Positions 1 through 64,000 of a stretch of DNA of 64,000 nucleotides are shown here, piece after piece (within the stretch, counting starts at the first letter, position 1; each line of letters opens with the position of its first letter). The translations under genes and the position numbers were made by a program. A model generated the notes under the pieces. That model made no database searches and was not told the origin of the DNA. It was given only the letters and a program-made list of their open reading frames with translations. The DNA is from Planctomycetota bacterium (GTDB lineage: Bacteria; Planctomycetota; UBA1135; UBA2386), in the NCBI GenBank assembly GCA_965223545.1, contig OZ245006.1:2208001-2272000 (forward strand), given 5' to 3'.

Positions 1-307
1 GCGGGCCGTCCGGAAGCATCCGAGACAGCATGCGGCCGATCAGCCCCTTGCCGCGATAGCGCCGGCGGCAGCGCACTCCGGTCAGCCCCCAGAACGTGAA
101 GAACATCGTCGTCTGCATGCCCATCGCCGCGGTGGCGTTGGCCATGGTGAACGCCGCCAACAAGCGGTCCATCTCACCGCTGAACACGACGAAGGTGGCG
201 CGCTTGCCGCGACGGGCCGCCGCGAGTTGCTGCTGAACCAGCTCGGCGACCCTGGCCTGGAGCTCGTCCGATGCGACCGCCGAGACCGGCTCGGCGGAAG
301 CACTCAC
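1..307 (-). CDS. DsrE/DsrE2 (YrkE-like) sulfur-relay family protein, 3' end runs off the window
   Basis: Not in the ORF track. Manual translation from GTG 307 (overlaps the tusA TGA) gives MSASAEP...KRATFVVFSGEMDRLLAAFTMANATAAMGMQTTMFFTFWGL, which carries the typical FSG..D and FFTFWGL motifs. The frame stays open to position 1. Confidence 0.85.
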   Translation of the reverse strand, partial: MSASAEPVSAVASDELQARVAELVQQQLAAARRGKRATFVVFSGEMDRLLAAFTMANATAAMGMQTTMFFTFWGLTGVRCRRRYRGKGLIGRMLSRMLPDGP

Positions 308-534
308 GTCTGCCCCCGGCGGACGACGATCCGCTTCACGTCCCCGTCCAGCTCCTCGATGAGAGCATTGCCGGTGACCTCGGCCCAGGCCCGGGCATCG
401 GCCAGGAACGCCGGGTCGGTCGCCTCGACGGCGAGTACTTCGCCCGGTTGCAGCTCGCGAATCGCCGTCGCCATCTCGACGATTGGCATCGGGCAGCGCA
501 TTTCGCGGCAGTCCAGTAGCTTGTCGATGTCCAT
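304..534 (-). CDS. tusA: Sulfurtransferase TusA/SirA family protein
   Basis: MDIDKLLDCREMRCPMPIV...GEVLAVEATDP; CPxP motif, 76 aa, coupled to the DsrE-like gene. Confidence 0.88.
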   Translation of the reverse strand: MDIDKLLDCREMRCPMPIVEMATAIRELQPGEVLAVEATDPAFLADARAWAEVTGNALIEELDGDVKRIVVRRGQT

Positions 535-713
535 CCCCGTTGCTCCGGTGTTCCCTTCGACCAGACCTCGCGCCTCCTTGAGAGGCGGACCGGCGACGCA
601 AAACGCCTTCCGGCGGAGCTTCCAGCGCGCGATCCCCCTCCGATGGGAGGTTGACTGAGCACCTCGACCGGGGATGGTGGTCGCTCGAGCCGACGAACCG
701 GCCCCACCCTGCA

Positions 714-3700
714 ATGACCGAACTCGCCAAACAGTACGATCCGAGCGCCACCGAGCCCCGCGCCAGCGAGCGGTGGCTGCAGAACCGCGCGTTCGCAGCG
801 ACGCCGGATGAACGCGAGCAGCGCTACGTCGTCATGATGCCGCTGCCCAACGTGACCGGCGCGCTGCACATGGGCCACGCCATGGACAACGTGATGCAGG
901 ATCTGCTGATCCGCTGGCATCGGATGTCCGGCGACAACACCCTCTGGATGGCGGGCACCGATCACGCCGGCATTGCCACGCAGGCGGTGATCGAGAAGCG
1001 GCTGCTGGCGATGGAGGGCAAGACCCGGCATGACATCGGCCGCGAGGCGTTGGTGCAGCGCATCTGGGAGTGGAAGGACCAGTACCAGCAGCGCATCGTC
1101 GCCCAGCAGCAGGCCATGGGCTGTTCGTGCGACTGGGACCGACAGCGGTTCACGATGGACGCGGTGTGCGCGCGGGCGGTCAGGCACACGTTCTTCCGCA
1201 TGTTCCGCGATCGGTTGATCTACCGCGGTGACCGGCTCGTCAACTGGGACTGCCACCTGCAGACCGCGGTCGCCGACGACGAGCTCGAAACGGTCGCGGT
1301 CCAGGGCCATTTCTGGCACTTGCGGTACCCAGTGATCGATCCGGAGCCCGGAGAGCCCTCTCACATCGTCGTCGCCACGACCCGGCCCGAGACCATGCTC
1401 GGCGACACCGCGGTCGCGTGCCATCCGGACCCCGAAGCGGCACTCGAGGCGCAGATCACGGCCGCGCGGCAACGGCTGGATCACGCTGCGGACAAGGAGC
1501 GGGACGCGGCGGCCGCCGAGCTGGAGCGTCTCGAGCAACGCCGGCAATCGCATCTGCCGTCGCTCCGCGCGATCGCCGCAATGGCGCGCGCTGGGCGTCG
1601 CGTGCTGCTGCCGCTGATGGAACGTCCGATTCCGATCATCACCGACGAATGGGCCAAGCCGGAACTCGGCAGCGGCTGCGTCAAGATCACTCCCGCCCAC
1701 GACCCCAACGACTACGAGGTCTGGACGCGGCACAAAGAGCAGATCGAGCTGATCAACATCCTCTGCCCCGACGGAACCCTGAACGACGCCGCCGGCGAGT
1801 TCGCGGGCCAAGACCGCTTTGCGGCGCGTGACGCGGTGGTCGAGGCGCTGCGCGCGCGCGATCTGCTCGAGGCCGTCGAGGACCGCGAGATCGAGATCGC
1901 GCACAGCGACCGCTCGAAGACGATCGTCGAACCCTACGTGTCGCGGCAGTGGTTCGTGCGCATGGCCGATGTCGACGGCGGCGTCCGCATGGGCACCGGC
2001 ACCGCGCACGAGTTCGCCACTCCCGGGCTCGCGCAGGCCGCGATCGACGCGGTCGGCGACACCTGGCGGTCGGCGACCGGCAAGCACGTCCAGTTTCACC
2101 CCGACGATCGCTACCGGCGCACTTTCGTCGCCTGGCTGGCGGAGAAGCGGGACTGGTGCATCAGCCGGCAGCTGTGGTGGGGCCACCAAATCCCGGTGTG
2201 GAGCGGGAGGATCGCACGCGACAAGTTGCTGATTCTGGAGTCTCTGGTCCAGCCCTGGCTGGACGACGACGAGATCTGTGCCTGGATCGTCCTGGGCGAT
2301 GACGAGTGGTTGGCGCCGCGCGCCGGATTCGAACGCCTGCGGGCCGACGCGTCGATCACCGAAGCCGATGTGTTGGTCTGCTTCCTCGACCCCGACGTCG
2401 AGCGCGACGCCGCGCAGATGCTCGAGGGCGCCGGCCTGAGCCCGGACCCGGACGTGCTCGACACGTGGTTCAGCAGCGCGTTGTGGCCACACAGCACCCT
2501 CGGCTGGCCGAACCCGGCCACCGCGGCGATCGATCCAGGACAGAGTCCGCTGGCGGCGACGGGCGGCCACTCCGACTGTCTCTCCTACTACTACCCCGGC
2601 TCGTGCCTCGTCACCGGGCGCGACATCATCACGCTCTGGGTCGCGCGCATGGTGATCACCGGGCTATACAACCTCGGCGACGTCCCGTTCACCGACGTGT
2701 TCATCCACGCCAGCATCCTCGACGGCAAAGGCGAGCGGATGAGCAAGTCCAAGGGCAACGGCATCGATCCGGTGGACATCATCGATCGGTACGGTGCTGA
2801 CGCGATGCGCTACGTGATCGCCGAGCTACAGACCGGCACGCAAGACGTGCGATTGCCCGTGCAGGTGGATTCCCCGTTCACCGGCGACCGCATCGATCTG
2901 GCGACCGCGTCGCACGGCCAATCCGTCTTCACCTACGTGTGTCCGACGACGAAGAAGGAGTTCGACGTTCTCGGCACGATGGCCGACGTGCCGAGCGCGA
3001 AGCCCTACAGCGAGCGCTTCGACGTCGGCCGGGCGTTCTGCAACAAGCTGTGGAACGCGGCCCGCTTCGCGTTCGGCAACCTGCAAGACACACCGTTCGT
3101 CGCACTGCAGCGGGAGCAGCTGCCGGTCGAGGATCGCTGGGTCCTGTCGCGTCTGTCGACGACGCGCGACGAGGTCCAGCGGCACCTCGAGGCGTACACG
3201 CCATCGGCTGCTCTGGCCGCCGCGCGGGAGTTCTTCTGGTCGACGTTCTGCGACTGGTACGTCGAGCTGATCAAGCCGCGACTGCGCAGCGAGACCGAAC
3301 GCGGCACCGCCCAACAGGTCCTGGCGACCGTGCTGGACACCACTCTGCGCTTGCTGCACCCGGTGGTCCCGTTCATCACCGAGGAGCTGTGGCAAGCCCT
3401 CGACGAGCTCGCGCCACGGCGCGGGATCGACACGGCACTGCCCGAGAGTCCCCTGCTGGTCAACGCCGCGTGGCCAGCGGCACGGCCTGACTGGCTCGAC
3501 GCGGACGCCGAGGCAACGCTGGCCCTCGCCCGCGACGTGGTCAAGGCGACGCGCGAAGTGCGTGCGCGCTACTCGGTGCCACCGTCGACACGAGTTCCGG
3601 TGGAGCTGGTGGCACCGGCGGCGGAGCGCGAACGGCTGGAGCCGGCCGCGGCCTTGATGGCGCACATGATGGGAGCGGAGCGCGTCACCTTCGCCGAGCA

Positions 3701-3974
3701 CAAGACCGACGCAGCCGACGCGGCCACCGGCGTGATCGGCAACGTCGAGATCGCGGTGCCCGGAATCGTCGACGTCGAGCAGGAGCGTGCCAAGCTGACC
3801 GACCAACACGGCAAGCTGCAGCAGCGGATCGCCGGTATCGAGAAGAAGCTACAGAACGCGTCGTTCGTGCAGAAGGCGCCGGCCGCGGTGGTCGAGCGCG
3901 AGCGCCAGAACTTGGCGAGCCTGCAGACCCAGCTGGCGCGACTCTCGAACGCGCTCGAGGCTTTGTGCAACTGA
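714..3974 (+). CDS. valS: Valine--tRNA ligase
   Basis: PNVTGALHMGH, GTDHAGIATQ, DWCISRQLWWGH, DVLDTWFSS, RMSKSKGN motifs and C-terminal coiled coil; ATG 714 preferred as start. Confidence 0.97.
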   Translation: MTELAKQYDPSATEPRASERWLQNRAFAATPDEREQRYVVMMPLPNVTGALHMGHAMDNVMQDLLIRWHRMSGDNTLWMAGTDHAGIATQAVIEKRLLAMEGKTRHDIGREALVQRIWEWKDQYQQRIVAQQQAMGCSCDWDRQRFTMDAVCARAVRHTFFRMFRDRLIYRGDRLVNWDCHLQTAVADDELETVAVQGHFWHLRYPVIDPEPGEPSHIVVATTRPETMLGDTAVACHPDPEAALEAQITAARQRLDHAADKERDAAAAELERLEQRRQSHLPSLRAIAAMARAGRRVLLPLMERPIPIITDEWAKPELGSGCVKITPAHDPNDYEVWTRHKEQIELINILCPDGTLNDAAGEFAGQDRFAARDAVVEALRARDLLEAVEDREIEIAHSDRSKTIVEPYVSRQWFVRMADVDGGVRMGTGTAHEFATPGLAQAAIDAVGDTWRSATGKHVQFHPDDRYRRTFVAWLAEKRDWCISRQLWWGHQIPVWSGRIARDKLLILESLVQPWLDDDEICAWIVLGDDEWLAPRAGFERLRADASITEADVLVCFLDPDVERDAAQMLEGAGLSPDPDVLDTWFSSALWPHSTLGWPNPATAAIDPGQSPLAATGGHSDCLSYYYPGSCLVTGRDIITLWVARMVITGLYNLGDVPFTDVFIHASILDGKGERMSKSKGNGIDPVDIIDRYGADAMRYVIAELQTGTQDVRLPVQVDSPFTGDRIDLATASHGQSVFTYVCPTTKKEFDVLGTMADVPSAKPYSERFDVGRAFCNKLWNAARFAFGNLQDTPFVALQREQLPVEDRWVLSRLSTTRDEVQRHLEAYTPSAALAAAREFFWSTFCDWYVELIKPRLRSETERGTAQQVLATVLDTTLRLLHPVVPFITEELWQALDELAPRRGIDTALPESPLLVNAAWPAARPDWLDADAEATLALARDVVKATREVRARYSVPPSTRVPVELVAPAAERERLEPAAALMAHMMGAERVTFAEHKTDAADAATGVIGNVEIAVPGIVDVEQERAKLTDQHGKLQQRIAGIEKKLQNASFVQKAPAAVVERERQNLASLQTQLARLSNALEALCN

Positions 3975-4001
3975 GGCGCAGCCTCGGCGCCCGACGCTGA
4001 T

Positions 4002-4856
4002 TCAGCGGACTTCGCCGGCGAGGATCCGGCGGAAGTCGTCGACACCGACCTCGTAGACGGAGTTGCAGTAGTCGCACGTCACCCGCACGGGCTTGCCCTC
4101 GGCCAGCAGCGAACGCACCTCGTCGTCGCCGAGCACCGACACCGATCCCACCGCCTTCTCGCGGCCGCAATGGCAACCGAACTCGACCGTCGAGTCCGCC
4201 AGCTCGGTGTAGTCCACGCCGGCCAGCAGCACGTCCAGCAGCTGCTGCGGATCCGCGTCCGATTGCTCCAGCCGGCGACCCAAGTCCGAGACGTCGCGCA
4301 GACGCCGGCGCATCGCCTGCAGGGGCGGCTCGGTGACCTCGGGCAGGAGCTGGACCACGAACCCGCCGGCGGCGGCGACGCGATCGCCATCGAGCACGGC
4401 GGTGACCGCCGCCATGGTCTCGACCTGCTCCGACTGGCGGAAGTACTCGATCAAGGCCTCGTCGAAGCAGCCGGGCGCGACCGCCACGATGCCCTGATGC
4501 GGCGCGCGTCCCGGCATCGAGCGCATCACTTGCAAGTAGCCGCCATTGGCGAGCTGGACGCCGAGCGCATCGTCGTCGACGCGCACGAGCCCGCGCGTGC
4601 GGCCCTCCGGAAAGGCGTCCCCGACGATCTGGTTGTCGGCGGCATCACGCAACAGGATCTGCACGCGATACGGTGGCGCCATCGTCTCGCGCACCAGGAC
4701 CGCGCCGCAGACGACTTCTCCCAGCTGCGCCGCCGGCATGCCGGCGGCGCGCTGTGCGTCGACGATGGCCTGCACCGTGTCGGTGGCCCGCATCGTCATC
4801 ACGCGGAACGCGCCGTCGTCGGTCATCGCGCGCAGCACGTGGTCGGTGATCGGCAT
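4002..4856 (-). CDS. hslO: Hsp33 redox-regulated chaperone
   Basis: YFRQSEQV, AAGGFVVQLLP, C-terminal CHC...CDYC zinc motif; start MPITDHVLRA. Confidence 0.92.
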   Translation of the reverse strand: MPITDHVLRAMTDDGAFRVMTMRATDTVQAIVDAQRAAGMPAAQLGEVVCGAVLVRETMAPPYRVQILLRDAADNQIVGDAFPEGRTRGLVRVDDDALGVQLANGGYLQVMRSMPGRAPHQGIVAVAPGCFDEALIEYFRQSEQVETMAAVTAVLDGDRVAAAGGFVVQLLPEVTEPPLQAMRRRLRDVSDLGRRLEQSDADPQQLLDVLLAGVDYTELADSTVEFGCHCGREKAVGSVSVLGDDEVRSLLAEGKPVRVTCDYCNSVYEVGVDDFRRILAGEVR

Positions 4857-4887
4857 CGGCGCCACTGTAGGCGGCCTCGCCGATTTG

Positions 4888-6012
4888 TCACTGCTGCGGT
4901 GGCTGACCGCGCACCTGCGCCAACGAGTAGAACGTGCCCCGCCAAACCGTTCCCCCCCGCCGCAGCGCGGCCAACGTGCTGTCGAGCAGTAAGACACCGA
5001 CGACCAGCGGCCCCAGTGGCGCCCACAGTGCGTAACCGAGCGGCCACCCGTAGTGACGAGCGACGCTGCCGCCCGTGACCACCATCGAGGCCAGCGCGCC
5101 GGCGGCCGCCCAACCCGCCGGCGTCACCGACCAGCCGGCGTGTACCGTCGCCAGCCAGGCGCCAACCGCTGCCGCTCCCGCCGGCAGCGTCAGCCAGGCC
5201 CGGCCGTCCGCCACCGCGAAGAAGTTCTTGCGCAGCGCGCGGAAGGCGCCACCCAACGTGGTGAACCACTCCACCGAGAAGTCATTCACCGCGCTGCGCA
5301 TCAGCGCGCGTCCGCCGGCCCGCCAAATCCGGCGGGCCAGCGCGACGTCCTCGACAACCGCGTTGCCGACGGCCGCGTGGCCCCCCAGCTCGCGCCATGC
5401 CGATGTGCGGACCAGCATGAACGCGCCCACCCCCATCGCGTCGCGGCCGGCGTCGACCCGGCCCGCGTGACCGAACATGGCTGCACACAGCGGCACCGCG
5501 GCGATGGCGCCCGACCAGCGCATGCCACGCAGCTGTGGCACCAGCGTCAGCAGATCGGCGGCGGCTTGCTCGGCAACGGCCAGGGCGCGCGCCACCGCCG
5601 TCGGCGACAGCCACGTGTCGTCGTCGACGAACAGCAGCCACTCGGAGTCGGCGTTCTCGGCGCCGCGTTGACAGGCGTGCGGTTTGCCCAACCAGCCGAC
5701 CGGTAGTGCCTCGATCCGTTGCACTTCGAAGCGCGGGTCGCGGGCCGCCCACGCCGCGGCGATCTCAGCGGTCCGGTCGGTGGAACGGTCGTCGACGACG
5801 GTGACACGCAGGTCGACGGCTTGCTGCGCGTGCAGCGAACGCAGGGTTTCGTCCAGCGCCCGCGCGCCATCGCGGACCGGCACCACCACACGGACGCGGC
5901 CGGACGGTAGCCGCTCGAGCGGCGGCAGGGGCCGTAGCACGCGGCGGCCACGCCACGCCGCCAGCACGACGCTCAGCCAGAGGGCCGCGAGCAACCATGG
6001 ATACCATTGCAC
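4888..6012 (-). CDS. Family 2 glycosyltransferase, membrane-bound (HpnB/CrtQ-like)
   Basis: VVVPVRD, VVDDRSTD, GWLGKPHAC, LLFVDDD, VEDVALA motifs; N- and C-terminal TM segments; start codon approximate. Confidence 0.85.
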   Translation of the reverse strand: MQWYPWLLAALWLSVVLAAWRGRRVLRPLPPLERLPSGRVRVVVPVRDGARALDETLRSLHAQQAVDLRVTVVDDRSTDRTAEIAAAWAARDPRFEVQRIEALPVGWLGKPHACQRGAENADSEWLLFVDDDTWLSPTAVARALAVAEQAAADLLTLVPQLRGMRWSGAIAAVPLCAAMFGHAGRVDAGRDAMGVGAFMLVRTSAWRELGGHAAVGNAVVEDVALARRIWRAGGRALMRSAVNDFSVEWFTTLGGAFRALRKNFFAVADGRAWLTLPAGAAAVGAWLATVHAGWSVTPAGWAAAGALASMVVTGGSVARHYGWPLGYALWAPLGPLVVGVLLLDSTLAALRRGGTVWRGTFYSLAQVRGQPPQQ

Positions 6013-6104
6013 CGGACTTGTCTTGCGGCCACCGGCCGGAGCCCGCATCGGAACCGAACACCGCGACGTTGCCAAGCGGACACTCATGCGGCCTACTGAG
6101 CGGG

Positions 6105-6944
6105 GTGCCCGAGCTTCCCGAAGTCGAGACGGTTCGCCGCGGCCTGGACCGCAGCGTGCGCGGCCGATCGGTCGTCGCCAGCACGTTGACGCGCCGCGAC
6201 TTGCGCTGGCCGATCCCGGTGCGGGCAGTCCGCGGACTCACGGGCCGCCGCCTCACGCACGTCGACCGCCGGTCGAAGTACCTGCTACTCCACTTCTCTG
6301 GCGATGCCGCGCCGGTTGCCCTCGTGCATCTCGGGATGAGCGGCCGCTTGTGGGTCGATCCGGTGCGCCGCCGGCAGCGCCGCCCGGCCTTCGAGCTGCA
6401 CGAGCACTGGCGGGTCGACTTCGGCGACCGCTGCATGCGCTTCGTCGACCCAAGACGCTTCGGCTGTCTCGATATCGTCACCACCCCCCGCCTGCACCAC
6501 CACCGGCTGCTCGCCGACCTGGGTCCCGAGCCATTCGCCGCCGAGTTCAACGCCGACGCGGTCTACGCCGACACCCGGCGTCGACGGGTCGCCTGCAAGA
6601 CCTACCTGATGGACGCACGCCGCGTGGTCGGCGTCGGCAACATCTACGCCAGCGAGGCGTGCTTCCGCGCCGGCCTGCGCCCCGGCCGCGGCGTCCACCG
6701 CACGAGCCGCGCCGATTGCGCCCGCCTGGTCGACGCGGTGCGCTCCGTACTGCGCGACGCGATCCGGCAAGGAGGCACCACCCTGCGCGACTACACCGGC
6801 GTCGACCGCAACGCCGGCGAGTTCCAACAACAGCTATCCGTCTACGGCCGCGCCGGCGAGCCCTGCGACCACTGTGGCACGCCGATCACCGCGATCACGC
6901 AGCACGGCCGCTCCAGCTACTACTGTCCGCACTGCCAATACTGA
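6105..6944 (+). CDS. mutM: Formamidopyrimidine-DNA glycosylase
   Basis: (M)PELPEVET N-terminus, HLGMSG, GVGNIYASE, C-terminal CxxC...CxxC zinc finger. Confidence 0.96.
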   Translation: MPELPEVETVRRGLDRSVRGRSVVASTLTRRDLRWPIPVRAVRGLTGRRLTHVDRRSKYLLLHFSGDAAPVALVHLGMSGRLWVDPVRRRQRRPAFELHEHWRVDFGDRCMRFVDPRRFGCLDIVTTPRLHHHRLLADLGPEPFAAEFNADAVYADTRRRRVACKTYLMDARRVVGVGNIYASEACFRAGLRPGRGVHRTSRADCARLVDAVRSVLRDAIRQGGTTLRDYTGVDRNAGEFQQQLSVYGRAGEPCDHCGTPITAITQHGRSSYYCPHCQY

Positions 6945-6948
6945 CCGG

Positions 6949-7055
6949 GCTTTCCGGCGAAGTTGAACGTACGGAGCCAGGCTCCGACTCATCACCCGGC
7001 GGAGCCGGGTGATGAGTCGGAGCCTGGCTCCGTACGTTCAACTTCGCCGGAAAGC
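6949..7055. repeat. Perfect inverted repeat, 52-bp arms with a 3-nt loop (REPIN-like)
   Basis: 6949-7000 is the exact reverse complement of 7004-7055; each arm has an internal GGAGCC-A-GGCTCC palindrome; lies between convergent mutM and recD. Confidence 0.9.
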
Positions 7056-7059
7056 GCGG

Positions 7060-8826
7060 TCACTTCAGCGCGGCGCGGAGGCCGGAAGCGCGCTCGATGT
7101 GCCGGGGTACGGCGTCGCGCAGGACTTGCTCGGTGCCGGCGATTCGTACTACCGCGCGCGCGCGGGTGACGCCGGTGTAGATCAGCTCGCGGGTCAGGAC
7201 CGGCGAGGGTCGTTCGGGGAGCAGTAGCGCGACTTCGTCGAACTCGGAGCCCTGGCTCTTGTGCACGGTCATGGCGTACACGGTCTCGTGTGGGGGCAGC
7301 CGCGCCGGCAGCACACCGCGAAGCTCGCCTTGCTCGCCGCGGAACCAGGCCTTGAGGCGCCCGCTCTCGTCGGGCGCGACCACACCCGCGTCACCGTTGA
7401 ACAGCTGCAGCTGGTAGTCGTTGCGGGTGATCAGCACCGGCCGTCCCGGATACCACTCGCTAGTGGCGTCCACGACTCCCGCGGCTGCCAGCTCGGCTTC
7501 GATCAAGGCGTTGGTCGCGTCCACGCCACGTTCGCCCGAGCGATGCACACACAAGACGCGGAATCGCTCCAGGGCGCGCAGCAACTCCTCGGGGTCGCGC
7601 TCGGCCAGGGCGGCGAAACCGCGCGTGGCCAACGCTCGCAGCCAGTCCCGCAGCGCGGCCTCGCCGGCATCCGCCAACCACTCCACCGCCTCGTCGCCGC
7701 GGCCGAGCTCGTCGACGACCGCGCCGGCATCCGCGCGGTTGATCGCCGAAGCCAGCCGTCCGATCGCGCCGGAGTCCCGGTAGCGAAAGCTGTGCGTCAG
7801 CTCCGCGACGGAGTCGCCGAGCCCTCCACTGCAGAGGTCGCCGAGGATCGCACCGGCCTCCACCGAAGCCAGCTGATCCTTGTCACCCAGGAGCAGCAGA
7901 CGCGCGTTCTTCGGCACCGCGTCGACCAGCTTGGCCATCAACGCGATATCGACCATGGAGGCCTCGTCGCAGACGACCGCGTCCGTCGGCAACGGTCGCG
8001 CCGCGTCGTGGCGAAAGCGCGTCGGCTGCCCCGGGAGGTAGCCGAGAGCGCGGTGGATCGTCGAGGCTTGATGCGGGATCGCGCGGCGGACGTCGGCATC
8101 CGCGTCGAGACGCTCGAGCTGGCCACGGATCGACTCGCTCAGCCGTTGCGCGGCCTTCCCCGTCGGCGCGACCAGATGAATCCGCAGCCACTCTCCACCG
8201 GCGGCGCGGGCCTGCTCCTGCAACAGGGCTAGGACCTTGACCACCGTCGTCGTCTTGCCGGTGCCGGGCCCACCCGAGATCACCGCAAACGGCCGCTCGA
8301 CCGCCAACCGTGCCGCCGCGCGCTGCGTCCGCTCGCCGGCGCCATCGGTCGCGAACAACCGGTCCAACCCAAGGGTCAACAACCGTTCGTCGATGCGAGC
8401 CATCCGCGCCATGCGCGGCCGCAAGCCAGCGACCAGGCGCGCCTGGTAGCGCCAATAGCGGAACAGGTACAGTCGCTGGCCTTCCTCGAGCACCAGCGGC
8501 CGGCGTTCGCCGACGTCGGCGCCGACGTCGACCGTGGTGACCAGTCCACTGTCCTGCAACAGCGCCACCCACTCTTCGAGCGGAGGCAGGTCGAGCGCGA
8601 CGTCGACGCCGGTCTCGGTCGCCAACCACGGCGCCTCGGCCAAGCGCTCCAGGTCGACGCAGACATGACCGCGCTGCACTGCGCGGCTGGCGAGCGCGGC
8701 CGCCAAGAGCACGAGCGACGAGTCGTCGCCACCTCCCGCGCGGGCCAGGCTCGCCGCCAGGTGGCGGTCCAGCGGCCGCAGCACGCCGGCGTGCATCAGC
8801 GCATCGATTCCGCCGAGCGCGCTCAT
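7060..8826 (-). CDS. recD: Exodeoxyribonuclease V alpha subunit
   Basis: ISGGPGTGKTT, APTGKAA, DEASMVD, GDKDQLASVEAG, YAMTVHKSQGSEF, YTGVTRA; ATG overlaps the recB stop. Confidence 0.95.
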   Translation of the reverse strand: MSALGGIDALMHAGVLRPLDRHLAASLARAGGGDDSSLVLLAAALASRAVQRGHVCVDLERLAEAPWLATETGVDVALDLPPLEEWVALLQDSGLVTTVDVGADVGERRPLVLEEGQRLYLFRYWRYQARLVAGLRPRMARMARIDERLLTLGLDRLFATDGAGERTQRAAARLAVERPFAVISGGPGTGKTTTVVKVLALLQEQARAAGGEWLRIHLVAPTGKAAQRLSESIRGQLERLDADADVRRAIPHQASTIHRALGYLPGQPTRFRHDAARPLPTDAVVCDEASMVDIALMAKLVDAVPKNARLLLLGDKDQLASVEAGAILGDLCSGGLGDSVAELTHSFRYRDSGAIGRLASAINRADAGAVVDELGRGDEAVEWLADAGEAALRDWLRALATRGFAALAERDPEELLRALERFRVLCVHRSGERGVDATNALIEAELAAAGVVDATSEWYPGRPVLITRNDYQLQLFNGDAGVVAPDESGRLKAWFRGEQGELRGVLPARLPPHETVYAMTVHKSQGSEFDEVALLLPERPSPVLTRELIYTGVTRARAVVRIAGTEQVLRDAVPRHIERASGLRAALK

Positions 8827-11800
8827 CGCTGCTCCCCGAGCGCACCGGTCGACAGCAGAGTGGCCAGCGCTTCGATCCTGGGCCGCGGCGGCAGCTCGAA
8901 GAACACTCCGGCGCCCGGTACCCGTGGCGACATCCCCCGCAGGAACGCGAACAGAACGCCACCGAAATGCTCCTCGTAGCGGTAGTCGGCGCGGCGCTGC
9001 GTCAGATAGCGGTGCACGGCCACGGCGTACAGGTGGTACTGCAGGAAGTAGTCCCCGTGCCGCATCGCCGCCTCGAGCCCGGCGCCCTGATAGTCGCTCG
9101 CGACTCGGCCCAAGTAGTTGGTCTTGTAGTCGAGCACGTAGTAGCGACCGCCGTGTTCGAAGACGAGATCCACGAACCCCTTCAGGAAACCGTGCAGCGG
9201 AGCGAACCGCACCCCGGCGAGGTAGTCCACCCATTCTTCCGGCAGCTCCGCGCTGGGGTGTGCCCGCAGCGCCGCCGCCAAGTCCGCCGGCGTCACCCGG
9301 TACTCGTTGTTCGCCACCGGCAGCTGGAACTCCAACTCGTTGAGCCGCGCCGAGGCCCGGACGTCGGCCAGCCGCACGGACCCCGTGGCGACCGGCATCT
9401 CGGAGCCGAGGATCTCGGTCAGCGCACGCTGCACGATCTCGGTCCACTCCGCGTCGAACCCGTGTGCCGCGAGCTTCTCCTGGATCAGTGGACGATGCGT
9501 CGCCGCGGCCGCCTGGAACTCCACGTGCTCGAGCAAGTCGTGGAAGAAGTTGCCGGCACGCGCGCCGCGCGGAAACTCGGCCAGGGTGACCGGCTCGCCG
9601 GCGGCAACGGGCTCGGCGGGACGCGCGGCCGCATCCGCCGGCGAGCGATCGTCGCGCTCGCGAGCATCTTCTGGGTGCACCACCGCCTGGCCGACGAGCT
9701 GCGAGAAGCTCGCGATCCGCCAGCTGCGGTCGAGCATGCGACCGAAGGTCCGCGCCGAGAGCGGCGGCGACGGCAGCTTCACCGCCGGCAACACCGCCGG
9801 CGCCAGCGCCCGCGCCGCGCGGCTGATGCCGATGGCGCCGTCCGACGCATCACGCAGCGCGGTCAAGCGGTTCCACAACGCAGAATCATCGGCCTTGCGC
9901 ATGCACTCGTGCAACGCCGAGACCTCGTGCCCCGGCGGCGGGTCGTCGCCCGAGTGCAGTAGGTAGGCCAGTGCCGAAGTGTCGAAGTTGTAGAACCCAC
10001 CCCACAGCACGACACAGCGGTGCCGGGCCCGCGTCAGCGCGACGTAGAGCAAGCGCACGTTCTCGGCGAGGCTCTCGCGCCGCGCCGCCGTCAGCGCGAC
10101 GCCGTCGTCCGCCCGCTGCGGATCGACGTCGACCCGCACCGCGGCATCGTCCGGGTCGTGATAGACGACGGCACGCCGATCGTCGGGGTGCAGCAACCAG
10201 CCATCCCACAGGTAGGGGCAGAACACGACCTCGTACTCCAACCCCTTCGCGCGGTGCACCGTGGTGATCCGCACGGCCCGCGCATCGCTTTCCAGCCGAA
10301 TCTGCGCCACTTCTGCCGCGTATCCCTGCTGCGCGCGCTGCTCTTGCAACCAGTGCAGCAGTCCGCGGATGCCGAGATGCTGGCCGGTCGCGGCGGTATG
10401 CAGCAGCTCGGTGAGATGCAGCAGGTTGGTCAGGCGTCGCTCGCCGTCGACCAGGCCCAACAGCCGCCGCTGGACTCCACCGGTCGCCAACAGGCCTCGC
10501 ATCATCTGCACGAAGCCGCGCTCGACCCAGTCCGTGTGCAACGCGCGGAACCCGTGCACCCAGCGCTCCCAGTCATCGCCGCCCTCCTCCATCGCCTGCA
10601 GCGCGCCCGCAGTGACGCCGAGCAACTCGGTGGTCAGCGCCGCGCGCAGGGCGCTGCCGTTGACCGGCTCGGCGACAGCGGCGAGAACGCGCTGCAGATC
10701 GGCGGCTTCGGCGGTCTCGAACACACTGCGGTCACCGAGCACGACCGACGGGATCCTCGCGCTGCGCAGCGCATCCTGCACCGCGAACGCCTGCTTGTTG
10801 GTGCGCGTCAGGACCGCGACATCGCCGGCCCCGAGCCGCCGGCCGGCGATCGTCGCGCGCCGCAGCAGATCGGCGATCTCGCTCGCGACCAACGCCGGAA
10901 TGCCGACCTCGGCCCACGCCGCGCTGATGCGCCGCTGGCCGCGGAACGACGCATCGGTCTCGTCGCGCGGCACGAACTGCAACTGCAGCGGCTCGCTCGG
11001 CCGGCCGTCGATCTCGAGCTGGTCGCGTGCCCCCGGCCGCGCGCTAACGTCGACGTAGTCGATCTCGGCGAAGAGGAACGGCCGCGTCGACTGCCGGAAG
11101 ACCCGGTTGACGGCCTCGACCAGAGTCGGTGCCGACCGCCAGTTGTGGCGCATCGTGTAGCGCCGCGTCGCATCCGTGTCCGCGACTGCCTCGAGATAGG
11201 CGAACACGTCCGCACCGCGAAACGAGTAGATCGCCTGCTTGGGATCACCGACCAAGAACAAGCGCGTGCCCGACTGCCCGTAGAGGCGATGGAACACTTC
11301 GTACTGCACTGGATCGGTATCCTGGAACTCGTCCACCAACGCCACCGGGTAGCGCTGGGCGACGGCGCGCTGCAGCGCGCCGCCCGCGGCACCGCGCAGA
11401 GCGTCCCGCACCACGAGGAGGAGATCGTCGAACGACAGCACGCCGCGCTCCTCCTTGCGCCGCGGCAGCTCGCGGCGGGCGTAGTCGACCAGCTCGTGCT
11501 GAAACCGGATCGCCTCCGCGCGGGCGGACCCCGCCGCCCGCGCGGCCGCCACTGCCAGCGCGTCGCATGCGGCAAAGAAGGGGTGGCGCACCGGCGCCGG
11601 CGCGCGCGCAGTGGTCGCCGCATCGATGCTGCTCTGCCGCAGTCGATGAAACGCCGCGTCCGCCGGCGGCGGCAATCGCGGCGCCGCCAAGAACTCGCCG
11701 ACCGCGGCGCACAGCTGCGGCATCCGGTCCTCGCGGTAGGAACGTCGGTTGAGGGCGCCCGATGTCAGCAGCTCCAGCACCGCCTCCGCATCCCACGCTG

Positions 11801-12470
11801 CCCGCGCTTCGTCCAGAGCCAACTCCAAGCCAGGCCGCCAGTCGGCCTCCGACTCGGCCGCGGGAGGCGGCACCAAGACGAGGTCCGGATCCTGGTCCAC
11901 TCGCCGGACGATGGCCTCCAACGTCGCCAGCTGCACGCCTTGCCGGACCAGCGAGGTGGCGGCCGCCTCATCGCCGGCGGACATGCGCCGCACCCAGAAG
12001 TCGCCGGCGATCTGACGCCACAGCCCGCGCGGGTCAGTCATCAATTCGTGCTCGAACAGCACGCCGCTGTCGAACGCGCTGTCGTGCAGCACGCGATAGC
12101 AGAAGCCGTGGATCGTCGAGATCGGTGCCAGGTCGACACTGCGCAGCGCCGCTTCGAGCCGGGCCACGGCGCCGCGCCGATCGGCACAGCGCTGCAACAG
12201 GACCTCCAGCACATGGTCGCCGCCGGGGTCGCCGCTCTGGAACACGGCCAGCGCACCGACCAGCCGGTCGCGGACCCGGTCGCGCAGCTCCGCCGTCGCC
12301 GCTTCGGTGAAGGTCACCACCAGCGCGCGCTCGATGCCGAGCTCTGCCTCCAACAGCAGCCGCAACATCAGGGTCGTGATGGCATAGGTCTTGCCGGTGC
12401 CCGCACTGGCCTCGACGAGGACGCGGCCATCGAGCGGCACTTCCAGCGCATCGAAGGCGTGCATCGCCAT
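8823..12470 (-). CDS. recB: Exodeoxyribonuclease V beta subunit
   Basis: EASAGTGKT, VDEFQDTD, GDPKQAIYSFRGAD, LLYVALTRA, C-terminal nuclease GFVDLV...DYKTN. Confidence 0.95.
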   Translation of the reverse strand: MAMHAFDALEVPLDGRVLVEASAGTGKTYAITTLMLRLLLEAELGIERALVVTFTEAATAELRDRVRDRLVGALAVFQSGDPGGDHVLEVLLQRCADRRGAVARLEAALRSVDLAPISTIHGFCYRVLHDSAFDSGVLFEHELMTDPRGLWRQIAGDFWVRRMSAGDEAAATSLVRQGVQLATLEAIVRRVDQDPDLVLVPPPAAESEADWRPGLELALDEARAAWDAEAVLELLTSGALNRRSYREDRMPQLCAAVGEFLAAPRLPPPADAAFHRLRQSSIDAATTARAPAPVRHPFFAACDALAVAAARAAGSARAEAIRFQHELVDYARRELPRRKEERGVLSFDDLLLVVRDALRGAAGGALQRAVAQRYPVALVDEFQDTDPVQYEVFHRLYGQSGTRLFLVGDPKQAIYSFRGADVFAYLEAVADTDATRRYTMRHNWRSAPTLVEAVNRVFRQSTRPFLFAEIDYVDVSARPGARDQLEIDGRPSEPLQLQFVPRDETDASFRGQRRISAAWAEVGIPALVASEIADLLRRATIAGRRLGAGDVAVLTRTNKQAFAVQDALRSARIPSVVLGDRSVFETAEAADLQRVLAAVAEPVNGSALRAALTTELLGVTAGALQAMEEGGDDWERWVHGFRALHTDWVERGFVQMMRGLLATGGVQRRLLGLVDGERRLTNLLHLTELLHTAATGQHLGIRGLLHWLQEQRAQQGYAAEVAQIRLESDARAVRITTVHRAKGLEYEVVFCPYLWDGWLLHPDDRRAVVYHDPDDAAVRVDVDPQRADDGVALTAARRESLAENVRLLYVALTRARHRCVVLWGGFYNFDTSALAYLLHSGDDPPPGHEVSALHECMRKADDSALWNRLTALRDASDGAIGISRAARALAPAVLPAVKLPSPPLSARTFGRMLDRSWRIASFSQLVGQAVVHPEDARERDDRSPADAAARPAEPVAAGEPVTLAEFPRGARAGNFFHDLLEHVEFQAAAATHRPLIQEKLAAHGFDAEWTEIVQRALTEILGSEMPVATGSVRLADVRASARLNELEFQLPVANNEYRVTPADLAAALRAHPSAELPEEWVDYLAGVRFAPLHGFLKGFVDLVFEHGGRYYVLDYKTNYLGRVASDYQGAGLEAAMRHGDYFLQYHLYAVAVHRYLTQRRADYRYEEHFGGVLFAFLRGMSPRVPGAGVFFELPPRPRIEALATLLSTGALGEQR

Positions 12471-15400
12471 CAGGCCCGTTCCTCGGTGTAGTGCAGCATC
12501 GGGCCGCAGACGGTGCACGCGACCTCGGCAAACGTCGGTCCGACCGTCACGACGTCGTCGAACGGCGGCTTCGACCTGCCGAAGACTCGCTCGGTGTGCT
12601 CGTCGTAGCGCTGCTCGTCGTAGCCGCGCCGCTGCCATCGGCCAGCGACCAGGCGGAGGGCCGGCTCGAGCTCGGTGCCGCGCGCCATTCGGTGGATCAG
12701 ATCGAGGCTGGTGGACGGCACCAGAAGCAGGGGAGCCCGCTGTCCCATCCGATACAGCTCGACCAGCTCGAGCAATCGCTCCAGCGGCGCCTCCACCGCC
12801 GAGAAGTGCCGTGTCACCACTTGCTCGTCGCCGTCCTTGCGCCCACCGCTCGGCACCCGACCGACCAGGCTCGTGCGTGGCGCGACTCCGGGCGGCCCCA
12901 CCGCGCAGAGCACGACGTGCCGGATCCATGCGCCCAGCTCGGCCTTGGCCGACACGCGCGAGAACTGGCAGTGCACCAGGCCGGTCGGCCCGACTCCCGG
13001 CAGCATGCCCACGATGCGGGTGCCGTCGGGCAACGCCAGCCGGACGGGGTGCACTCCATCGCCAGGCCCACCGGCGGCCTGCACCGCCGCGACGATTTCC
13101 TCTGCGTTGCGCAGGACGTCCTCGTGGGCGAGCATCCCCGCCGCGCCGGGCGGCAGGGCGCCGCGCGCCCGCTCGAGCTCCAGGAGCGCCGCGGCCGGCA
13201 GACCGGCGAGCCGGTGGTTCAACAGTCGATTGCCGATCGAGTAGGTCTCCAGCGGCTCCAGCTCCAGCGGCACCTCGTCGCTGTGCTGCACCGTGTCGTC
13301 ACGGAGATAGACGCGCAACGCCCGGTTGAGCAAGAACGCCGCCGGGTTGCGAAAGAACCGCACCAGCTCGTCCAGCTCGATCTCCGCGGCAGGCTCTTCC
13401 TCCGCCAACGGCGCGGTGAACAGCTGCACGCCTGCAGCTTCGCCGGCGTCGCCTTGCTCGACCCCGGCGAGCAGCGAGTCTTCGTAGCTGAACAGCTCCG
13501 GCTGGCTGCCATCGAAGTAGGCGCGGCTGAACGGCTGCAACGGATGCCGGACCACCAGCACCCGCCGCAGCGAAGGATCGCCGTGCGCGTCGCAGACTGC
13601 ATCGAGAAGCTCGGCAACCACCACGGACGGCGGCAGAATGCGGTTGTCGCGAATGCTCTGCCCCGTGTAGGTGATGAGCACCGCGTCGCGCGCCGACAAC
13701 AGCGCTTCCAAGAACAGGTAGCGGTCGTCACTGCGCCGCGACCGATCGCCCGGCCGGCGCTTGCCGCGCACGGTCAGATCGAACTCGACGGCGCGATCCT
13801 GCCGCGGAAACGCGCCGTCGTTCATGCCGAGCATGCACACCACGCGGAACGGAATGCTGCGCATCGGCAAGAACGCGCAGAACGTCACGCCGCCGCCGAG
13901 GAAGCCGCGCTCGGCGTGCGCCTCGTCGAGACGGGGCTGCAACAACCCGGCCAACACGGCAACATCCACCGGCTCGCCGAAGCCGGCGTCGGCGGCCTCC
14001 GCCGCGATCATCGCCATCGCGTCGCGAATCCGGTGGCACTCGGCCTCGCGGTCGCCATCGACGCCGATCATCTGCACGAGCAAGTCATTGACGGCTTCGA
14101 CCCATTCGGCGACCGTGCGGCGGCGCGCAAGACGCTCCAGCCACCCGAACAGCACGGCGGCGTACTCCGCCAGCCGACCGAGCAGATCGGCGTCATGCCC
14201 CTCGATCTCATCGAAGGGCAGCACGTCGCCCAGCATGCCGCTTCCATCACCCGGCATCGCGTAGCCGAGCAGCATGCGGTCGAGGCCGCGCTGCCACGTG
14301 TTGTCGTCGCACCTCGGATGGCCATGCCGAACCCGGTGGTCGGCATCGATTCCCCACCGCACCGCGCTCTCGCTCAGCCAGCGCGCGACGGCATCGAGTT
14401 CTGCCGGCGCCATGCGGAAGCGCTGGTGCACGGGCGCGAGCCGCAGCAAGTCGAGGATCTCCGAAACCGGAGCGCGGCCGTTGACCATGGCGAACACGCG
14501 CAACACCGCATCGACCACCGGACTCTCGCTGCGCACCGTGCGATCGGCGATGCGCATCGGGATTCGAGCGCGGTCTTCCCGGTCGAAGACGGCCTCCACG
14601 AGAGGCGCGTAGGCCTCGACGTCGGCCATCATCACGACGATGTCGCGCGGCTGCAGAGTTGGATCGGTATCCAACAACGCCAGCAGCTGGTCACGCAACA
14701 CCTCTACTTCGCGCATGGGCCCATGGCACGAGTGCACGCGAATCGACCGATCGCTCGGGTCGACCGCGATCGGCTGCGGCTTCGGGTCGGCGAACGGCAG
14801 CAGGGGATGATCGGCCGCGCGGCGCGGCCGCCGTCGCGGCTTCGTCTCCTCGAACCGATCCGGTCGCGCCGCGGTCGGTACGCGCAGGTGCAAGAGGTCG
14901 CCTTGTAGCCGCGCCAACAGCCCGTTCGAGCCGGGCTCGACGAAGGCCTCGTGCCGCTGTTCGTCGAGTCGCGCGACCTCCACACCATCCATCAACGCCG
15001 CCGCGAACTCGGCACCCACCCCGCCCATCGACGCCAACAGCGGGTGACCGAGATCGACGTGCAGATCGGCGGGATCGCTGCCGGCGCGCAGCACTCGGGC
15101 AGCTTGTTGCGGTGACAGCAGGTCTCCCCAGAACTCCGCCGTCGGCGCCAGCTGGAACAGGTGCACGTCGGTCCGGTGCGCCAGATTGAGCAGCGCGCGC
15201 AAGAACAACGGCGCCACTGCCGAGACGCCGAACACGCTGACCCGAGCGGGCAACCCATCCAGGGGGCCACGCCCGAGCAACGCGGCCTCCAACGCGGGCT
15301 CCTGCCCTGCGATGTGCTCGCTGCCGAGCCGGGCGACCACCGCGCGCCACAGCGGCGGCTGCCAGGCGAGCTCGCGACCCGAAACGCCGGGAGTGTCCTC

Positions 15401-15871
15401 GCCGCCTTGCTGCCATGCGCGGATCAGCTCCGGACGGTAGGTCAGGTAGCGGTCGAACACCGACGCGACCCGGCGCGCCAGCTGGCTGCGCCGCACGCCG
15501 CGGACATCCTCACCGACATAGTGCCGCAACCGCGCGAACCTGCGGTCCGCCAGCAGGTCGCCGAGACTCGCGAGCACCGCCCAGTACAGCCGCGCGCGCC
15601 CGTGTCGATCCGGGTCCACGGCCACGCCGAGCACCGCTGCGGCGGTGCGCTCGACGAACCGCCGCGGGTACAGGAACTCACCGTTGGCAAAGCCGCCGTG
15701 ATGCTCGGCGAGCCGCATCGCCAACCAGGTCGCCATTCCCCGGCTCTGCACCACGACGCACTCCGGCGTGAACACCCCACCGGGTGGCGTCGCGGTGATC
15801 TCGGCCAGCTGGCGCACCAGCTCTTCGGCGCGATTGCTCGCGTGGACGTGGATCGCAGGAGGAACGGACAT
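12470..15871 (-). CDS. recC: Exodeoxyribonuclease V gamma subunit
   Basis: SNRAEEL, VVQSRGMATWL, FDRYLTYRP, CHGPMREVEVL, PMRSIPFRVVC, DDRYLFLEALLSAR, HPLQPFS. Confidence 0.95.
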   Translation of the reverse strand: MSVPPAIHVHASNRAEELVRQLAEITATPPGGVFTPECVVVQSRGMATWLAMRLAEHHGGFANGEFLYPRRFVERTAAAVLGVAVDPDRHGRARLYWAVLASLGDLLADRRFARLRHYVGEDVRGVRRSQLARRVASVFDRYLTYRPELIRAWQQGGEDTPGVSGRELAWQPPLWRAVVARLGSEHIAGQEPALEAALLGRGPLDGLPARVSVFGVSAVAPLFLRALLNLAHRTDVHLFQLAPTAEFWGDLLSPQQAARVLRAGSDPADLHVDLGHPLLASMGGVGAEFAAALMDGVEVARLDEQRHEAFVEPGSNGLLARLQGDLLHLRVPTAARPDRFEETKPRRRPRRAADHPLLPFADPKPQPIAVDPSDRSIRVHSCHGPMREVEVLRDQLLALLDTDPTLQPRDIVVMMADVEAYAPLVEAVFDREDRARIPMRIADRTVRSESPVVDAVLRVFAMVNGRAPVSEILDLLRLAPVHQRFRMAPAELDAVARWLSESAVRWGIDADHRVRHGHPRCDDNTWQRGLDRMLLGYAMPGDGSGMLGDVLPFDEIEGHDADLLGRLAEYAAVLFGWLERLARRRTVAEWVEAVNDLLVQMIGVDGDREAECHRIRDAMAMIAAEAADAGFGEPVDVAVLAGLLQPRLDEAHAERGFLGGGVTFCAFLPMRSIPFRVVCMLGMNDGAFPRQDRAVEFDLTVRGKRRPGDRSRRSDDRYLFLEALLSARDAVLITYTGQSIRDNRILPPSVVVAELLDAVCDAHGDPSLRRVLVVRHPLQPFSRAYFDGSQPELFSYEDSLLAGVEQGDAGEAAGVQLFTAPLAEEEPAAEIELDELVRFFRNPAAFLLNRALRVYLRDDTVQHSDEVPLELEPLETYSIGNRLLNHRLAGLPAAALLELERARGALPPGAAGMLAHEDVLRNAEEIVAAVQAAGGPGDGVHPVRLALPDGTRIVGMLPGVGPTGLVHCQFSRVSAKAELGAWIRHVVLCAVGPPGVAPRTSLVGRVPSGGRKDGDEQVVTRHFSAVEAPLERLLELVELYRMGQRAPLLLVPSTSLDLIHRMARGTELEPALRLVAGRWQRRGYDEQRYDEHTERVFGRSKPPFDDVVTVGPTFAEVACTVCGPMLHYTEERA

Positions 15872-15943
15872 CGGCGCCCGCGCGTTTTTGTACTACACGG
15901 ACTCACCGAGGCCCAACGCGACCCGACGCTGTTTGCGAGCGAC

Positions 15944-17953
15944 CTACTGGATGGTGAACGGCAAATACGGAGCGAGCACGAACGGAGTCGGCGCAGCCGG
16001 CAGCGCGATGCCGCCCCAAGCGAACAGCGGCAGCCCACGCAGGGCGGGATCGCTCGGCACCGGCAGGGTGATCCCGCCGCGGCCACTCGCATCCAGAGCA
16101 CCGATCGTAAGGACGACCGCGGACGCCGGCGGCAGCGGTGGCACACCCAGTGACAACAGCAAGAAGTACGCGCCGCCCGCGCGGGCGGTACCGGCGTCCA
16201 GATCCAACCGAGCGCTGGAGCCGATCACTGCGGGCGCGGCCAACGAGATCTGCGGCAACCACAGCATTCGATCGAGCGTGGCGTGCAACGCGACGAAGTC
16301 GTGCGTCTGGTTGTCGATGCTCTCATCGACCCAGACCGGTTGACGCGCCAGCGTCCAGACCACGTCCGAGGAGTTCATCCAGTGGCCGTTGACCTGGGCC
16401 ATCGGCGCGCCTCCTCCGCCACCGAACGCGGTCTCCACCGCGGCCGCGTTGAGGTCGATCGCGTGGAAGTTCTGCGGGTGGGTACCGGGCTCGTGGTCCA
16501 CCGCGGTCTGGCGGCGCACGTAGATCGCATCGACCTGCGGCATGAAGGAGAGCGCCTCGCGCTCCCCCCAGAACACGTCATCCGTCGGCACGACCGGCAC
16601 GAAGCCGCCACTCGCGGCGGCGGTCTCGGCCCGCGTCGCCGGCCCCTCGAAGTCGCGCAGCAGCGCAACCGCTGGACTGCCGGGATAGCGTGCCAGGCAG
16701 CCGGCGGCCATCGTCACTCCGTAGCCGTAGCTGGCCACGACGAGGCGTGAGGCATCGACCTCCGCCCGTGCCGCCACTGCCTGCAACACGGTCCGCAGAC
16801 CGTCCTGCTGGCGATGGCCGCCGTAGTCCTCGATCGTGTAGGTCCCGCCGTTGGTGCTGACCCCGCGGCCGTCGGGATCGAAACGCACCGCGACGAACCC
16901 CTGCGCGGCAAAGTAGCGGCACGCGTCGATGAACGGTGCGCCCGGGTCCAAACGGTCGGGCACGAACACGACGGCGGGGCGCCGATTGGCCGGCCCCGCG
17001 TCGACCGGGACGTAGACCGTGTAGGAGAGGTTGACGCCTGTGGTCGGATTCTGCACGAAGAGCTCGCGCACCAGGGTCGGAGCCGGCGGCGGATACTCCC
17101 AGACGACGTTGCCCGCCGGATCGATCTCGCGCAGCACTGACCCGCTGATCAAGAAGTTACCGCTCGACAAGAGGTCGACGTCGTAGACCCAGGAGCGCGT
17201 CGGCACGGTGGCTTGCACGACTCCCATCCGATCGACGACCAGAAGCCGGCCATTGAACGAGTCGGCGATCAACACATCGCCGTTCGGCATCGGATCGACG
17301 TCGCGCGGACTGTTCATCACCGCCGCGCCGGTCGGCGCGTAGCTCCACACGACCTGACCCGCCGGGTCGACCTCGATGATCCGGTTGTTGCCGGAATCCG
17401 CGATCAACGTGTTGCCGTTGGCGAGTCGGTTCGGGTTGTGCGGGTGGTTCATCAGCGGGTTGCTGCGAAGCGGCGGATACTTCCACACGACGTTGCCCAC
17501 GCGATCGATCTCCACGCAGCGGTGCTTGCCGAGCTCGGAGAACAAGATGTTGCCGTTGGCCAGCACCTTCGCGTCGTTGGGAAACTCGATGCGCGTCCCG
17601 TCGGACAGCGGCACGACCGTATCGCTGTCCCAGAGGATGCGTCCGTCGGGCGCGACCTCGATGATCCGGTTGCGCGAGAAGTCGGTGATCAGCGCATCCC
17701 ACCCCGTCGTCGGCTGGGCGCTGTGCGCGCCACGTGTCGAGACCGGCCAGAAGTGCACCAGTTTCCGACTTGGGTCGAGCACGAAGCACATCGACTCGTC
17801 GTTTCCCGAGGTCCAGTTGTTGACGCTGGTGACCACGGTGTAGCCCCCGGGCATCGGCACAACCTCGTGGTTGGACCGACCGATCGTCTGGGCAGACACC
17901 GAAGCCGTGCATGAGATCGCGGCAAGCGCGACGCTCCTAAAAACGTGCCGCAT
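15944..17953 (-). CDS. Secreted beta-propeller (NHL/arylsulfotransferase-like repeats) + alpha/beta-hydrolase-like protein with C-terminal beta domain
   Basis: Signal peptide MRHVFRSVALAAISCTASVSAQ; repeats LANGNTLIADSGNNRIIEVDPAGQVVW; FDPDGRGVS hydrolase motif. Confidence 0.72.
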   Translation of the reverse strand: MRHVFRSVALAAISCTASVSAQTIGRSNHEVVPMPGGYTVVTSVNNWTSGNDESMCFVLDPSRKLVHFWPVSTRGAHSAQPTTGWDALITDFSRNRIIEVAPDGRILWDSDTVVPLSDGTRIEFPNDAKVLANGNILFSELGKHRCVEIDRVGNVVWKYPPLRSNPLMNHPHNPNRLANGNTLIADSGNNRIIEVDPAGQVVWSYAPTGAAVMNSPRDVDPMPNGDVLIADSFNGRLLVVDRMGVVQATVPTRSWVYDVDLLSSGNFLISGSVLREIDPAGNVVWEYPPPAPTLVRELFVQNPTTGVNLSYTVYVPVDAGPANRRPAVVFVPDRLDPGAPFIDACRYFAAQGFVAVRFDPDGRGVSTNGGTYTIEDYGGHRQQDGLRTVLQAVAARAEVDASRLVVASYGYGVTMAAGCLARYPGSPAVALLRDFEGPATRAETAAASGGFVPVVPTDDVFWGEREALSFMPQVDAIYVRRQTAVDHEPGTHPQNFHAIDLNAAAVETAFGGGGGAPMAQVNGHWMNSSDVVWTLARQPVWVDESIDNQTHDFVALHATLDRMLWLPQISLAAPAVIGSSARLDLDAGTARAGGAYFLLLSLGVPPLPPASAVVLTIGALDASGRGGITLPVPSDPALRGLPLFAWGGIALPAAPTPFVLAPYLPFTIQ

Positions 17954-17960
17954 CTGATTA

Positions 17961-17988
17961 ATGGTAGTTGGGGGGGTGAGGTCGTCAA
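17961..17988 (-). promoter_or_regulatory. Sigma70-like promoter, probably giving a leaderless transcript
   Basis: Minus strand TTGACG-16 nt-TACCAT, then 7 nt to ATG 17953. Confidence 0.55.
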
Positions 17989-18108
17989 CGCCCCCCGGTT
18001 GCCCCTCCGGACCACCGCCCGTGCCGGCCTGATAGCAGTGCCGCAAGTTCTCCCCGACCCTTCGCTTGCATCCGTACCCACAACCACCGGCGGGTAGCAT
18101 GGCGCGGC

Positions 18109-18909
18109 ATGCGCATCGCCTTGATCCAACAGCGGGTGGACGCCGACAAAGCGACCTGTTTGCGCCGCGGCATCGAGAGCGTTCGCGCCGCCGCGCGCGG
18201 CGGCGCCCGGCTCGCCGCCTTTGCCGAGCTCGCCTTCGAGCCGTTCTTCCCCTGCCGCAAGCGGGGCGACCGAGCCCGACCGCCGGCCGAGACCATTCCG
18301 GGGCCGACCACCGATGCGCTCGCCGCCGTGGCACGCGAGCACGGCGTCGTCCTCATCGCCAATCTGTACGAGAGTGACGGCGAACGTCGTTTCGACAGCT
18401 CACCGGTGATCGACGCCGACGGCAGCCTGCTCGGCGTGCAACGCATGCTGCACATCACCGACTACGAGCACTTCCGCGAGCAGGACTACTACGATCCCGG
18501 CGACCTCGGCGCGCCCGTCCTCGACACCGCCGCGGGCAAAGTCGGGGTCGCCATCTGCTACGACCGGCACTATCCCGAAGTCATGCGACGCCTCGGCCTG
18601 GACGGTGCCGAGCTCGTCGTCGTGCCACAGGCCGGCACCGTCGGCGAGTGGCCGGACGGACTCTACGAAGCCGAGCTCCGCGTGGCCTCGTTCCAGAACG
18701 GCTACTTCACCGCGCTGTGCAACCGAGTGGGCGCGGAGGGCGAGATGCGTTTTGCGGGAGAGTCGTTCGCGTGCGATCCCGAGGGCCGCGTCATCGCCCG
18801 GGCGCCGCGCGACGAGGACCACGTTCTCATGGTCGATCTCGATATGACCATGGTGCCCCGGTCGACCGCGCGCCGGCTGTTCCTGGCACACCGGCGCGAA
18901 GGCTGGTGA
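18109..18909 (+). CDS. Carbon-nitrogen hydrolase (nitrilase superfamily; N-carbamoylputrescine amidase/ureidopropionase-like)
   Basis: FAEL, F.E..YY.PGD, VGVAICYDRHYPE, NRVG.E, FAGESF..DP.G motifs. Confidence 0.88.
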   Translation: MRIALIQQRVDADKATCLRRGIESVRAAARGGARLAAFAELAFEPFFPCRKRGDRARPPAETIPGPTTDALAAVAREHGVVLIANLYESDGERRFDSSPVIDADGSLLGVQRMLHITDYEHFREQDYYDPGDLGAPVLDTAAGKVGVAICYDRHYPEVMRRLGLDGAELVVVPQAGTVGEWPDGLYEAELRVASFQNGYFTALCNRVGAEGEMRFAGESFACDPEGRVIARAPRDEDHVLMVDLDMTMVPRSTARRLFLAHRREGW

Positions 18910-18927
18910 GCGGCGCCCCGTGGGGCG

Positions 18928-20667
18928 CTACGCCGGGCGCGCCGTAGACCGCTCGGCCAACAGCGCGACGAGAGTGCCGGTCACCAGGACGCCCACGCAG
19001 CCGATCACGTTGTACCAGAGGAACTCGATGCGCAGCGTCCAGTGCACGGCCATCACCGCGGCCAGACCGCCGAACAGACCGTACAAGCCGGCGCGCGGGC
19101 CAGCGCGCGGACAAATCAGCGCGAGCACGAAGACGCCGAGCAGCGAGCCGTAGAAGAACGAGCCGATCTTGTTGATCTGCTCGACGATGGACCCACCACC
19201 GGTCATCTGCAGCGCGGTGACCGTCGCCGCGATTCCCCAGAGCAGAGTGACGACACGGCTGGCGCGCAGCGCCTGCTGCTCGGAGCAGTCCGGCCGCAGC
19301 CAACGCCGATAGAAGTCGACGACCGTGGCCGCGGTCAGCGAGTTGAGGGTCGAGTCCGCGCTCGACATGGCCGCCGCGAAGATCGCCGCGATGATCAGCC
19401 CGAGCAGCACGACGGGGACGTGCTGCAGAACGAAGTGCGGGAAGACGTAGTTGGTGTCGCGATCCGGCTTGTCCTGCCCCGCGGGCTTGAGCTCCTCCAG
19501 CGCCGCGGTGCGCAAGGCGCGCGCGTCCCGCACGCTCTCGCGATAGCGCTCGAGCAGGGCTGGATCGCCGCGCGGCCCCTCCGGCAGGGCCGCCAGCTGC
19601 TGCACCATCGCCGCGCGCTCACGCTGCAAGTCCGCGTGCTGCTGTTCGAGCTGGCGCACCGCAGCACTCTGCGCGGCCGCCTCGCGGTGCTCGGGGTTGA
19701 ACAGGAGCGGCCCGCCGAACAAGGCGTAGAACAGGTAGAGCAGAACGCCGATGAACAGTACCAGCAGCTGCATCGGCACCTTGGCAAAGGCCGACATCAG
19801 CAGCGCCAGACGGCTCTGGTGCGCGGTCGGATTGGTCAGGATGCGCTGCACCTGACTCTGATCGCAACCGAAGTAGCTGAGGTGCAAGAACAGGCCGCCA
19901 ATCAGGCCGGACCAGACGTTGTACTTCTCCTCCCAGAAGCTCTTGGGGCCGCTGTCGTCCCCCGCGAGCCGCGGGATCATCTCGGTGCTGGCCGGCTCGA
20001 CCTCCAACGCGTTGAGCGCACCGGTCGCACCGAGCACCGAGAACATGCCGCCAAACGAAACGACCGACAGCACCTGGTAGAGAAGGATGCCCAGGCAGAG
20101 CAACAGCCCGCCAATGATCACCGTCATCTGCTTGACGTCGGTCCAGATCACGGCGTTGACCCCGCCGACCAGCGTGTAGCCGGTGGTCAACACACCGATG
20201 GCGACGACGGTGAACGAGATCGGCAGCTCCAGCATCGCGGACAAGACGACGGCGGGAGCGAAGATGACGATGCTGAACTGCATGCAGCGCGACGCGAGAA
20301 ACACCGCGCTGGCGGCGGCGCGCGTCGCCGGGCCGAAGCGCCGCTCGAGGAACTCGTACGCGGTGAGTACCGGGTTCTTGCGATACAGCGGCACGAAGAA
20401 CGCGCACAGGATCACCATCGCGAACGGCAGACCGAAGTAGATCTGCACGAAGTCCATGCCGTGGTCGTGCCCCTGGCCAGTGGTGCCGATCACCGTGATC
20501 GCCGAGGCCTGGGTCGCCATGACCGACAGCCCCGCCGCCCACCAGGGGATCGCGCGGTTGCCGGCGAAGTACCCCTCCAAGTCGCGCGCGCCCCGCGACC
20601 GGCGCATGCCGTCCCCGATCACGTAGCCGAGAAAGGCGAAGAACACGACCCAGTCGATCCAGCTCAC
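18928..20667 (-). CDS. Sodium:solute symporter (SSS family)
   Basis: YFAGNRAIPWWAAGLSVMATQASAIT, YEFLERRFG, VIWTD, DQSQVQR, AAAMSS motifs. Confidence 0.93.
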   Translation of the reverse strand: MSWIDWVVFFAFLGYVIGDGMRRSRGARDLEGYFAGNRAIPWWAAGLSVMATQASAITVIGTTGQGHDHGMDFVQIYFGLPFAMVILCAFFVPLYRKNPVLTAYEFLERRFGPATRAAASAVFLASRCMQFSIVIFAPAVVLSAMLELPISFTVVAIGVLTTGYTLVGGVNAVIWTDVKQMTVIIGGLLLCLGILLYQVLSVVSFGGMFSVLGATGALNALEVEPASTEMIPRLAGDDSGPKSFWEEKYNVWSGLIGGLFLHLSYFGCDQSQVQRILTNPTAHQSRLALLMSAFAKVPMQLLVLFIGVLLYLFYALFGGPLLFNPEHREAAAQSAAVRQLEQQHADLQRERAAMVQQLAALPEGPRGDPALLERYRESVRDARALRTAALEELKPAGQDKPDRDTNYVFPHFVLQHVPVVLLGLIIAAIFAAAMSSADSTLNSLTAATVVDFYRRWLRPDCSEQQALRASRVVTLLWGIAATVTALQMTGGGSIVEQINKIGSFFYGSLLGVFVLALICPRAGPRAGLYGLFGGLAAVMAVHWTLRIEFLWYNVIGCVGVLVTGTLVALLAERSTARPA

Positions 20668-20801
20668 GGCGGTCCCCCGTAGTCGTAGGTCTCGGTGAAC
20701 CAGTACAGCAGCAGCATGATGCCGACGGCGATCGCGATCACGACCGCGTACAGCCGCGCCCAGGATCCGAGCGGGGGCGGGGGTTCGACGGGCGAGGCCA
20801 T
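20664..20801 (-). CDS. Small single-TM protein coupled to the SSS transporter
   Basis: MASPVEPPPPLGSWARLYAVVIAIAVGIMLLLYWFTETY; stop overlaps the SSS GTG start. Confidence 0.65.
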   Translation of the reverse strand: MASPVEPPPPLGSWARLYAVVIAIAVGIMLLLYWFTETYDYGGPP

Positions 20802-20838
20802 GGGGTGCAAGCGGCGAGCAGGAGCGCGGTGCGTGTCG

Positions 20839-21915
20839 TCACTCCGCCGGTGCATCGGCGGCGGCCACACGGCGGCGGCGAAGGTAGACGATCACGACGA
20901 CTGCCGCGACGATGAGGACGAAGACCACGTCGAAGCGATCCGACCAGTTGCGCGCCGAGCGGCCGCGGCCACGGACCTCGGCCGCCCAGCGCTCGATCCA
21001 GCCGGGCTCCAGGGCGGCCAGTGAGTAGGGCCACCGGCGCACCGCCAACGTCTCGGCCACCGTTGCGCCAGCGCCGGCCAGCGGCGCGCGCGGGCCGGAA
21101 GGCAGAATGCCGTGCACCGCCAACCGTTCGGTCACCACCGGCGACAAGAGCGCGCGCACCACGGCGCGCGCCTCCGCACGGTGACCGGCCACGAGCCCCA
21201 ACGCAGCGCCACTGACCGGCGCGCCTTCGACCGGCACGACCAACCGCGGGTCGGCGAGCCAGGCGGGCCCGACCACCGGCAGCAGGGCGATGCGGACGGC
21301 ACCGGAATCCAGAGCGCGCGCGGCTTCGGTCGGCGATGCGGCGTAGAGAGCCACTCCGGCGTCGAAGGCCTGCAACCACGCCGACACCGCCGCCGTCGGC
21401 GCGCCCTGCGAACGCCGCCACCCCACCAGCGCCAACCACAGATCGGGACAGGCCGGCGCCGCGCACACCGCTGCCGCGGCGTCGAAGCTCCGATCGAACG
21501 CCAGTGCCTCGAGGCCCGCCGGCCCGGCGCCGCCACCGGCCGGTTCGCCCGCCGAGAACAGCGCCCAGGGCACCACCCAGGGGACGGCGAATCTCCCGGC
21601 CTCGTCGACCGCCGCCGGCGCCAGCCCAGCCACCCACTCGGCGTCGAGCGGCGACAGTGCCCCCGTCTCCGCGAGCCGGCGGATGTGCCAACCATCTCCG
21701 CCCAACCACAAGTCGACGCCGGCCAGACCGTCGTCGATGGCAGCACTCCCCCGCCGCTCGACGACGACCGGCACGCCACACAGCGCGAGCTCCGCGGCCA
21801 GCACGTCGTTGACGACCGCTGGCCCGGCCAACTGCACCCGCACTTGAGCCAAAGGACCGGACCACGCACCGGCCAGCGCTGCGAGGGTCGCGATGGCGGC
21901 GAGACGGAGTTTCAC
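20839..21915 (-). CDS. Divergent extracellular solute-binding-like protein with C-terminal membrane anchor
   Basis: GTG overlaps the MFS stop; N-terminal hydrophobic signal; DLWLGG and GALSPLD resemble iron/thiamine SBPs; C-terminal TM + RRRR. Confidence 0.55.
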   Translation of the reverse strand: MKLRLAAIATLAALAGAWSGPLAQVRVQLAGPAVVNDVLAAELALCGVPVVVERRGSAAIDDGLAGVDLWLGGDGWHIRRLAETGALSPLDAEWVAGLAPAAVDEAGRFAVPWVVPWALFSAGEPAGGGAGPAGLEALAFDRSFDAAAAVCAAPACPDLWLALVGWRRSQGAPTAAVSAWLQAFDAGVALYAASPTEAARALDSGAVRIALLPVVGPAWLADPRLVVPVEGAPVSGAALGLVAGHRAEARAVVRALLSPVVTERLAVHGILPSGPRAPLAGAGATVAETLAVRRWPYSLAALEPGWIERWAAEVRGRGRSARNWSDRFDVVFVLIVAAVVVIVYLRRRRVAAADAPAE

Positions 21916-23105
21916 AGGTCGACCCGGACGAACCAGCGGATGGTCAGGTAGGCGAACACCATCGTCGCCGCTGCCACCATCGCCCAGGTGTGGAACCCAT
22001 GCGCTGCGTACACCGCGCTGCCCTGCCACATGAACACCGCGCCACCCAAGTTGACTGCGGCAGCCCGCAACCCCATGAGAGTGCCGCGCATCCGCGGCTC
22101 GACGATCTCCGACATCAGCGCTTGCAGCGACGGCGTGCGGGCGGCGCCGAGCAGGCTGAGCGGAAGGCCGACAGCGACCAAACCGACCATGCCGTCGACG
22201 CGGGCCAAGAACGCCAGACACACCGCGACACCGGCCGTCGTCAGCAGCACCGTGTTGCGCTTGCCGGCGCGATCGGCGAAACGCGGCAGCACCAGACTGC
22301 CGGCGGCGGTGAACAGGCCGAGCCCAACCCAGACGATCCACTGGCGATCGCGCACCAGCAACGCGGACTCGTCGAGCCAATCGGCGGCCAGCTGCACCGT
22401 AGTGAAGAACGCGCCCGTGTACAGCAACACCGAAGCCAGCGCCGCGGCGGCGCCGGGTTGGGTCAAGACTTGCAGCTGCGACACGCGCGTGCGACTGCGC
22501 CCCAGGCCGGCCGGCAACAGCGCGAGGTAGCCGGCGACCGCCAACACGGCCGGCACCGCCAAGCCGACGAAGACGAACCGCCACGCGTCTCCCCCGGTGC
22601 GCGCGATCAGGATCGCCAACGGCAAGCCGACCGGCGTCGCCAAGAACAAGCCCATGGAGAACACTCCCATGGCGGCCGCGCGCCGCTCGAACGGCACCAG
22701 ATCGGCGACCGCCGCCGAGGCACTGGTGAACGCGAGACCACCGCCGAAGCCGGCGATCGCCCGCGCCGCCAACAGCAACCGGTGATCGCCGGGAATGCCG
22801 TGCATGGCGAGCCCGATCGCGGTCAGCAGCCCGCCGACGACCATCGGCCCCCGGCGCCCGGCGGCGTCGATCCACGGCCCCAACAGCAGCGCGGCCAGCG
22901 CGCCGGCCCCGCTCGCCACCCAGACCAGCTGCCCGATCGTGGTCTTGGCCACTTCGGGCGCGAGCTGCGAGTACAGCGAGTCCTCGCGCAGGAAGGGAAT
23001 CAGCGCCCCGACGACGCTGACGTTGACCGTGACCACGAAGGCGCCGAACGCCAGCGCGATCACCGCCAGCCGCTCGCGGGACCGGTTCAGCACGACCTCG
23101 GTCAT
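21912..23105 (-). CDS. MFS transporter
   Basis: About 12 hydrophobic helices; GPWIDAAGRR and ADRAGKR motif A. Confidence 0.9.
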   Translation of the reverse strand: MTEVVLNRSRERLAVIALAFGAFVVTVNVSVVGALIPFLREDSLYSQLAPEVAKTTIGQLVWVASGAGALAALLLGPWIDAAGRRGPMVVGGLLTAIGLAMHGIPGDHRLLLAARAIAGFGGGLAFTSASAAVADLVPFERRAAAMGVFSMGLFLATPVGLPLAILIARTGGDAWRFVFVGLAVPAVLAVAGYLALLPAGLGRSRTRVSQLQVLTQPGAAAALASVLLYTGAFFTTVQLAADWLDESALLVRDRQWIVWVGLGLFTAAGSLVLPRFADRAGKRNTVLLTTAGVAVCLAFLARVDGMVGLVAVGLPLSLLGAARTPSLQALMSEIVEPRMRGTLMGLRAAAVNLGGAVFMWQGSAVYAAHGFHTWAMVAAATMVFAYLTIRWFVRVDL

Positions 23106-23401
23106 GCCCGGCCTCGACGCCGGCCGCGGCGAGACCAGCGCCACACAGAATCGGACCTCGCCGTCATCGCGACACTGGAGCGCGCGGCGCCGCGGATTGC
23201 AAAGCCGGCACTCCCGCCGACCGGCCGGGCAAAAGGTCGCGCCGCGCCGCAGTCGAGATAGACTTCGGGGCCCGTCGCCCCGGCAAGACCAGTGATGCCC
23301 TCGAAGTCGACTCCCTCGGCCCCGCACCACGGCGGGCGCCCCCACCGCCGCGCGTCGGCCGGCGCGCCGCCGCGCCAGTCGGTCACGACGGTCCGCGCCT
23401 C

Positions 23402-24745
23402 ATGAAGATCGCCATTCTCGGTGCCGGCATCTCGGGCACGACCGCAGCGCGCTTGCTGGCCGGCGACGGCCACCGCGTCGTCGTCCTCGAGAGCTCGGAC
23501 CGCGCCGGCGGTCTGTGCAAGTCGCGCGTGACCGAGGGCTTCACCTTCGACGAGGCCGGCGGTCACATCCTGTTCAGCAAGAACCGCGAGGTGCTCGACT
23601 GGCAGCTGGCGCGCTGCGGCGGCGAGCAGGGCGTGGTGCGCACCGAACGGCAGACGCGCATCCGGTGGCGCGACCGCTACGTGCCGTACCCGTTCGAGAA
23701 CGGTGTCGGTCACCTGCCCAAGGAGATCATCGTCGATTGCATGGAGGGGTACATCGAAGCCCACGTGCAGCGACGGCTCGGGGTATCGTGCCCCGCGAAC
23801 TTCCGCGACTGGATCGATTGGCGGATGGGCGCCGGCTTCGCCCGCGAGTTCATGGTGCCCTACAACGAGAAGATCTGGTCGTGCGACCTGCGCAGCATGT
23901 CGAGCGGCTGGGTCGCGGGCCGCGTGCCCGAAGCGCCGGTGCGCGACATCCTCAGCGCCGCGGTCGGCGTCGACACCGAGGGCTACACGCACCAGTCGAT
24001 CTTCTACTTTCCGCGGCGCGGCGGCTTCGAGGCGATGGTGCACGGCACGGTCGAAGGTGGCGGATTCGAGCTGCGCCTGCGCACTCCGGCCGAGCGGGTC
24101 ACGCGCACCGCCGAGGGTTTTGTGGTCAACGACGAGGCCTTCGACCTGGTGATCAACACCGTGCCGCTGCCCGCGATCGAGCCGGCGTTCGCCGATATCC
24201 CGGACGCCGTGCGCGCCGACATCCAGGCGCTCCGACCGATCAGCCTGGTCAACGTGCTGTTCGGCGTCGAGGTGGACGAGCCGCCGGAGCCGCTGTCCTG
24301 GGTGTATCTCCCCTTCCCCGAGCAGGGACCGGCCAACCGGGTCACCTTCTTCAGCAACTATTCTCCTGAGAATGCACCACCCGGCCACGCATCCTTCATG
24401 GCCGAGGTCACCCACCGGGGCGAGCTGCAGCCAACGCCGGAGTGGATCGCGGCGCTGGGGAAGAGCTTGGGGCAGGCAGGCCTGTTCGACGCGTCGCGGG
24501 TGGTCGTCACCGATTGGGCCGCCAGCGAGTTCGCCTACATCGACCAGGACCTCGCCTTCGAAGAGCGCGTCGGCCGCGTCCGCAAGTGGTTTGACAGCTC
24601 GGGTTACATCACGTTCGGTCGATTTGGCCGCTACGAGTACCACAACTCGGACCAGTGCATCGCCCGCGCGATGGAGGTCCACCGGCACGTGCAGGACATC
24701 GCCGCCACGGGGGATCCGGCGCGGCCGGTGTTCGCCTCGCCCTGA
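23402..24745 (+). CDS. FAD-dependent oxidoreductase (protoporphyrinogen oxidase/UDP-galactopyranose mutase-like)
   Basis: GAGISG Rossmann motif, GGLCKS, FDEAGGHILFS, PYNEKIW, FGRFGRYEY. Confidence 0.85.
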   Translation: MKIAILGAGISGTTAARLLAGDGHRVVVLESSDRAGGLCKSRVTEGFTFDEAGGHILFSKNREVLDWQLARCGGEQGVVRTERQTRIRWRDRYVPYPFENGVGHLPKEIIVDCMEGYIEAHVQRRLGVSCPANFRDWIDWRMGAGFAREFMVPYNEKIWSCDLRSMSSGWVAGRVPEAPVRDILSAAVGVDTEGYTHQSIFYFPRRGGFEAMVHGTVEGGGFELRLRTPAERVTRTAEGFVVNDEAFDLVINTVPLPAIEPAFADIPDAVRADIQALRPISLVNVLFGVEVDEPPEPLSWVYLPFPEQGPANRVTFFSNYSPENAPPGHASFMAEVTHRGELQPTPEWIAALGKSLGQAGLFDASRVVVTDWAASEFAYIDQDLAFEERVGRVRKWFDSSGYITFGRFGRYEYHNSDQCIARAMEVHRHVQDIAATGDPARPVFASP

Positions 24746-24848
24746 CGGCGCCACTTTTTTTGGCCGTGCACGGAACACCGGCAGGGCCCACCCGCGTCCC
24801 AGGAGTGCGATCGACGGGAGCATCCGCTCCCGTTTGCTCTCTCCAAAC

Positions 24849-24979
24849 GTGAGGTTGTTCCGGGTTCGTCGAACCACCGGCGTCCATGACGCGGCCCTGT
24901 CCAAGAGGGGTCTTGACAGTGGGTGCAATGCCCAGCCGCGCCGCCGGTGGCCGCGACAGTCAGTGACCCGCAACCACAC
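24849..24979 (+). ncRNA. Candidate structured ncRNA (long rod with a branched, T-arm-like tip)
   Basis: Nested helices GGTTG/CAACC, CGGGT/ACCCG, GTCG/CGAC, CCACCGGCG/CGCCGGTGG, CGCGGC/GCCGCG enclose hairpins CTGTC..GACAG and TGGG-TGCAATG-CCCA; no credible ORF; strand inferred from the downstream terminator. Confidence 0.5.
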
Positions 24980-25025
24980 CATCTCCGCGCGGAAGTGCGA
25001 GCCGCGCGGCGAGTCCTCTCCAACA

Positions 25026-25066
25026 GCGAGGCGTGTCGTCCATGCAGACACGCCTCGCGCCTTTTA
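25026..25066 (+). terminator. Intrinsic terminator-like hairpin
   Basis: 12-bp stem GCGAGGCGTGTC/GACACGCCTCGC followed by GCCTTTTA. Confidence 0.6.
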
Positions 25067-25084
25067 ACCGCGGCGCGTGCGCGG

Positions 25085-25426
25085 TCAGCGACGCGGCGCG
25101 CTGAGGTCGTAGGACTCCTTCAGCCCCTTGGCCCAGATCGATTTGGGCAGCGGCTTCTCCGCCGTGAAGCGCGCGGTGACCCAAGACGTCGAGCCGACCC
25201 CGAAGCGGTCGGGCTGGGTCTCGGCCAGCTCGGCGGCGCGCGCGCGCGAGCGCTCCAGCTTGAACATCGCCTTGAAGCCCTGCCCCTTCGGCCCGGGACC
25301 GAGGTACAGGAATGCGTTCTTGCCGACCTTGAACGCGCGCTGGTTGCACGACGTGCTCTCGGTGACGTCGGGCATGGCTCCCGCCTGGTCGGCGATCGCA
25401 GCGAGCGGGTCGGCGGCACGCGGCAT
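25085..25426 (-). CDS. MmcQ/YjbR family protein
   Basis: AFKVGKNAF, FKL, WVT pattern; 113 aa. Confidence 0.7.
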   Translation of the reverse strand: MPRAADPLAAIADQAGAMPDVTESTSCNQRAFKVGKNAFLYLGPGPKGQGFKAMFKLERSRARAAELAETQPDRFGVGSTSWVTARFTAEKPLPKSIWAKGLKESYDLSAPRR

Positions 25427-25584
25427 GGCGGCAGTACATCACCTCACGAGGACGGCGACAAGCCGCCCCACAGCCCGTCCGCGCTCGGTTGCCGACATCT
25501 CGTTGCGGCTCGACGCAATCACACGTTGTGAGATTCCGCGCAGCGCACGCGCGACGGCGGGAACAGAATCGGCAAAGAGACCGC

Positions 25585-27741
25585 ATGCCGACCCAGCTCA
25601 CCCTACGCATCCTGGCCGGGACCCTGCTCGCCGCCAACTTCGTCGTCGCGCAACCGAGCGAGTGGCGGCGACAGGCCTTCCTCGACGCGACGGGCAACGG
25701 GTCGCTGTCGTTCGACCGCGCGCGGGGGCGACTGGTGTCCTACGTCCACGGCCGCGCCGGCGGGGACTTGTGGGAGCTGGGCAGTGGCACGTGGACGTTG
25801 CGCGCCACGGCCGGCCCCCGCGTCGCCAGCTACCCCGGCGACACTGCCTACGACGAGGACCGGCGCGAGGTCGTGCACGTGACGGTCGGCGAGACCTGGC
25901 TGTGGAACGGCGTTGCCTGGCGACAGGCAACGCTGTCGAAGCCGATGCCCACAGCGCTCGGCATCACCATGCCGATGGCCTACGACGCGGCGCGGCGCAC
26001 GCTGGTGCTGGTCGACGAGAACAGCGCGACCTGGGGCTGGGACGGCACCGACTGGCAGCTGCTCGGCAACGCCGGTCCACCTGCGCGGCGACGGACGGCG
26101 CTCGCCTACGACCGCGCGCGGCAGCGCGTGGTGCTGTTCAGCGGCTACTTGGCCGCCGGACGCTCGCTGCGCGACACGTGGGAATGGGACGGAACCCGCT
26201 GGACCGAGCGACGTCCGACCACGTCACCGCCAGAACGCCACTTCCACGCGATGGCGTACGACGACGCGCGCGGCGTCGTCGTGCTGTTCGGCGGCGCCGA
26301 CAACCGGTTCCAGCTGCGCGGTGACACCTGGGAGTGGGACGGGACCGAGTGGCGGGAACGGCCGACCGCAGTCGCGCCCACCCCGCGGCGCAACCCTCGC
26401 CTGGCCTACGACGACCGGCGCCGAAGGGTCGTCCTGTTCGAGTCGCCATCGGGACCCGGCACCTGCTCCGGGCGGCAGAACTGCTACGAGGAACGCCACT
26501 GGGAGTGGGACGGCGCCGAGTGGACCAAGCGCATCACCGCTGCGCTGCCACCCGCGATCGTCTCGATTGCGCAGGACGTCGCCCGCCGCCGGGTCGTCGC
26601 CCTGGGCGCGCGCTACCCGGGGGCCCTGCAACAACGGACGTGGGTGTGGGACGGGTTCGGCTGGTCGCCGGCGCCCTCGGGTGTCGAGCCCACCGGCGTT
26701 CCGGTGCTCTGCACCAATGCGCAGGGACAAGGCGTTCTTCACTACGACGGGACCGAGACTTGGACCCTCGACGGCGGCGAGTGGCAACGCCACTCCCTGG
26801 CGTCGGCGCCGCGTTCGCGCGATCGACACCAGATGGCATTCGACCCCACCACCGGCTTGGTGGTGATGTTCGGCGGCCGCACGCCCGCTGGCACTCCGCT
26901 CGGCGATACTTGGGAGTGGAACGGCTCCCAATGGCGCGCTCGCAGTCCCACGACACCACCGCCACCCACCCACTCGGCCGCCATGGCGTACGACCCCCAG
27001 TTGGGGGGAGTGCTACTGGTGATCCCATCCGGCGCGACGTGGCTTTGGGCCAACGGCAGCTGGCGACTGGTCGACGCGTCCTCGCTGCCGTCCACCCGCC
27101 AGGAGGACGTCGCGATGTTCGACGAGGCGCGCGGCCAGCCGGTGCTCGTCAGTCGCTACGACTCGCCGTTCGTCGCCGACGACACGCTGGCTTGGAACGG
27201 CCAGCGCTGGCAGCCGGTCCAACCCTCGGGCTTCGTCCACTCACAGACGATCCAACGGCTGACGACCCTGGCGTTCGACCCGGTCCGCAACCGCTTGATG
27301 TCCAGCCACGCGGCGCCGGACGTCTGGTTCCTCGGCGCGGGCGCGCTCGCCACCCACACCGCCTATGGCGGCGGCTGCGGCCAAGCGCCCCCCATCCTCG
27401 CTTGGTTCGGCGAGCCGGCGTTCGCCCGCGAGGAGTTCGCCATCGACATCGTCCGCGCCGCCGCCAATCAACCGGCGCTGTTCCTGCTCGGCCCGCTCAC
27501 GGCCAGCATTCCCTGGCCCACCGGCACGAACTGCACGCTGCTGGTCGACCCGCGGGCCGGCGGCGCCGTCGTCGCCCCGGCCATCACCAACGCGCACGGC
27601 TTCGCCTCGATCTCGACGTCGATCCCGACCAGGACCAGCCTGCTCGGCGCACCCCTGACCACCCAGGGCATCGTCTTGGATCCGGCGTCCGCGGGAGGCC
27701 TCGCGATGACCGGCGGAATCCACGGCACGCTCGGCTTCTGA
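25585..27741 (+). CDS. Secreted kelch-like beta-propeller protein (WEWDG repeats) with C-terminal beta domain
   Basis: Signal peptide; repeated HAMAYD..R.VVLFGG...DTWEWDG..W. Confidence 0.85.
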   Translation: MPTQLTLRILAGTLLAANFVVAQPSEWRRQAFLDATGNGSLSFDRARGRLVSYVHGRAGGDLWELGSGTWTLRATAGPRVASYPGDTAYDEDRREVVHVTVGETWLWNGVAWRQATLSKPMPTALGITMPMAYDAARRTLVLVDENSATWGWDGTDWQLLGNAGPPARRRTALAYDRARQRVVLFSGYLAAGRSLRDTWEWDGTRWTERRPTTSPPERHFHAMAYDDARGVVVLFGGADNRFQLRGDTWEWDGTEWRERPTAVAPTPRRNPRLAYDDRRRRVVLFESPSGPGTCSGRQNCYEERHWEWDGAEWTKRITAALPPAIVSIAQDVARRRVVALGARYPGALQQRTWVWDGFGWSPAPSGVEPTGVPVLCTNAQGQGVLHYDGTETWTLDGGEWQRHSLASAPRSRDRHQMAFDPTTGLVVMFGGRTPAGTPLGDTWEWNGSQWRARSPTTPPPPTHSAAMAYDPQLGGVLLVIPSGATWLWANGSWRLVDASSLPSTRQEDVAMFDEARGQPVLVSRYDSPFVADDTLAWNGQRWQPVQPSGFVHSQTIQRLTTLAFDPVRNRLMSSHAAPDVWFLGAGALATHTAYGGGCGQAPPILAWFGEPAFAREEFAIDIVRAAANQPALFLLGPLTASIPWPTGTNCTLLVDPRAGGAVVAPAITNAHGFASISTSIPTRTSLLGAPLTTQGIVLDPASAGGLAMTGGIHGTLGF

Positions 27742-27829
27742 CCGGCGCCCACCGCCCGCAGTCGCGGACCCGAGCCTCACTCGAGAATCGAAACCGTGGG
27801 CGTGCTCGTCAGCACCGATCCGCGATCCA

Positions 27830-28343
27830 GGACACCGCGCGCAGCGATCACGCGATGGAGTTCGATGCGATCTCGGGCAGCCTGGTCCTGGTCGGCGGCG
27901 ACACGGTGCAGACCTTCACCGGCGACGCCTGGTTGTGGACCCCGACGCCGGCAGCCGCGCTGGCGACCGGGCCCGGTTGCAGCGGTCTCGGCGCTCCACC
28001 CAGTTTGGCCACCCTCGGCGCTCCGCTGGTCGGCCAGCGGCGCTTCACGCTGGACATCAACGGCGCGTCGGCATCGGTGCCGGGGTGCCTTGCCATCGCG
28101 GCCGGACCGGGCTCCTCTTCGATGGGTCCTGCATGCACCCTCTGGCTCGACCCAAGCACACTCGTCGCTGGCTGGCCCCTCACGACGACGGCGTTCGGGT
28201 TCTCGTCACTGACTTTGAGGCTGCCGCCGCTCACCAGCCTGCTCGGTGCGCGGCTGTTCGCGCAGTCGGCGACGATCGAGGCCGGCGCAACGAGCAACGG
28301 GATCGCGCTGAGCAACGCGATGCAGTTGACGCTGGGGAACTGA
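27830..28343 (+). pseudogene. 5'-truncated paralogue of the upstream kelch protein (last blade + C-terminal domain)
   Basis: ARSDHAMEFDAISGSLVLVGG...DAWLW then GPGC...CTLWLDP...LFAQ...LSNAMQLTLGN; no signal peptide; the repeat motif begins upstream of the first ATG (27855). Confidence 0.6.
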
Positions 28344-28358
28344 CGCGCGGCCCCGGCC

Positions 28359-29267
28359 TCAAGCGTCGATGCGCCGGTAGGCCGCCAACAGCGCCGCCAG
28401 GCCTTCCTCACCCGCCTTGCTCGCCCCGTGCTCCATGCCGATGATCCCGTCGTAGCCCTGCGCGCGCAGCCACCGCGTCAGCGCGACGTAATCGACCTTG
28501 CCGGTCCCCGGCTCCTTGCGGCCGGGTGACGCCCCGTACTGCACGTAGCTGACTTGGTCCCAGACCTGCTCGGCGTTCTCGATCAGCCGCTCGCGGTGAC
28601 CGATCTGTGCTTCGTGGAAGAAGTCGGCCAGCAGTTTGCACGACGGGCGCTCGACCAGCGAGCACAGCAGGTGGCCATCGGCGAACGACCGCAGCAGTGG
28701 CGGGCCGCCGGCGATGCCGTGTGACAGCGGCTCCAGCGCCAAGATGATGCCGTGCTCCTCGACGACGTCGCAACAGCGGCGCATCAGGTCGACCGCGCCC
28801 TCGATCTGCTTCTCGCGCGGTGCCGACTCGTCGCGCGGCCCGGGGATCATCGTCATGTTGGTCTGCCCAGTGCGCTTGACGAACTCGACCCCCTTGCGCA
28901 TGTCGGCGAGCACCTTGTCGGCGCCCTCCTCACCGGGCTCGTAGAAGCGCACCCCCTGGCCGCCGCTGATCACGGTCACGCCCAGGTGCATCTTCTTGTC
29001 CTTGCAGAACTCGGCGACCTGCTCGTGGACTTCCGGCTCCTGTCGGATCAACCAGTTCTCTTCCCAGGCGCGGAAGCCCAAGTCGTAGGCGAACTGCAGC
29101 TGCGGCACGAAGCCCTCGGGCGCCGTCGGCAGCAGGTTCAAGTGCGGCGCGAACTTGGCTGCGAAGGGTTCCGTCGCCATCGCGGCCGGGCCGGGTCGGC
29201 GATGGAGGTCCGCCGCCACCGCGGCCAACGATCCACCCGCGAACTTGCAGAAAGTGCGTCGGTCCAT
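28359..29267 (-). CDS. Hydroxypyruvate isomerase-like TIM-barrel protein with a Tat-like signal
   Basis: MDRRTFCK, LEPLS, PGRKEPGTGKVDY, GYDGIIGMEH. Confidence 0.85.
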   Translation of the reverse strand: MDRRTFCKFAGGSLAAVAADLHRRPGPAAMATEPFAAKFAPHLNLLPTAPEGFVPQLQFAYDLGFRAWEENWLIRQEPEVHEQVAEFCKDKKMHLGVTVISGGQGVRFYEPGEEGADKVLADMRKGVEFVKRTGQTNMTMIPGPRDESAPREKQIEGAVDLMRRCCDVVEEHGIILALEPLSHGIAGGPPLLRSFADGHLLCSLVERPSCKLLADFFHEAQIGHRERLIENAEQVWDQVSYVQYGASPGRKEPGTGKVDYVALTRWLRAQGYDGIIGMEHGASKAGEEGLAALLAAYRRIDA

Positions 29268-29358
29268 GCTCGCCAGTTGACCACGGCGGCTCCCGATCCC
29301 CGCACGAGATCGAGAAATGGCGGCCGACGCGCTGGTGTAGAGCTGTCCGGCGCCTCGC

Positions 29359-30069
29359 CTACTCGCCGGTGATCCCATACCGAGCGAGAAACCGGGGGAC
29401 CGCCGCCTCGATGATGGCGCGTTTCAGGCGAAGGGCTTGCTCGACGGCAACCCCCCCCGGCTCATCCCGCAGGTCGCGGTCGATCGGCGCGTGGGTCACG
29501 ACGTCTCGCAGTGGCTCGGAGAGGAACTCGCTCCACGCACCGGACGGGACATCGACCAGGACGAACCGCAGCTGGACCTCGGTGGTCAGCTCGGCATCAT
29601 CGAGATTCCAACCGAGCACCGGCACCCAGGACACCCACGTCCCGCGGGTGGCGCGATCCTCCGATCGGAGTCGCCCCCACACGCACAGCACGCGGCCGAT
29701 CCCGGCCTGAGCAGCAGCTTGTCGAATCGGCGTCGTCATCTCGCCGTCCACGGGCGGAAGGCCGGAGAACGTCGTCACCTCGAGTGGCCCGCCGAGCGCG
29801 CCGACCAGCTCCGGGTCGGGCACCCTCGCCCCCGACTGGATCAGCATCACTCGATCGCCGGCGTGCAACGTCGGCGGAGCCAATGGCGCGGTCCCGGCCC
29901 AACCCGGCGCCAGCCGGCCCGGATCGAGGACCTGCGCCTCGGTCAGCTCCCCGCGATACTCCTCGCTCCCCCACAGAATGCTCGGGTCGGAATAGGATGC
30001 CGTCCCACAGGCCGCCGTCACGATCAGCAAGGCGCAAAGAGACACACCACCAATGGGTTGAAGATTCAT
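29359..30069 (-). CDS. Putative lipoprotein
   Basis: Lipobox-like IVTAA-C after a hydrophobic stretch; coding-like 236-aa ORF. Confidence 0.6.
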   Translation of the reverse strand: MNLQPIGGVSLCALLIVTAACGTASYSDPSILWGSEEYRGELTEAQVLDPGRLAPGWAGTAPLAPPTLHAGDRVMLIQSGARVPDPELVGALGGPLEVTTFSGLPPVDGEMTTPIRQAAAQAGIGRVLCVWGRLRSEDRATRGTWVSWVPVLGWNLDDAELTTEVQLRFVLVDVPSGAWSEFLSEPLRDVVTHAPIDRDLRDEPGGVAVEQALRLKRAIIEAAVPRFLARYGITGE

Positions 30070-30194
30070 CGAACTCCTTGTCTTGAACAGTGCTCGAAGC
30101 TAGCTGGCATCGGCACCTCGCTTTGGACGTTTGCGCGAAGCGCATCGCTTCGCCCACCGAATCGATAGCCTCATCGCCGACGCCCCTCCGCGCC

Positions 30195-30971
30195 ATGCAC
30201 GTCACCCCCCTCGCCTCCGGCAGCGCCGGAAACGCCACTCTCGTCGCCAGCGGCCGCACGCGCATCCTCATCGACTGCGGCCTGCCGCGAACCGAGCTCG
30301 AGGCGCGCCTCGAACAACTCGGCGTCAGGCCGCGCGGTATCCACGCAATCTTTCTGAGCCACCGCCACCGCGACCACATCCGCGGCACCACCGAGTTTGC
30401 CGCCAGGCATCGCATCGCGATCCGCGGCAGCCGGCGCACGGTGCGGTCGATCGGCAGCGAGGCGCGCCGTCGCGTGCACCTGCTCGCCGTCGGCGGTGAG
30501 ACCCGCATCGGTGACCTCCGCGTGCGCAGCTTCGCCCTGCCACATGACGCGCCGGAAACCGTCGGCTACCGGGTCTGGGATCGGGACACCGTGCTCGGCC
30601 ACGCCACGGACCTCGGCTCTTGGGACGACGGGGTCCGCGACGGGCTTGTCCGCTGCCACGTCGTGCTGCTCGAGTTCAACCACGACGTAGAGCTGCTGGC
30701 GCGCAGCGCCGACCCGCCGCGGCTCCGCGCGCGGATCGCCTCGCCCCGAGGCCACTTGAGCAACACGGACGCCGGCAGCCTGCTGGACGCCATCAAGTGG
30801 CCGGGGCTCCGGCTGGTGTTCGTCGCCCACATCTCACGGCGCAACAACACACCGGAACGCGCGCTCGCAGCGGCACGGGCGGCCGTCGGCCCCGAACCGC
30901 AGATCGTTGTCGCGAGACAGGATCGACCGACCGCGACCGCGCGCTTCGAGGCGGTGCGCGGACCCGCCTAA
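30195..30971 (+). CDS. MBL-fold metallo-hydrolase (YycJ/WalJ-like)
   Basis: LASGSAGN, LIDCG, SHRHRDH, PHDA, TDLG, LEFNHD, GHLSN, HIS..NN. Confidence 0.92.
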   Translation: MHVTPLASGSAGNATLVASGRTRILIDCGLPRTELEARLEQLGVRPRGIHAIFLSHRHRDHIRGTTEFAARHRIAIRGSRRTVRSIGSEARRRVHLLAVGGETRIGDLRVRSFALPHDAPETVGYRVWDRDTVLGHATDLGSWDDGVRDGLVRCHVVLLEFNHDVELLARSADPPRLRARIASPRGHLSNTDAGSLLDAIKWPGLRLVFVAHISRRNNTPERALAAARAAVGPEPQIVVARQDRPTATARFEAVRGPA

Positions 30972-31468
30972 TCGTCCGGCCGCCAAACGAAGACGCCCCG
31001 CTGGCCGGGGGTCTCCTCTACACCGACGCGCAGCTCCTCCAGCCGAACGCTCGGGAACTGCTCGCCGATGCGGCGCTGGATCTCCCGTCCGATCCAACCC
31101 GCGAGATTCTCGGCGCTGGTGTTGTTGATCGGCAGCACGAGGACGTCCTCGGCCGGGATCGAGTAATGGCGATCCCGATAGCGGATCTCGATCTGCCCGC
31201 TGTCCGTCGCGATGCGGTGCGTCAGCTCGGCGTGCTGGCCGGGGATCAGCAAACGCTCGTCGAGCTCGTCGCACAGGGTCCGCACCAGCGGCTTGATCTG
31301 CTTGAAGTTGAGCACCAGGCCGTGGCCATCGAGGCCCGACTGCACGGCGACGTAGACCTTGTAGTTGTGGCCGTGCAGCCGCTCGGCGGTGCCGTCGGGA
31401 AAAATCAAGAAGTGCGCCGCACTGAACTTGAGGTAGTCCTTGTGAACTTCGATCGACCAGCGTTCCAT
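30968..31468 (-). CDS. 6-pyruvoyl-tetrahydropterin synthase family (COG0720, ExxHGH type)
   Basis: FSAAHF, ERLHGHNY, SAENLA, VEET motifs. Confidence 0.88.
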   Translation of the reverse strand: MERWSIEVHKDYLKFSAAHFLIFPDGTAERLHGHNYKVYVAVQSGLDGHGLVLNFKQIKPLVRTLCDELDERLLIPGQHAELTHRIATDSGQIEIRYRDRHYSIPAEDVLVLPINNTSAENLAGWIGREIQRRIGEQFPSVRLEELRVGVEETPGQRGVFVWRPDD

Positions 31469-31500
31469 GGCATGCGCCCGCGAAGAGAAGGCCGCCCACC

Positions 31501-31836
31501 ATGGACTTGGCGCACGTCCCGTTCAAGTCCACACGATACCCAGGCGTGTGGATTCACTTCTTCCACTCCGACCGCGAGACCGGCAACGCCGCGGTCATGA
31601 TCAAGATGGAGCCGGGCTGCAGCTATCCGCGCCACCGGCACCGCGGCACCGAGGAGCTGCTGATCCTCCAGGGCGGTTATCGCGACGAGCGCGGTGAGTA
31701 CCGGGCCGGCGAGTACGTCCGCTACGAGGACGGCAGCAGTCACCACCCGGTGGCCCTCGCCGGCGAAGACTGTGTGTTCTTCGCGATCTCCGCCGAAGGC
31801 ATCGAGCTCTTCGACGGAGATCCGGCCACCGATTAG
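31501..31836 (+). CDS. ChrR-like cupin protein
   Basis: PGCSYPRHRHRGTEELLILQG...GEY...GSSHHP. Confidence 0.85.
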   Translation: MDLAHVPFKSTRYPGVWIHFFHSDRETGNAAVMIKMEPGCSYPRHRHRGTEELLILQGGYRDERGEYRAGEYVRYEDGSSHHPVALAGEDCVFFAISAEGIELFDGDPATD

Positions 31837-31842
31837 CCCGCG

Positions 31843-34773
31843 CTACTGCACGCGGATCAGCATGTGGTCGATGTACAAGCGGTCCTTGCGCTTGCCGTTT
31901 TCCTGGTTGGTGTCGGTCGCCCGCACCATCACGGTGCCACCCGCGGTACCGATCGGCTCCGTCTCGTAGGTCCCGTCATCGCTGGTCCGCGACACGGTGA
32001 GCAAGTAGTTCCAGCTGACACCGTCCGCCGACCACTCGAAGTCGAAGTTGTCGTTGTCGCGGGTCCTACCCTGGTAGGCCTTGATCATGAACGTCGCCGC
32101 CCCGGTGCTCGGTACCCCGGTGAAGGTCCACTCGTGCTCGAGCCGCGACACACCATTGCGGCCGCCACCGACCGTCACTTCCTGGATCGACTCGTAGACG
32201 CCGTCGTTGGCGGTCGTGTCGACGTAGCTGCCCGACACCGAGCCGAACGTCGAACTTTCGCCACTGGCGACCACGTCCACCGGCCCGGGCAATACCGTCG
32301 CCGAGGCCGTGTTGGTATAGCCGGAGACACCGGCGGTGTTGCCCGCACGCACACGGTAGAAGTATGTATTGGCGGCGAGGCCGCTATCGACGAACGACGT
32401 CACGTTGGCAGCGACGTTGGCGATGTTGGCGAAGCTGACGCCATCGGTGGAACGCTCGATCTCGAAGCGGTCCTCGTTGCCGGAGTTGTCGGCCCACGCC
32501 AGGTCGATCGCCTGGCCGTTCGCGCCGGCCGTCAGCCCGGTCGGCGCCGCAGGCGGCGTCGGCGGCGGCGCTGTGCCGACGCCGGCCACGACGAGCGCGT
32601 AGTCGGCATCGACCGCGCCGGTCTCGAGGTGGCTGTCGGCGACGATCGCGTCACCGATCACATCGACGGTCCAGGTGCCGACCTCGGGGTTGACGAGCAA
32701 CACGTTCTCCACCGTGTCGACGGTGTTGGAGCTACCGCCGGCAGACGACGTGTTGTCGGCGGTCAAGCCGTTGTTGCCCCAATAGGTCGTGCCCGACGGC
32801 GACGTGAGTCGCAGCGAAAGGTCGTTGACGCGCGCCTGCGAGGCACCCACCAGGCCCATGGGATCGACGTAGACCAGAGTCGCGCGCAGCTCGGGCGTCC
32901 CGGCGGCCACTGCGACCGAGTAGGTGTTGGTGCCGAACGGCGCCAGCAGATCGGTCTCATCGACGATCAACACGGTGTCGCGCCCGTCGTACAACCGCTG
33001 CAGATTGGGCAGACCCCAGCCCTGCTTGTTGCGGTCGATGTCGGAGTTGGCACCGCCTTGGTTCCAGTCGTAGCGCTGGGCGAAGTTGATCATCATCGCC
33101 TTGGCGGTGGCCATCTTCGGCCTGCTGGCAAACACCGACGCTGCCCCGCCGAAGCCACTCCACACCCCCTGATGCCACATCTGGTAGAAGATGCCGAAGT
33201 GGCCAGCAGTCTCGGGCGTCGCGGCACTGGTACCGCCGAAGTTGGTGTAGCTGGTGTTGCCCGAACCCGACGCCGAGAAGATCCCGTCGTAGAAGTAGGC
33301 CAGGTCCGGCTTGATGCGGCCGTCGGCGGCCGGGCCGATGCTGGCACCACCGTTCCAGCTGTCGTCGCTCAAGGACACCGTGCCGAAGTGGTAGATGCCG
33401 CCACAGGCCACGATGTTCTTGGCCCAGGCCTGGGGCCTGGAGTTGCGGTTGCCGGCGTTGCTCTGTGACTGCGTGCTCAGCACTTGGTGCAAGAACAGGT
33501 AGTCGTCGGTCTCGGCCGAGATCGACGTATAGCTGGTCGTGCGTGCGCTGCCGACGCTCGAGGTCTGGAACACCGCGCGGTACGGACCGGCCGGATCGAG
33601 CAGCTGCTGGTTGATCACGTAGCGGCTGGTCCCGCCGCCGAACTGCGTCGACTCCGAATAGCGGAAGAAGATGCCTTGGCCGTCGGGGCACATGCCGCGC
33701 GCGTTGGACGACGCGCCGGTGGCGAAGTTGATGCTGTAGCACGAGGTGCCGTGCAGGCTCCCCGACGTGCCACTGCTGTGGATGATCGGCGCCGGCCCCC
33801 ACTCTTGATGGGAAGTCAGCAGCTCGGTGTCGAAGATCTCGCCGCGCACGCCCTGCCCGGTGTAGCCCAGCGTCGACTCGATGAAGTTGGCACCACCGAC
33901 CTGACGCACGATGTTCATGTCGGTCTCACCCGGACCGCCCCACGGATCCACGTACTGGACGTCGTTGCGCCGGACCAACGCCGACAGCTGATCGCCCGTC
34001 AACGTCGCCTCCATGCGGAAGCCCTCCGGCGTCACCACGTGGACTTCGCCGCCGATCCGCCGGATGAAGTCACCCACCGCGTCCTGCGCCGCGCGCCCGC
34101 GCTCGATCAGCATGATCGAATAGCGGGCCGCCGGCACCATGCCGGCATCGACCAAACCCAGCAGCTCCGGAGCCACCCGGTACTGCACGTGGTACGGTCC
34201 GATCCAACGGACCACATCGAGGCTGGAGAGCGCCGCGACTCGACCGGCGTCACCCGCCACCAAGAAGGTGTGTTCGGGCAGCGCCCGGTGCACGCGTACG
34301 CCCTGCGCCTCGACGGCCGCGCGGAACTCCGGCAGCGGCGGCACGTGGAACTGCACGAGGAACAGACGGTTGTCGGCGGGTGCGCGGAGGCTCGGCGCGA
34401 CCAGCGGCACCGAGCGCAGAGGATCGACGTCGAGACCCAGCAGCCGCACGCGGTAGTCGCTGCTCCGCGCGCGTCCCGTCACGGACTCGCCGTCGGTGCT
34501 CACCGCGTAGAAGCTGCTGGTGCCCCCGGCGTCCTGCTCATCCCAGAGGAAGAGCAGCGTGTCGCGCCGCGGACCGCGAATGGTGCGCAGGTTGCGCACC
34601 GCGGCTGGAGTCGTGTGGAACACGACCCCATCCGAAGTGCGGAGCTGCTGCTGCGCAGCTCCGACATCCAGCACAGCCCGGCGCGCATCCTGTGCATTCT
34701 GGGCCGCTGTGGACAGGGACAGCACACCGGCCAACATTGCCGGCGCACAACGCACGAGAGACGAGGTGTTCAA
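31843..34773 (-). CDS. Secreted S8 subtilisin-like serine protease with FN3 domain
   Basis: Catalytic FDT, HGT, GGTSAAT; GRIKPD; FN3 PAAPTGL...WADNSGNE..FEIERS...YRVRA. Confidence 0.9.
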   Translation of the reverse strand: MNTSSLVRCAPAMLAGVLSLSTAAQNAQDARRAVLDVGAAQQQLRTSDGVVFHTTPAAVRNLRTIRGPRRDTLLFLWDEQDAGGTSSFYAVSTDGESVTGRARSSDYRVRLLGLDVDPLRSVPLVAPSLRAPADNRLFLVQFHVPPLPEFRAAVEAQGVRVHRALPEHTFLVAGDAGRVAALSSLDVVRWIGPYHVQYRVAPELLGLVDAGMVPAARYSIMLIERGRAAQDAVGDFIRRIGGEVHVVTPEGFRMEATLTGDQLSALVRRNDVQYVDPWGGPGETDMNIVRQVGGANFIESTLGYTGQGVRGEIFDTELLTSHQEWGPAPIIHSSGTSGSLHGTSCYSINFATGASSNARGMCPDGQGIFFRYSESTQFGGGTSRYVINQQLLDPAGPYRAVFQTSSVGSARTTSYTSISAETDDYLFLHQVLSTQSQSNAGNRNSRPQAWAKNIVACGGIYHFGTVSLSDDSWNGGASIGPAADGRIKPDLAYFYDGIFSASGSGNTSYTNFGGTSAATPETAGHFGIFYQMWHQGVWSGFGGAASVFASRPKMATAKAMMINFAQRYDWNQGGANSDIDRNKQGWGLPNLQRLYDGRDTVLIVDETDLLAPFGTNTYSVAVAAGTPELRATLVYVDPMGLVGASQARVNDLSLRLTSPSGTTYWGNNGLTADNTSSAGGSSNTVDTVENVLLVNPEVGTWTVDVIGDAIVADSHLETGAVDADYALVVAGVGTAPPPTPPAAPTGLTAGANGQAIDLAWADNSGNEDRFEIERSTDGVSFANIANVAANVTSFVDSGLAANTYFYRVRAGNTAGVSGYTNTASATVLPGPVDVVASGESSTFGSVSGSYVDTTANDGVYESIQEVTVGGGRNGVSRLEHEWTFTGVPSTGAATFMIKAYQGRTRDNDNFDFEWSADGVSWNYLLTVSRTSDDGTYETEPIGTAGGTVMVRATDTNQENGKRKDRLYIDHMLIRVQ

Positions 34774-34954
34774 GATCGGTCCTCCGGGTTGCAGGGAAGG
34801 CGGCCCGTGCGCACGAACACCGCACGACGGACCGTGATCTCACCGGCCGACGCTAGGCAGCAGCGGGATCGCCGACAACCGGAACAACCCGCAATCGCGC
34901 GCCGTTTCTCGACATCGCGGCGCGACAAAACCTCGCGCTAACGAAACCTACCGC

Positions 34955-37015
34955 TCAATAGTCGGGCAGCAGGCGCTGCCGCACTTCCGGCGGCACGACT
35001 TCGTAGCCGCACGGCTCCAAGGCAGCGTGGCCGCGCCCCTGCGTCATCGAGCGCAGGTCGGTGCTGTACTTGAACATCTCGGCGACGGGCACGCGGCCCT
35101 GGACGCGCACGGTCTCTCCCTGCGGCTCGACGTCGTCGACGATGCCACGCCGCGCGCTGAGGTCACCGATGACATCGCCCGCACAGGGTTCGGGACATTC
35201 GATGTCGACGCGGGCGATCGGCTCCAACAGCGCGGCGTGCGCCTCCGCCGCCTCGCGCAGCGCCGACGCCGCGGCGGCCTCGAAGGCGGTCTCCGGCAGC
35301 TCGCCGTCGACACCTTGGAACGAGAGCAGACGCACCGAGAGCTGCACGAACGGGTAGCCCCACGCGCCACCGGCGGCAGCGGCTTGGATCACGCCGGCGC
35401 GGATCGCGGCGCCGACCGCGGGCGGCGGCGGCTCCCCCACAATCTCGAACGCGCACTCGTCCTCTTCCGGCGCCGGCGTGACCGACAACCGCACCGCCAC
35501 GGTGTGCTCGACCCCGGCCACCGGCTGCGTGTGGCGTCCCTCTGCCTCGCCGGCGGCATCGACGGTCTGCCGGAACGCGACGCGCGGCTTGCCCGTCCGG
35601 ATCTTCAGCTTGTGCTCGCGCAGCAATCGTTGGCACACGACCTCGAGATGCAGCTCTCCCATCCCACTGATCAGCAGCTGCCCCGTCTGCTCGTCAATCG
35701 TGACGCGCAGGCTCGGGTCATCGCGGCGCATCTGCTGCAGGGTCGCGGTGAGCCGGTCCCGGTCTCCCTGCGCCACCGGTTCGACCGCCATCGAGATCAC
35801 CGCGTCCGGAACCCGCATCGACTCGTAGACGACGCGCGCTTCGGGATCGCAAAGAGTGTCGCCGGTGACCGCGAACTTGAGGCCGATCACGGCGACGATG
35901 TCGCCCGCCGCGGCACTATCGAGCATCTCCCGCGCGTCCGCGTGCATCCGCAGCAGCCGGCCGATGCGCTCGACCCGCCCCGTGCAGCCGACCACCAGCC
36001 GCCGCCCGGCCGCCAACACGCCGGTGTAGATGCGCAGAAAGCTGAGGTCGCCCGTCGCGTCGGCGACTGTCTTGAAGCAAAGCGCCGCGAGCGGCTGCTC
36101 GGCGTCGAGCGGCCGCCGCACTTCGTCACCGGTCTCCGGATCCTGCCCCACGATGGCCGGCACTTCGGCCGGTGCGGGGAGATACGACACCACCGCGTCG
36201 AGCAGGTTCTGGATGCCCTTGTCGCGAAAGGCAGCGCCGGCCAACACCGGCAATACGCGCCGCGCAATCGTCGCCTCGCGCAGCGCGGCGACGAGTTCGG
36301 CGGGCTCCGGCGTCACGCCTTCGACGAACTTCGCCAGCAAACCCTCGTGGTGCTCGGCGAGCGCCTCGATCATCGCCGCCCGACGTCGCTCGGCCTCGGC
36401 GCGCAGCGCGCCCTCGATGTCCGACTCGACGCGCTCGCGCGCATCGGCGGGCCACGCATACGCGCGCATCGAGATCAGGTCGATCACCCCGCTGAAGTCG
36501 GCGCCGGCGCCGATCGGCAGCTGCACCGGCACGGGGTTGGCATTCAGTCTGCGGCGCATCGACTCCACGGCCGCATCGAAGTCGGCACCGACGCGGTCCA
36601 TCTTGTTGATGAACGCGATCCGGGGCACTGCGTAGCGGTCGGCCTGACGCCACACGGTCTCCGACTGCGGCTGGGTGCCGGCAACCGCGCAGAACACACC
36701 CACCGCGCCGTCGAGCACGCGCAGCGATCGCTCGACCTCGACGGTGAAATCGACGTGCCCGGGCGTGTCGATCAGGTTGATCTGATGCCCTTGCCACTCG
36801 CAGGTGGTCGCCGCCGAAGTGATCGTGATGCCCCGCTCACGCTCCTCGGCCAGAAAGTCCATCGTGGCGGCGCCATCGTGCACTTCGCCGACCTTGTGGC
36901 TGCGGCCGGTGACGAACAGGACCCGCTCCGACACCGTCGTCTTGCCGGCGTCGATGTGGGCGATGATGCCGATGTTGCGGATCGAGTCCGCCGCTGTCTT
37001 CAGGGGCTTTGCCAC
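34955..37015 (-). CDS. fusA: Elongation factor G paralogue
   Basis: [44 protein letters not shown]; outside the str operon. Confidence 0.92.
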
Positions 37016-37172
37016 CAGGGGGATTGCGTCGAGAGCAGGTCAGTGAAAGCGCCCGTGAGTGTGGGGCGCCGAGACCTTATCCGAGCCGGTGCCAGCGCGC
37101 TCCCCCGGAGGGTCCTATCGCCGGCCGTGGCAGTCCCCGATAATCAGCGGGTCCGGTTCCCGCCCACCCACC

Positions 37173-38903
37173 ATGCACCGATCCCCGATTCGCCCTGTAC
37201 CGGTCGCCGTCGTCGCGTTGCTCGCCACCTGCGCCGGTGCGCAGACCCCGGCGCCGATGGCCGCACCCGCATTCCTTCTCGACCGCCTGCAGCTGAGCAG
37301 CGCGGAGATCGTGGATGTGGCCGCGTCGCCAAACGACACCCGGCAGCGCACCGTTCGCCTCCTGCTCGGCGGTCGTCTGCGCACGCTCGATCTGCACGCG
37401 CACGACCTGCTCGCACCGGACTTCCAGCTCCTCGTCGACGACGGCGCGACGCTGACGCGGATTCCGACCCCGCGGGCGCACACCTATCGCGGCACGGTCC
37501 GCGATGAGCTCGGCTCCGCCGTCGCCGTCAGTCTCGCCGGCGGCCAGATCGAGGGCATGGTCAGCACCGCGACCGACACGTGGTGGGTCGAGCCGCTGAG
37601 CCAGCACGTGCCCGGTGCGCCGCCGGTTGCGCACCTCGTCTACCGGGGTGATGCCGTGACCGCGACGCCGACCTGCGGCCTGGCGGAGGGCGGAGTGCCG
37701 GCTCCGACGGACACCGTCCCGCCGGCGCCGAACGGGGCCACGCTGCTCACCGAAATCGCGTTCGATGCGACGTTCGATTTCTACCAGCTGCGGGGCAGCA
37801 GCACGACGAACGTGCAGAGCACGATCACCCGCACACTCAATGCCGTCGACGTGATCTACCAGCGCGACGTCAACATCACGTTCCTGCTCACGACCACGAT
37901 CATCCGCACGACGAGGGTCTACAACGCGACCCAGGGAGGCTCCCTCCTCACCGAGTTCGCCAACCGCTGGACCGCACTGCACTCGGGCGTCCGGCGCGAC
38001 GTCGCGCACATGCTGGCGGGGATATCGACGACGACGGTCGGCGGCGTCGCCTTTCGCGGATCCGTTTGTCAGAGCAGTGGCTATGCGGTCACGTGGCACC
38101 AGAGCAGTGTGTTCGTCCGCACTGGTGTGATGGCGCACGAGATCGGCCATTGCTTCAACGCACGGCACTGCAACTCGGTTTCGCCTTGTCACCTGATGTG
38201 CGCTCAGCTGTACGGTTGTGGCACGACGGTCAACGCCTTCGGACCCTCCACGATCAGCACGATCACCGCGTTCTCCAGCCGCGCCGGCTGCCTGTCCCCC
38301 GCGGGGCCACCACCCTCGATCAACAGTGTCTCTCCCTCGGCGACGACCTCGTGGCAACCCGGCACGATCACCGTGACCGGTGCCGGCCTGGACCTCGTCA
38401 ACAGCGTCACCCTCAACAACGTGCCGGTGGCGTCGTTCTCCGCGCCCACCGCCGGCTCGCTCACCTTCACGCCGCCGAGCCCGTTCGACATCGGTACGCA
38501 CACCCTCGCGGTCAGCAGCCCGCTCGGCAGCGCGAGCACGACCCTCACCATCACCGGCAACCACCCGGGCGTCTTCGTCGCGCCGATCCTGGTCCTGCGA
38601 CAGCTCGCGTTCGACTACGACGTGCACACCGACCGCAACTGGGTCGCGGCCCTGTTCGTCTCGCCGAGCAACACGCCGAGCGCGCTCCCCGGCGTCGTCT
38701 CGCTCGGCATCGGCGCCGGCTTCACCAGCCTCACGCCGCTGATGAACGTGGCCGCCGACAACACCGGCCGGGCGCGCGTCTCGCTCACGCTACCACTGAC
38801 GGTGCCATCGTCGACGCCGCTGTACTGGCAGGCGATCACCTTCGGCCAGTCGATCACACTGCCGCTCGAGGTCACCAACGTCGCGCTCAGCACGGTGTTC
38901 TGA
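37173..38903 (+). CDS. Secreted M12 (reprolysin-like) zinc metalloprotease with IPT/TIG and C-terminal beta domain
   Basis: Prodomain, HEIGHCFNARH zinc motif, Met-turn CHLM, PSINSVSP IPT start. Confidence 0.85.
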   Translation: MHRSPIRPVPVAVVALLATCAGAQTPAPMAAPAFLLDRLQLSSAEIVDVAASPNDTRQRTVRLLLGGRLRTLDLHAHDLLAPDFQLLVDDGATLTRIPTPRAHTYRGTVRDELGSAVAVSLAGGQIEGMVSTATDTWWVEPLSQHVPGAPPVAHLVYRGDAVTATPTCGLAEGGVPAPTDTVPPAPNGATLLTEIAFDATFDFYQLRGSSTTNVQSTITRTLNAVDVIYQRDVNITFLLTTTIIRTTRVYNATQGGSLLTEFANRWTALHSGVRRDVAHMLAGISTTTVGGVAFRGSVCQSSGYAVTWHQSSVFVRTGVMAHEIGHCFNARHCNSVSPCHLMCAQLYGCGTTVNAFGPSTISTITAFSSRAGCLSPAGPPPSINSVSPSATTSWQPGTITVTGAGLDLVNSVTLNNVPVASFSAPTAGSLTFTPPSPFDIGTHTLAVSSPLGSASTTLTITGNHPGVFVAPILVLRQLAFDYDVHTDRNWVAALFVSPSNTPSALPGVVSLGIGAGFTSLTPLMNVAADNTGRARVSLTLPLTVPSSTPLYWQAITFGQSITLPLEVTNVALSTVF

Positions 38904-38911
38904 GAGCGGAC

Positions 38912-40717
38912 TCAGCGGACGGCGCGGCGCGCCACCGCGCTGAGCAGGTCTCCCGCAAGCACCAGCACAGCACCGCACGCGATGCCCACCAAAAGCACGT
39001 CGTACTGGCCGCGGACGCGCGCATCCGCGATCCAGTAGCCCAACGAGACCACCCCCAGCGTGCCGAGGACGGTGGCTTCCCGCACGCAGGTCTCCCACCG
39101 ATAGAAGAAGTACAGCAAGAAGCGCGGCAGTACGACCGGCCAAACGCCGAACACCGCGATCTGCGGCCGCCGCGCGCCGATCGAGCGCAGTGGCGCCAGC
39201 GGTCGGCGATCGACGTTCTCCACGACTTCGGCGCCGAGACGGCCGAGGATGCCCGCGTTGTGGATCGCCAACGCGGCCACGGCCGCCCATGCGCCGGGAC
39301 CGAGCACGGCGACGGCGAAGAAAGCCCATACGTACTCCGGGATCGCGCGCCAGACGATCAGCACCCCGCGCGCCACCCACAGGGTCAGCACGCCGAGCGG
39401 CCCGATCGCGGCGGTCGCGCGCACCGCCGCGAAGCCGTCACCGGCCACGAACGCCCGCGACGCCGGCCAGCACAGCAGCAGCGCACCGACGCCGGCGATG
39501 GCAATCGCCAGGATGGAGATCGCCAAGGTCGCGGCGGTCGCGGCGGCGCCGTGCGCATCCCAGAGCTCACCGAGCCAGCCGCCGAACGCGGTCCAGCTCC
39601 ACGGCTGGTCGCGCAGTGGGTACGGATACACCTCGCGCGCGAAGCGCTGCAGGTTGGCGGCGCGCCGCTCGCTGGTCAGCTCGGCCAAGTCGGCACCGAA
39701 CCCACCCGCCCACCACGCCCACAGCATCAGACCCGCAGCCACGACCACACTGATGCGCACGAACCGGCTGCGCGGCCGGGCGCGGTGGAGCGCGCGCGCG
39801 CCGCCGCCGAGCAGCGGCCGGCACGACGCCACGCCGCCACCGATCAGATGGCGCCGCAGCACTCCGCTCCAGGCATCGAAGACCAACACCAGGAGCAGCA
39901 GGACGTACAGATAGGTCCAGACCTCGCCGTAGTTGGTGGCGAGGAACGACTGCCGCAAGTAGAGCCCGAGGGTTTCGAAGCCGAAGAAGCCGAGCACGGC
40001 AGATGCCCGCAGGGCGCATTCGAAGCGATAGAACGCGTAGCTCACCATGTCCGGCATGGCGCGCGGGACGAGGCCGAGCAGGTAGACCGCGCCGTTGCTG
40101 GCCCCGGCCGCACGGAGTGCGCGCGCCGCATCGCGCGGCGCCTCGTCGACCATCTCGGCGAAGATCTTCCCCAGGGTGGCACCGAACGGAAGCGCGATCG
40201 CGATCAGGGCGGCGGCGTTGGAGAAGCCGAACGCGATCAACAGGAGGACCGCCCACAAGATCTCGTGCACCGAGCGCAGCACGGCCAAGACCGCGCGCGT
40301 CCCGCCGTACACCAGCGGCGCCACCGTTCGGCGCAGCCACGCGCGCCAGGGCGAGCGCGCGCCGGCCGGGTCGCCGGCCCACCAGGCCGTCGAGGCAAAG
40401 AAGCCCATGACGACACCCAGCACCAAGGCCAAGGCCATCGCCGCCGCGGCGAACTTCACCGTATTGCCCGCGGCGATCAGTGCACCCCACAGCAGCGACG
40501 GAGCGCCCGGTGGCACGAACTCGGCCTCCGAGCTGAGCGCCGGCGTGGCCGCACGCGCCAGGAATTGGAGCAGCACGTCGACTCCCGCCGGCGAAGGCCA
40601 CAGGTCGCGCAAGCTCAGCTCCAACCAGTGCGCCGATAGCAGGGCGGCGGCGGCGATGGCGAGGATGACCAGCGACCGTCCCGCCGGCCGCGGTCGTGGC
40701 GGGCCCGCGAGCGTCAC
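38912..40717 (-). CDS. PhnE/PtxC-like ABC permease, two permease units fused
   Basis: Two copies of the RS/AI.E..WA...G.LG++..E..E and FYR.E..+R...VLG motifs; GTG overlaps the ATPase stop. Confidence 0.85.
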   Translation of the reverse strand: MTLAGPPRPRPAGRSLVILAIAAAALLSAHWLELSLRDLWPSPAGVDVLLQFLARAATPALSSEAEFVPPGAPSLLWGALIAAGNTVKFAAAAMALALVLGVVMGFFASTAWWAGDPAGARSPWRAWLRRTVAPLVYGGTRAVLAVLRSVHEILWAVLLLIAFGFSNAAALIAIALPFGATLGKIFAEMVDEAPRDAARALRAAGASNGAVYLLGLVPRAMPDMVSYAFYRFECALRASAVLGFFGFETLGLYLRQSFLATNYGEVWTYLYVLLLLVLVFDAWSGVLRRHLIGGGVASCRPLLGGGARALHRARPRSRFVRISVVVAAGLMLWAWWAGGFGADLAELTSERRAANLQRFAREVYPYPLRDQPWSWTAFGGWLGELWDAHGAAATAATLAISILAIAIAGVGALLLCWPASRAFVAGDGFAAVRATAAIGPLGVLTLWVARGVLIVWRAIPEYVWAFFAVAVLGPGAWAAVAALAIHNAGILGRLGAEVVENVDRRPLAPLRSIGARRPQIAVFGVWPVVLPRFLLYFFYRWETCVREATVLGTLGVVSLGYWIADARVRGQYDVLLVGIACGAVLVLAGDLLSAVARRAVR

Positions 40718-41520
40718 GAGAGCGGTGCGGGCTCCCGCTCGAGATCGAACAGGGCGCGCAGCCGGCCGTCGTCGATGCGCGCGGCCTCGCCATCCAGGTC
40801 GACCCGGCCACGGCGCAACCCGATCAGCCGCGGGAAGAAAGCGCACGCCAGCTCGATGTTGTGCAGACTTGCGCAGAACGTGCAGCCGTCCTCGGTCGCC
40901 AAGCGGGTCATCAGTGCCAACGTGTCGCGTGCTCGCGCCGGGTCGACACTCGACACCGGCTCGTCGGCGAGCAACACCGACGGGCGCTGGTAGAGCGCGC
41001 GGGCGATCGCGACCCGCTGCCGTTCGCCGCCGGACAACCGATCGGTGCGCTCGTAGAGCTTGTCGGCGATGCCGACGCGCGCCAGCAGCGCGTGCACCTC
41101 GTCGACTTCGCCGCGCACGGGCCAGAACACGCTCCGCATCGCGCCGAGCAGCGACCGCCTGCCGAGGCGGCCAGCGAGCACGTTGTGCACGACGCGCAGG
41201 TTGGGGATCAGGCCGTGGTCCTGCGGCACGAAGCCGATGCGCAGCCTGGCTGTGCGCAGCCGCGGCGGCGACAGCGCGTCCAGCCGCTCGCCGCCCACGA
41301 CGACAACTCCGGAAGTCGGCCGCGTCATCGCGTTGAACAGCCGCAGCAGCGTCGTCTTGCCGGCTCCGCTGGGACCGATGAGTCCGACGTGCTCACCGGC
41401 GGCGACGTGCAGATCGACGCCCTCGAGCGCGGCATGTGCGCCGAAGCGAACCGAGACCCCCCTCAGCTCCAGCGCAGCTCCGGGCGGGTTCTCGGCGAGT
41501 TCGCTGCCGCGCGGACTCAC
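40714..41520 (-). CDS. PhnC-like ABC ATP-binding protein
   Basis: GPSGAGKTT, LSGGERQRVAIARAL, LADEPVSSVDP. Confidence 0.92.
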   Translation of the reverse strand: MSPRGSELAENPPGAALELRGVSVRFGAHAALEGVDLHVAAGEHVGLIGPSGAGKTTLLRLFNAMTRPTSGVVVVGGERLDALSPPRLRTARLRIGFVPQDHGLIPNLRVVHNVLAGRLGRRSLLGAMRSVFWPVRGEVDEVHALLARVGIADKLYERTDRLSGGERQRVAIARALYQRPSVLLADEPVSSVDPARARDTLALMTRLATEDGCTFCASLHNIELACAFFPRLIGLRRGRVDLDGEAARIDDGRLRALFDLEREPAPLS

Positions 41521-42428
41521 TGCCGCACGAAGTCGAGCTCCAGCGCCAACTCGCGAATCTGCGCGAAGTCCTCGTTCTTGGCGGCGATCAGCCGCTCACG
41601 CTCGAATGCGGCCAGCAGCGTTGGGTCGGTCATCGCCAACAGGACTTCTTGGATCTTTGCAGTCGTGCCGGCACCGAAGGTCTCGTCGATCGAAGGGTGC
41701 GCAGTGAGGTTGTAGTCGGCGTAGGGTGGCGTCTTCCACACGATCCGACAGACGTCGGGGTCGATGCGTCCCTCGGCGACGAAGCGGTCGTAGCGCTTGT
41801 AGTTCACCGCGCCGGCTTGGTAGGTGCCCGCGGCGACTTGCTCGATGGTCTTGTCGTGGCTGCCGGAGTAGGCGTTGGGCGCACCGAAGAACTCGGCCGG
41901 CGACTTGCCGGTGTGCTTGCGGATGAAGTGCTCCGGCATCAGCCGACCGGAGGTTGAGTCTTCCGAACCAAAGGTGAACTTCAGTTCGCCGAGACCCGCC
42001 GGGAACGAGTCGCTGCGCTCGAGACCGGTGTCGCGATGTGCGATGAAGTAGGAGTGGAAGTTCGGGTCGGCCGCGCCCTGGGCGATGGCCTGCGCACCGG
42101 ACACCGCGTGCCGCGCTTGCACGCCGCTCAGTCCGCCGAACCACGCCAGCTGCACATCGCCGCTCTTGAAGAGCTCGACCGAGTCGGCGTAGCGCGTCAC
42201 CGGCACGTACTCGACCGCGATGCCGAGCTGCTCGGCCAAATAGGCCGCCACCGGCTCGAACTTGGCGCGCAGCGCGGTCGGGTCGGCGTCGGGGATCGCG
42301 GTGAAGCGCAGGGTCTTGGGGCCGGCGGCGGCGTCACCGCAACCGCTGAAGGCGAGGAGAGCCAGCAACGGCGCCGAGAGCACCGCGCGGGAGAATCGGC
42401 CGCGGCCGGTCGGGTTCGTTTCGTACAT
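41517..42428 (-). CDS. PhnD-like ABC substrate-binding lipoprotein (putative selenate subfamily)
   Basis: FTAIPD, LAWFGGLSGVQAR, FTFGS..STSGRLMP, YSGSHDKT, TPPYADYN; lipobox AFSG-C. Confidence 0.85.
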   Translation of the reverse strand: MYETNPTGRGRFSRAVLSAPLLALLAFSGCGDAAAGPKTLRFTAIPDADPTALRAKFEPVAAYLAEQLGIAVEYVPVTRYADSVELFKSGDVQLAWFGGLSGVQARHAVSGAQAIAQGAADPNFHSYFIAHRDTGLERSDSFPAGLGELKFTFGSEDSTSGRLMPEHFIRKHTGKSPAEFFGAPNAYSGSHDKTIEQVAAGTYQAGAVNYKRYDRFVAEGRIDPDVCRIVWKTPPYADYNLTAHPSIDETFGAGTTAKIQEVLLAMTDPTLLAAFERERLIAAKNEDFAQIRELALELDFVRQ

Positions 42429-42463
42429 CGGTTTTTCCGATACAATGGATCGGTCTTGGCGAT
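42427..42463. promoter_or_regulatory. Two LysR-type T-N11-A boxes
   Basis: ATCGG-TTTTT-CCGAT (42427-42441) and ATCG-N7-CGAT (42449-42463), 22 bp apart, between the divergent SBP and LysR genes. Confidence 0.65.
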
Positions 42464-42507
42464 CTTAGCGCGCCGCCGGAGCGGCGCAAGCGGACGCCCC
42501 CGTTGCC

Positions 42508-43386
42508 GTGGCCACCACCGACCCGCTTTCCCTCCGCCAGCTCGAGCTCCTCGCGGCGCTCGCCGACGAGGGCTCGTTCACGCGGACCGCGCGACGGCTC
42601 GGCCTGAGCCAGTCGACGGTCAGCGAGCACGTCGCCGACCTCGAGCGCCGGCTCGAGCTCCGGTTGGTGGAGCGGCGCCGCAGCGGCGTGGTGCCGACGA
42701 CCGCCGGGGCGGCCCTGCTGCAGCACGCACGCTCGGCGGTGCGTGCCGAGCAGGCCCTGCGTCAGGCAGCGGCCGCCCTGCGCGGCGTGCTCGCCGGCGA
42801 GCTCGTCGTCGGCGCGAGCTCGATCCCGGAAGTGCACCTCGTGCCCGAGCGCCTCGCCGCGTTCCGCGCGGCGCACCCGGCGGTCGAGCTGCGCCTGCGC
42901 ACCGGCAGCTCGCAGCGGATGCTGGCGGCGTTGGCCGCCGGCGAGATCGACGTCGCCGTCGTCGGCTCGGCTCCGGCCAGCGCGGCACTCGAGGCGCGCG
43001 CAATCGCGCACGATGAGATCGTGCTGATCTGCGCGGCCGGCGACCCACTCGCCGATCGCGACGAGGTCGAGCGGGACGAGCTGCTGGCGGCGCCGATGGT
43101 GCTGCGCGAGAGCGGCTCCGGCACGCGCAAGGCAGCACTGCACGCTCTGGGCCGCGAGCCGGCGCAGGTCGTGCTCGAAGTCAGCAGCAGCGAGGCCGCG
43201 ATCGCCGCGGTGCGCGCCGGGCTCGGCGTCAGCCTGGTTTCGCGGCTCGCGGTCGAAGGGAACGCGCGCGACGGAGTCGTGATCGTGCCAGTGCAGGGCT
43301 GGCAAGCGGCACGCGCGTTCTATGTGGTCACTCGCGCGGCGCGCGTACGCACGCCGGCGGCCGAGGCATTCCTGCAGATGGCGTGA
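42508..43386 (+). CDS. LysR family regulator (CysL/selenium-associated-like)
   Basis: SFTRTARRLGLSQSTVS HTH, GASSIP, RESGSGTR. Confidence 0.9.
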   Translation: MATTDPLSLRQLELLAALADEGSFTRTARRLGLSQSTVSEHVADLERRLELRLVERRRSGVVPTTAGAALLQHARSAVRAEQALRQAAAALRGVLAGELVVGASSIPEVHLVPERLAAFRAAHPAVELRLRTGSSQRMLAALAAGEIDVAVVGSAPASAALEARAIAHDEIVLICAAGDPLADRDEVERDELLAAPMVLRESGSGTRKAALHALGREPAQVVLEVSSSEAAIAAVRAGLGVSLVSRLAVEGNARDGVVIVPVQGWQAARAFYVVTRAARVRTPAAEAFLQMA

Positions 43387-43399
43387 TTGCAGAACGCGC

Positions 43400-45277
43400 T
43401 CAGAACAAGCCCGCCAACACTTCCAGGCGCGTGCGGGCACGAACCAGAGAGCTCTCGTCCCGAGCCACCTCGGTCGCAGTGATGAAGCCGCGCTTGGCCA
43501 GCACGCGGCTGCGATCGAGCTGCTTCTCCAGCACCTCGACCTCGGACTTCGCGACCTCCAGCTCGGCGCGCGCGATGCCGCGCAGCGCCTCGAACTTGTC
43601 GCGCGCGACTTGGTAGTCGATCTCGGCGACGTGCACCTCCTCCGAGCCGATCACGCCCGAGGCCGAACGCGCATTGACGAGCGCCAAGCGCGCCTTCGCC
43701 AGCTCGGTCGCACCGCGCGATTCGATCGTGCGCGTCACGAGATCGATGAGATCGGAAGCGACCGCTCCGCGACCGATCCCGACGTTGGTCACCGGGTCTC
43801 GCCGGCCGCCGGATCCGGGTCGCGCGACGAGCGGATCCCGAGCCGCTGGCTCCTCAGCCACGGGCTGAAACGCGGCAACCCTGTCTGCCGGCGCCACTGC
43901 CGTTCCCGGCGCCTCGAGCTCCGCCTGTCGCTGCAACAGCCGCTCGAGCTCGGCATGCAGCACGCGAATCCGCTCGCCCAGCTCGAGGTACTCGACACTC
44001 TCGTCGTACGTGACCTCGGGCTTCGACTCGGCCATCGGCTCGGCCTCGATCGGACGAACGCTCGGCTGCTCAGCGCTCGGCCGTCGCTCGGGATCCTGCG
44101 CGACCGCCGGCCGCACACCGAAAGTCGCCGCCATCGCCAGGACCAGCGCCGTGGTGCCGACCACCGCGCCCCATCGTTCGCGCACCGAGCACGGCGCGTC
44201 CATCGAGTTCTTCCGTCGAGCCAACATGTCCATCCTCTTCAACAGCTGCGAGCGCGCGCCGGCCATCGGCGCCACGCCCTGGAGACCATTCGTGCAGCGC
44301 GCCGGCCGCTCGCAGAGGGCGAGCAACGCGCGCAGATACGCCGCGGTGCCGACGCGGGCAGCCGCGCCACGGTCGGCGCGCTGCTCGCTGGCGAGTTCGG
44401 CCCGCCGGCGCAACACCCAGAACAGCGGGTGCGCGTAGAGCGCGGGGGCCGCTGCCGCAAACAGCGCACGGCCGCGCGGATCGCGTTGCCGCGCATGCTG
44501 GAGTTCGTGCCAGAGCACGGGCCAGAGCACCGCGCGCATTTCCGGCTCGCAAAGGGCGCGGGGGAGCAGCACGACCGGCCGGCGCCAGCCACAACACAAC
44601 GGCGAGCGCAGACCGGCGACGACGCGCACTCGAACGTCGGCGATCCACGGGGCAGCGCGCTGCGCGGCACCCAGCTCGCCGACGAGCCACTCCGGCGGAG
44701 CGATCGCCGCCCGCCGCAGCCGCGCCAAGCGCCACACGCCGAGCAAGCCGAACAGCACCCAACCGAGACTGCCCAAGAGCAGCGCGGCGACGAGCCAGCG
44801 TGCACCTCCGCCGTTCGTGGCGGGGCTTGAGGGCCGCATTCCGAGCAAGTCGAGCGGCTCGGCGAGGTGGTGACGCGGCGCGGGAGCCGACGCGGCGTCC
44901 ACGACGGCTGCACGCGGCACTCCGGGCGGGACTGCCGGCTGCTCGGCAACCTCGATTGCCGTGGTCGACGGTGGCGGTCTCCGTGGCGATTCGAGGGGCT
45001 CGAGGGGCTCGGCCCCGAGCACGGGCTGCCCGGCCGCGGTTGTCCAGTCATTCCAAAGCCGGGGCAGCGGGAGGGTCGCGAGCAGCGCCCAGAGCAGCGA
45101 CGCCGCCACGGCCAGCTCGGCGGCGTGCTGTCTGCGCTCGGCACGCCGACAGCGCAGGCCGACCAACCAACCGACCGCGAGCAGCGCAGTGACGCCGCCA
45201 CCCCACAACAGCGCGTGCTCCAACACCCAATCCACGGGCAGTCCCAGCACGGCTCCGGCCCCGTCGTCGCCGATCAC
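43400..45277 (-). CDS. BlaR1/MecR1-like M56 metallopeptidase signal transducer
   Basis: TM segments, HELQH..QRD, HPLFW, E..AD; GTG overlaps the blaI-like stop. Confidence 0.85.
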   Translation of the reverse strand: MIGDDGAGAVLGLPVDWVLEHALLWGGGVTALLAVGWLVGLRCRRAERRQHAAELAVAASLLWALLATLPLPRLWNDWTTAAGQPVLGAEPLEPLESPRRPPPSTTAIEVAEQPAVPPGVPRAAVVDAASAPAPRHHLAEPLDLLGMRPSSPATNGGGARWLVAALLLGSLGWVLFGLLGVWRLARLRRAAIAPPEWLVGELGAAQRAAPWIADVRVRVVAGLRSPLCCGWRRPVVLLPRALCEPEMRAVLWPVLWHELQHARQRDPRGRALFAAAAPALYAHPLFWVLRRRAELASEQRADRGAAARVGTAAYLRALLALCERPARCTNGLQGVAPMAGARSQLLKRMDMLARRKNSMDAPCSVRERWGAVVGTTALVLAMAATFGVRPAVAQDPERRPSAEQPSVRPIEAEPMAESKPEVTYDESVEYLELGERIRVLHAELERLLQRQAELEAPGTAVAPADRVAAFQPVAEEPAARDPLVARPGSGGRRDPVTNVGIGRGAVASDLIDLVTRTIESRGATELAKARLALVNARSASGVIGSEEVHVAEIDYQVARDKFEALRGIARAELEVAKSEVEVLEKQLDRSRVLAKRGFITATEVARDESSLVRARTRLEVLAGLF

Positions 45278-45669
45278 CGCGATCGCCTCCGCCCACGGCG
45301 CTCGACCTCGTCGAGCAGCGCCCGCATCTTCTGCAGCTCGCCGCTGTTTGGCCGCCTCGCCTGCAGCGCGCTCGCCACCAGCTGATCCAATGCACCGTCG
45401 AAGACCCGCTCGAGCACGCCGCGCACCACGTGGCGGCTGGTCAATTCGCGCGGCCTCACAGCGCGATAGACGAACGAGCGGCCAACGGTGCGGTGCACGA
45501 CCAAGCCCTTCTCCTCCATCGTGCGCAAGAAAGCCTGCACCGTGTTCTGCACGATGGGCAGGTCGTCGCGCAGCGCTTCGTAGACCTGGCGCACGGTGCT
45601 TTCGCCGCGCTCCCACAGCACTTTGAGAATGTCGAGCTCGCGCTCGGTCGGCTCGGGCAGTTCGACCAT
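45274..45669 (-). CDS. BlaI/MecI/CopY family repressor
   Basis: TERELDILKVLWERGESTVRQV, TVQAFLRTMEEKGLV, FDG. Confidence 0.93.
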   Translation of the reverse strand: MVELPEPTERELDILKVLWERGESTVRQVYEALRDDLPIVQNTVQAFLRTMEEKGLVVHRTVGRSFVYRAVRPRELTSRHVVRGVLERVFDGALDQLVASALQARRPNSGELQKMRALLDEVERRGRRRSR

Positions 45670-45679
45670 ATAGCTGACC

Positions 45680-45707
45680 ATTCTAAACTTAGCTTTCTAA
45701 GCGTCAA
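45680..45707 (-). promoter_or_regulatory. Sigma70 promoter with overlapping palindromic operator for the blaI-blaR operon
   Basis: Minus strand TTGACG-16 nt-TAGAAT; palindromes CTAA-AC-TTAG (45683-45692) and CTTAG-CTTT-CTAAG (45688-45701). Confidence 0.65.
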
Positions 45708-45806
45708 GGCGCGGAGGGGTCGGAGTTTTGCCCCGAATCCGCGCCTCGCTCTCCGCTGCATCACCGCTAGAATCCGCGCCGGCCCAAGCAAGGACAGCCC
45801 GGACCC

Positions 45807-47057
45807 GTGACCGAGACCACACCGCTCTCCGCCGATCCCTCACTCGCCGACCTCGATCCGACGCTCGCCGAATGGCTGGGCAAGGAGGACGCGCGCCAGG
45901 CCGGCACGCTCACCCTGATCGCGTCCGAGAACCACACCTCGCGTGCCGTGCGCGCCGCAGTCGCCAGTCGGCTGACCGACAAGTACGCCGAGGGGTATCC
46001 GGGCGCCCGCTATTACGGCGGTTGTGAAATCGCGGATGAGATCGAGTCCCTGGCGCGTCGCCGCGCCCTGGCGCTGTTCCCCGGAGCCGAGCACGCGAAC
46101 GTGCAGCCGCACTCCGGCACCTCGGCCAACCTCGCCGTGCTCGCCGCGCTGGCCGGCCCCGGTGGCAAGATCGTCGGCATGGCGCTCAACGCGGGCGGGC
46201 ACCTCAGCCACGGCCATCCGGTGAGCCACACCGGCAAGCTGTTCGACCCGACGCAATACACCGTCGACCCCGACACCGGCCTGATCGACTACGACGCCGT
46301 GCGGTCCCTGGTGAAGGAGCATCGCCCCGCCGTCTTGATCGCCGGCGGCAGCTCCTACCCGCGAACGATCGATTACGAGCGCATGGCCTCGATCGCTCAC
46401 CAGCACGAGGCGCTGCTGCTCGCCGACATCGCCCACCCGGCCGGTCTGATCGCCACCGGCTGCATGCCTTCGCCGCTGCCGCACGCCGACGTGGTCACCA
46501 TGACCACCCACAAGACCCTGCGCGGCCCCCGCGGCGGGATGATCCTCTGCCGCGAGGAGCTCGCCAAGAAGATCGACCGCTCGACGTTCCCGGGCGCACA
46601 GGGTGGGCCGCTGATGCACCAAATCGCGGCCAAGGCGGTCGCTTTCCAGGAGGCCGCGACACCCGCATTCCGCGACTACCAAGCGCAGGTGCAGGAGAAC
46701 GCCGCACGCCTGGCAAAGACTCTCCTGGGCCACGGACTCGCCATCGTCACCGGCGGCACCGACAGCCACATCGTCCTGGTCGACCTACGCGGCACAGACG
46801 CGACCGGCGCCGAAATCGAAGCCAAGGCCCGCGCCGCCGACATCGTGCTCAACAAGAACATGATCCCCGGCGACCCCCGCTCGCCCCGCGAAACCAGCGG
46901 CATCCGCATCGGCACCGCCGCAGTCACCTCCAGAGGCATGACCGCCGAACAGATGGACGAAATCGCCAGCGTCCTCGCCGGCCTAGTCCGCGGCGAAGCA
47001 CCAGAGTCCTTCAAACCGACCATCGCCACCCTCTGCAGTCGCTTCCCACTACCGTAA
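45807..47057 (+). CDS. glyA: Serine hydroxymethyltransferase
   Basis: LIASEN, KYAEGYPGARYYGGC, GGHLSHG, TTHKTLRGPRGG, QGGPLMH, GIRIGT. Confidence 0.97.
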   Translation: MTETTPLSADPSLADLDPTLAEWLGKEDARQAGTLTLIASENHTSRAVRAAVASRLTDKYAEGYPGARYYGGCEIADEIESLARRRALALFPGAEHANVQPHSGTSANLAVLAALAGPGGKIVGMALNAGGHLSHGHPVSHTGKLFDPTQYTVDPDTGLIDYDAVRSLVKEHRPAVLIAGGSSYPRTIDYERMASIAHQHEALLLADIAHPAGLIATGCMPSPLPHADVVTMTTHKTLRGPRGGMILCREELAKKIDRSTFPGAQGGPLMHQIAAKAVAFQEAATPAFRDYQAQVQENAARLAKTLLGHGLAIVTGGTDSHIVLVDLRGTDATGAEIEAKARAADIVLNKNMIPGDPRSPRETSGIRIGTAAVTSRGMTAEQMDEIASVLAGLVRGEAPESFKPTIATLCSRFPLP

Positions 47058-47373
47058 GAAGCCCCCCCACCCCAGACGACTCAACCGCGGCATCAAGCCC
47101 GGCCGGATCGTCGCAGAACCGTTGCGAACCAGCCTCAGCTCCGGAGCTCGAGGTGGTGAGAGCCCTGGGCGTGCCGCATGCGCGCTCCCCCGGCCTCTGG
47201 ATCCAGAGCTGCGGGCGGCGGTCCTGTCGTGTTGCGTGGCTACGCCTGGATAGAAGGTCGCGCATTCAAGATCGCGCGGTTCGTCGCGGAGTGATGCGCA
47301 CTCGCCTCAGCTCCGTCACCGTCGGCAGCGGTCGCACCCCGTGCCTCGTCTTGGACCGCTGTCGGCGGTGATG

Positions 47374-49406
47374 TTGCGCCTGGCATGGGCGCAGAGTTGA
47401 AGATGAAAGTTCTTTATGGATCCGTACTGGAGGAAACCATGAGTCGAAGGCAGCTGCACGAGGCAGAAAGGGGAGCCGTGTGCCGTCCGAGAGGGCGGTG
47501 CGCGGTGTTGATCCGGGATGCCAGAACAGGACGGACACCGTGCCGTGCTGTTCCCGCGAGGTCGTGTGGGATGGAAGCCCTAGACGCAGCGCAGCACCGA
47601 GCGAAAGCGAAGTTCCGTAAGGCTCTCGAGGTCTGGGTCAGCGTGCCATCCAACGTGACGCCCGATATCCAGTCGCGACCTCGGAGTACTGGAACCGGCG
47701 GCGGCGCGAAACTCTGCGTTCTTACCCAGGGAGATCTCTGTGTGTCCGCTTCGAGCGGTAGGTGGGGAGGAGGCAACGACGACCCACCAAGGCATGCAGA
47801 GAAGTCGGATCACCCCGTAGTAGTGATGAAGCCGGGTAATGCCGGTGGAGCGAAGGGGGTGACAGGATGAGAAAGCCGAAACCACGGCAACTGCAGTTCG
47901 CTTTCGCCGAGAGCCCGCAAGGGGACGGCGTGGCCGGAAGGGCAGACGAATCTGCCACGAAGTCCACGTCGGTGCCTACGACGGATTGCAGCCATCGATC
48001 GGAATCGGCTCCGCCGCCAGCGGACGGCTACTGCCATCTGCTGGAGCTGGTCGCGGAGCAGGGCAACCTGCGAAGCGCACTGGCACATGTCGTAAGCAAG
48101 AAGGGCGCCCCGGGCGTCGACGGACAGACGGTGTCAGAGGTCAAGCGTCATGCGAAACACCTGCTCCCGAAACTCCGCGATGCTCTGCTCATGGAGACCT
48201 ACGCGCCCGGCGATATTCGTCGGGTGTGGATCCCGAAGCCCAGTGGTGGGCAGCGGGGTCTCGGGATTCCAACCGTGATCGACCGCTGGGTCCAACAGGC
48301 CGTGCGCCAGATTCTGGAGCCGATCTACGACCCGACGTTCCACGACAGCAGCCACGGCTTCCGGCCGAGGCGGGGAGCCCACACAGCGATCGCCGAAGCA
48401 GCGGGTTACGTGAAGCAGGGTCGGCGGTACACGGTGGACATCGATTTGGAGAAGTTCTTCGACCGTGTCCATCACCAACGCCTCCTGGACCGGCTGGCTC
48501 AGAAGGTGAAGGACCGTCGGGTGCTGCGGATCATCCGCCTGATGCTGAAAGCGAACGTGGTTCTTCCAGATGGCACCCGCGTCATCACGGAAGAAGGAAC
48601 GCCCCAGGGCGGCCCGCTATCACCTCTGCTGTCCAACATCGTCCTGGACGAACTGGACTGGGAGTTGGAACGACGCGGGTTGCGTTTTGTGCGCTACGCC
48701 GACGACTGCAATATCTACGTCGGTAGCGAGCGCTCAGGACACCGGGTCATGGCTTCGATTCGCAGGTTCATCGAACGTCGCGTGCGACTGAAAGTGAACG
48801 AAGCGAAGAGTTCCGTCGACCTGGCCCATCGCCGGCACTTCCTCGGGTTTCGCGTAGGCGCAACTCGAAAGGGCTGGCTGACGGTGCAGTTGTCCCGTCG
48901 CACTCTGGATCGCATCGACGCCCGAATCCGTGAGCTTACGCCGCGGTCCTGGGGTGGTCGGCTGTCCTGGTGCATCGAACGACTGAACCGTTACCTCCGT
49001 GGTTGGATCGGCTACTTCAAGCTGATCACGAAGGCCGCGTGGCGGACCTTGCGGAATCTCGATGGCCATATTCGACGACGCCTGCGGGCGATCATCATTC
49101 GGCAGAAGAAGAGACCGCGATACCTCTTCCGAGACCTTGTCGCCCGTGGGTGCAGCTGGCAGTCGGCTGCACGCACCGCGTTTGGCCGGCGTGGCACGTG
49201 GTGGCAGAGCAACTCGGGAGCGATCAAACGCGCTTATCCCAATCAGTGGTTTGCTGAGCGGCTGGTGTCGCTTTCCAAGCTCTGGGACGAGCGCCGCTAC
49301 GACTGGCGGCCCCTTTGGGGGATACCGTCCTGAAGAGCCGGATGTGTGACCCACAAGTCCGGTTCTGTGAGAGCTGCGGGGGGGCAACCCCCCGCGGCTA
49401 CTCGGC
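47374..49406 (+). mobile_element. Group II intron, class C (IIC)-like, copy 1 (2033 nt)
   Basis: 5' TTGCGCCTGGCATGGGCGCAG; domain V GAGCCGGATGTG..CACAAGTCCGGTTC; domain VI ending CTACTCGGC; boundaries fixed by the empty site GGTGATG^GTGCTG at 49663/49664. Confidence 0.93.
47867..49333 (+). CDS. ltrA: Group II intron reverse transcriptase/maturase without endonuclease domain
   Basis: GAPGVDG, RGLGIPTVIDR, SHGFRP, DLEKFFD, GTPQGGPLSPLLSNI, RYADD, RGWIGYF; no HNH. Confidence 0.96.
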   Translation: MRKPKPRQLQFAFAESPQGDGVAGRADESATKSTSVPTTDCSHRSESAPPPADGYCHLLELVAEQGNLRSALAHVVSKKGAPGVDGQTVSEVKRHAKHLLPKLRDALLMETYAPGDIRRVWIPKPSGGQRGLGIPTVIDRWVQQAVRQILEPIYDPTFHDSSHGFRPRRGAHTAIAEAAGYVKQGRRYTVDIDLEKFFDRVHHQRLLDRLAQKVKDRRVLRIIRLMLKANVVLPDGTRVITEEGTPQGGPLSPLLSNIVLDELDWELERRGLRFVRYADDCNIYVGSERSGHRVMASIRRFIERRVRLKVNEAKSSVDLAHRRHFLGFRVGATRKGWLTVQLSRRTLDRIDARIRELTPRSWGGRLSWCIERLNRYLRGWIGYFKLITKAAWRTLRNLDGHIRRRLRAIIIRQKKRPRYLFRDLVARGCSWQSAARTAFGRRGTWWQSNSGAIKRAYPNQWFAERLVSLSKLWDERRYDWRPLWGIPS

Positions 49407-49781
49407 GTGCTGAGGCGAGCCTTCAGCTCTGGAGTCGAGGTGGTGGGAGCCCTGGGGCGTGCCGCATGCGCGCTCCCTCGGCCTCTGGATCGAGAGCTGC
49501 GGGCGGCGGTCCCGGTCGCGTTGCGTGGCTGCGCCGTTGGATAGAAGGTCGCGCATCAAGATCGCGCGGTTTGTCGCGGAGTGATGCGCACTCGCCTCAG
49601 CTCCGTCACCGTCGGCAGCGGTCGCACCCCGTGCCTCGTCCTGGACCGCTGTCGGCGGTGATGGTGCTGAGGCGAGCCTTCAGCTCTGGAGCTCGAGGTG
49701 GTGGGAGCCCTGGGGCGTGCCGCGTGCGCGCTCCCTCGGCCTCTGGATCGAGAGCTGCGGGGCCGCCCGCAACTCCGCCAC

Positions 49782-51814
49782 GCCGAGTAGCCGCGGGGGG
49801 TTGCCCCCCCGCAGCTCTCACAGAACCGGACTTGTGGGTCACACATCCGGCTCTTCAGGACGGTATCCCCCAAAGGGGCCGCCAGTCGTAACGGCGCTCG
49901 TCCCAGAGCTTGGAAAGCGACACCAGCCGCTCAGCAAACCACTGATTGGGATAAGCGCGTTTGATCGCTCCCGAGTTGCTCTGCCACCACGTGCCACGCC
50001 GGCCAAACGCGGTGCGTGCAGCCGACTGCCAGCTGCACCCACGGGCGACAAGGTCTCGGAAGAGGTATCGCGGTCTCTTCTTCTGCCGAATGATGATCGC
50101 CCGCAGGCGTCGTCGAATATGGCCATCGAGATTCCGCAAGGTCCGCCACGCGGCCTTCGTGATCAGCTTGAAGTAGCCGATCCAACCACGGAGGTAACGG
50201 TTCAGTCGTTCGATGCACCAGGACAGCCGACCACCCCAGGACCGCGGCGTAAGCTCACGGATTCGGGCGTCGATGCGATCCAGAGTGCGACGGGACAACT
50301 GCACCGTCAGCCAGCCCTTTCGAGTTGCGCCTACGCGAAACCCGAGGAAGTGCCGGCGATGGGCCAGGTCGACGGAACTCTTCGCTTCGTTCACTTTCAG
50401 TCGCACGCGACGTTCGATGAACCTGCGAATCGAAGCCATGACCCGGTGTCCTGAGCGCTCGCTACCGACGTAGATATTGCAGTCGTCGGCGTAGCGCACA
50501 AAACGCAACCCGCGTCGTTCCAACTCCCAGTCCAGTTCGTCCAGGACGATGTTGGACAGCAGAGGTGATAGCGGGCCGCCCTGGGGCGTTCCTTCTTCCG
50601 TGATGACGCGGGTGCCATCTGGAAGAACCACGTTCGCTTTCAGCATCAGGCGGATGATCCGCAGCACCCGACGGTCCTTCACCTTCTGAGCCAGCCGGTC
50701 CAGGAGGCGTTGGTGATGGACACGGTCGAAGAACTTCTCCAAATCGATGTCCACCGTGTACCGCCGACCCTGCTTCACGTAACCCGCTGCTTCGGCGATC
50801 GCTGTGTGGGCTCCCCGCCTCGGCCGGAAGCCGTGGCTGCTGTCGTGGAACGTCGGGTCGTAGATCGGCTCCAGAATCTGGCGCACGGCCTGTTGGACCC
50901 AGCGGTCGATCACGGTTGGAATCCCGAGACCCCGCTGCCCACCACTGGGCTTCGGGATCCACACCCGACGAATATCGCCGGGCGCGTAGGTCTCCATGAG
51001 CAGAGCATCGCGGAGTTTCGGGAGCAGGTGTTTCGCATGACGCTTGACCTCTGACACCGTCTGTCCGTCGACGCCCGGGGCGCCCTTCTTGCTTACGACA
51101 TGTGCCAGTGCGCTTCGCAGGTTGCCCTGCTCCGCGACCAGCTCCAGCAGATGGCAGTAGCCGTCCGCTGGCGGTGGAGCCGATTCCGATCGATGGCTGC
51201 AATCCGTCGTAGGCACCGACGTGGACTTCGTGGCAGATTCGTCTGCCCTTCCGGCCACGCCGTCCCCTTGCGGGCTCTCGGCGAAAGCGAACTGCAGTTG
51301 CCGTGGTTTCGGCTTTCTCATCCTGTCACCCCCTTCGCTCCACCGGCATTACCCGGCTTCATCACTACTACGGGGTGATCCGACTTCGCTGCATGCCTTG
51401 GTGGGTCGTCGTTGCCTCCTCCCCACCTACCGCTCGAAGCGGACACACAGAGATCTCCCTGGGTAAGAACGCAGAGTTTCGCGCCGCCGCCGGTTCCAGT
51501 ACTCCGAGGTCGCGACTGGATATCGGGCGTCACGTTGGATGGCACGCTGACCCAGACCTCGAGAGCCTTACGGAACTTCGCTTTCGCTCGGTGCTGCGCT
51601 GCGTCTAGGGCTTCCATCCCACACGACCTCGCGGGAACAGCACGGCACGGTGTCCGTCCTGTTCTGGCATCCCGGATCAACACCGCGCACCGCCCTCTCG
51701 GACGGCACACGGCTCCCCTTTCTGCCTCGTGCAGCTGCCTTCGACTCATGGTTTCCTCCAGTACGGATCCATAAAGAACTTTCATCTTCAACTCTGCGCC
51801 CATGCCAGGCGCAA
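49782..51814 (-). mobile_element. Group II intron, class C (IIC)-like, copy 2 (2033 nt, inverted)
   Basis: Reverse complement of copy 1 with about 3 substitutions seen; minus-strand exons GTCGATG^GTGGCGG. Confidence 0.93.
49855..51321 (-). CDS. ltrA: Group II intron reverse transcriptase/maturase (same protein as copy 1)
   Basis: 488-aa translation identical to 47867..49333. Confidence 0.96.
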   Translation of the reverse strand: MRKPKPRQLQFAFAESPQGDGVAGRADESATKSTSVPTTDCSHRSESAPPPADGYCHLLELVAEQGNLRSALAHVVSKKGAPGVDGQTVSEVKRHAKHLLPKLRDALLMETYAPGDIRRVWIPKPSGGQRGLGIPTVIDRWVQQAVRQILEPIYDPTFHDSSHGFRPRRGAHTAIAEAAGYVKQGRRYTVDIDLEKFFDRVHHQRLLDRLAQKVKDRRVLRIIRLMLKANVVLPDGTRVITEEGTPQGGPLSPLLSNIVLDELDWELERRGLRFVRYADDCNIYVGSERSGHRVMASIRRFIERRVRLKVNEAKSSVDLAHRRHFLGFRVGATRKGWLTVQLSRRTLDRIDARIRELTPRSWGGRLSWCIERLNRYLRGWIGYFKLITKAAWRTLRNLDGHIRRRLRAIIIRQKKRPRYLFRDLVARGCSWQSAARTAFGRRGTWWQSNSGAIKRAYPNQWFAERLVSLSKLWDERRYDWRPLWGIPS

Positions 51815-52093
51815 CATCGACGCCGGTCCAAGACGAGGCACAAGGTGCGACCGACGCCGATGGTGACGGAGCTGCGGGCGGCGGTCCTGTTCGTGGTGCG
51901 TAGATGTGCCGCTTGGAGTGAAGGTCGCGGACTCAAGAGAGCGGGTTTCGTCACGGAGTGGTGCGCACTCGCCTCAGTTCTGGAGTCGAGATTGTTGGGA
52001 GCAGGGTAGCGTGCGATTCGCCCGGCCGCTTTCGCAGATTCCTTGTCGGATTCTTGCATGTTGACTTCCACTTGAGTAAGGTTGCTAATTCAA

Positions 52094-52792
52094 ATGACGA
52101 GCAAGGCAGTTGGATCCCGGCGCGGTGGCCGGCGCCGTGGGGTGGTGCAGGGTGAGCTGCCGTTTCGGCAGTGGGGTGGGGCTCGGGAGGGGGCTGGTCG
52201 GCCCAAGGTGAGTGATGAGACGGTGCCGCACTTGGCGCGGGGGGCGTTGGTGGCGCGGTATCCGTTGCACTTGACGGTGCGGTTGTGTCGGGGGTTGCCC
52301 GGTCTGCGGAATGCGCGGACGTACTGGATGTTGGTGGAGCGGATCCGGGCGGGGTGTGGGCGGTTCGGGTTTCGGTTGGTGGAGTTCTCGGTGCAGCGTG
52401 ATCACTTGCACCTCTTGGTCGAGGCGAAGGATCGGGAGGCGTTGACGCGGGGAATGACCGGGCTGTTGGTGCGGATGGCGCGGGGGTTGAACAAGCTGTG
52501 GGGGCGCTCGGGGCGGGTGTTTGCCGAGCGGTTTCACGAGCGGGTGCTGCGCTCGCCGACGGAGGTGCGGCGGGCGTTGGTGTATGTGCTGCAGAATGCT
52601 TGGCACCACCGGCAGCGGCCGCGGCAGCTGATCGACGTCTACTCGTCTGGGCCTTGGTTCGACGGGTGGCGCGAGGGGGTGGAGCTGTCGGAGCCGGTGG
52701 CGCGGCCGACGGTGCGGGCGCGGACCTGGCTGCTGAAGGGCGGGTGGCGGCGGTCGCGGGGGCGGTTGGACTTCCGCGAGCGGCCGGCTTGA
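52094..52792 (+). CDS. Y1/HUH tyrosine transposase (IS200-like TnpA / REP-associated RAYT-like)
   Basis: PLHLTVR, HUH motif DHLHLLVE, VF.ERFH.R.L, catalytic YVLQN; no tnpB follows. Confidence 0.88.
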   Translation: MTSKAVGSRRGGRRRGVVQGELPFRQWGGAREGAGRPKVSDETVPHLARGALVARYPLHLTVRLCRGLPGLRNARTYWMLVERIRAGCGRFGFRLVEFSVQRDHLHLLVEAKDREALTRGMTGLLVRMARGLNKLWGRSGRVFAERFHERVLRSPTEVRRALVYVLQNAWHHRQRPRQLIDVYSSGPWFDGWREGVELSEPVARPTVRARTWLLKGGWRRSRGRLDFRERPA

Positions 52793-52856
52793 GGGCGCGC
52801 GGCGGTGTGGGGCCGCGCGGGGAAGCGAGAAAAACGAGTGCGACTCCGTACTTTCG

Positions 52857-53525
52857 CTAGTCGACCCAGCGGTAGCCGACGCGGTGTACGGTGAGGAGGT
52901 GTGCGGGTTGGGTGGGGTCGCTCTCGATCTTCTTGCGGAGTTGGAAGACGTGGGTGTCGACCGTGCGGGTGGTGGGCATGGCGTGGTGGCCCCAGACTTC
53001 GCGCAGGAGGTCGGCACGGGCGAAGGTGCGGCCGGCGTTGCGCATCAGGAAGCCGAGGAGCTCGGCTTCCTTCGCGGACAGCGCGTGCTCGCGACCGGCG
53101 CGCCGGACGGTGTGGCCGGCGAGGTCGATCTCGGCGCTGCCGGCGGTCACCGGACCGGGCGCGGCACCGGTGCGGCGCAGCACGGCTTCGATGCGGGCTT
53201 CGAGCTCGCGCACGCTGAATGGCTTGACCAAATAGTCGTCCGCCCCGCTGCGCAGGCCGAGCACGCGCTGGTCTTCCTCGCCGCGGGCGGTCAACACCAC
53301 CACCGGCGTCCGGTCACCGCGGCGGCGCAGCGCGCGCAGCACGGTCACTCCGTCGCCGTCGGGTAGCGCCAGATCCAACAGCACGACGGTGTAGGACGCG
53401 GCACCCAGACGCGCTTCGGCCTCGGCCACCGTCGCGGCGGCGTCGACCAGCGCGCCGTGCGCCAAAAAGTAATCGACCAGGCTGTCGCGGATGCCGGCCT
53501 CGTCCTCGACGACCAACAACCGCAT
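52857..53525 (-). CDS. OmpR-family response regulator
   Basis: LLVVEDE, LLDLALPDGDG, GADDYLVKPF, RTVDTHV..LRKK, GYR. Confidence 0.95.
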   Translation of the reverse strand: MRLLVVEDEAGIRDSLVDYFLAHGALVDAAATVAEAEARLGAASYTVVLLDLALPDGDGVTVLRALRRRGDRTPVVVLTARGEEDQRVLGLRSGADDYLVKPFSVRELEARIEAVLRRTGAAPGPVTAGSAEIDLAGHTVRRAGREHALSAKEAELLGFLMRNAGRTFARADLLREVWGHHAMPTTRTVDTHVFQLRKKIESDPTQPAHLLTVHRVGYRWVD

Positions 53526-55294
53526 CACGCACCTCGCTCCGCCGGGAGCCGCAGGGTGAACACCGCACCGCCGCCCTCGCGATCCTCGACCTCGACTTGT
53601 CCACCGTGTTGGCGGGCCGCGCTCTGCACCAAGGCCAACCCCAGACCACTGCCCGAGATCGAGGACGGGGCGGTGCTGCCCCGCTGAAACGGCACGAACA
53701 CACGCTCGCGCTCGCCGGTCGGAATCCCCGGCCCGCGGTCGGCCACCGTCAGCCGCAGCTCGCCATCGCGCAGCTCGGCGCGCACGTCGATCGCGCTGCC
53801 CGCGGGGCAGTACTTGGCGGCGTTCTCGAGCAAATTGCGCAGCGCGCGCGCCAGCACCTCGGCGTCGGCGTGCACGGCGGGAAGGTCGCGCGGAACTTGC
53901 AGCGAAAGCCGCTGCCCGGCGAGGCGCGTGGCGTCGCGCGCGGCGCGCACTCCGCGCGCCACCAGGGTGCGGACCGGCACGGGCTGCGCCGCGGGGACGG
54001 CGATCCGCTCGGCGCGGGCAGCGTCCAGGACGCGTTCGACCAGCGTCGCCAGGCGCTGCACGTCGCCGTGCACGCTGCGGTGGTAGTCGGCCTGCTTGGC
54101 CGGGGACACCACGCCCTGTGCCAGCATCTCGGTGCGCAACGACAGCGCCGCGAGCGGCGTGCGCAGCTCGTGCGAAACCAGGTCGAGCAGCTCGGCGCGG
54201 GCGCGCGACGCGCGCACCTCGCGGCGCACGACCCGCACCAAGAGGCCATTGCCCAGCACGAAGGCCAGGCCCGCCGCCAGCAGCAGTGCGCCCTGCAGCT
54301 GGCCCCACCGTTCGCTCGCCGGGACGCCGTCCGGCCGCACGCCGACAACCCGGTTGCCGGGCTGCACCGCGCGCAACGCGACCGCGCCGGAGGAGCTGTC
54401 GAACGTGAAGCCGAGGTGCTGGGGTGCGACGCCTGCGATGCACTCGCCCCAGACGCGCTCGACGCGCGCCGACGACCACACGTCCCACCGACGGTCCTCG
54501 CGCGGCACGAGCAGGGAGCCGTCGGGCAACATGCGCGGAACCTGCGGCGGCTGAAGCTCGCCGCGGTCGAACGCGCCCGCGACCCGCGCCGCGGCGGCCA
54601 GATCGGCGACGGCGACGGGATCCGGCGGCGGTGCCAGCTCCTCGAGCGCGGCGATGCCGGCGAGTGTGGCCGCCGCACCGAGTCGAAGACGGACCTGCGC
54701 GAGGTCCGTCCACAGCTCTTGGGCTGCGCTGTCATCGCCCGCCGCAGCCGCCCACTCGGCACGCAGCAGCGCCGCCGCGAACTTGGCCGACACCCCAGCC
54801 TCGGTGGCAGGCCGCAAACCACGCAGCGCATCGACGACCGAGTGCGCGCGCTCTCGATCACCGACCTGCCACAGGCACCGCGCCCAGGCGATGTGGCCGC
54901 GCACCCCGAGCCCGTCCTGCGCCACAGCGTGCGCGAAGAACGGCAACGCCGCCGCCGCGTCCTCGACCATCGTCGCCATCGCGATCCGCGCGGCGGCGCC
55001 GTCGGAAGCGGGTGTCGAAACGGCGATGAATGGTGCCCAGGCGCCATCGCCGCGCCGCAGCGCAACTCCCCCACCCTCGCCCACCGACTGCTCCCACCGA
55101 CGCGCCACCGCAGCCACGGCGGACTCGGCGCGCCGGCGCTCGTCGGCGCGTAGCTGTTCGACTTGACCACCGAACGCGGTCCACGCCCACGCGCCGAGGA
55201 TCACCGCGGGCGCTGCCAACACGGCGGCCGCCGCGCGCCAAAGCCGGCGAGGCGCACCCGAGCTGCGCGTGAGTGTCGACGTGGCGTGGGTCAT
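53525..55294 (-). CDS. Membrane sensor histidine kinase
   Basis: Two TM segments; VSHELRTPL, NLLENAAKY, DRGPGIP, GSGLGL. Confidence 0.92.
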   Translation of the reverse strand: MTHATSTLTRSSGAPRRLWRAAAAVLAAPAVILGAWAWTAFGGQVEQLRADERRRAESAVAAVARRWEQSVGEGGGVALRRGDGAWAPFIAVSTPASDGAAARIAMATMVEDAAAALPFFAHAVAQDGLGVRGHIAWARCLWQVGDRERAHSVVDALRGLRPATEAGVSAKFAAALLRAEWAAAAGDDSAAQELWTDLAQVRLRLGAAATLAGIAALEELAPPPDPVAVADLAAAARVAGAFDRGELQPPQVPRMLPDGSLLVPREDRRWDVWSSARVERVWGECIAGVAPQHLGFTFDSSSGAVALRAVQPGNRVVGVRPDGVPASERWGQLQGALLLAAGLAFVLGNGLLVRVVRREVRASRARAELLDLVSHELRTPLAALSLRTEMLAQGVVSPAKQADYHRSVHGDVQRLATLVERVLDAARAERIAVPAAQPVPVRTLVARGVRAARDATRLAGQRLSLQVPRDLPAVHADAEVLARALRNLLENAAKYCPAGSAIDVRAELRDGELRLTVADRGPGIPTGERERVFVPFQRGSTAPSSISGSGLGLALVQSAARQHGGQVEVEDREGGGAVFTLRLPAERGA

Positions 55295-55347
55295 GGGATG
55301 CCGCTTGGGACTACCGGTGCCCATACATATTGCACGGCACCGCGACT

Positions 55348-55404
55348 TTGTCAGGGAGGTGTCAATCCCGGCGGCGAGGAGCGGCCTTGACGCCGCCCTG
55401 ACAA
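55348..55404. promoter_or_regulatory. Paired OmpR-type direct repeats in opposite orientations
   Basis: TGTCA-N6-TGTCA (55349, 55360) and TGACG-N6-TGACA (55388, 55399); both have 11-bp periodicity. Confidence 0.6.
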
Positions 55405-55460
55405 CTCGGCGGCGACACCGGGCGAAAAGAACACCGACGCCACTGAACCCGGAGGCCCAA

Positions 55461-57593
55461 ATGACCGACAACAACACTCCCCGCCACCATCTCTCCACGC
55501 TGGCCGCCGTCGTGCTCGGCGTCGTCGGCGGTGCTCTCACCGCCCAGGACCCCGACGTCGAACAGGCACAGCGCGTGCTGTCCGGTGCCGCGGAACCGCG
55601 CGGCAACGCCGAGCAGGAGCCCGCGCCCCTGCGCGAGCTCATCGGCAGACTGGACGGGTCGGGCGGCGACGTCGCGATGGGCGAGCTCAGGCGGCTCGGA
55701 GCCCTCGCGGTCCCCGCCCTGCTCGACGCGCTGGGTTACTTCGAAGCCTACGGCATCCACCGCGCGGCCACGGTGCTCGCCAACCAGGGCGCGGAAGCTC
55801 AGGCCGTGCGCCGCCTCGCACGCCGCGACGATCAGGTCGCGCAAGTCGCCGCGCTCGAGCTGATGAACTCCACCGACGACCCCTCGTGTGGCGCAGCCCT
55901 GCTCGACAGCAAGCACGCTGCCATCCGCGTGCGAGCAGCGCTCGCCTTGGCCTCCGCGGGAGGACACCTCGAACGCGCGCAGGCGATCGCCAAAGACGCG
56001 CTGTCCGACCCCGACTTGGCGGAGACGGCGGTGGCGACGCTGGCACACGCGATCCCCGCGCATGCGCAAGCGCAAGCCGACGCGACGCTCGACCTTCTCG
56101 AGCGCGACACGCCAGAGCTTGCCAAAGCGTTCTGTCAGCACGCGGTCTACGCCAAGAAGCCATGGCCACGCCCCATCGAAACGCGCCTCCGCGACGGCGA
56201 CGACCGCGCGCTCGATCTCGCCGTCGAGTTGGGGCTTCCGATCCCGCGAGAGTCCATGCAGACACTGCTGTGGCGACACGTCGACGAGAACGGCATCGAC
56301 AAGCACCCAGCCCGGGCGAGCGCGCTGCTGGCCGCGACCGAAGCAATGCACCCGCTGCCCGACTTCGCCCTCGAGGCACTGGGGCGCGCGATCCACACCG
56401 ACCTCGGCTCGATGGCTCTCGCGATCCTGGAGGAGCGGGCGCCCGACCGCCTCGCCGCCATGACCCCCGACCTCATCTACGGCGAAACCGCCAAGGAGTG
56501 GCTGCGCGAACACGCCGGCCCCGACCACGCGCGCTACGCGGCGCGCGGTCTCAAGCGCGAATGGGAGGAGTGGCTCGAGTGGGTCGTCACGCACCGCAGC
56601 GACGGCTCCAACCTGCAGGACATCCTCGTCCTCGTCGAGAACCCGATCCCCTACGGGCGCCGCGACGATCTCCGCCGCACCGCGAACGGAGCCCTCGAAC
56701 GCTGGTTCGCATCCGAGCACGTCGCCGCCGCCGTGCAGGCGATCCCGAACATCGACGCGGAGGTCAGCAACACCATCCTGCGCCTGTGCGCGGAGCACGC
56801 CACCGAAGCAGCCGCTCCGGCGCTCGCCGACTGCCTTCAGCAAGCGCGAGAGCATTCTCCCGAGCTGAATCCGGACGACAACTCCGGCGCACCGCTCCCT
56901 CGACACAAATGGATCCAAGGGGTCGTCTCCGCCCTTGGAAGCGCCGGCGGACCACTCGCCGAAGCAGCGCTGTTGCCAATCCTCGAAGAGGACCATGTGC
57001 GGACTCACGCACTGAGGGTATTGCTCAAAATCACCGGCGACCGGGTCGCCTTGCTGCGACGAGTGTTGCAGCGGCCGGACGCACACGAGTTCCTATCCCT
57101 GGTCGCGGGAGCGCGCGAAGCCACGGCGGATGAAGAGATCCGGTCGGCGATGCTCGCCGTCCTGCGCGGCGTCCCCGACGAGTTGGATCCGGGGTGGGTC
57201 TTGCACGATTACCTCAACGAGATGCCAGCCGAACAACGCGTCGCCAGCGCCATCGAGCTGCTCGCCAACGGCGCCGAGACTCCACACCTCATCGCCAGCC
57301 TGGCCCTCGGGAAGCTCGCCGCGGCCCGCTCCGCCGATCACTGCGACGTCCTCCGCCCGATGCTCGCCCACCCTTCCGACCGCGTGCGGCGCGCGGCGAT
57401 CGAAGCCCTCGCCGCGAGCTTCGACCGCCGCACGGTCCCGCACCTGATGGCAGCCCTGCGTGACCCCGACGGCGACAACCGCCGCGTCGCGCAGCAGGCT
57501 CTGGGAGACCTCTACGAGTTCGAGTCGCGCACCGAGCACTGGAACGAAGTGTTCGGGCTCGGCGAGAAGACCGAGGGCGAGGGCAAGAAGTAG
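55461..57593 (+). CDS. Secreted HEAT-repeat protein
   Basis: Signal-like N-terminus; HEAT repeats LAHPSDRVRRAAIEAL and LRDPDGDNRRVAQQAL. Confidence 0.75.
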   Translation: MTDNNTPRHHLSTLAAVVLGVVGGALTAQDPDVEQAQRVLSGAAEPRGNAEQEPAPLRELIGRLDGSGGDVAMGELRRLGALAVPALLDALGYFEAYGIHRAATVLANQGAEAQAVRRLARRDDQVAQVAALELMNSTDDPSCGAALLDSKHAAIRVRAALALASAGGHLERAQAIAKDALSDPDLAETAVATLAHAIPAHAQAQADATLDLLERDTPELAKAFCQHAVYAKKPWPRPIETRLRDGDDRALDLAVELGLPIPRESMQTLLWRHVDENGIDKHPARASALLAATEAMHPLPDFALEALGRAIHTDLGSMALAILEERAPDRLAAMTPDLIYGETAKEWLREHAGPDHARYAARGLKREWEEWLEWVVTHRSDGSNLQDILVLVENPIPYGRRDDLRRTANGALERWFASEHVAAAVQAIPNIDAEVSNTILRLCAEHATEAAAPALADCLQQAREHSPELNPDDNSGAPLPRHKWIQGVVSALGSAGGPLAEAALLPILEEDHVRTHALRVLLKITGDRVALLRRVLQRPDAHEFLSLVAGAREATADEEIRSAMLAVLRGVPDELDPGWVLHDYLNEMPAEQRVASAIELLANGAETPHLIASLALGKLAAARSADHCDVLRPMLAHPSDRVRRAAIEALAASFDRRTVPHLMAALRDPDGDNRRVAQQALGDLYEFESRTEHWNEVFGLGEKTEGEGKK

Positions 57594-57615
57594 CGCGACC
57601 CCGCACCGCGCCCAC

Positions 57616-60600
57616 TCAATCGCCGTCCACGATCGCCCGGTAGCCGGCGGCCTCGGCCTCGCTGACCAGCTCGGGCGCGCGCCCGTGCAGCTCCAGCAAC
57701 CACCGCGCCACCGCCTTGCGCGAGCCGCGCGCGCGCTTCGACGTCAGGTTCTCCACCGCGGCGCGCAGCCGCGGCGCCGCCTCGGCGTATTTCTGCTGCG
57801 ACAGCAGGCTGCGCCCGAGCATGCCGCTGGTCTGCCAGCGGTCTTCGGCCTCGGGGCGCACCGCCTCCCAGGCGGCGAGCGAGCGGCGAAACACCGTCTC
57901 CGCTCCGGCGAAGTCGCGCGCGCTCATCAAGCTGCCCGCCCAGCGGCCGAGCGCGCCGGCGACGTCGACGTGTTCCTCACCGAACAACGCCACCTTGATG
58001 CCGCACGCCTCCGCCTGAGCGGCGGCAGCCGCTTTGAAGTCGCGCTGCCGGCGGCGCACCTGCCCGAGCCCTTCCAACGCTTCTGCAACGGCGGAGTGCT
58101 GCTCGCCGAACACGGCGCGCGCCACCGCGGCGGAGCTCTCGAACTCGGCGCCGGCGCCATCTGCATCACCCTGCGCCAGCAACGCCAGGCCGAGCCGGAA
58201 GTGGCTGTAGACCAGATCGGAGTGGTGCGCACCGTAGAGCGCGCGCTGCCGCTCCTGCACGGCGCGCAGCATCGTCTCCGCCTCGGCGGCCTCACCGCGG
58301 TGCACCAGCACCCGGCCGAGCAGGCTGCGCACCTCGACCGCCGCCGGCGCATCCGACCCGCCGAGCTCGGTCTGGATCGCCAGCGCTTCCCGCAACAGCT
58401 CCTCGGCGCGCTCGGCGTGCCGCATCCAGATGGTGTCGGCCCAGTCGAACAGCACGATGCCCAAGCTGCGCGGGCGCGCGGCGCGGTGTGCCCGCGCCAC
58501 CGCCGCTGCCTCGGCGTGCATCGCATCGGCGCGCTCGACGTCGCCGGTCAGGCCGATCGCGTGCGCCAGGGCGTTGCGGTGCACGGCGGTGGCGGGGTGG
58601 TCGTCGCCATAGGTCCGCTGCGCGATCTCCCAGGCGCGCCGGCGCAGCGACTCGACGTCGCCGGTCTCACCGACGTAGGCCAACACCGCCGACAACTCGG
58701 TCAGGGTCGAGGCCACGGTGGTGTCGTCGAAGCCGCGCGTCTCGAACGACGCCAACGCACGCCGGAACGCCGCCTGCGCGTCGTCGAAGCGCGAGGCCGC
58801 CGCCGCCACCCGCCCGGCCATGTACCACGCCTTGCCGATCTCGGTGTGGTGGTCGGGGACGCGCTCGACGAGCAGCGCCAACGCCTCTTCGACGCACGCC
58901 TGCGCCTCTGCCAACCGCCCCTGATGGCGCAACAGATCGGCGAGCACCACCTGCTGCTCGCCGAGCACCGCCGGATCCACGTCGGCCAACCCACGCAAAG
59001 CGTCGCGCAGCTGCCGCTCGGCCCCGACGAAGTCGCCGCGGTCGTGCAGCAACCACGCCCACCGCGCCTCACTCAACGCCCGCCGCTCGGGATCCGCCGC
59101 CTCGCCCGCCGTCCACAGCTGCATCGACCGGCGCAAATGCGGCTCGGCGGCGTTGGTCATGCCGAGGTTCAGGTACGCCCAGCCGATGGTCGAGCGCAGC
59201 ACGGCTTCGACCGCAGGCTCGGCCTCGATCTGCTTGCCCAACCGCCGCTCGAAGTCGTCGAGTAGCTGGCGCACGGTGAAGTCGGGACCGTGGCGCTCGT
59301 GCGGATCCGAGGCGCCGAGCATCTGCTCGGTGAGCCGCAGCACCGCCGCGGTGCGCTCGGCCTCGGCGCGCGCGGTGGCAGCACTGTCCTCCGCCCGGCG
59401 GCGCAGATCGCGCTCGGCCGCCTCGGCGACGAGCGCGCGCTGCAGGGCCCAGGCGATGCCGACCACACCGGCGAGCAGCGCGACCAACACCAGAGCCGCG
59501 ACCGCCAGCGCCTGCCGGTGACGCGCGGCGAACTTGCGCAGGCGGTAGCCCGCGCCCGGCGGCCCGGCCTCGACCGCCTGGCCGTCGAGGTAACGCTGCA
59601 GATCGGCGGCGAGCGCGCTGGCCGTCGGGTAGCGCCGCGACCGGTCCTTGTCGATCGCACACATCACGATCCAGTCGAGGTCGCCGCGCATCACGCGCCC
59701 GAGCTGCGCCGGATCGGTGCGGCGCCGGCGGGCGACGGCCTGCAAATCCTCGCCCAGCGTGCTGATGCGCGTACTCGGCCTCGGCGGCTCTTCCTCGCTG
59801 ATCTGACGCAGCATCTCGACGTAGCCCGCCGCGGCCGACGGCTCGACCGAGAACGGCTTGGTGCCGGTCAAGAGTTCGTACAGGACCACGCCGAGGCTGT
59901 ACACGTCGACCCGCGTATCGATGTCGAGGCCACCGCTGCGCGCCTGCTCGGGCGCCATGTACTCCGGTGTGCCGATCAGCTGGCGCAGCTCGGTGAACAC
60001 CGTCTGCTGGGTCAGCTCCTGACTGGTCGCTTTGGCCACCCCAAAATCGATCACCACCGGCGTCGGCTCGCCGCCGTCGGCGCCGACCAGGATGTTGCTG
60101 GGCTTGAGATCGCGATGGATCACGCCCTTCTGGTGCGCGTGCTGCACCGCGAGACACACCGTGCGCAGCAGCTGCACGCGGGCGCGGAGCTCCAAGCCCT
60201 CGGCGTCGCAGAACTCGGTGATCGGCAGCCCCGAGACCAGCTCCATGACGAAGTAGGGGCGCCCGCGCGGCGTCGCCCCGCCATCGAGCACGGTGGCGAT
60301 GTTGGGGTGGTCCATCAGCGCCAGGGCCTGCCGCTCGGCTTCGAAGCGGGCCACCACCTGCTTGGTGTCCATGCCGCGCTTGATCACCTTGAGGGCGACG
60401 CGCCGCCGCACCGGCTCCGTTTGCTGCGCCCGCCAGACCTCGCCGAATCCCCCCTCACCGATCTTCTCGAGCAGCTTGTACCGATCGATCACCGCGCCGC
60501 GCTCCTCGCCGCCGGCAGCGTGGTCGACAGTTGGCGCCGCCAAGAACGCGCCGGCCTCGCGGTGCGCCACCAGCAGCGTCTCGACCTGAGCGCGGAGCGC

Positions 60601-60702
60601 GGCGTCGCCGGCGCACTCGCGGTCGAGATACGCGCCGCGCTCCTCGGTCGGCCGCTCCAAAGCGTGGTCGAACAGATCTTTGGCGCGGCGGGCGAGACTC
60701 AT
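57616..60702 (-). CDS. Serine/threonine protein kinase with TM and TPR repeats
   Basis: IGEGGFGEV, VALK, HRDLKPSN, DFG, GTPEYMAPE; TPR-like C-terminus. Confidence 0.95.
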   Translation of the reverse strand: MSLARRAKDLFDHALERPTEERGAYLDRECAGDAALRAQVETLLVAHREAGAFLAAPTVDHAAGGEERGAVIDRYKLLEKIGEGGFGEVWRAQQTEPVRRRVALKVIKRGMDTKQVVARFEAERQALALMDHPNIATVLDGGATPRGRPYFVMELVSGLPITEFCDAEGLELRARVQLLRTVCLAVQHAHQKGVIHRDLKPSNILVGADGGEPTPVVIDFGVAKATSQELTQQTVFTELRQLIGTPEYMAPEQARSGGLDIDTRVDVYSLGVVLYELLTGTKPFSVEPSAAAGYVEMLRQISEEEPPRPSTRISTLGEDLQAVARRRRTDPAQLGRVMRGDLDWIVMCAIDKDRSRRYPTASALAADLQRYLDGQAVEAGPPGAGYRLRKFAARHRQALAVAALVLVALLAGVVGIAWALQRALVAEAAERDLRRRAEDSAATARAEAERTAAVLRLTEQMLGASDPHERHGPDFTVRQLLDDFERRLGKQIEAEPAVEAVLRSTIGWAYLNLGMTNAAEPHLRRSMQLWTAGEAADPERRALSEARWAWLLHDRGDFVGAERQLRDALRGLADVDPAVLGEQQVVLADLLRHQGRLAEAQACVEEALALLVERVPDHHTEIGKAWYMAGRVAAAASRFDDAQAAFRRALASFETRGFDDTTVASTLTELSAVLAYVGETGDVESLRRRAWEIAQRTYGDDHPATAVHRNALAHAIGLTGDVERADAMHAEAAAVARAHRAARPRSLGIVLFDWADTIWMRHAERAEELLREALAIQTELGGSDAPAAVEVRSLLGRVLVHRGEAAEAETMLRAVQERQRALYGAHHSDLVYSHFRLGLALLAQGDADGAGAEFESSAAVARAVFGEQHSAVAEALEGLGQVRRRQRDFKAAAAAQAEACGIKVALFGEEHVDVAGALGRWAGSLMSARDFAGAETVFRRSLAAWEAVRPEAEDRWQTSGMLGRSLLSQQKYAEAAPRLRAAVENLTSKRARGSRKAVARWLLELHGRAPELVSEAEAAGYRAIVDGD

Positions 60703-60763
60703 CGCGGACCGCGAGAATACGGTCCCCGCGCACCCGGCGCACCCGGCGGCCGCGGGCCGCGAC

Positions 60764-62791
60764 TCAACGCCGGCTGCGACCGAACCCCGGCGCGCGCGGT
60801 CTGCCGCCGGGCCGCAAACCGCGCGCCTCCGGCCCGAGCAGAGGCCGCCAGCGCCGGTCGGGGTGCAGCACCTTCGCCAACTCCAAGTGTTGCGTAGCGA
60901 GCTCGCGCTGCGGAGGGTCGATCATCAAACACGCTTGTGCGTACACCCAGTGCAGCCAGAGATCGGCATCGTGCTCGTCGAGGGCGAACGCCAGCACCTC
61001 GCTGGCCCGGGCAGCCGCGCGCTCGCCAATCCACGCTTGCGCCAACAGGAGCGCGGTCTCGGCAGGCACCTTTGCGGCCTCTCCCGCCAGGAGCCGGTCG
61101 GTGAGGCGGCCAAGCCGATCGGCATCGTGGGCGGCCCACGCGGTGCGAATGTCGGCGCGGGTGGGGTCCGCGTCGATCGCACTCGCGACCGTTAGCAGGT
61201 GCGGGGCCACGTCGCCGCCGCGGCGGTGCTCTCGCGCGCGTCGGGCCCAGTCCTCGAGAGCCCGCGGCACGGCCGCCCCCAGCGCGTCACCGGCGACCGA
61301 CGCGGCGACCGTCGCAGGCGCGTTGCCCAGCACCGCGATGCCGTGCTCTTCGAACAGCCTCTGGTAAGCGTGCACCACCTTGGGGCTCGGGTCCGGGTCC
61401 GAACGCAGGCGCAGCACCTGCTCGGCGAAGTGTGCTCTCCGGCGGTGCGCGGTGACGTGCGCCCGCGTATCGCGCAGCGCTTGCTCCAGACCGAACGCCG
61501 ACGCGTCCGCGCCGGCCAGGCCCTCGGCGCGCTCGAGCACGGCCAAGGCACCGTCCGGGTCGCCGGCCGCCAACGCAGTCGCCTGCCGCATGCCATCGAC
61601 GACCGCGCGCCGCAGGTCGTCGCGCTCGGCAGTGCGAATCCACCACCCCGCGACGCCCGCCGTCAACGCCAACAGCACGATGCCGACCAGCAACACGGTC
61701 ACCCGCCGCGCGCGGCGCTCGGCGCCGGCCCGCGCCTCCGCAGCGGCGGCGGCGATGCGCGCCTCGCGGACATTCTGCTCGGCGCGCTCCAGAGTGTCGT
61801 GGACCGCGGCCCCGACCTCCGCCGCGGACGGCGGCCGCGCCGCCGGATCCGCGGCCAGACAGCGAAGTGCCAGCTGCACGACCGACGCCTCGGCGCCACA
61901 GCCCGACAGGCGCGTGCGCGCGTCGTCGAGCTGCGCGGTGCGGGCGGACTCGAGCGCGGCGTCCCCGCCATAAGGGGGCGCCCCGGTCAAGATCTCGCAC
62001 AGCATCGCCCCCAACGCGAACACGTCGGTGCGGGCGTCGACCGCCTCGTGATCGCCCGCCGCCTGCTCGGGAGCCATGTAGGCCGGCGTCCCGAACATCG
62101 AGCCGGCAAGCGAGACCGCGGCATCGACACCGGTGCGCACGGTCTCCACCGCACGGCCGGGCGAGCCCGCAGCCTCACCCACGACCTTGGCGAAGCCCCA
62201 GTCCATGACCTGCACCTCACCGAACGCGCCGACCATCACGTTGTGCGGCTTGAGGTCGCGGTGGACCACACTGCGCGCGTGCGCGTAGGCGACGGTATCG
62301 CAGACCGTGGCAAACACCCGCAGCCACCGCCCGCGCTGGTCCTCGACGTCGGACCGCTTCGCCAGCAGCGCGGACAAGGTCTCGCCCTCGACCAGCTTCA
62401 TCGCGAACCACGGCCGCCCGTCGGGATCCACGCCGAAGTCGTAGATCGGCACGACACCGGGATGCTGCAACTGACCGGCGATCTGCGCTTCTTCGACGAA
62501 GCGGCGCACGAGCTCACCATCGGTGGCCAGCTCGACGTGCAGACGCTTGACCGCGACGACCCGACCCAGGTCGAGGTCGCGCGCGCGCCATACCGAGCCG
62601 ACCCCACCCCGGGCGATCTCCTCGCCCAGCTCGAAGCGGCCGAGCCCGGACCGACCACGCAGATCGAGGTCGACTCTCGCGTCCGACGCGCCCCCGCACG
62701 TCGTGAACGCGGACTCCAACGCCCGGTCCCACGAGGCCTCGGGGATCGGCTCCTCGGCGGGGGGCAACTCGACGGGATCGGGCGCGGTCAT
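60764..62791 (-). CDS. Serine/threonine protein kinase with TM segment
   Basis: IARGGVG, VAVK, HRDLKPHN, DWG, GTPAYMAPE. Confidence 0.93.
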   Translation of the reverse strand: MTAPDPVELPPAEEPIPEASWDRALESAFTTCGGASDARVDLDLRGRSGLGRFELGEEIARGGVGSVWRARDLDLGRVVAVKRLHVELATDGELVRRFVEEAQIAGQLQHPGVVPIYDFGVDPDGRPWFAMKLVEGETLSALLAKRSDVEDQRGRWLRVFATVCDTVAYAHARSVVHRDLKPHNVMVGAFGEVQVMDWGFAKVVGEAAGSPGRAVETVRTGVDAAVSLAGSMFGTPAYMAPEQAAGDHEAVDARTDVFALGAMLCEILTGAPPYGGDAALESARTAQLDDARTRLSGCGAEASVVQLALRCLAADPAARPPSAAEVGAAVHDTLERAEQNVREARIAAAAAEARAGAERRARRVTVLLVGIVLLALTAGVAGWWIRTAERDDLRRAVVDGMRQATALAAGDPDGALAVLERAEGLAGADASAFGLEQALRDTRAHVTAHRRRAHFAEQVLRLRSDPDPSPKVVHAYQRLFEEHGIAVLGNAPATVAASVAGDALGAAVPRALEDWARRAREHRRGGDVAPHLLTVASAIDADPTRADIRTAWAAHDADRLGRLTDRLLAGEAAKVPAETALLLAQAWIGERAAARASEVLAFALDEHDADLWLHWVYAQACLMIDPPQRELATQHLELAKVLHPDRRWRPLLGPEARGLRPGGRPRAPGFGRSRR

Positions 62792-62855
62792 GACAAACGG
62801 ACAACCAGAGTAGTGTCCCGCGCACGACGCGGTTTCGCGGCGAGAATCACTGCCC

Positions 62856-63524
62856 TCACAACAGGCCGAGCAGCATCCGGCATTCGCGGTCGACCGCTCC
62901 GGGCGGTCCGGTCAAGTGCTCGCCGACTTCGGCGCGCAGCGCCTGCTTGAACTCGTCGCGCGCCTTCGCGTACTCCCGGTGCACGTGCGCGGGGTCTTCG
63001 CCCCATGCCGCGGCGATCTCCCGGATCGGCAACCCCTCCTGAAACCGCTGCCGCAACAGCTCGACGCGGCGCTCTGCCCGCGCGCCCGACGCCGCGGCCT
63101 GGCGGCGCTGCCGCTCGACCGCGCGAGCGATCATCGCCCGGGCCCAATGCCGATCGAAGACGCGAGACACCGAGGTGTCCGCGCTCGAGACGCTGGAGTC
63201 GAGCGCGACGGCGCCGGCCTGCCGCGCGGCGCGCTCCTCGTGGCGCAGCGCGACGCGGTGCGCCACTCCGAACAGGAAGCTGCGGAAGTTCGCGCCGCGC
63301 TCGCGATCGACCTTCTGCAGGGCACCACCGGAGCGAAACAGGTCGAGAAACACCTCCTGCACGGCGTCCTCGACGCTGGCGGCGCGCGGGGACCCACGCC
63401 AGCGCGCGCCAAAGAAGGCGCGCACGACGTCGAGGTAGGCCTGCGCAAACCGACTGCCCGCGGCGCCATCACCGGCGGCGGCGCGGTCGATCAGGGACCA
63501 GCACGTGTCGAGCTCGCGTGTCAC
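62856..63524 (-). CDS. ECF sigma factor (kinase-associated type)
   Basis: TCWSLIDRAAAGD, EDAVQEVF, FRSFL, FDRHWA, region 4 GLPIREIA; start approximate. Confidence 0.88.
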   Translation of the reverse strand: MTRELDTCWSLIDRAAAGDGAAGSRFAQAYLDVVRAFFGARWRGSPRAASVEDAVQEVFLDLFRSGGALQKVDRERGANFRSFLFGVAHRVALRHEERAARQAGAVALDSSVSSADTSVSRVFDRHWARAMIARAVERQRRQAAASGARAERRVELLRQRFQEGLPIREIAAAWGEDPAHVHREYAKARDEFKQALRAEVGEHLTGPPGAVDRECRMLLGLL

Positions 63525-63723
63525 GGGAATTGACGAAGTCGCCCGAGCGGCAACCAGGTCCGCAGTATGCCCGTGCCCGCGGCGAGTTGCAGCCGCAGCG
63601 CCTCTCCGCCGGGCGCCGGCGGATTTTGCGCGCGAGAACCGGACGCCGCCGGGACCTCGTGCATTGCGCGGCAGCGCCGTTCGCACCGCCGCGTGCGTGA
63701 CCACTGCAAGACAGGGAGCTGCG

Positions 63724-64000
63724 ATGCACCATCCGTCCACCCGAAGCCTGATCGCGACCGTGCTGCTGCTCGGTTGCGGCACCACCATCACCGCGCAGGG
63801 CGGACCACCCCGTGGCCTGCCCCCGCTGCGGGTGCCAACGGCCAACCCGATCAGCACCGCCAAGATCAACCTCGGCAAGGCGTTGTTCTTCGAAGAGCAG
63901 CTGTCCGCGACGAAGACCGTGGCCTGTGCGACGTGCCATCTGCCGGAAGCCGGTGGCGGCGACCCGCGCACCGGCACCGCGCGCCATCCCGGCTTCGACG
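63724..64000 (+). CDS. Cytochrome c peroxidase/MauG family protein, 5' part only
   Basis: Manual translation: signal peptide, NPISTAKINLGKALFFEEQLS...ACATCH (CxxCH); runs off the window. Confidence 0.85.
   Translation, partial: MHHPSTRSLIATVLLLGCGTTITAQGGPPRGLPPLRVPTANPISTAKINLGKALFFEEQLSATKTVACATCHLPEAGGGDPRTGTARHPGFD

Follow-up and report, generated by a model that had tools for sequence, protein, structure and literature searches.

We found that a group II intron without an endonuclease domain, a member of a branch of class C with an AGC catalytic triad, probably targets DNA hairpins at GRTG/G and has recently expanded in a Planctomycetota genome by independent insertions into arrays of one hairpin module, X.

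Layout of the locus

The window is a 64,000-nt stretch of contig OZ245006.1, and the features below lie on its plus strand unless stated otherwise. The upstream host gene is glyA, encoding serine hydroxymethyltransferase (45807..47057; Pfam SHMT, 476 bits). Within 47123..47300 are the first array modules, A1 (approximately 47144-47214) and B1 (approximately 47215-47300), as seen from the module map and repeat families D1, D2 and D6. Next comes a type 1 hairpin X, whose 5′ arm, loop and 3′ arm run to the insertion site at 47301..47373 (IBS1 GATG, 47370-47373), and then intron copy 1 (47374..49406; 2033 nt). The remainder of that X (49407-49419) and modules A2 and B2 fill 49407..49590, followed by an empty type 1 X (49591..49676; inverted repeat I7, family D15) with an unused site at 49663/49664. 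Module A3 and the 3′ foot of a type 2 X (49762-49781, minus strand) occupy 49677..49781. Intron copy 2, also of 2033 nt but a different sequence variant, lies on the minus strand (49782..51814; RT at 49855-51321), and the rest of its inverted type 2 X, up to the insertion site, is at 51815..51882 (minus strand; IBS1 GATG, 51818-51815; I2, I3). The array closes with module B3 and a shortened copy of A (51888..52003; D2, D9). The tnpA gene (ATG at 52094, stop at 52792) encodes a 232-aa RAYT-like Y1/HUH transposase (HLH 104-106, Tyr164; Y1_Tnp, 25.8 bits) and is followed by a convergent host response-regulator gene (52857..53525, minus strand; Pfam Response_reg and Trans_reg_C). Thus, the window sequence and its repeats bear out the layout given in the original prediction: two introns, each within the 3′ arm of an X at GATG^GTG, an uninterrupted X between them (families D3, D15 and I7), and an array ending ~90 bp upstream of a transposase gene without tnpB.

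A promoter-like stretch (TTGACT ... TAAGGT; 52061..52093) with TCAA directly before the ATG precedes tnpA; a promoter scan returned 0 sites there, and the call rests on reading by eye. The AAGGT..TCAA motif recurs in module B, and 26 of its 30 matches in the genome lie near tnpA, all 26 on the tnpA strand. We take the TCAA beside tnpA to resemble the right-end cleavage site of IS608.

The two window introns differ at 3 positions. They occupy two X variants that face in opposite directions, with 20 nt between insertion site and loop for copy 1 and 14 nt for copy 2. The differing variants and sites rule out that the introns are duplicates of one insertion. A terminator scan of 46900-53000 found no terminator-like site, which rules out a terminator as their target.

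The intron and the AGC branch of class C

The RT/maturase ORF of intron 1 (47867..49333; 488 aa, YADD) scores 373 bits against TIGR04416 (cut-off, 300); Pfam gives RVT_1 and GIIM only, with no endonuclease domain, and the closest solved structure is the GsI-IIC RT. Copy 2 likewise encodes a 488-aa RT/maturase above the TIGR04416 cut-off. Rfam models for D1-D4-3 and for domain V/VI match in each window intron (RF02001, 73 bits; RF00029, 39.2 bits against a cut-off of 40), in line with a group II intron, a ribozyme of six domains whose RT/maturase is encoded in domain IV. The intron ends are noncanonical (5′ TTGCG, 3′ GGC). In the RF00029 alignment, domain V (49335..49365) is 31 nt long and shortened in its distal stem, with a three-base gap relative to the model, and the bulged A of domain VI is at 49400. 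The domain V triad (49336-49338) is AGC, whereas a CGC triad is a criterion of IIC ribozymes (PMC1702495). The claim of class C identity therefore stands for the protein, which is of class C type, but the ribozyme, with its AGC triad, is not a canonical IIC one.

Comparison with the class C introns B.h.I1 and GsI-IIC gives the same mixed picture. Shared features are an RT near that of GsI-IIC, the lack of an endonuclease domain, a short domain V, the AGGAA motif near the intron 5′ end, a 4-nt EBS1, an EBS3, a hairpin upstream of the site and a high copy number. Besides the triad, the introns described here differ in having U at position 1 and a penultimate G, in being about 160 nt longer, in lacking a T-tail and in inserting inside the 3′ arm of the stem.

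In a FastTree tree of tblastn segments, whose rows include neither the named reference introns nor an attC intron, our intron falls in a 95-row branch that is sister to the ordinary CGC class C introns (joint support, 100). The triad is AGC in 87 rows, CGC in none and not called in 8. Two members are catalogued as type C in the supplement of PMC8919778, and we therefore rejected assignment of the branch to g1/class G or to Miura's unclassified groups. Median intron length is 2052 in the branch versus 1888 in CGC introns, and AGGAA occurs in 11 of 58 members, most having AGGGA. Among 60 related genomes, there were no RT relatives above 51%.

Covariation across the branch confirmed the predicted short IBS1. 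EBS1 (CATC, 47647..47650 in intron 1) pairs with exon GRTG; in a scan of exon positions -1 to -5, covariation was seen at -1 to -4 in 53, 55, 51 and 39 of 58 members, respectively, with none clear at -5. EBS3 (C at 47689) covaries with exon +1 in 38 of 58. EBS1 varies freely across the branch, which has no fixed IBS1.

The targets also set the branch apart. A T-rich tail follows 3 of 57 AGC branch targets versus 39 of 47 targets of CGC introns, and among GC-matched targets the counts are 3/52 and 6/10. A mini-hairpin, SCG[ACT]AGS, is present in 29/57 branch targets (6.7 expected) versus 2/47 CGC targets. Pairing across the insertion site is mildly above that of shuffles (18/57 versus 12.6 expected), and the folding z-score of 26/57 targets falls short of -2; the 57 targets are related and hence not independent (7 come from a single genome, G448). 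Triad and target type both sort with the RT tree, and the AGC branch seems, from its sequences, to aim at GC-rich palindromes instead of terminators. Together with the terminator scan, the scarcity of T-tails upholds the claim that the target is a hairpin and not a terminator.

Introns of the IIC-attC type (S.ma.I2) are alike in that, according to passages of PMC7923331, they use a single strand and insert within an imperfect stem-loop or immediately behind it. The consensus of their sites in the attC bottom strand, TTGT/T, contrasts with GRTG/G in X. Our sites are GATG or GGTG, and TTGT is absent from the 57 branch targets, so we did not assign the introns to that group.

Module X across the genome

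Because 13 of the 14 intron copies lie in X and the 8.1-Mb genome holds only 26 X modules (13 of them occupied), the placement in X is not due to chance. The prediction had named other copies lying mostly at terminators or at sites unrelated to X as evidence against it and came through this test: a lone copy is outside X, in a sulfatase-like gene with a weak hairpin, and a T-tail is found at 0 of the 14 sites. Eleven copies are in arrays upstream of tnpA, at 8 of the 13 tnpA loci. The other two lie in X inside the left end of an ISL3 element, >450 kb from any tnpA; their flanks are identical, and they may represent one event.

Every occupied X (13/13) carries the intron on one and the same strand. 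The chosen strand folds better in all 26 modules, by a mean of 5.9 kcal/mol, and in 26/26 the 3′ arm of the opposite strand, too, offers a GRTG^R. Replication-strand bias of the copies is weak (10/14). There are five distinct insertion sites within X and one outside, with IBS1 being GATG at nine and GGTG at five of the 14 sites; five copies share one site type, and the arrays are homologous. The X sequences that flank the introns remain of the variant found in the respective array; in the window, X type 1 matches the empty copy beside it. When GRTG^G sites are restricted to hairpins with a predicted energy of -30 kcal/mol or better, 11/39 are occupied in arrays versus 0/132 outside, although most of the outside hairpins resemble coding sequence, from which insertions may be lost by selection. 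One other palindrome family (5 loci, all empty) has A at +1, a weaker IBS3.

The intron copies are 99.5-100% identical, versus 92.1-97.4% among the neighboring tnpA copies. The near-identity of the introns beside diverged tnpA copies, together with the presence of two intron variants in the window, places insertion after the divergence of tnpA.

We observed directly the anatomy, the copy positions, the strand bias, the EBS/IBS covariation, the branch membership and the absence of T-tails, and around them a mechanism can be drawn by analogy. The ribonucleoprotein would recognize a long GC-rich hairpin formed by extrusion from single-stranded DNA, together with a 4-nt IBS1 (GRTG, pairing with EBS1 CAUC) and an IBS3 (G, pairing with EBS3 C). 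It would then reverse splice into the 3′ arm of the hairpin, in the manner of IIC-attC introns at their attC targets, and not after a terminator. The best such hairpin in this genome would be X, present in BIME-like arrays of alternating orientation upstream of tnpA and in the ISL3 left end, so that the recent expansion there, by repeated independent insertions, would follow. TnpA presumably builds and amplifies the arrays, and the intron would gain a harmless, renewable niche.

The adjacent transposase and alternative explanations

The tnpA family comprises 13 loci in this genome, 12 full copies (92-97% DNA identity) and a fragment, and up to 47 matches per genome in relatives. The copies hold 98 synonymous versus 47 nonsynonymous variant codons, and the family is evidently under purifying selection. 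H104, H106 and Y164 are conserved, with the consensus YVLxNARxHG at the tyrosine. A PDB search with the single TnpA sequence gave no match; a profile search reached E. coli TnpA-REP (4ER8) at E = 0.009 versus 0.9 for ISDra2, and 4ER8 also ranked first in Foldseek for an alignment-based model (pLDDT 86; the single-sequence fold was poor, pLDDT 47). Uninterrupted stems of at least 14 bp were found at 15/56 tnpA family loci versus 1/50 control windows.

Like the RAYT/TnpA-REP proteins (Nunvar 2010; Bertels 2017; Quentin 2018), TnpA has the HUH + Y1 fold, a conserved Thr and YxxxN and lacks tnpB, and its gene adjoins an intergenic array of palindromes in alternating orientation, as in RAYTs with REPs/BIMEs. 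In contrast, RAYTs are present in about one copy, and their NP(L/V)(R/K)xG motif after the tyrosine is absent here. Against the RAYT model NF047646, the window TnpA scores 35.3 bits (cut-off, 80), all 108 family members matching weakly. A RAYT gene has an inverted REP on either side; array hairpins lie on one side of tnpA only in this genome and on both sides in G017. RAYT REPs number over 100 and are dispersed, whereas 23 of the 26 X modules adjoin tnpA. We rejected X as a dispersed REP family, as its 18 clusters comprise 13 at tnpA, 3 in ISL3, 1 solo and 1 weak coding match. The RAYT-like identity of the original prediction is upheld by the closest structure, but by copy number and the distribution of X this is not a classic single-copy RAYT with its hundreds of scattered REPs. 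IS200/IS605 elements (Quentin subclass 1.1) share with tnpA multiple copies, a Y1 transposase and subterminal hairpins, but their copies are near-identical (99.4%) and they have YxxxQ; here, TnpA has 232 aa, the left ends are ragged and the DNA beyond the stop shows no right-end sequence that is conserved. Contigs from four sequencing runs yielded nothing that spans an empty tnpA element site. The family falls outside the published RAYT and IS200 patterns, with its many copies 3-8% apart.

As for the link between intron and transposase, the original prediction of a lineage specialized on transposase-kept hairpins holds locally, with 11/14 copies in tnpA arrays, and fails lineage-wide. Across the branch, tnpA genes of this kind lie near 1 of 108 intron loci (many on short contigs), and a Y1 match is present in 1 of 43 flank sets. 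G448 has 11 RT matches, a 31-copy dispersed palindrome as target and no Y1_Tnp match; neither it nor G392, which also has branch introns, matches this tnpA, and G017 (73% complete) has 33 tnpA matches and no RT match. The expected co-occurrence of the arrays with the transposase family is not supported: of 20 other relatives with this tnpA, X occurs in numbers only in G017, where it lies on both sides of tnpA (24/26 exact X within 1 kb), and we rejected X as a general partner of the family, given G017 alone among 60 relatives. The two-mismatch X pattern is noisy, giving up to 24 matches in other genomes; an exact X turned up once in each of 3 of the 400 phylum genomes, in two cases as a real X-like hairpin in a genome with no tnpA match, and phylum-wide X scoring covered 7 candidates per genome. 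These lineage-wide counts, with the two ISL3 copies far from tnpA, make it improbable that intron, hairpins and TnpA form an obligate three-part system in which a lineage specialized on RAYT-like hairpins needs TnpA to renew its targets and maybe to nick or unwind X, which would provide single-stranded DNA or a primer. In its favor are the occupation of 8/13 tnpA loci, the tie of X to tnpA both here (G000) and in G017, a second branch intron (L177) whose X-like hairpin directly follows a tnpA of the same family, and the synonymous bias described below. A further intron (L141; 75% RT identity) occupies an X-like hairpin that follows a DDE transposase. We read the link with the RAYT-like transposase as local opportunism and not as a dependence of the lineage as a whole; that this transposase keeps supplying targets is plausible.

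The introns might instead be generic class C elements that use any stable hairpin followed by GRTG, X being merely the commonest noncoding one in a GC-rich genome where T-tailed terminators are scarce and survival sorts the insertions. IIC introns are known after terminators “or other inverted repeats” (PMC1702495), branch members are catalogued as class C, EBS1 varies freely and one copy is ectopic. Yet the T-tail difference persists in GC-matched targets, triad and target type follow the RT tree and strand choice in X is strict, and we regard this reading as unlikely. Spread of one or two insertions by gene conversion, or by transposition of the tnpA element, would fit the homology of the arrays, the five copies with one site type and the identical ISL3 flanks. 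It is largely refuted by site diversity and must be considered very improbable: there are five different sites in X and one outside, flanks keep the variant of their own array, and the introns are near-identical next to tnpA copies 3-8% apart. Independent, hairpin-directed insertion is the reading we prefer. A previous survey of insertion sequences that target REPs (Tobes and Pareja 2006, PMC1525189) likewise described mobile elements hidden in palindromic repeats, and its list includes a group II intron of Pseudomonas putida, of whose 9 copies 2 are at REPs; in the present genome a retroelement is the invader, and 13 of its 14 copies use one repeat module.

The host genes carry a further trace. 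In glyA, C+A at fourfold sites is 0.92 in the last 80 codons versus 0.60 further up, and a synonymous C/A bias is present in 6 of 12 host genes upstream of tnpA loci, which suggests strand-specific DNA processing at these loci. According to an earlier proposal, nicks made by RAYTs prime a re-replication that is local and mutagenic (PMC2817692); GT-rich gene ends in the RAYT literature were not borne out by term searches in that paper. One could go further and picture an early-diverging AGC lineage built for HUH-element palindromes, in which TnpA here would nick at the array TCAA, strand displacement would extrude X, the 3′-OH would prime reverse transcription and the same process would amplify the arrays and leave the C/A halo, but we hold this to be doubtful. 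The biased genes beside tnpA do make the re-replication proposal testable.

Reviews list homing sites, terminators and attC sites as the target modes of bacterial group II introns (PMC4424553). The locus points to a further structure-guided mode, at GC-rich REP-like palindromes and the hairpins of IS ends. Palindrome targeting sorts with the protein branch and the AGC triad; this uncouples the recognition of hairpins from CGC, the triad long regarded as a hallmark of IIC introns. The genome, with 26 near-identical hairpins, half of them occupied and on a single strand, is a ready test set, and should AGC turn out to be the older state, the branch would be a model for the origin of class C targeting.

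Hairpin X as an insertion site for near-identical introns

The window carries two 2033-nt group II introns, copy 1 at 47374-49406 on the + strand and copy 2 at 49782-51814 on the - strand, which differ at 3 positions. Each starts with TTGCG and ends with GGC (the boundaries are fixed, with no shift possible), scores 73 bits against Rfam D1-D4-3 and 39.2 bits for domain V/VI (narrowly missing the cut-off of 40), and encodes a 488-aa RT/maturase with Pfam RVT_1 and GIIM matches and a TIGR04416 score of 373 (cut-off 300). Both interrupt the 3' arm of X, a long GC-rich hairpin module, at GATG^GTG, and an empty X lies between them (site 49663/49664). The two occupied hairpins are distinct X variants in opposite orientation, the site lying 20 nt from the loop in the first and 14 nt in the second. 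About 90 bp after the array comes a Y1 transposase gene (tnpA; 52094-52792, 232 aa), followed by a convergent response regulator gene and accompanied by no tnpB. The sequence thus confirmed the original observation of two introns in X, an empty X and a transposase without tnpB. Elsewhere in the window, upstream of glyA (43400-45681), lies a gene for a BlaI-family repressor (Penicillinase_R) and, judged by eye, one for a long BlaR/M56-like membrane protein downstream of it.

We found 14 full intron copies, 99.5-100% identical, in the source genome (8.1 Mb, 70% GC, 91% complete), along with 13 tnpA loci (12 full, 1 fragment). Every 5' flank ends in GRTG (GATG in 9, GGTG in 5), followed by G in 12 copies and by A in 2. 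Eleven copies sit in arrays no more than 750 nt upstream of a tnpA gene, spread over 8 of the 13 tnpA loci; two, which may represent a single event, occupy an X variant inside an ISL3 element (identified by Pfam ISL3 domains), in its left end; and one lies antisense in a sulfatase-like gene, which it disrupts. A genome search with the intron-free array returned 18 clusters: 13 at tnpA, 3 in ISL3 elements, 1 solo and 1 weak coding-sequence match. X modules number 26, of which 23 adjoin tnpA and 13 are occupied, always on the same X strand. That strand is predicted to fold better in 26/26 (mean difference, 5.9 kcal/mol), and the opposite strand of all 26 likewise carries a 3'-arm GRTG^R. Where a GRTG^G site lay in a hairpin predicted at -30 kcal/mol or better, the intron occupied 11/39 sites in arrays and 0/132 elsewhere, the latter a soft control in that most of those sites look coding and imperfect. 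The orientation of 10 of the 14 copies fits lagging-strand-template insertion, a weak bias.

Several features of this genome (contig coordinates) stand beside these results. The three X-bearing ISL3 elements lie at ~2608355, 3672952 and 5061452, two holding the intron and one empty; each has ~130 bp homologous to the module A tail and X type 2 between its left end and the transposase start, and one of the three transposases is shortened to 346 aa. A solo A+X-like unit is intergenic at ~6577993, adjoining neither tnpA nor ISL3. A second family of long, near-perfect palindromes (~5 loci; 1402855, 2734700, 5064986, 6378887 and 6950875 on the contig with its introns removed) has A at +1 and showed no intron occupancy, which also softens the hairpin control. 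The intron copies at 1355549 and 6127148 have one added base near the RT gene end that alters the last codons, and an unrelated second group II intron RT (37% identity, FADD motif, domain V/VI downstream) lies in the 4530834-4532100 region.

A class C branch with an AGC triad

Domain V of the window intron is short (31 nt), as in IIC introns, but its catalytic triad is AGC rather than the CGC that defines IIC introns in the available text of PMC1702495. Relatives were drawn from the best 80 of 593 genome-contig matches and the best 80 of 594 metagenome-contig matches, supplemented by searches of the phylum, individual genomes and plasmids. In a midpoint-rooted FastTree tree of 192 RT segments, built without named reference introns (3 rows come from G452, a genome flagged unpublished that enters no target count), the window RT fell within a 95-row branch comprising 87 AGC, 8 uncalled and no CGC rows (support 99), sister to an 86-row CGC branch (support 92; joint support 100). 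Two members, from Novosphingobium (CP017077) and Rhizobium (CP018231), are catalogued as type C in the part of the PMC8919778 supplement available, so the AGC branch lies inside published class C; the divergent class C ORFs named in the accessible text of PMC3552965 could belong to it. The first and penultimate intron bases covary (U with G, 6/6; G with A, 51/51); a IIB intron with the same UUGCG..GU ends appears in PMC7923331 (excerpt).

Targets could be compared, with both ends and enough flank, at 57 of 102 AGC loci and at 48 of 87 CGC loci (47 after removal of a tandem intron); these rows are related to each other, and 7 of the 57 come from one genome, G448. A T-tail (at least 4 T among the final 8 bases of the exon) occurred in 3/57 AGC versus 39/47 CGC targets, and the mini-hairpin motif SCG[ACT]AGS in 29/57 (6.7 expected from shuffles) versus 2/47 (1.8 expected). 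For the intron, the finding is broader than originally described. Pairing across the insertion site gave a weak signal (AGC, 18/57 with 12.6 expected; CGC, 4/47 with 7.7 expected), and folding z was below -2 for 31/57 AGC targets. Intron positions 274-277 (CATC in the window intron) are Watson-Crick complementary to exon -1 to -4 in 53, 55, 51 and 39 of 58 loci (30, 17, 16 and 24 expected), and position 316 is complementary to exon +1 in 38/58 (22 expected). Complementarity above expectation indicates that EBS1 and EBS3 are real, and because EBS1 varies freely across the branch, structure is the constant feature of its targets. Loci L262-L265, on plasmids of Sinorhizobium, Novosphingobium and Rhizobium, have branch introns (EBS1 CTAC) at GTAG^C inside cruciform palindromes; these hosts are cultured Alphaproteobacteria and good experimental material.

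Class C introns are known to target terminators and attC sites (partial texts of PMC4424553, PMC7306698, PMC8919778 and PMC12584367), "other inverted repeats" being named without detail in the available part of PMC1702495. Insertion sequences are known to target REPs, one table listing a group II intron with 2/9 copies there (PMC1525189, in part), and the available text of PMC5894124 and PMC10011109 held nothing further on targets. No account of an AGC class C branch, or of REP-like hairpins serving it as a target, turned up in the literature searched (subscription papers aside), nor did any published text on its triad or targets.

A RAYT-like transposase family and biased host gene ends

An alignment of 108 members of the tnpA family showed HxH, Tyr164 and YxxxN, but not the NP motif that is a RAYT feature (PMC2817692, in part). 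The family profile matched E. coli TnpA-REP (E 0.009) better than ISDra2 TnpA (0.9), the top-ranked match of the structure model (pLDDT 86) was 4ER8, and NF047646 matched weakly in 108/108 (window protein, 35 bits; cut-off, 80). Since fold and profile are close to TnpA-REP, yet the NP motif is absent and scores fall below the cut-off, the window transposase is, as judged from sequence and model, RAYT-like rather than a formal RAYT. In the source genome, the 12 full copies are 92.1-97.4% identical (variant codons: 98 synonymous, 47 non-synonymous, with 26 of these 47 among the first 20 codons), whereas fresh IS copies reach 99.4% in subclass 1.1 (PMC6006769, in part), and they are multi-copy, unlike single-copy RAYTs (10.1101/119735, in part). 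In the relatives set, 21/61 genomes carried the family, with as many as 47 matches; in the phylum sample, 15/401 did. In one relative, G017, X homologues flank tnpA on both sides (24/26 exact X matches within 1 kb); none of the other relatives had X in numbers. Uninterrupted stems of at least 14 bp were present at 15/56 family loci versus 1/50 control windows.

At 23/49 family loci, the 260 nt upstream of tnpA contain the motif [AT]TCAA[GA] (reverse strand, 3), and a longer form recurs in module B of the source genome (26/30 matches near tnpA, all 26 on the tnpA strand). It resembles the IS608 right-end cleavage site and, by analogy, may mark a cleavage site. In G017, G040 and G048, tnpA forms head-to-tail tandem copies 1.1-1.7 kb apart, and in G040 and G048 TCAAG stands in direct orientation both upstream and ~40 nt downstream of tnpA.

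Host genes ending at the arrays show a synonymous bias. Over their final 80 codons, C+A made up 0.84-0.92 of four-fold sites in 6/12 upstream genes and at least 0.80 in 2/7 downstream genes; a usable frame was lacking at 1 upstream locus and at 5 downstream ones. Deeper inside those genes the value was 0.46-0.60, and across 3469 background frames it averaged 0.52, with 0.80 as the 99th percentile. G occupies 116/145 four-fold sites in tnpA, which like the far flank is rich in G/T, opposite to the C/A-rich gene ends. The bias is located at window 46800-47057 and 52094-53100 and at contig coordinates 1355414, 1633205, 2432303, 5691536 and 6129588; in G017 its polarity appears reversed by eye. 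Nick-primed re-replication, as proposed in PMC2817692 (available part), would fit as its cause.

Transposase linkage and the route of insertion

An intron obligately coupled to TnpA would account for the 11 copies beside tnpA, but we regard it as quite unlikely: only 1 of 108 branch loci, many of them short contigs, has a tnpA of this family nearby (L177, where the intron occupies an X-like hairpin directly after tnpA), and G448, searched for this tnpA and for Y1_Tnp (genome completeness not given), yielded neither despite 11 RT matches and one target that is a dispersed palindrome (31 copies; control, 0). The L141 intron (75% RT identity) uses an X-like hairpin that follows a DDE transposase, and the L140 intron (88%) a different long palindrome ending in GATG. 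When the two longest flanking frames per side were scanned at 43 branch loci, without a control set, 10 had a transposase or IS helper match (IS4/5, IS3, IS21, IS91, ISL3 and one Y1). The AGC branch is thus mostly not tied to this tnpA family, a narrower link than the lineage-wide one originally proposed. Lone X-like hairpins with an A-like tail occur at L337 (G127) and L338 (G437), and neither genome matched this tnpA. The surroundings of L338 contain IS remnants, with a match to an IS66 C-terminus and, by eye, IS21-like end repeats.

A reading in which host GC content and selection shape otherwise generic class C behaviour is also unlikely; in GC-matched targets (at least 58% GC), T-tails numbered 3/52 in AGC and 6/10 in CGC. 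Passive copying of one or two insertions is very improbable for the source genome, as its copies use 5 site types within X, intron variants do not track loci and near-identical introns sit beside tnpA genes 3-8% apart, sequence patterns that argue for repeated insertion. The intron observation itself is real and well supported within this genome. From the anatomy, positions, strand choice, covariation and branch membership observed, we infer each enzymatic step of the route that we consider probable: the intron would retrohome without an endonuclease into a single-stranded GC-rich hairpin, recognized also through a 4-nt IBS1 and IBS3, with X as the best local target in arrays probably built and multiplied by TnpA.
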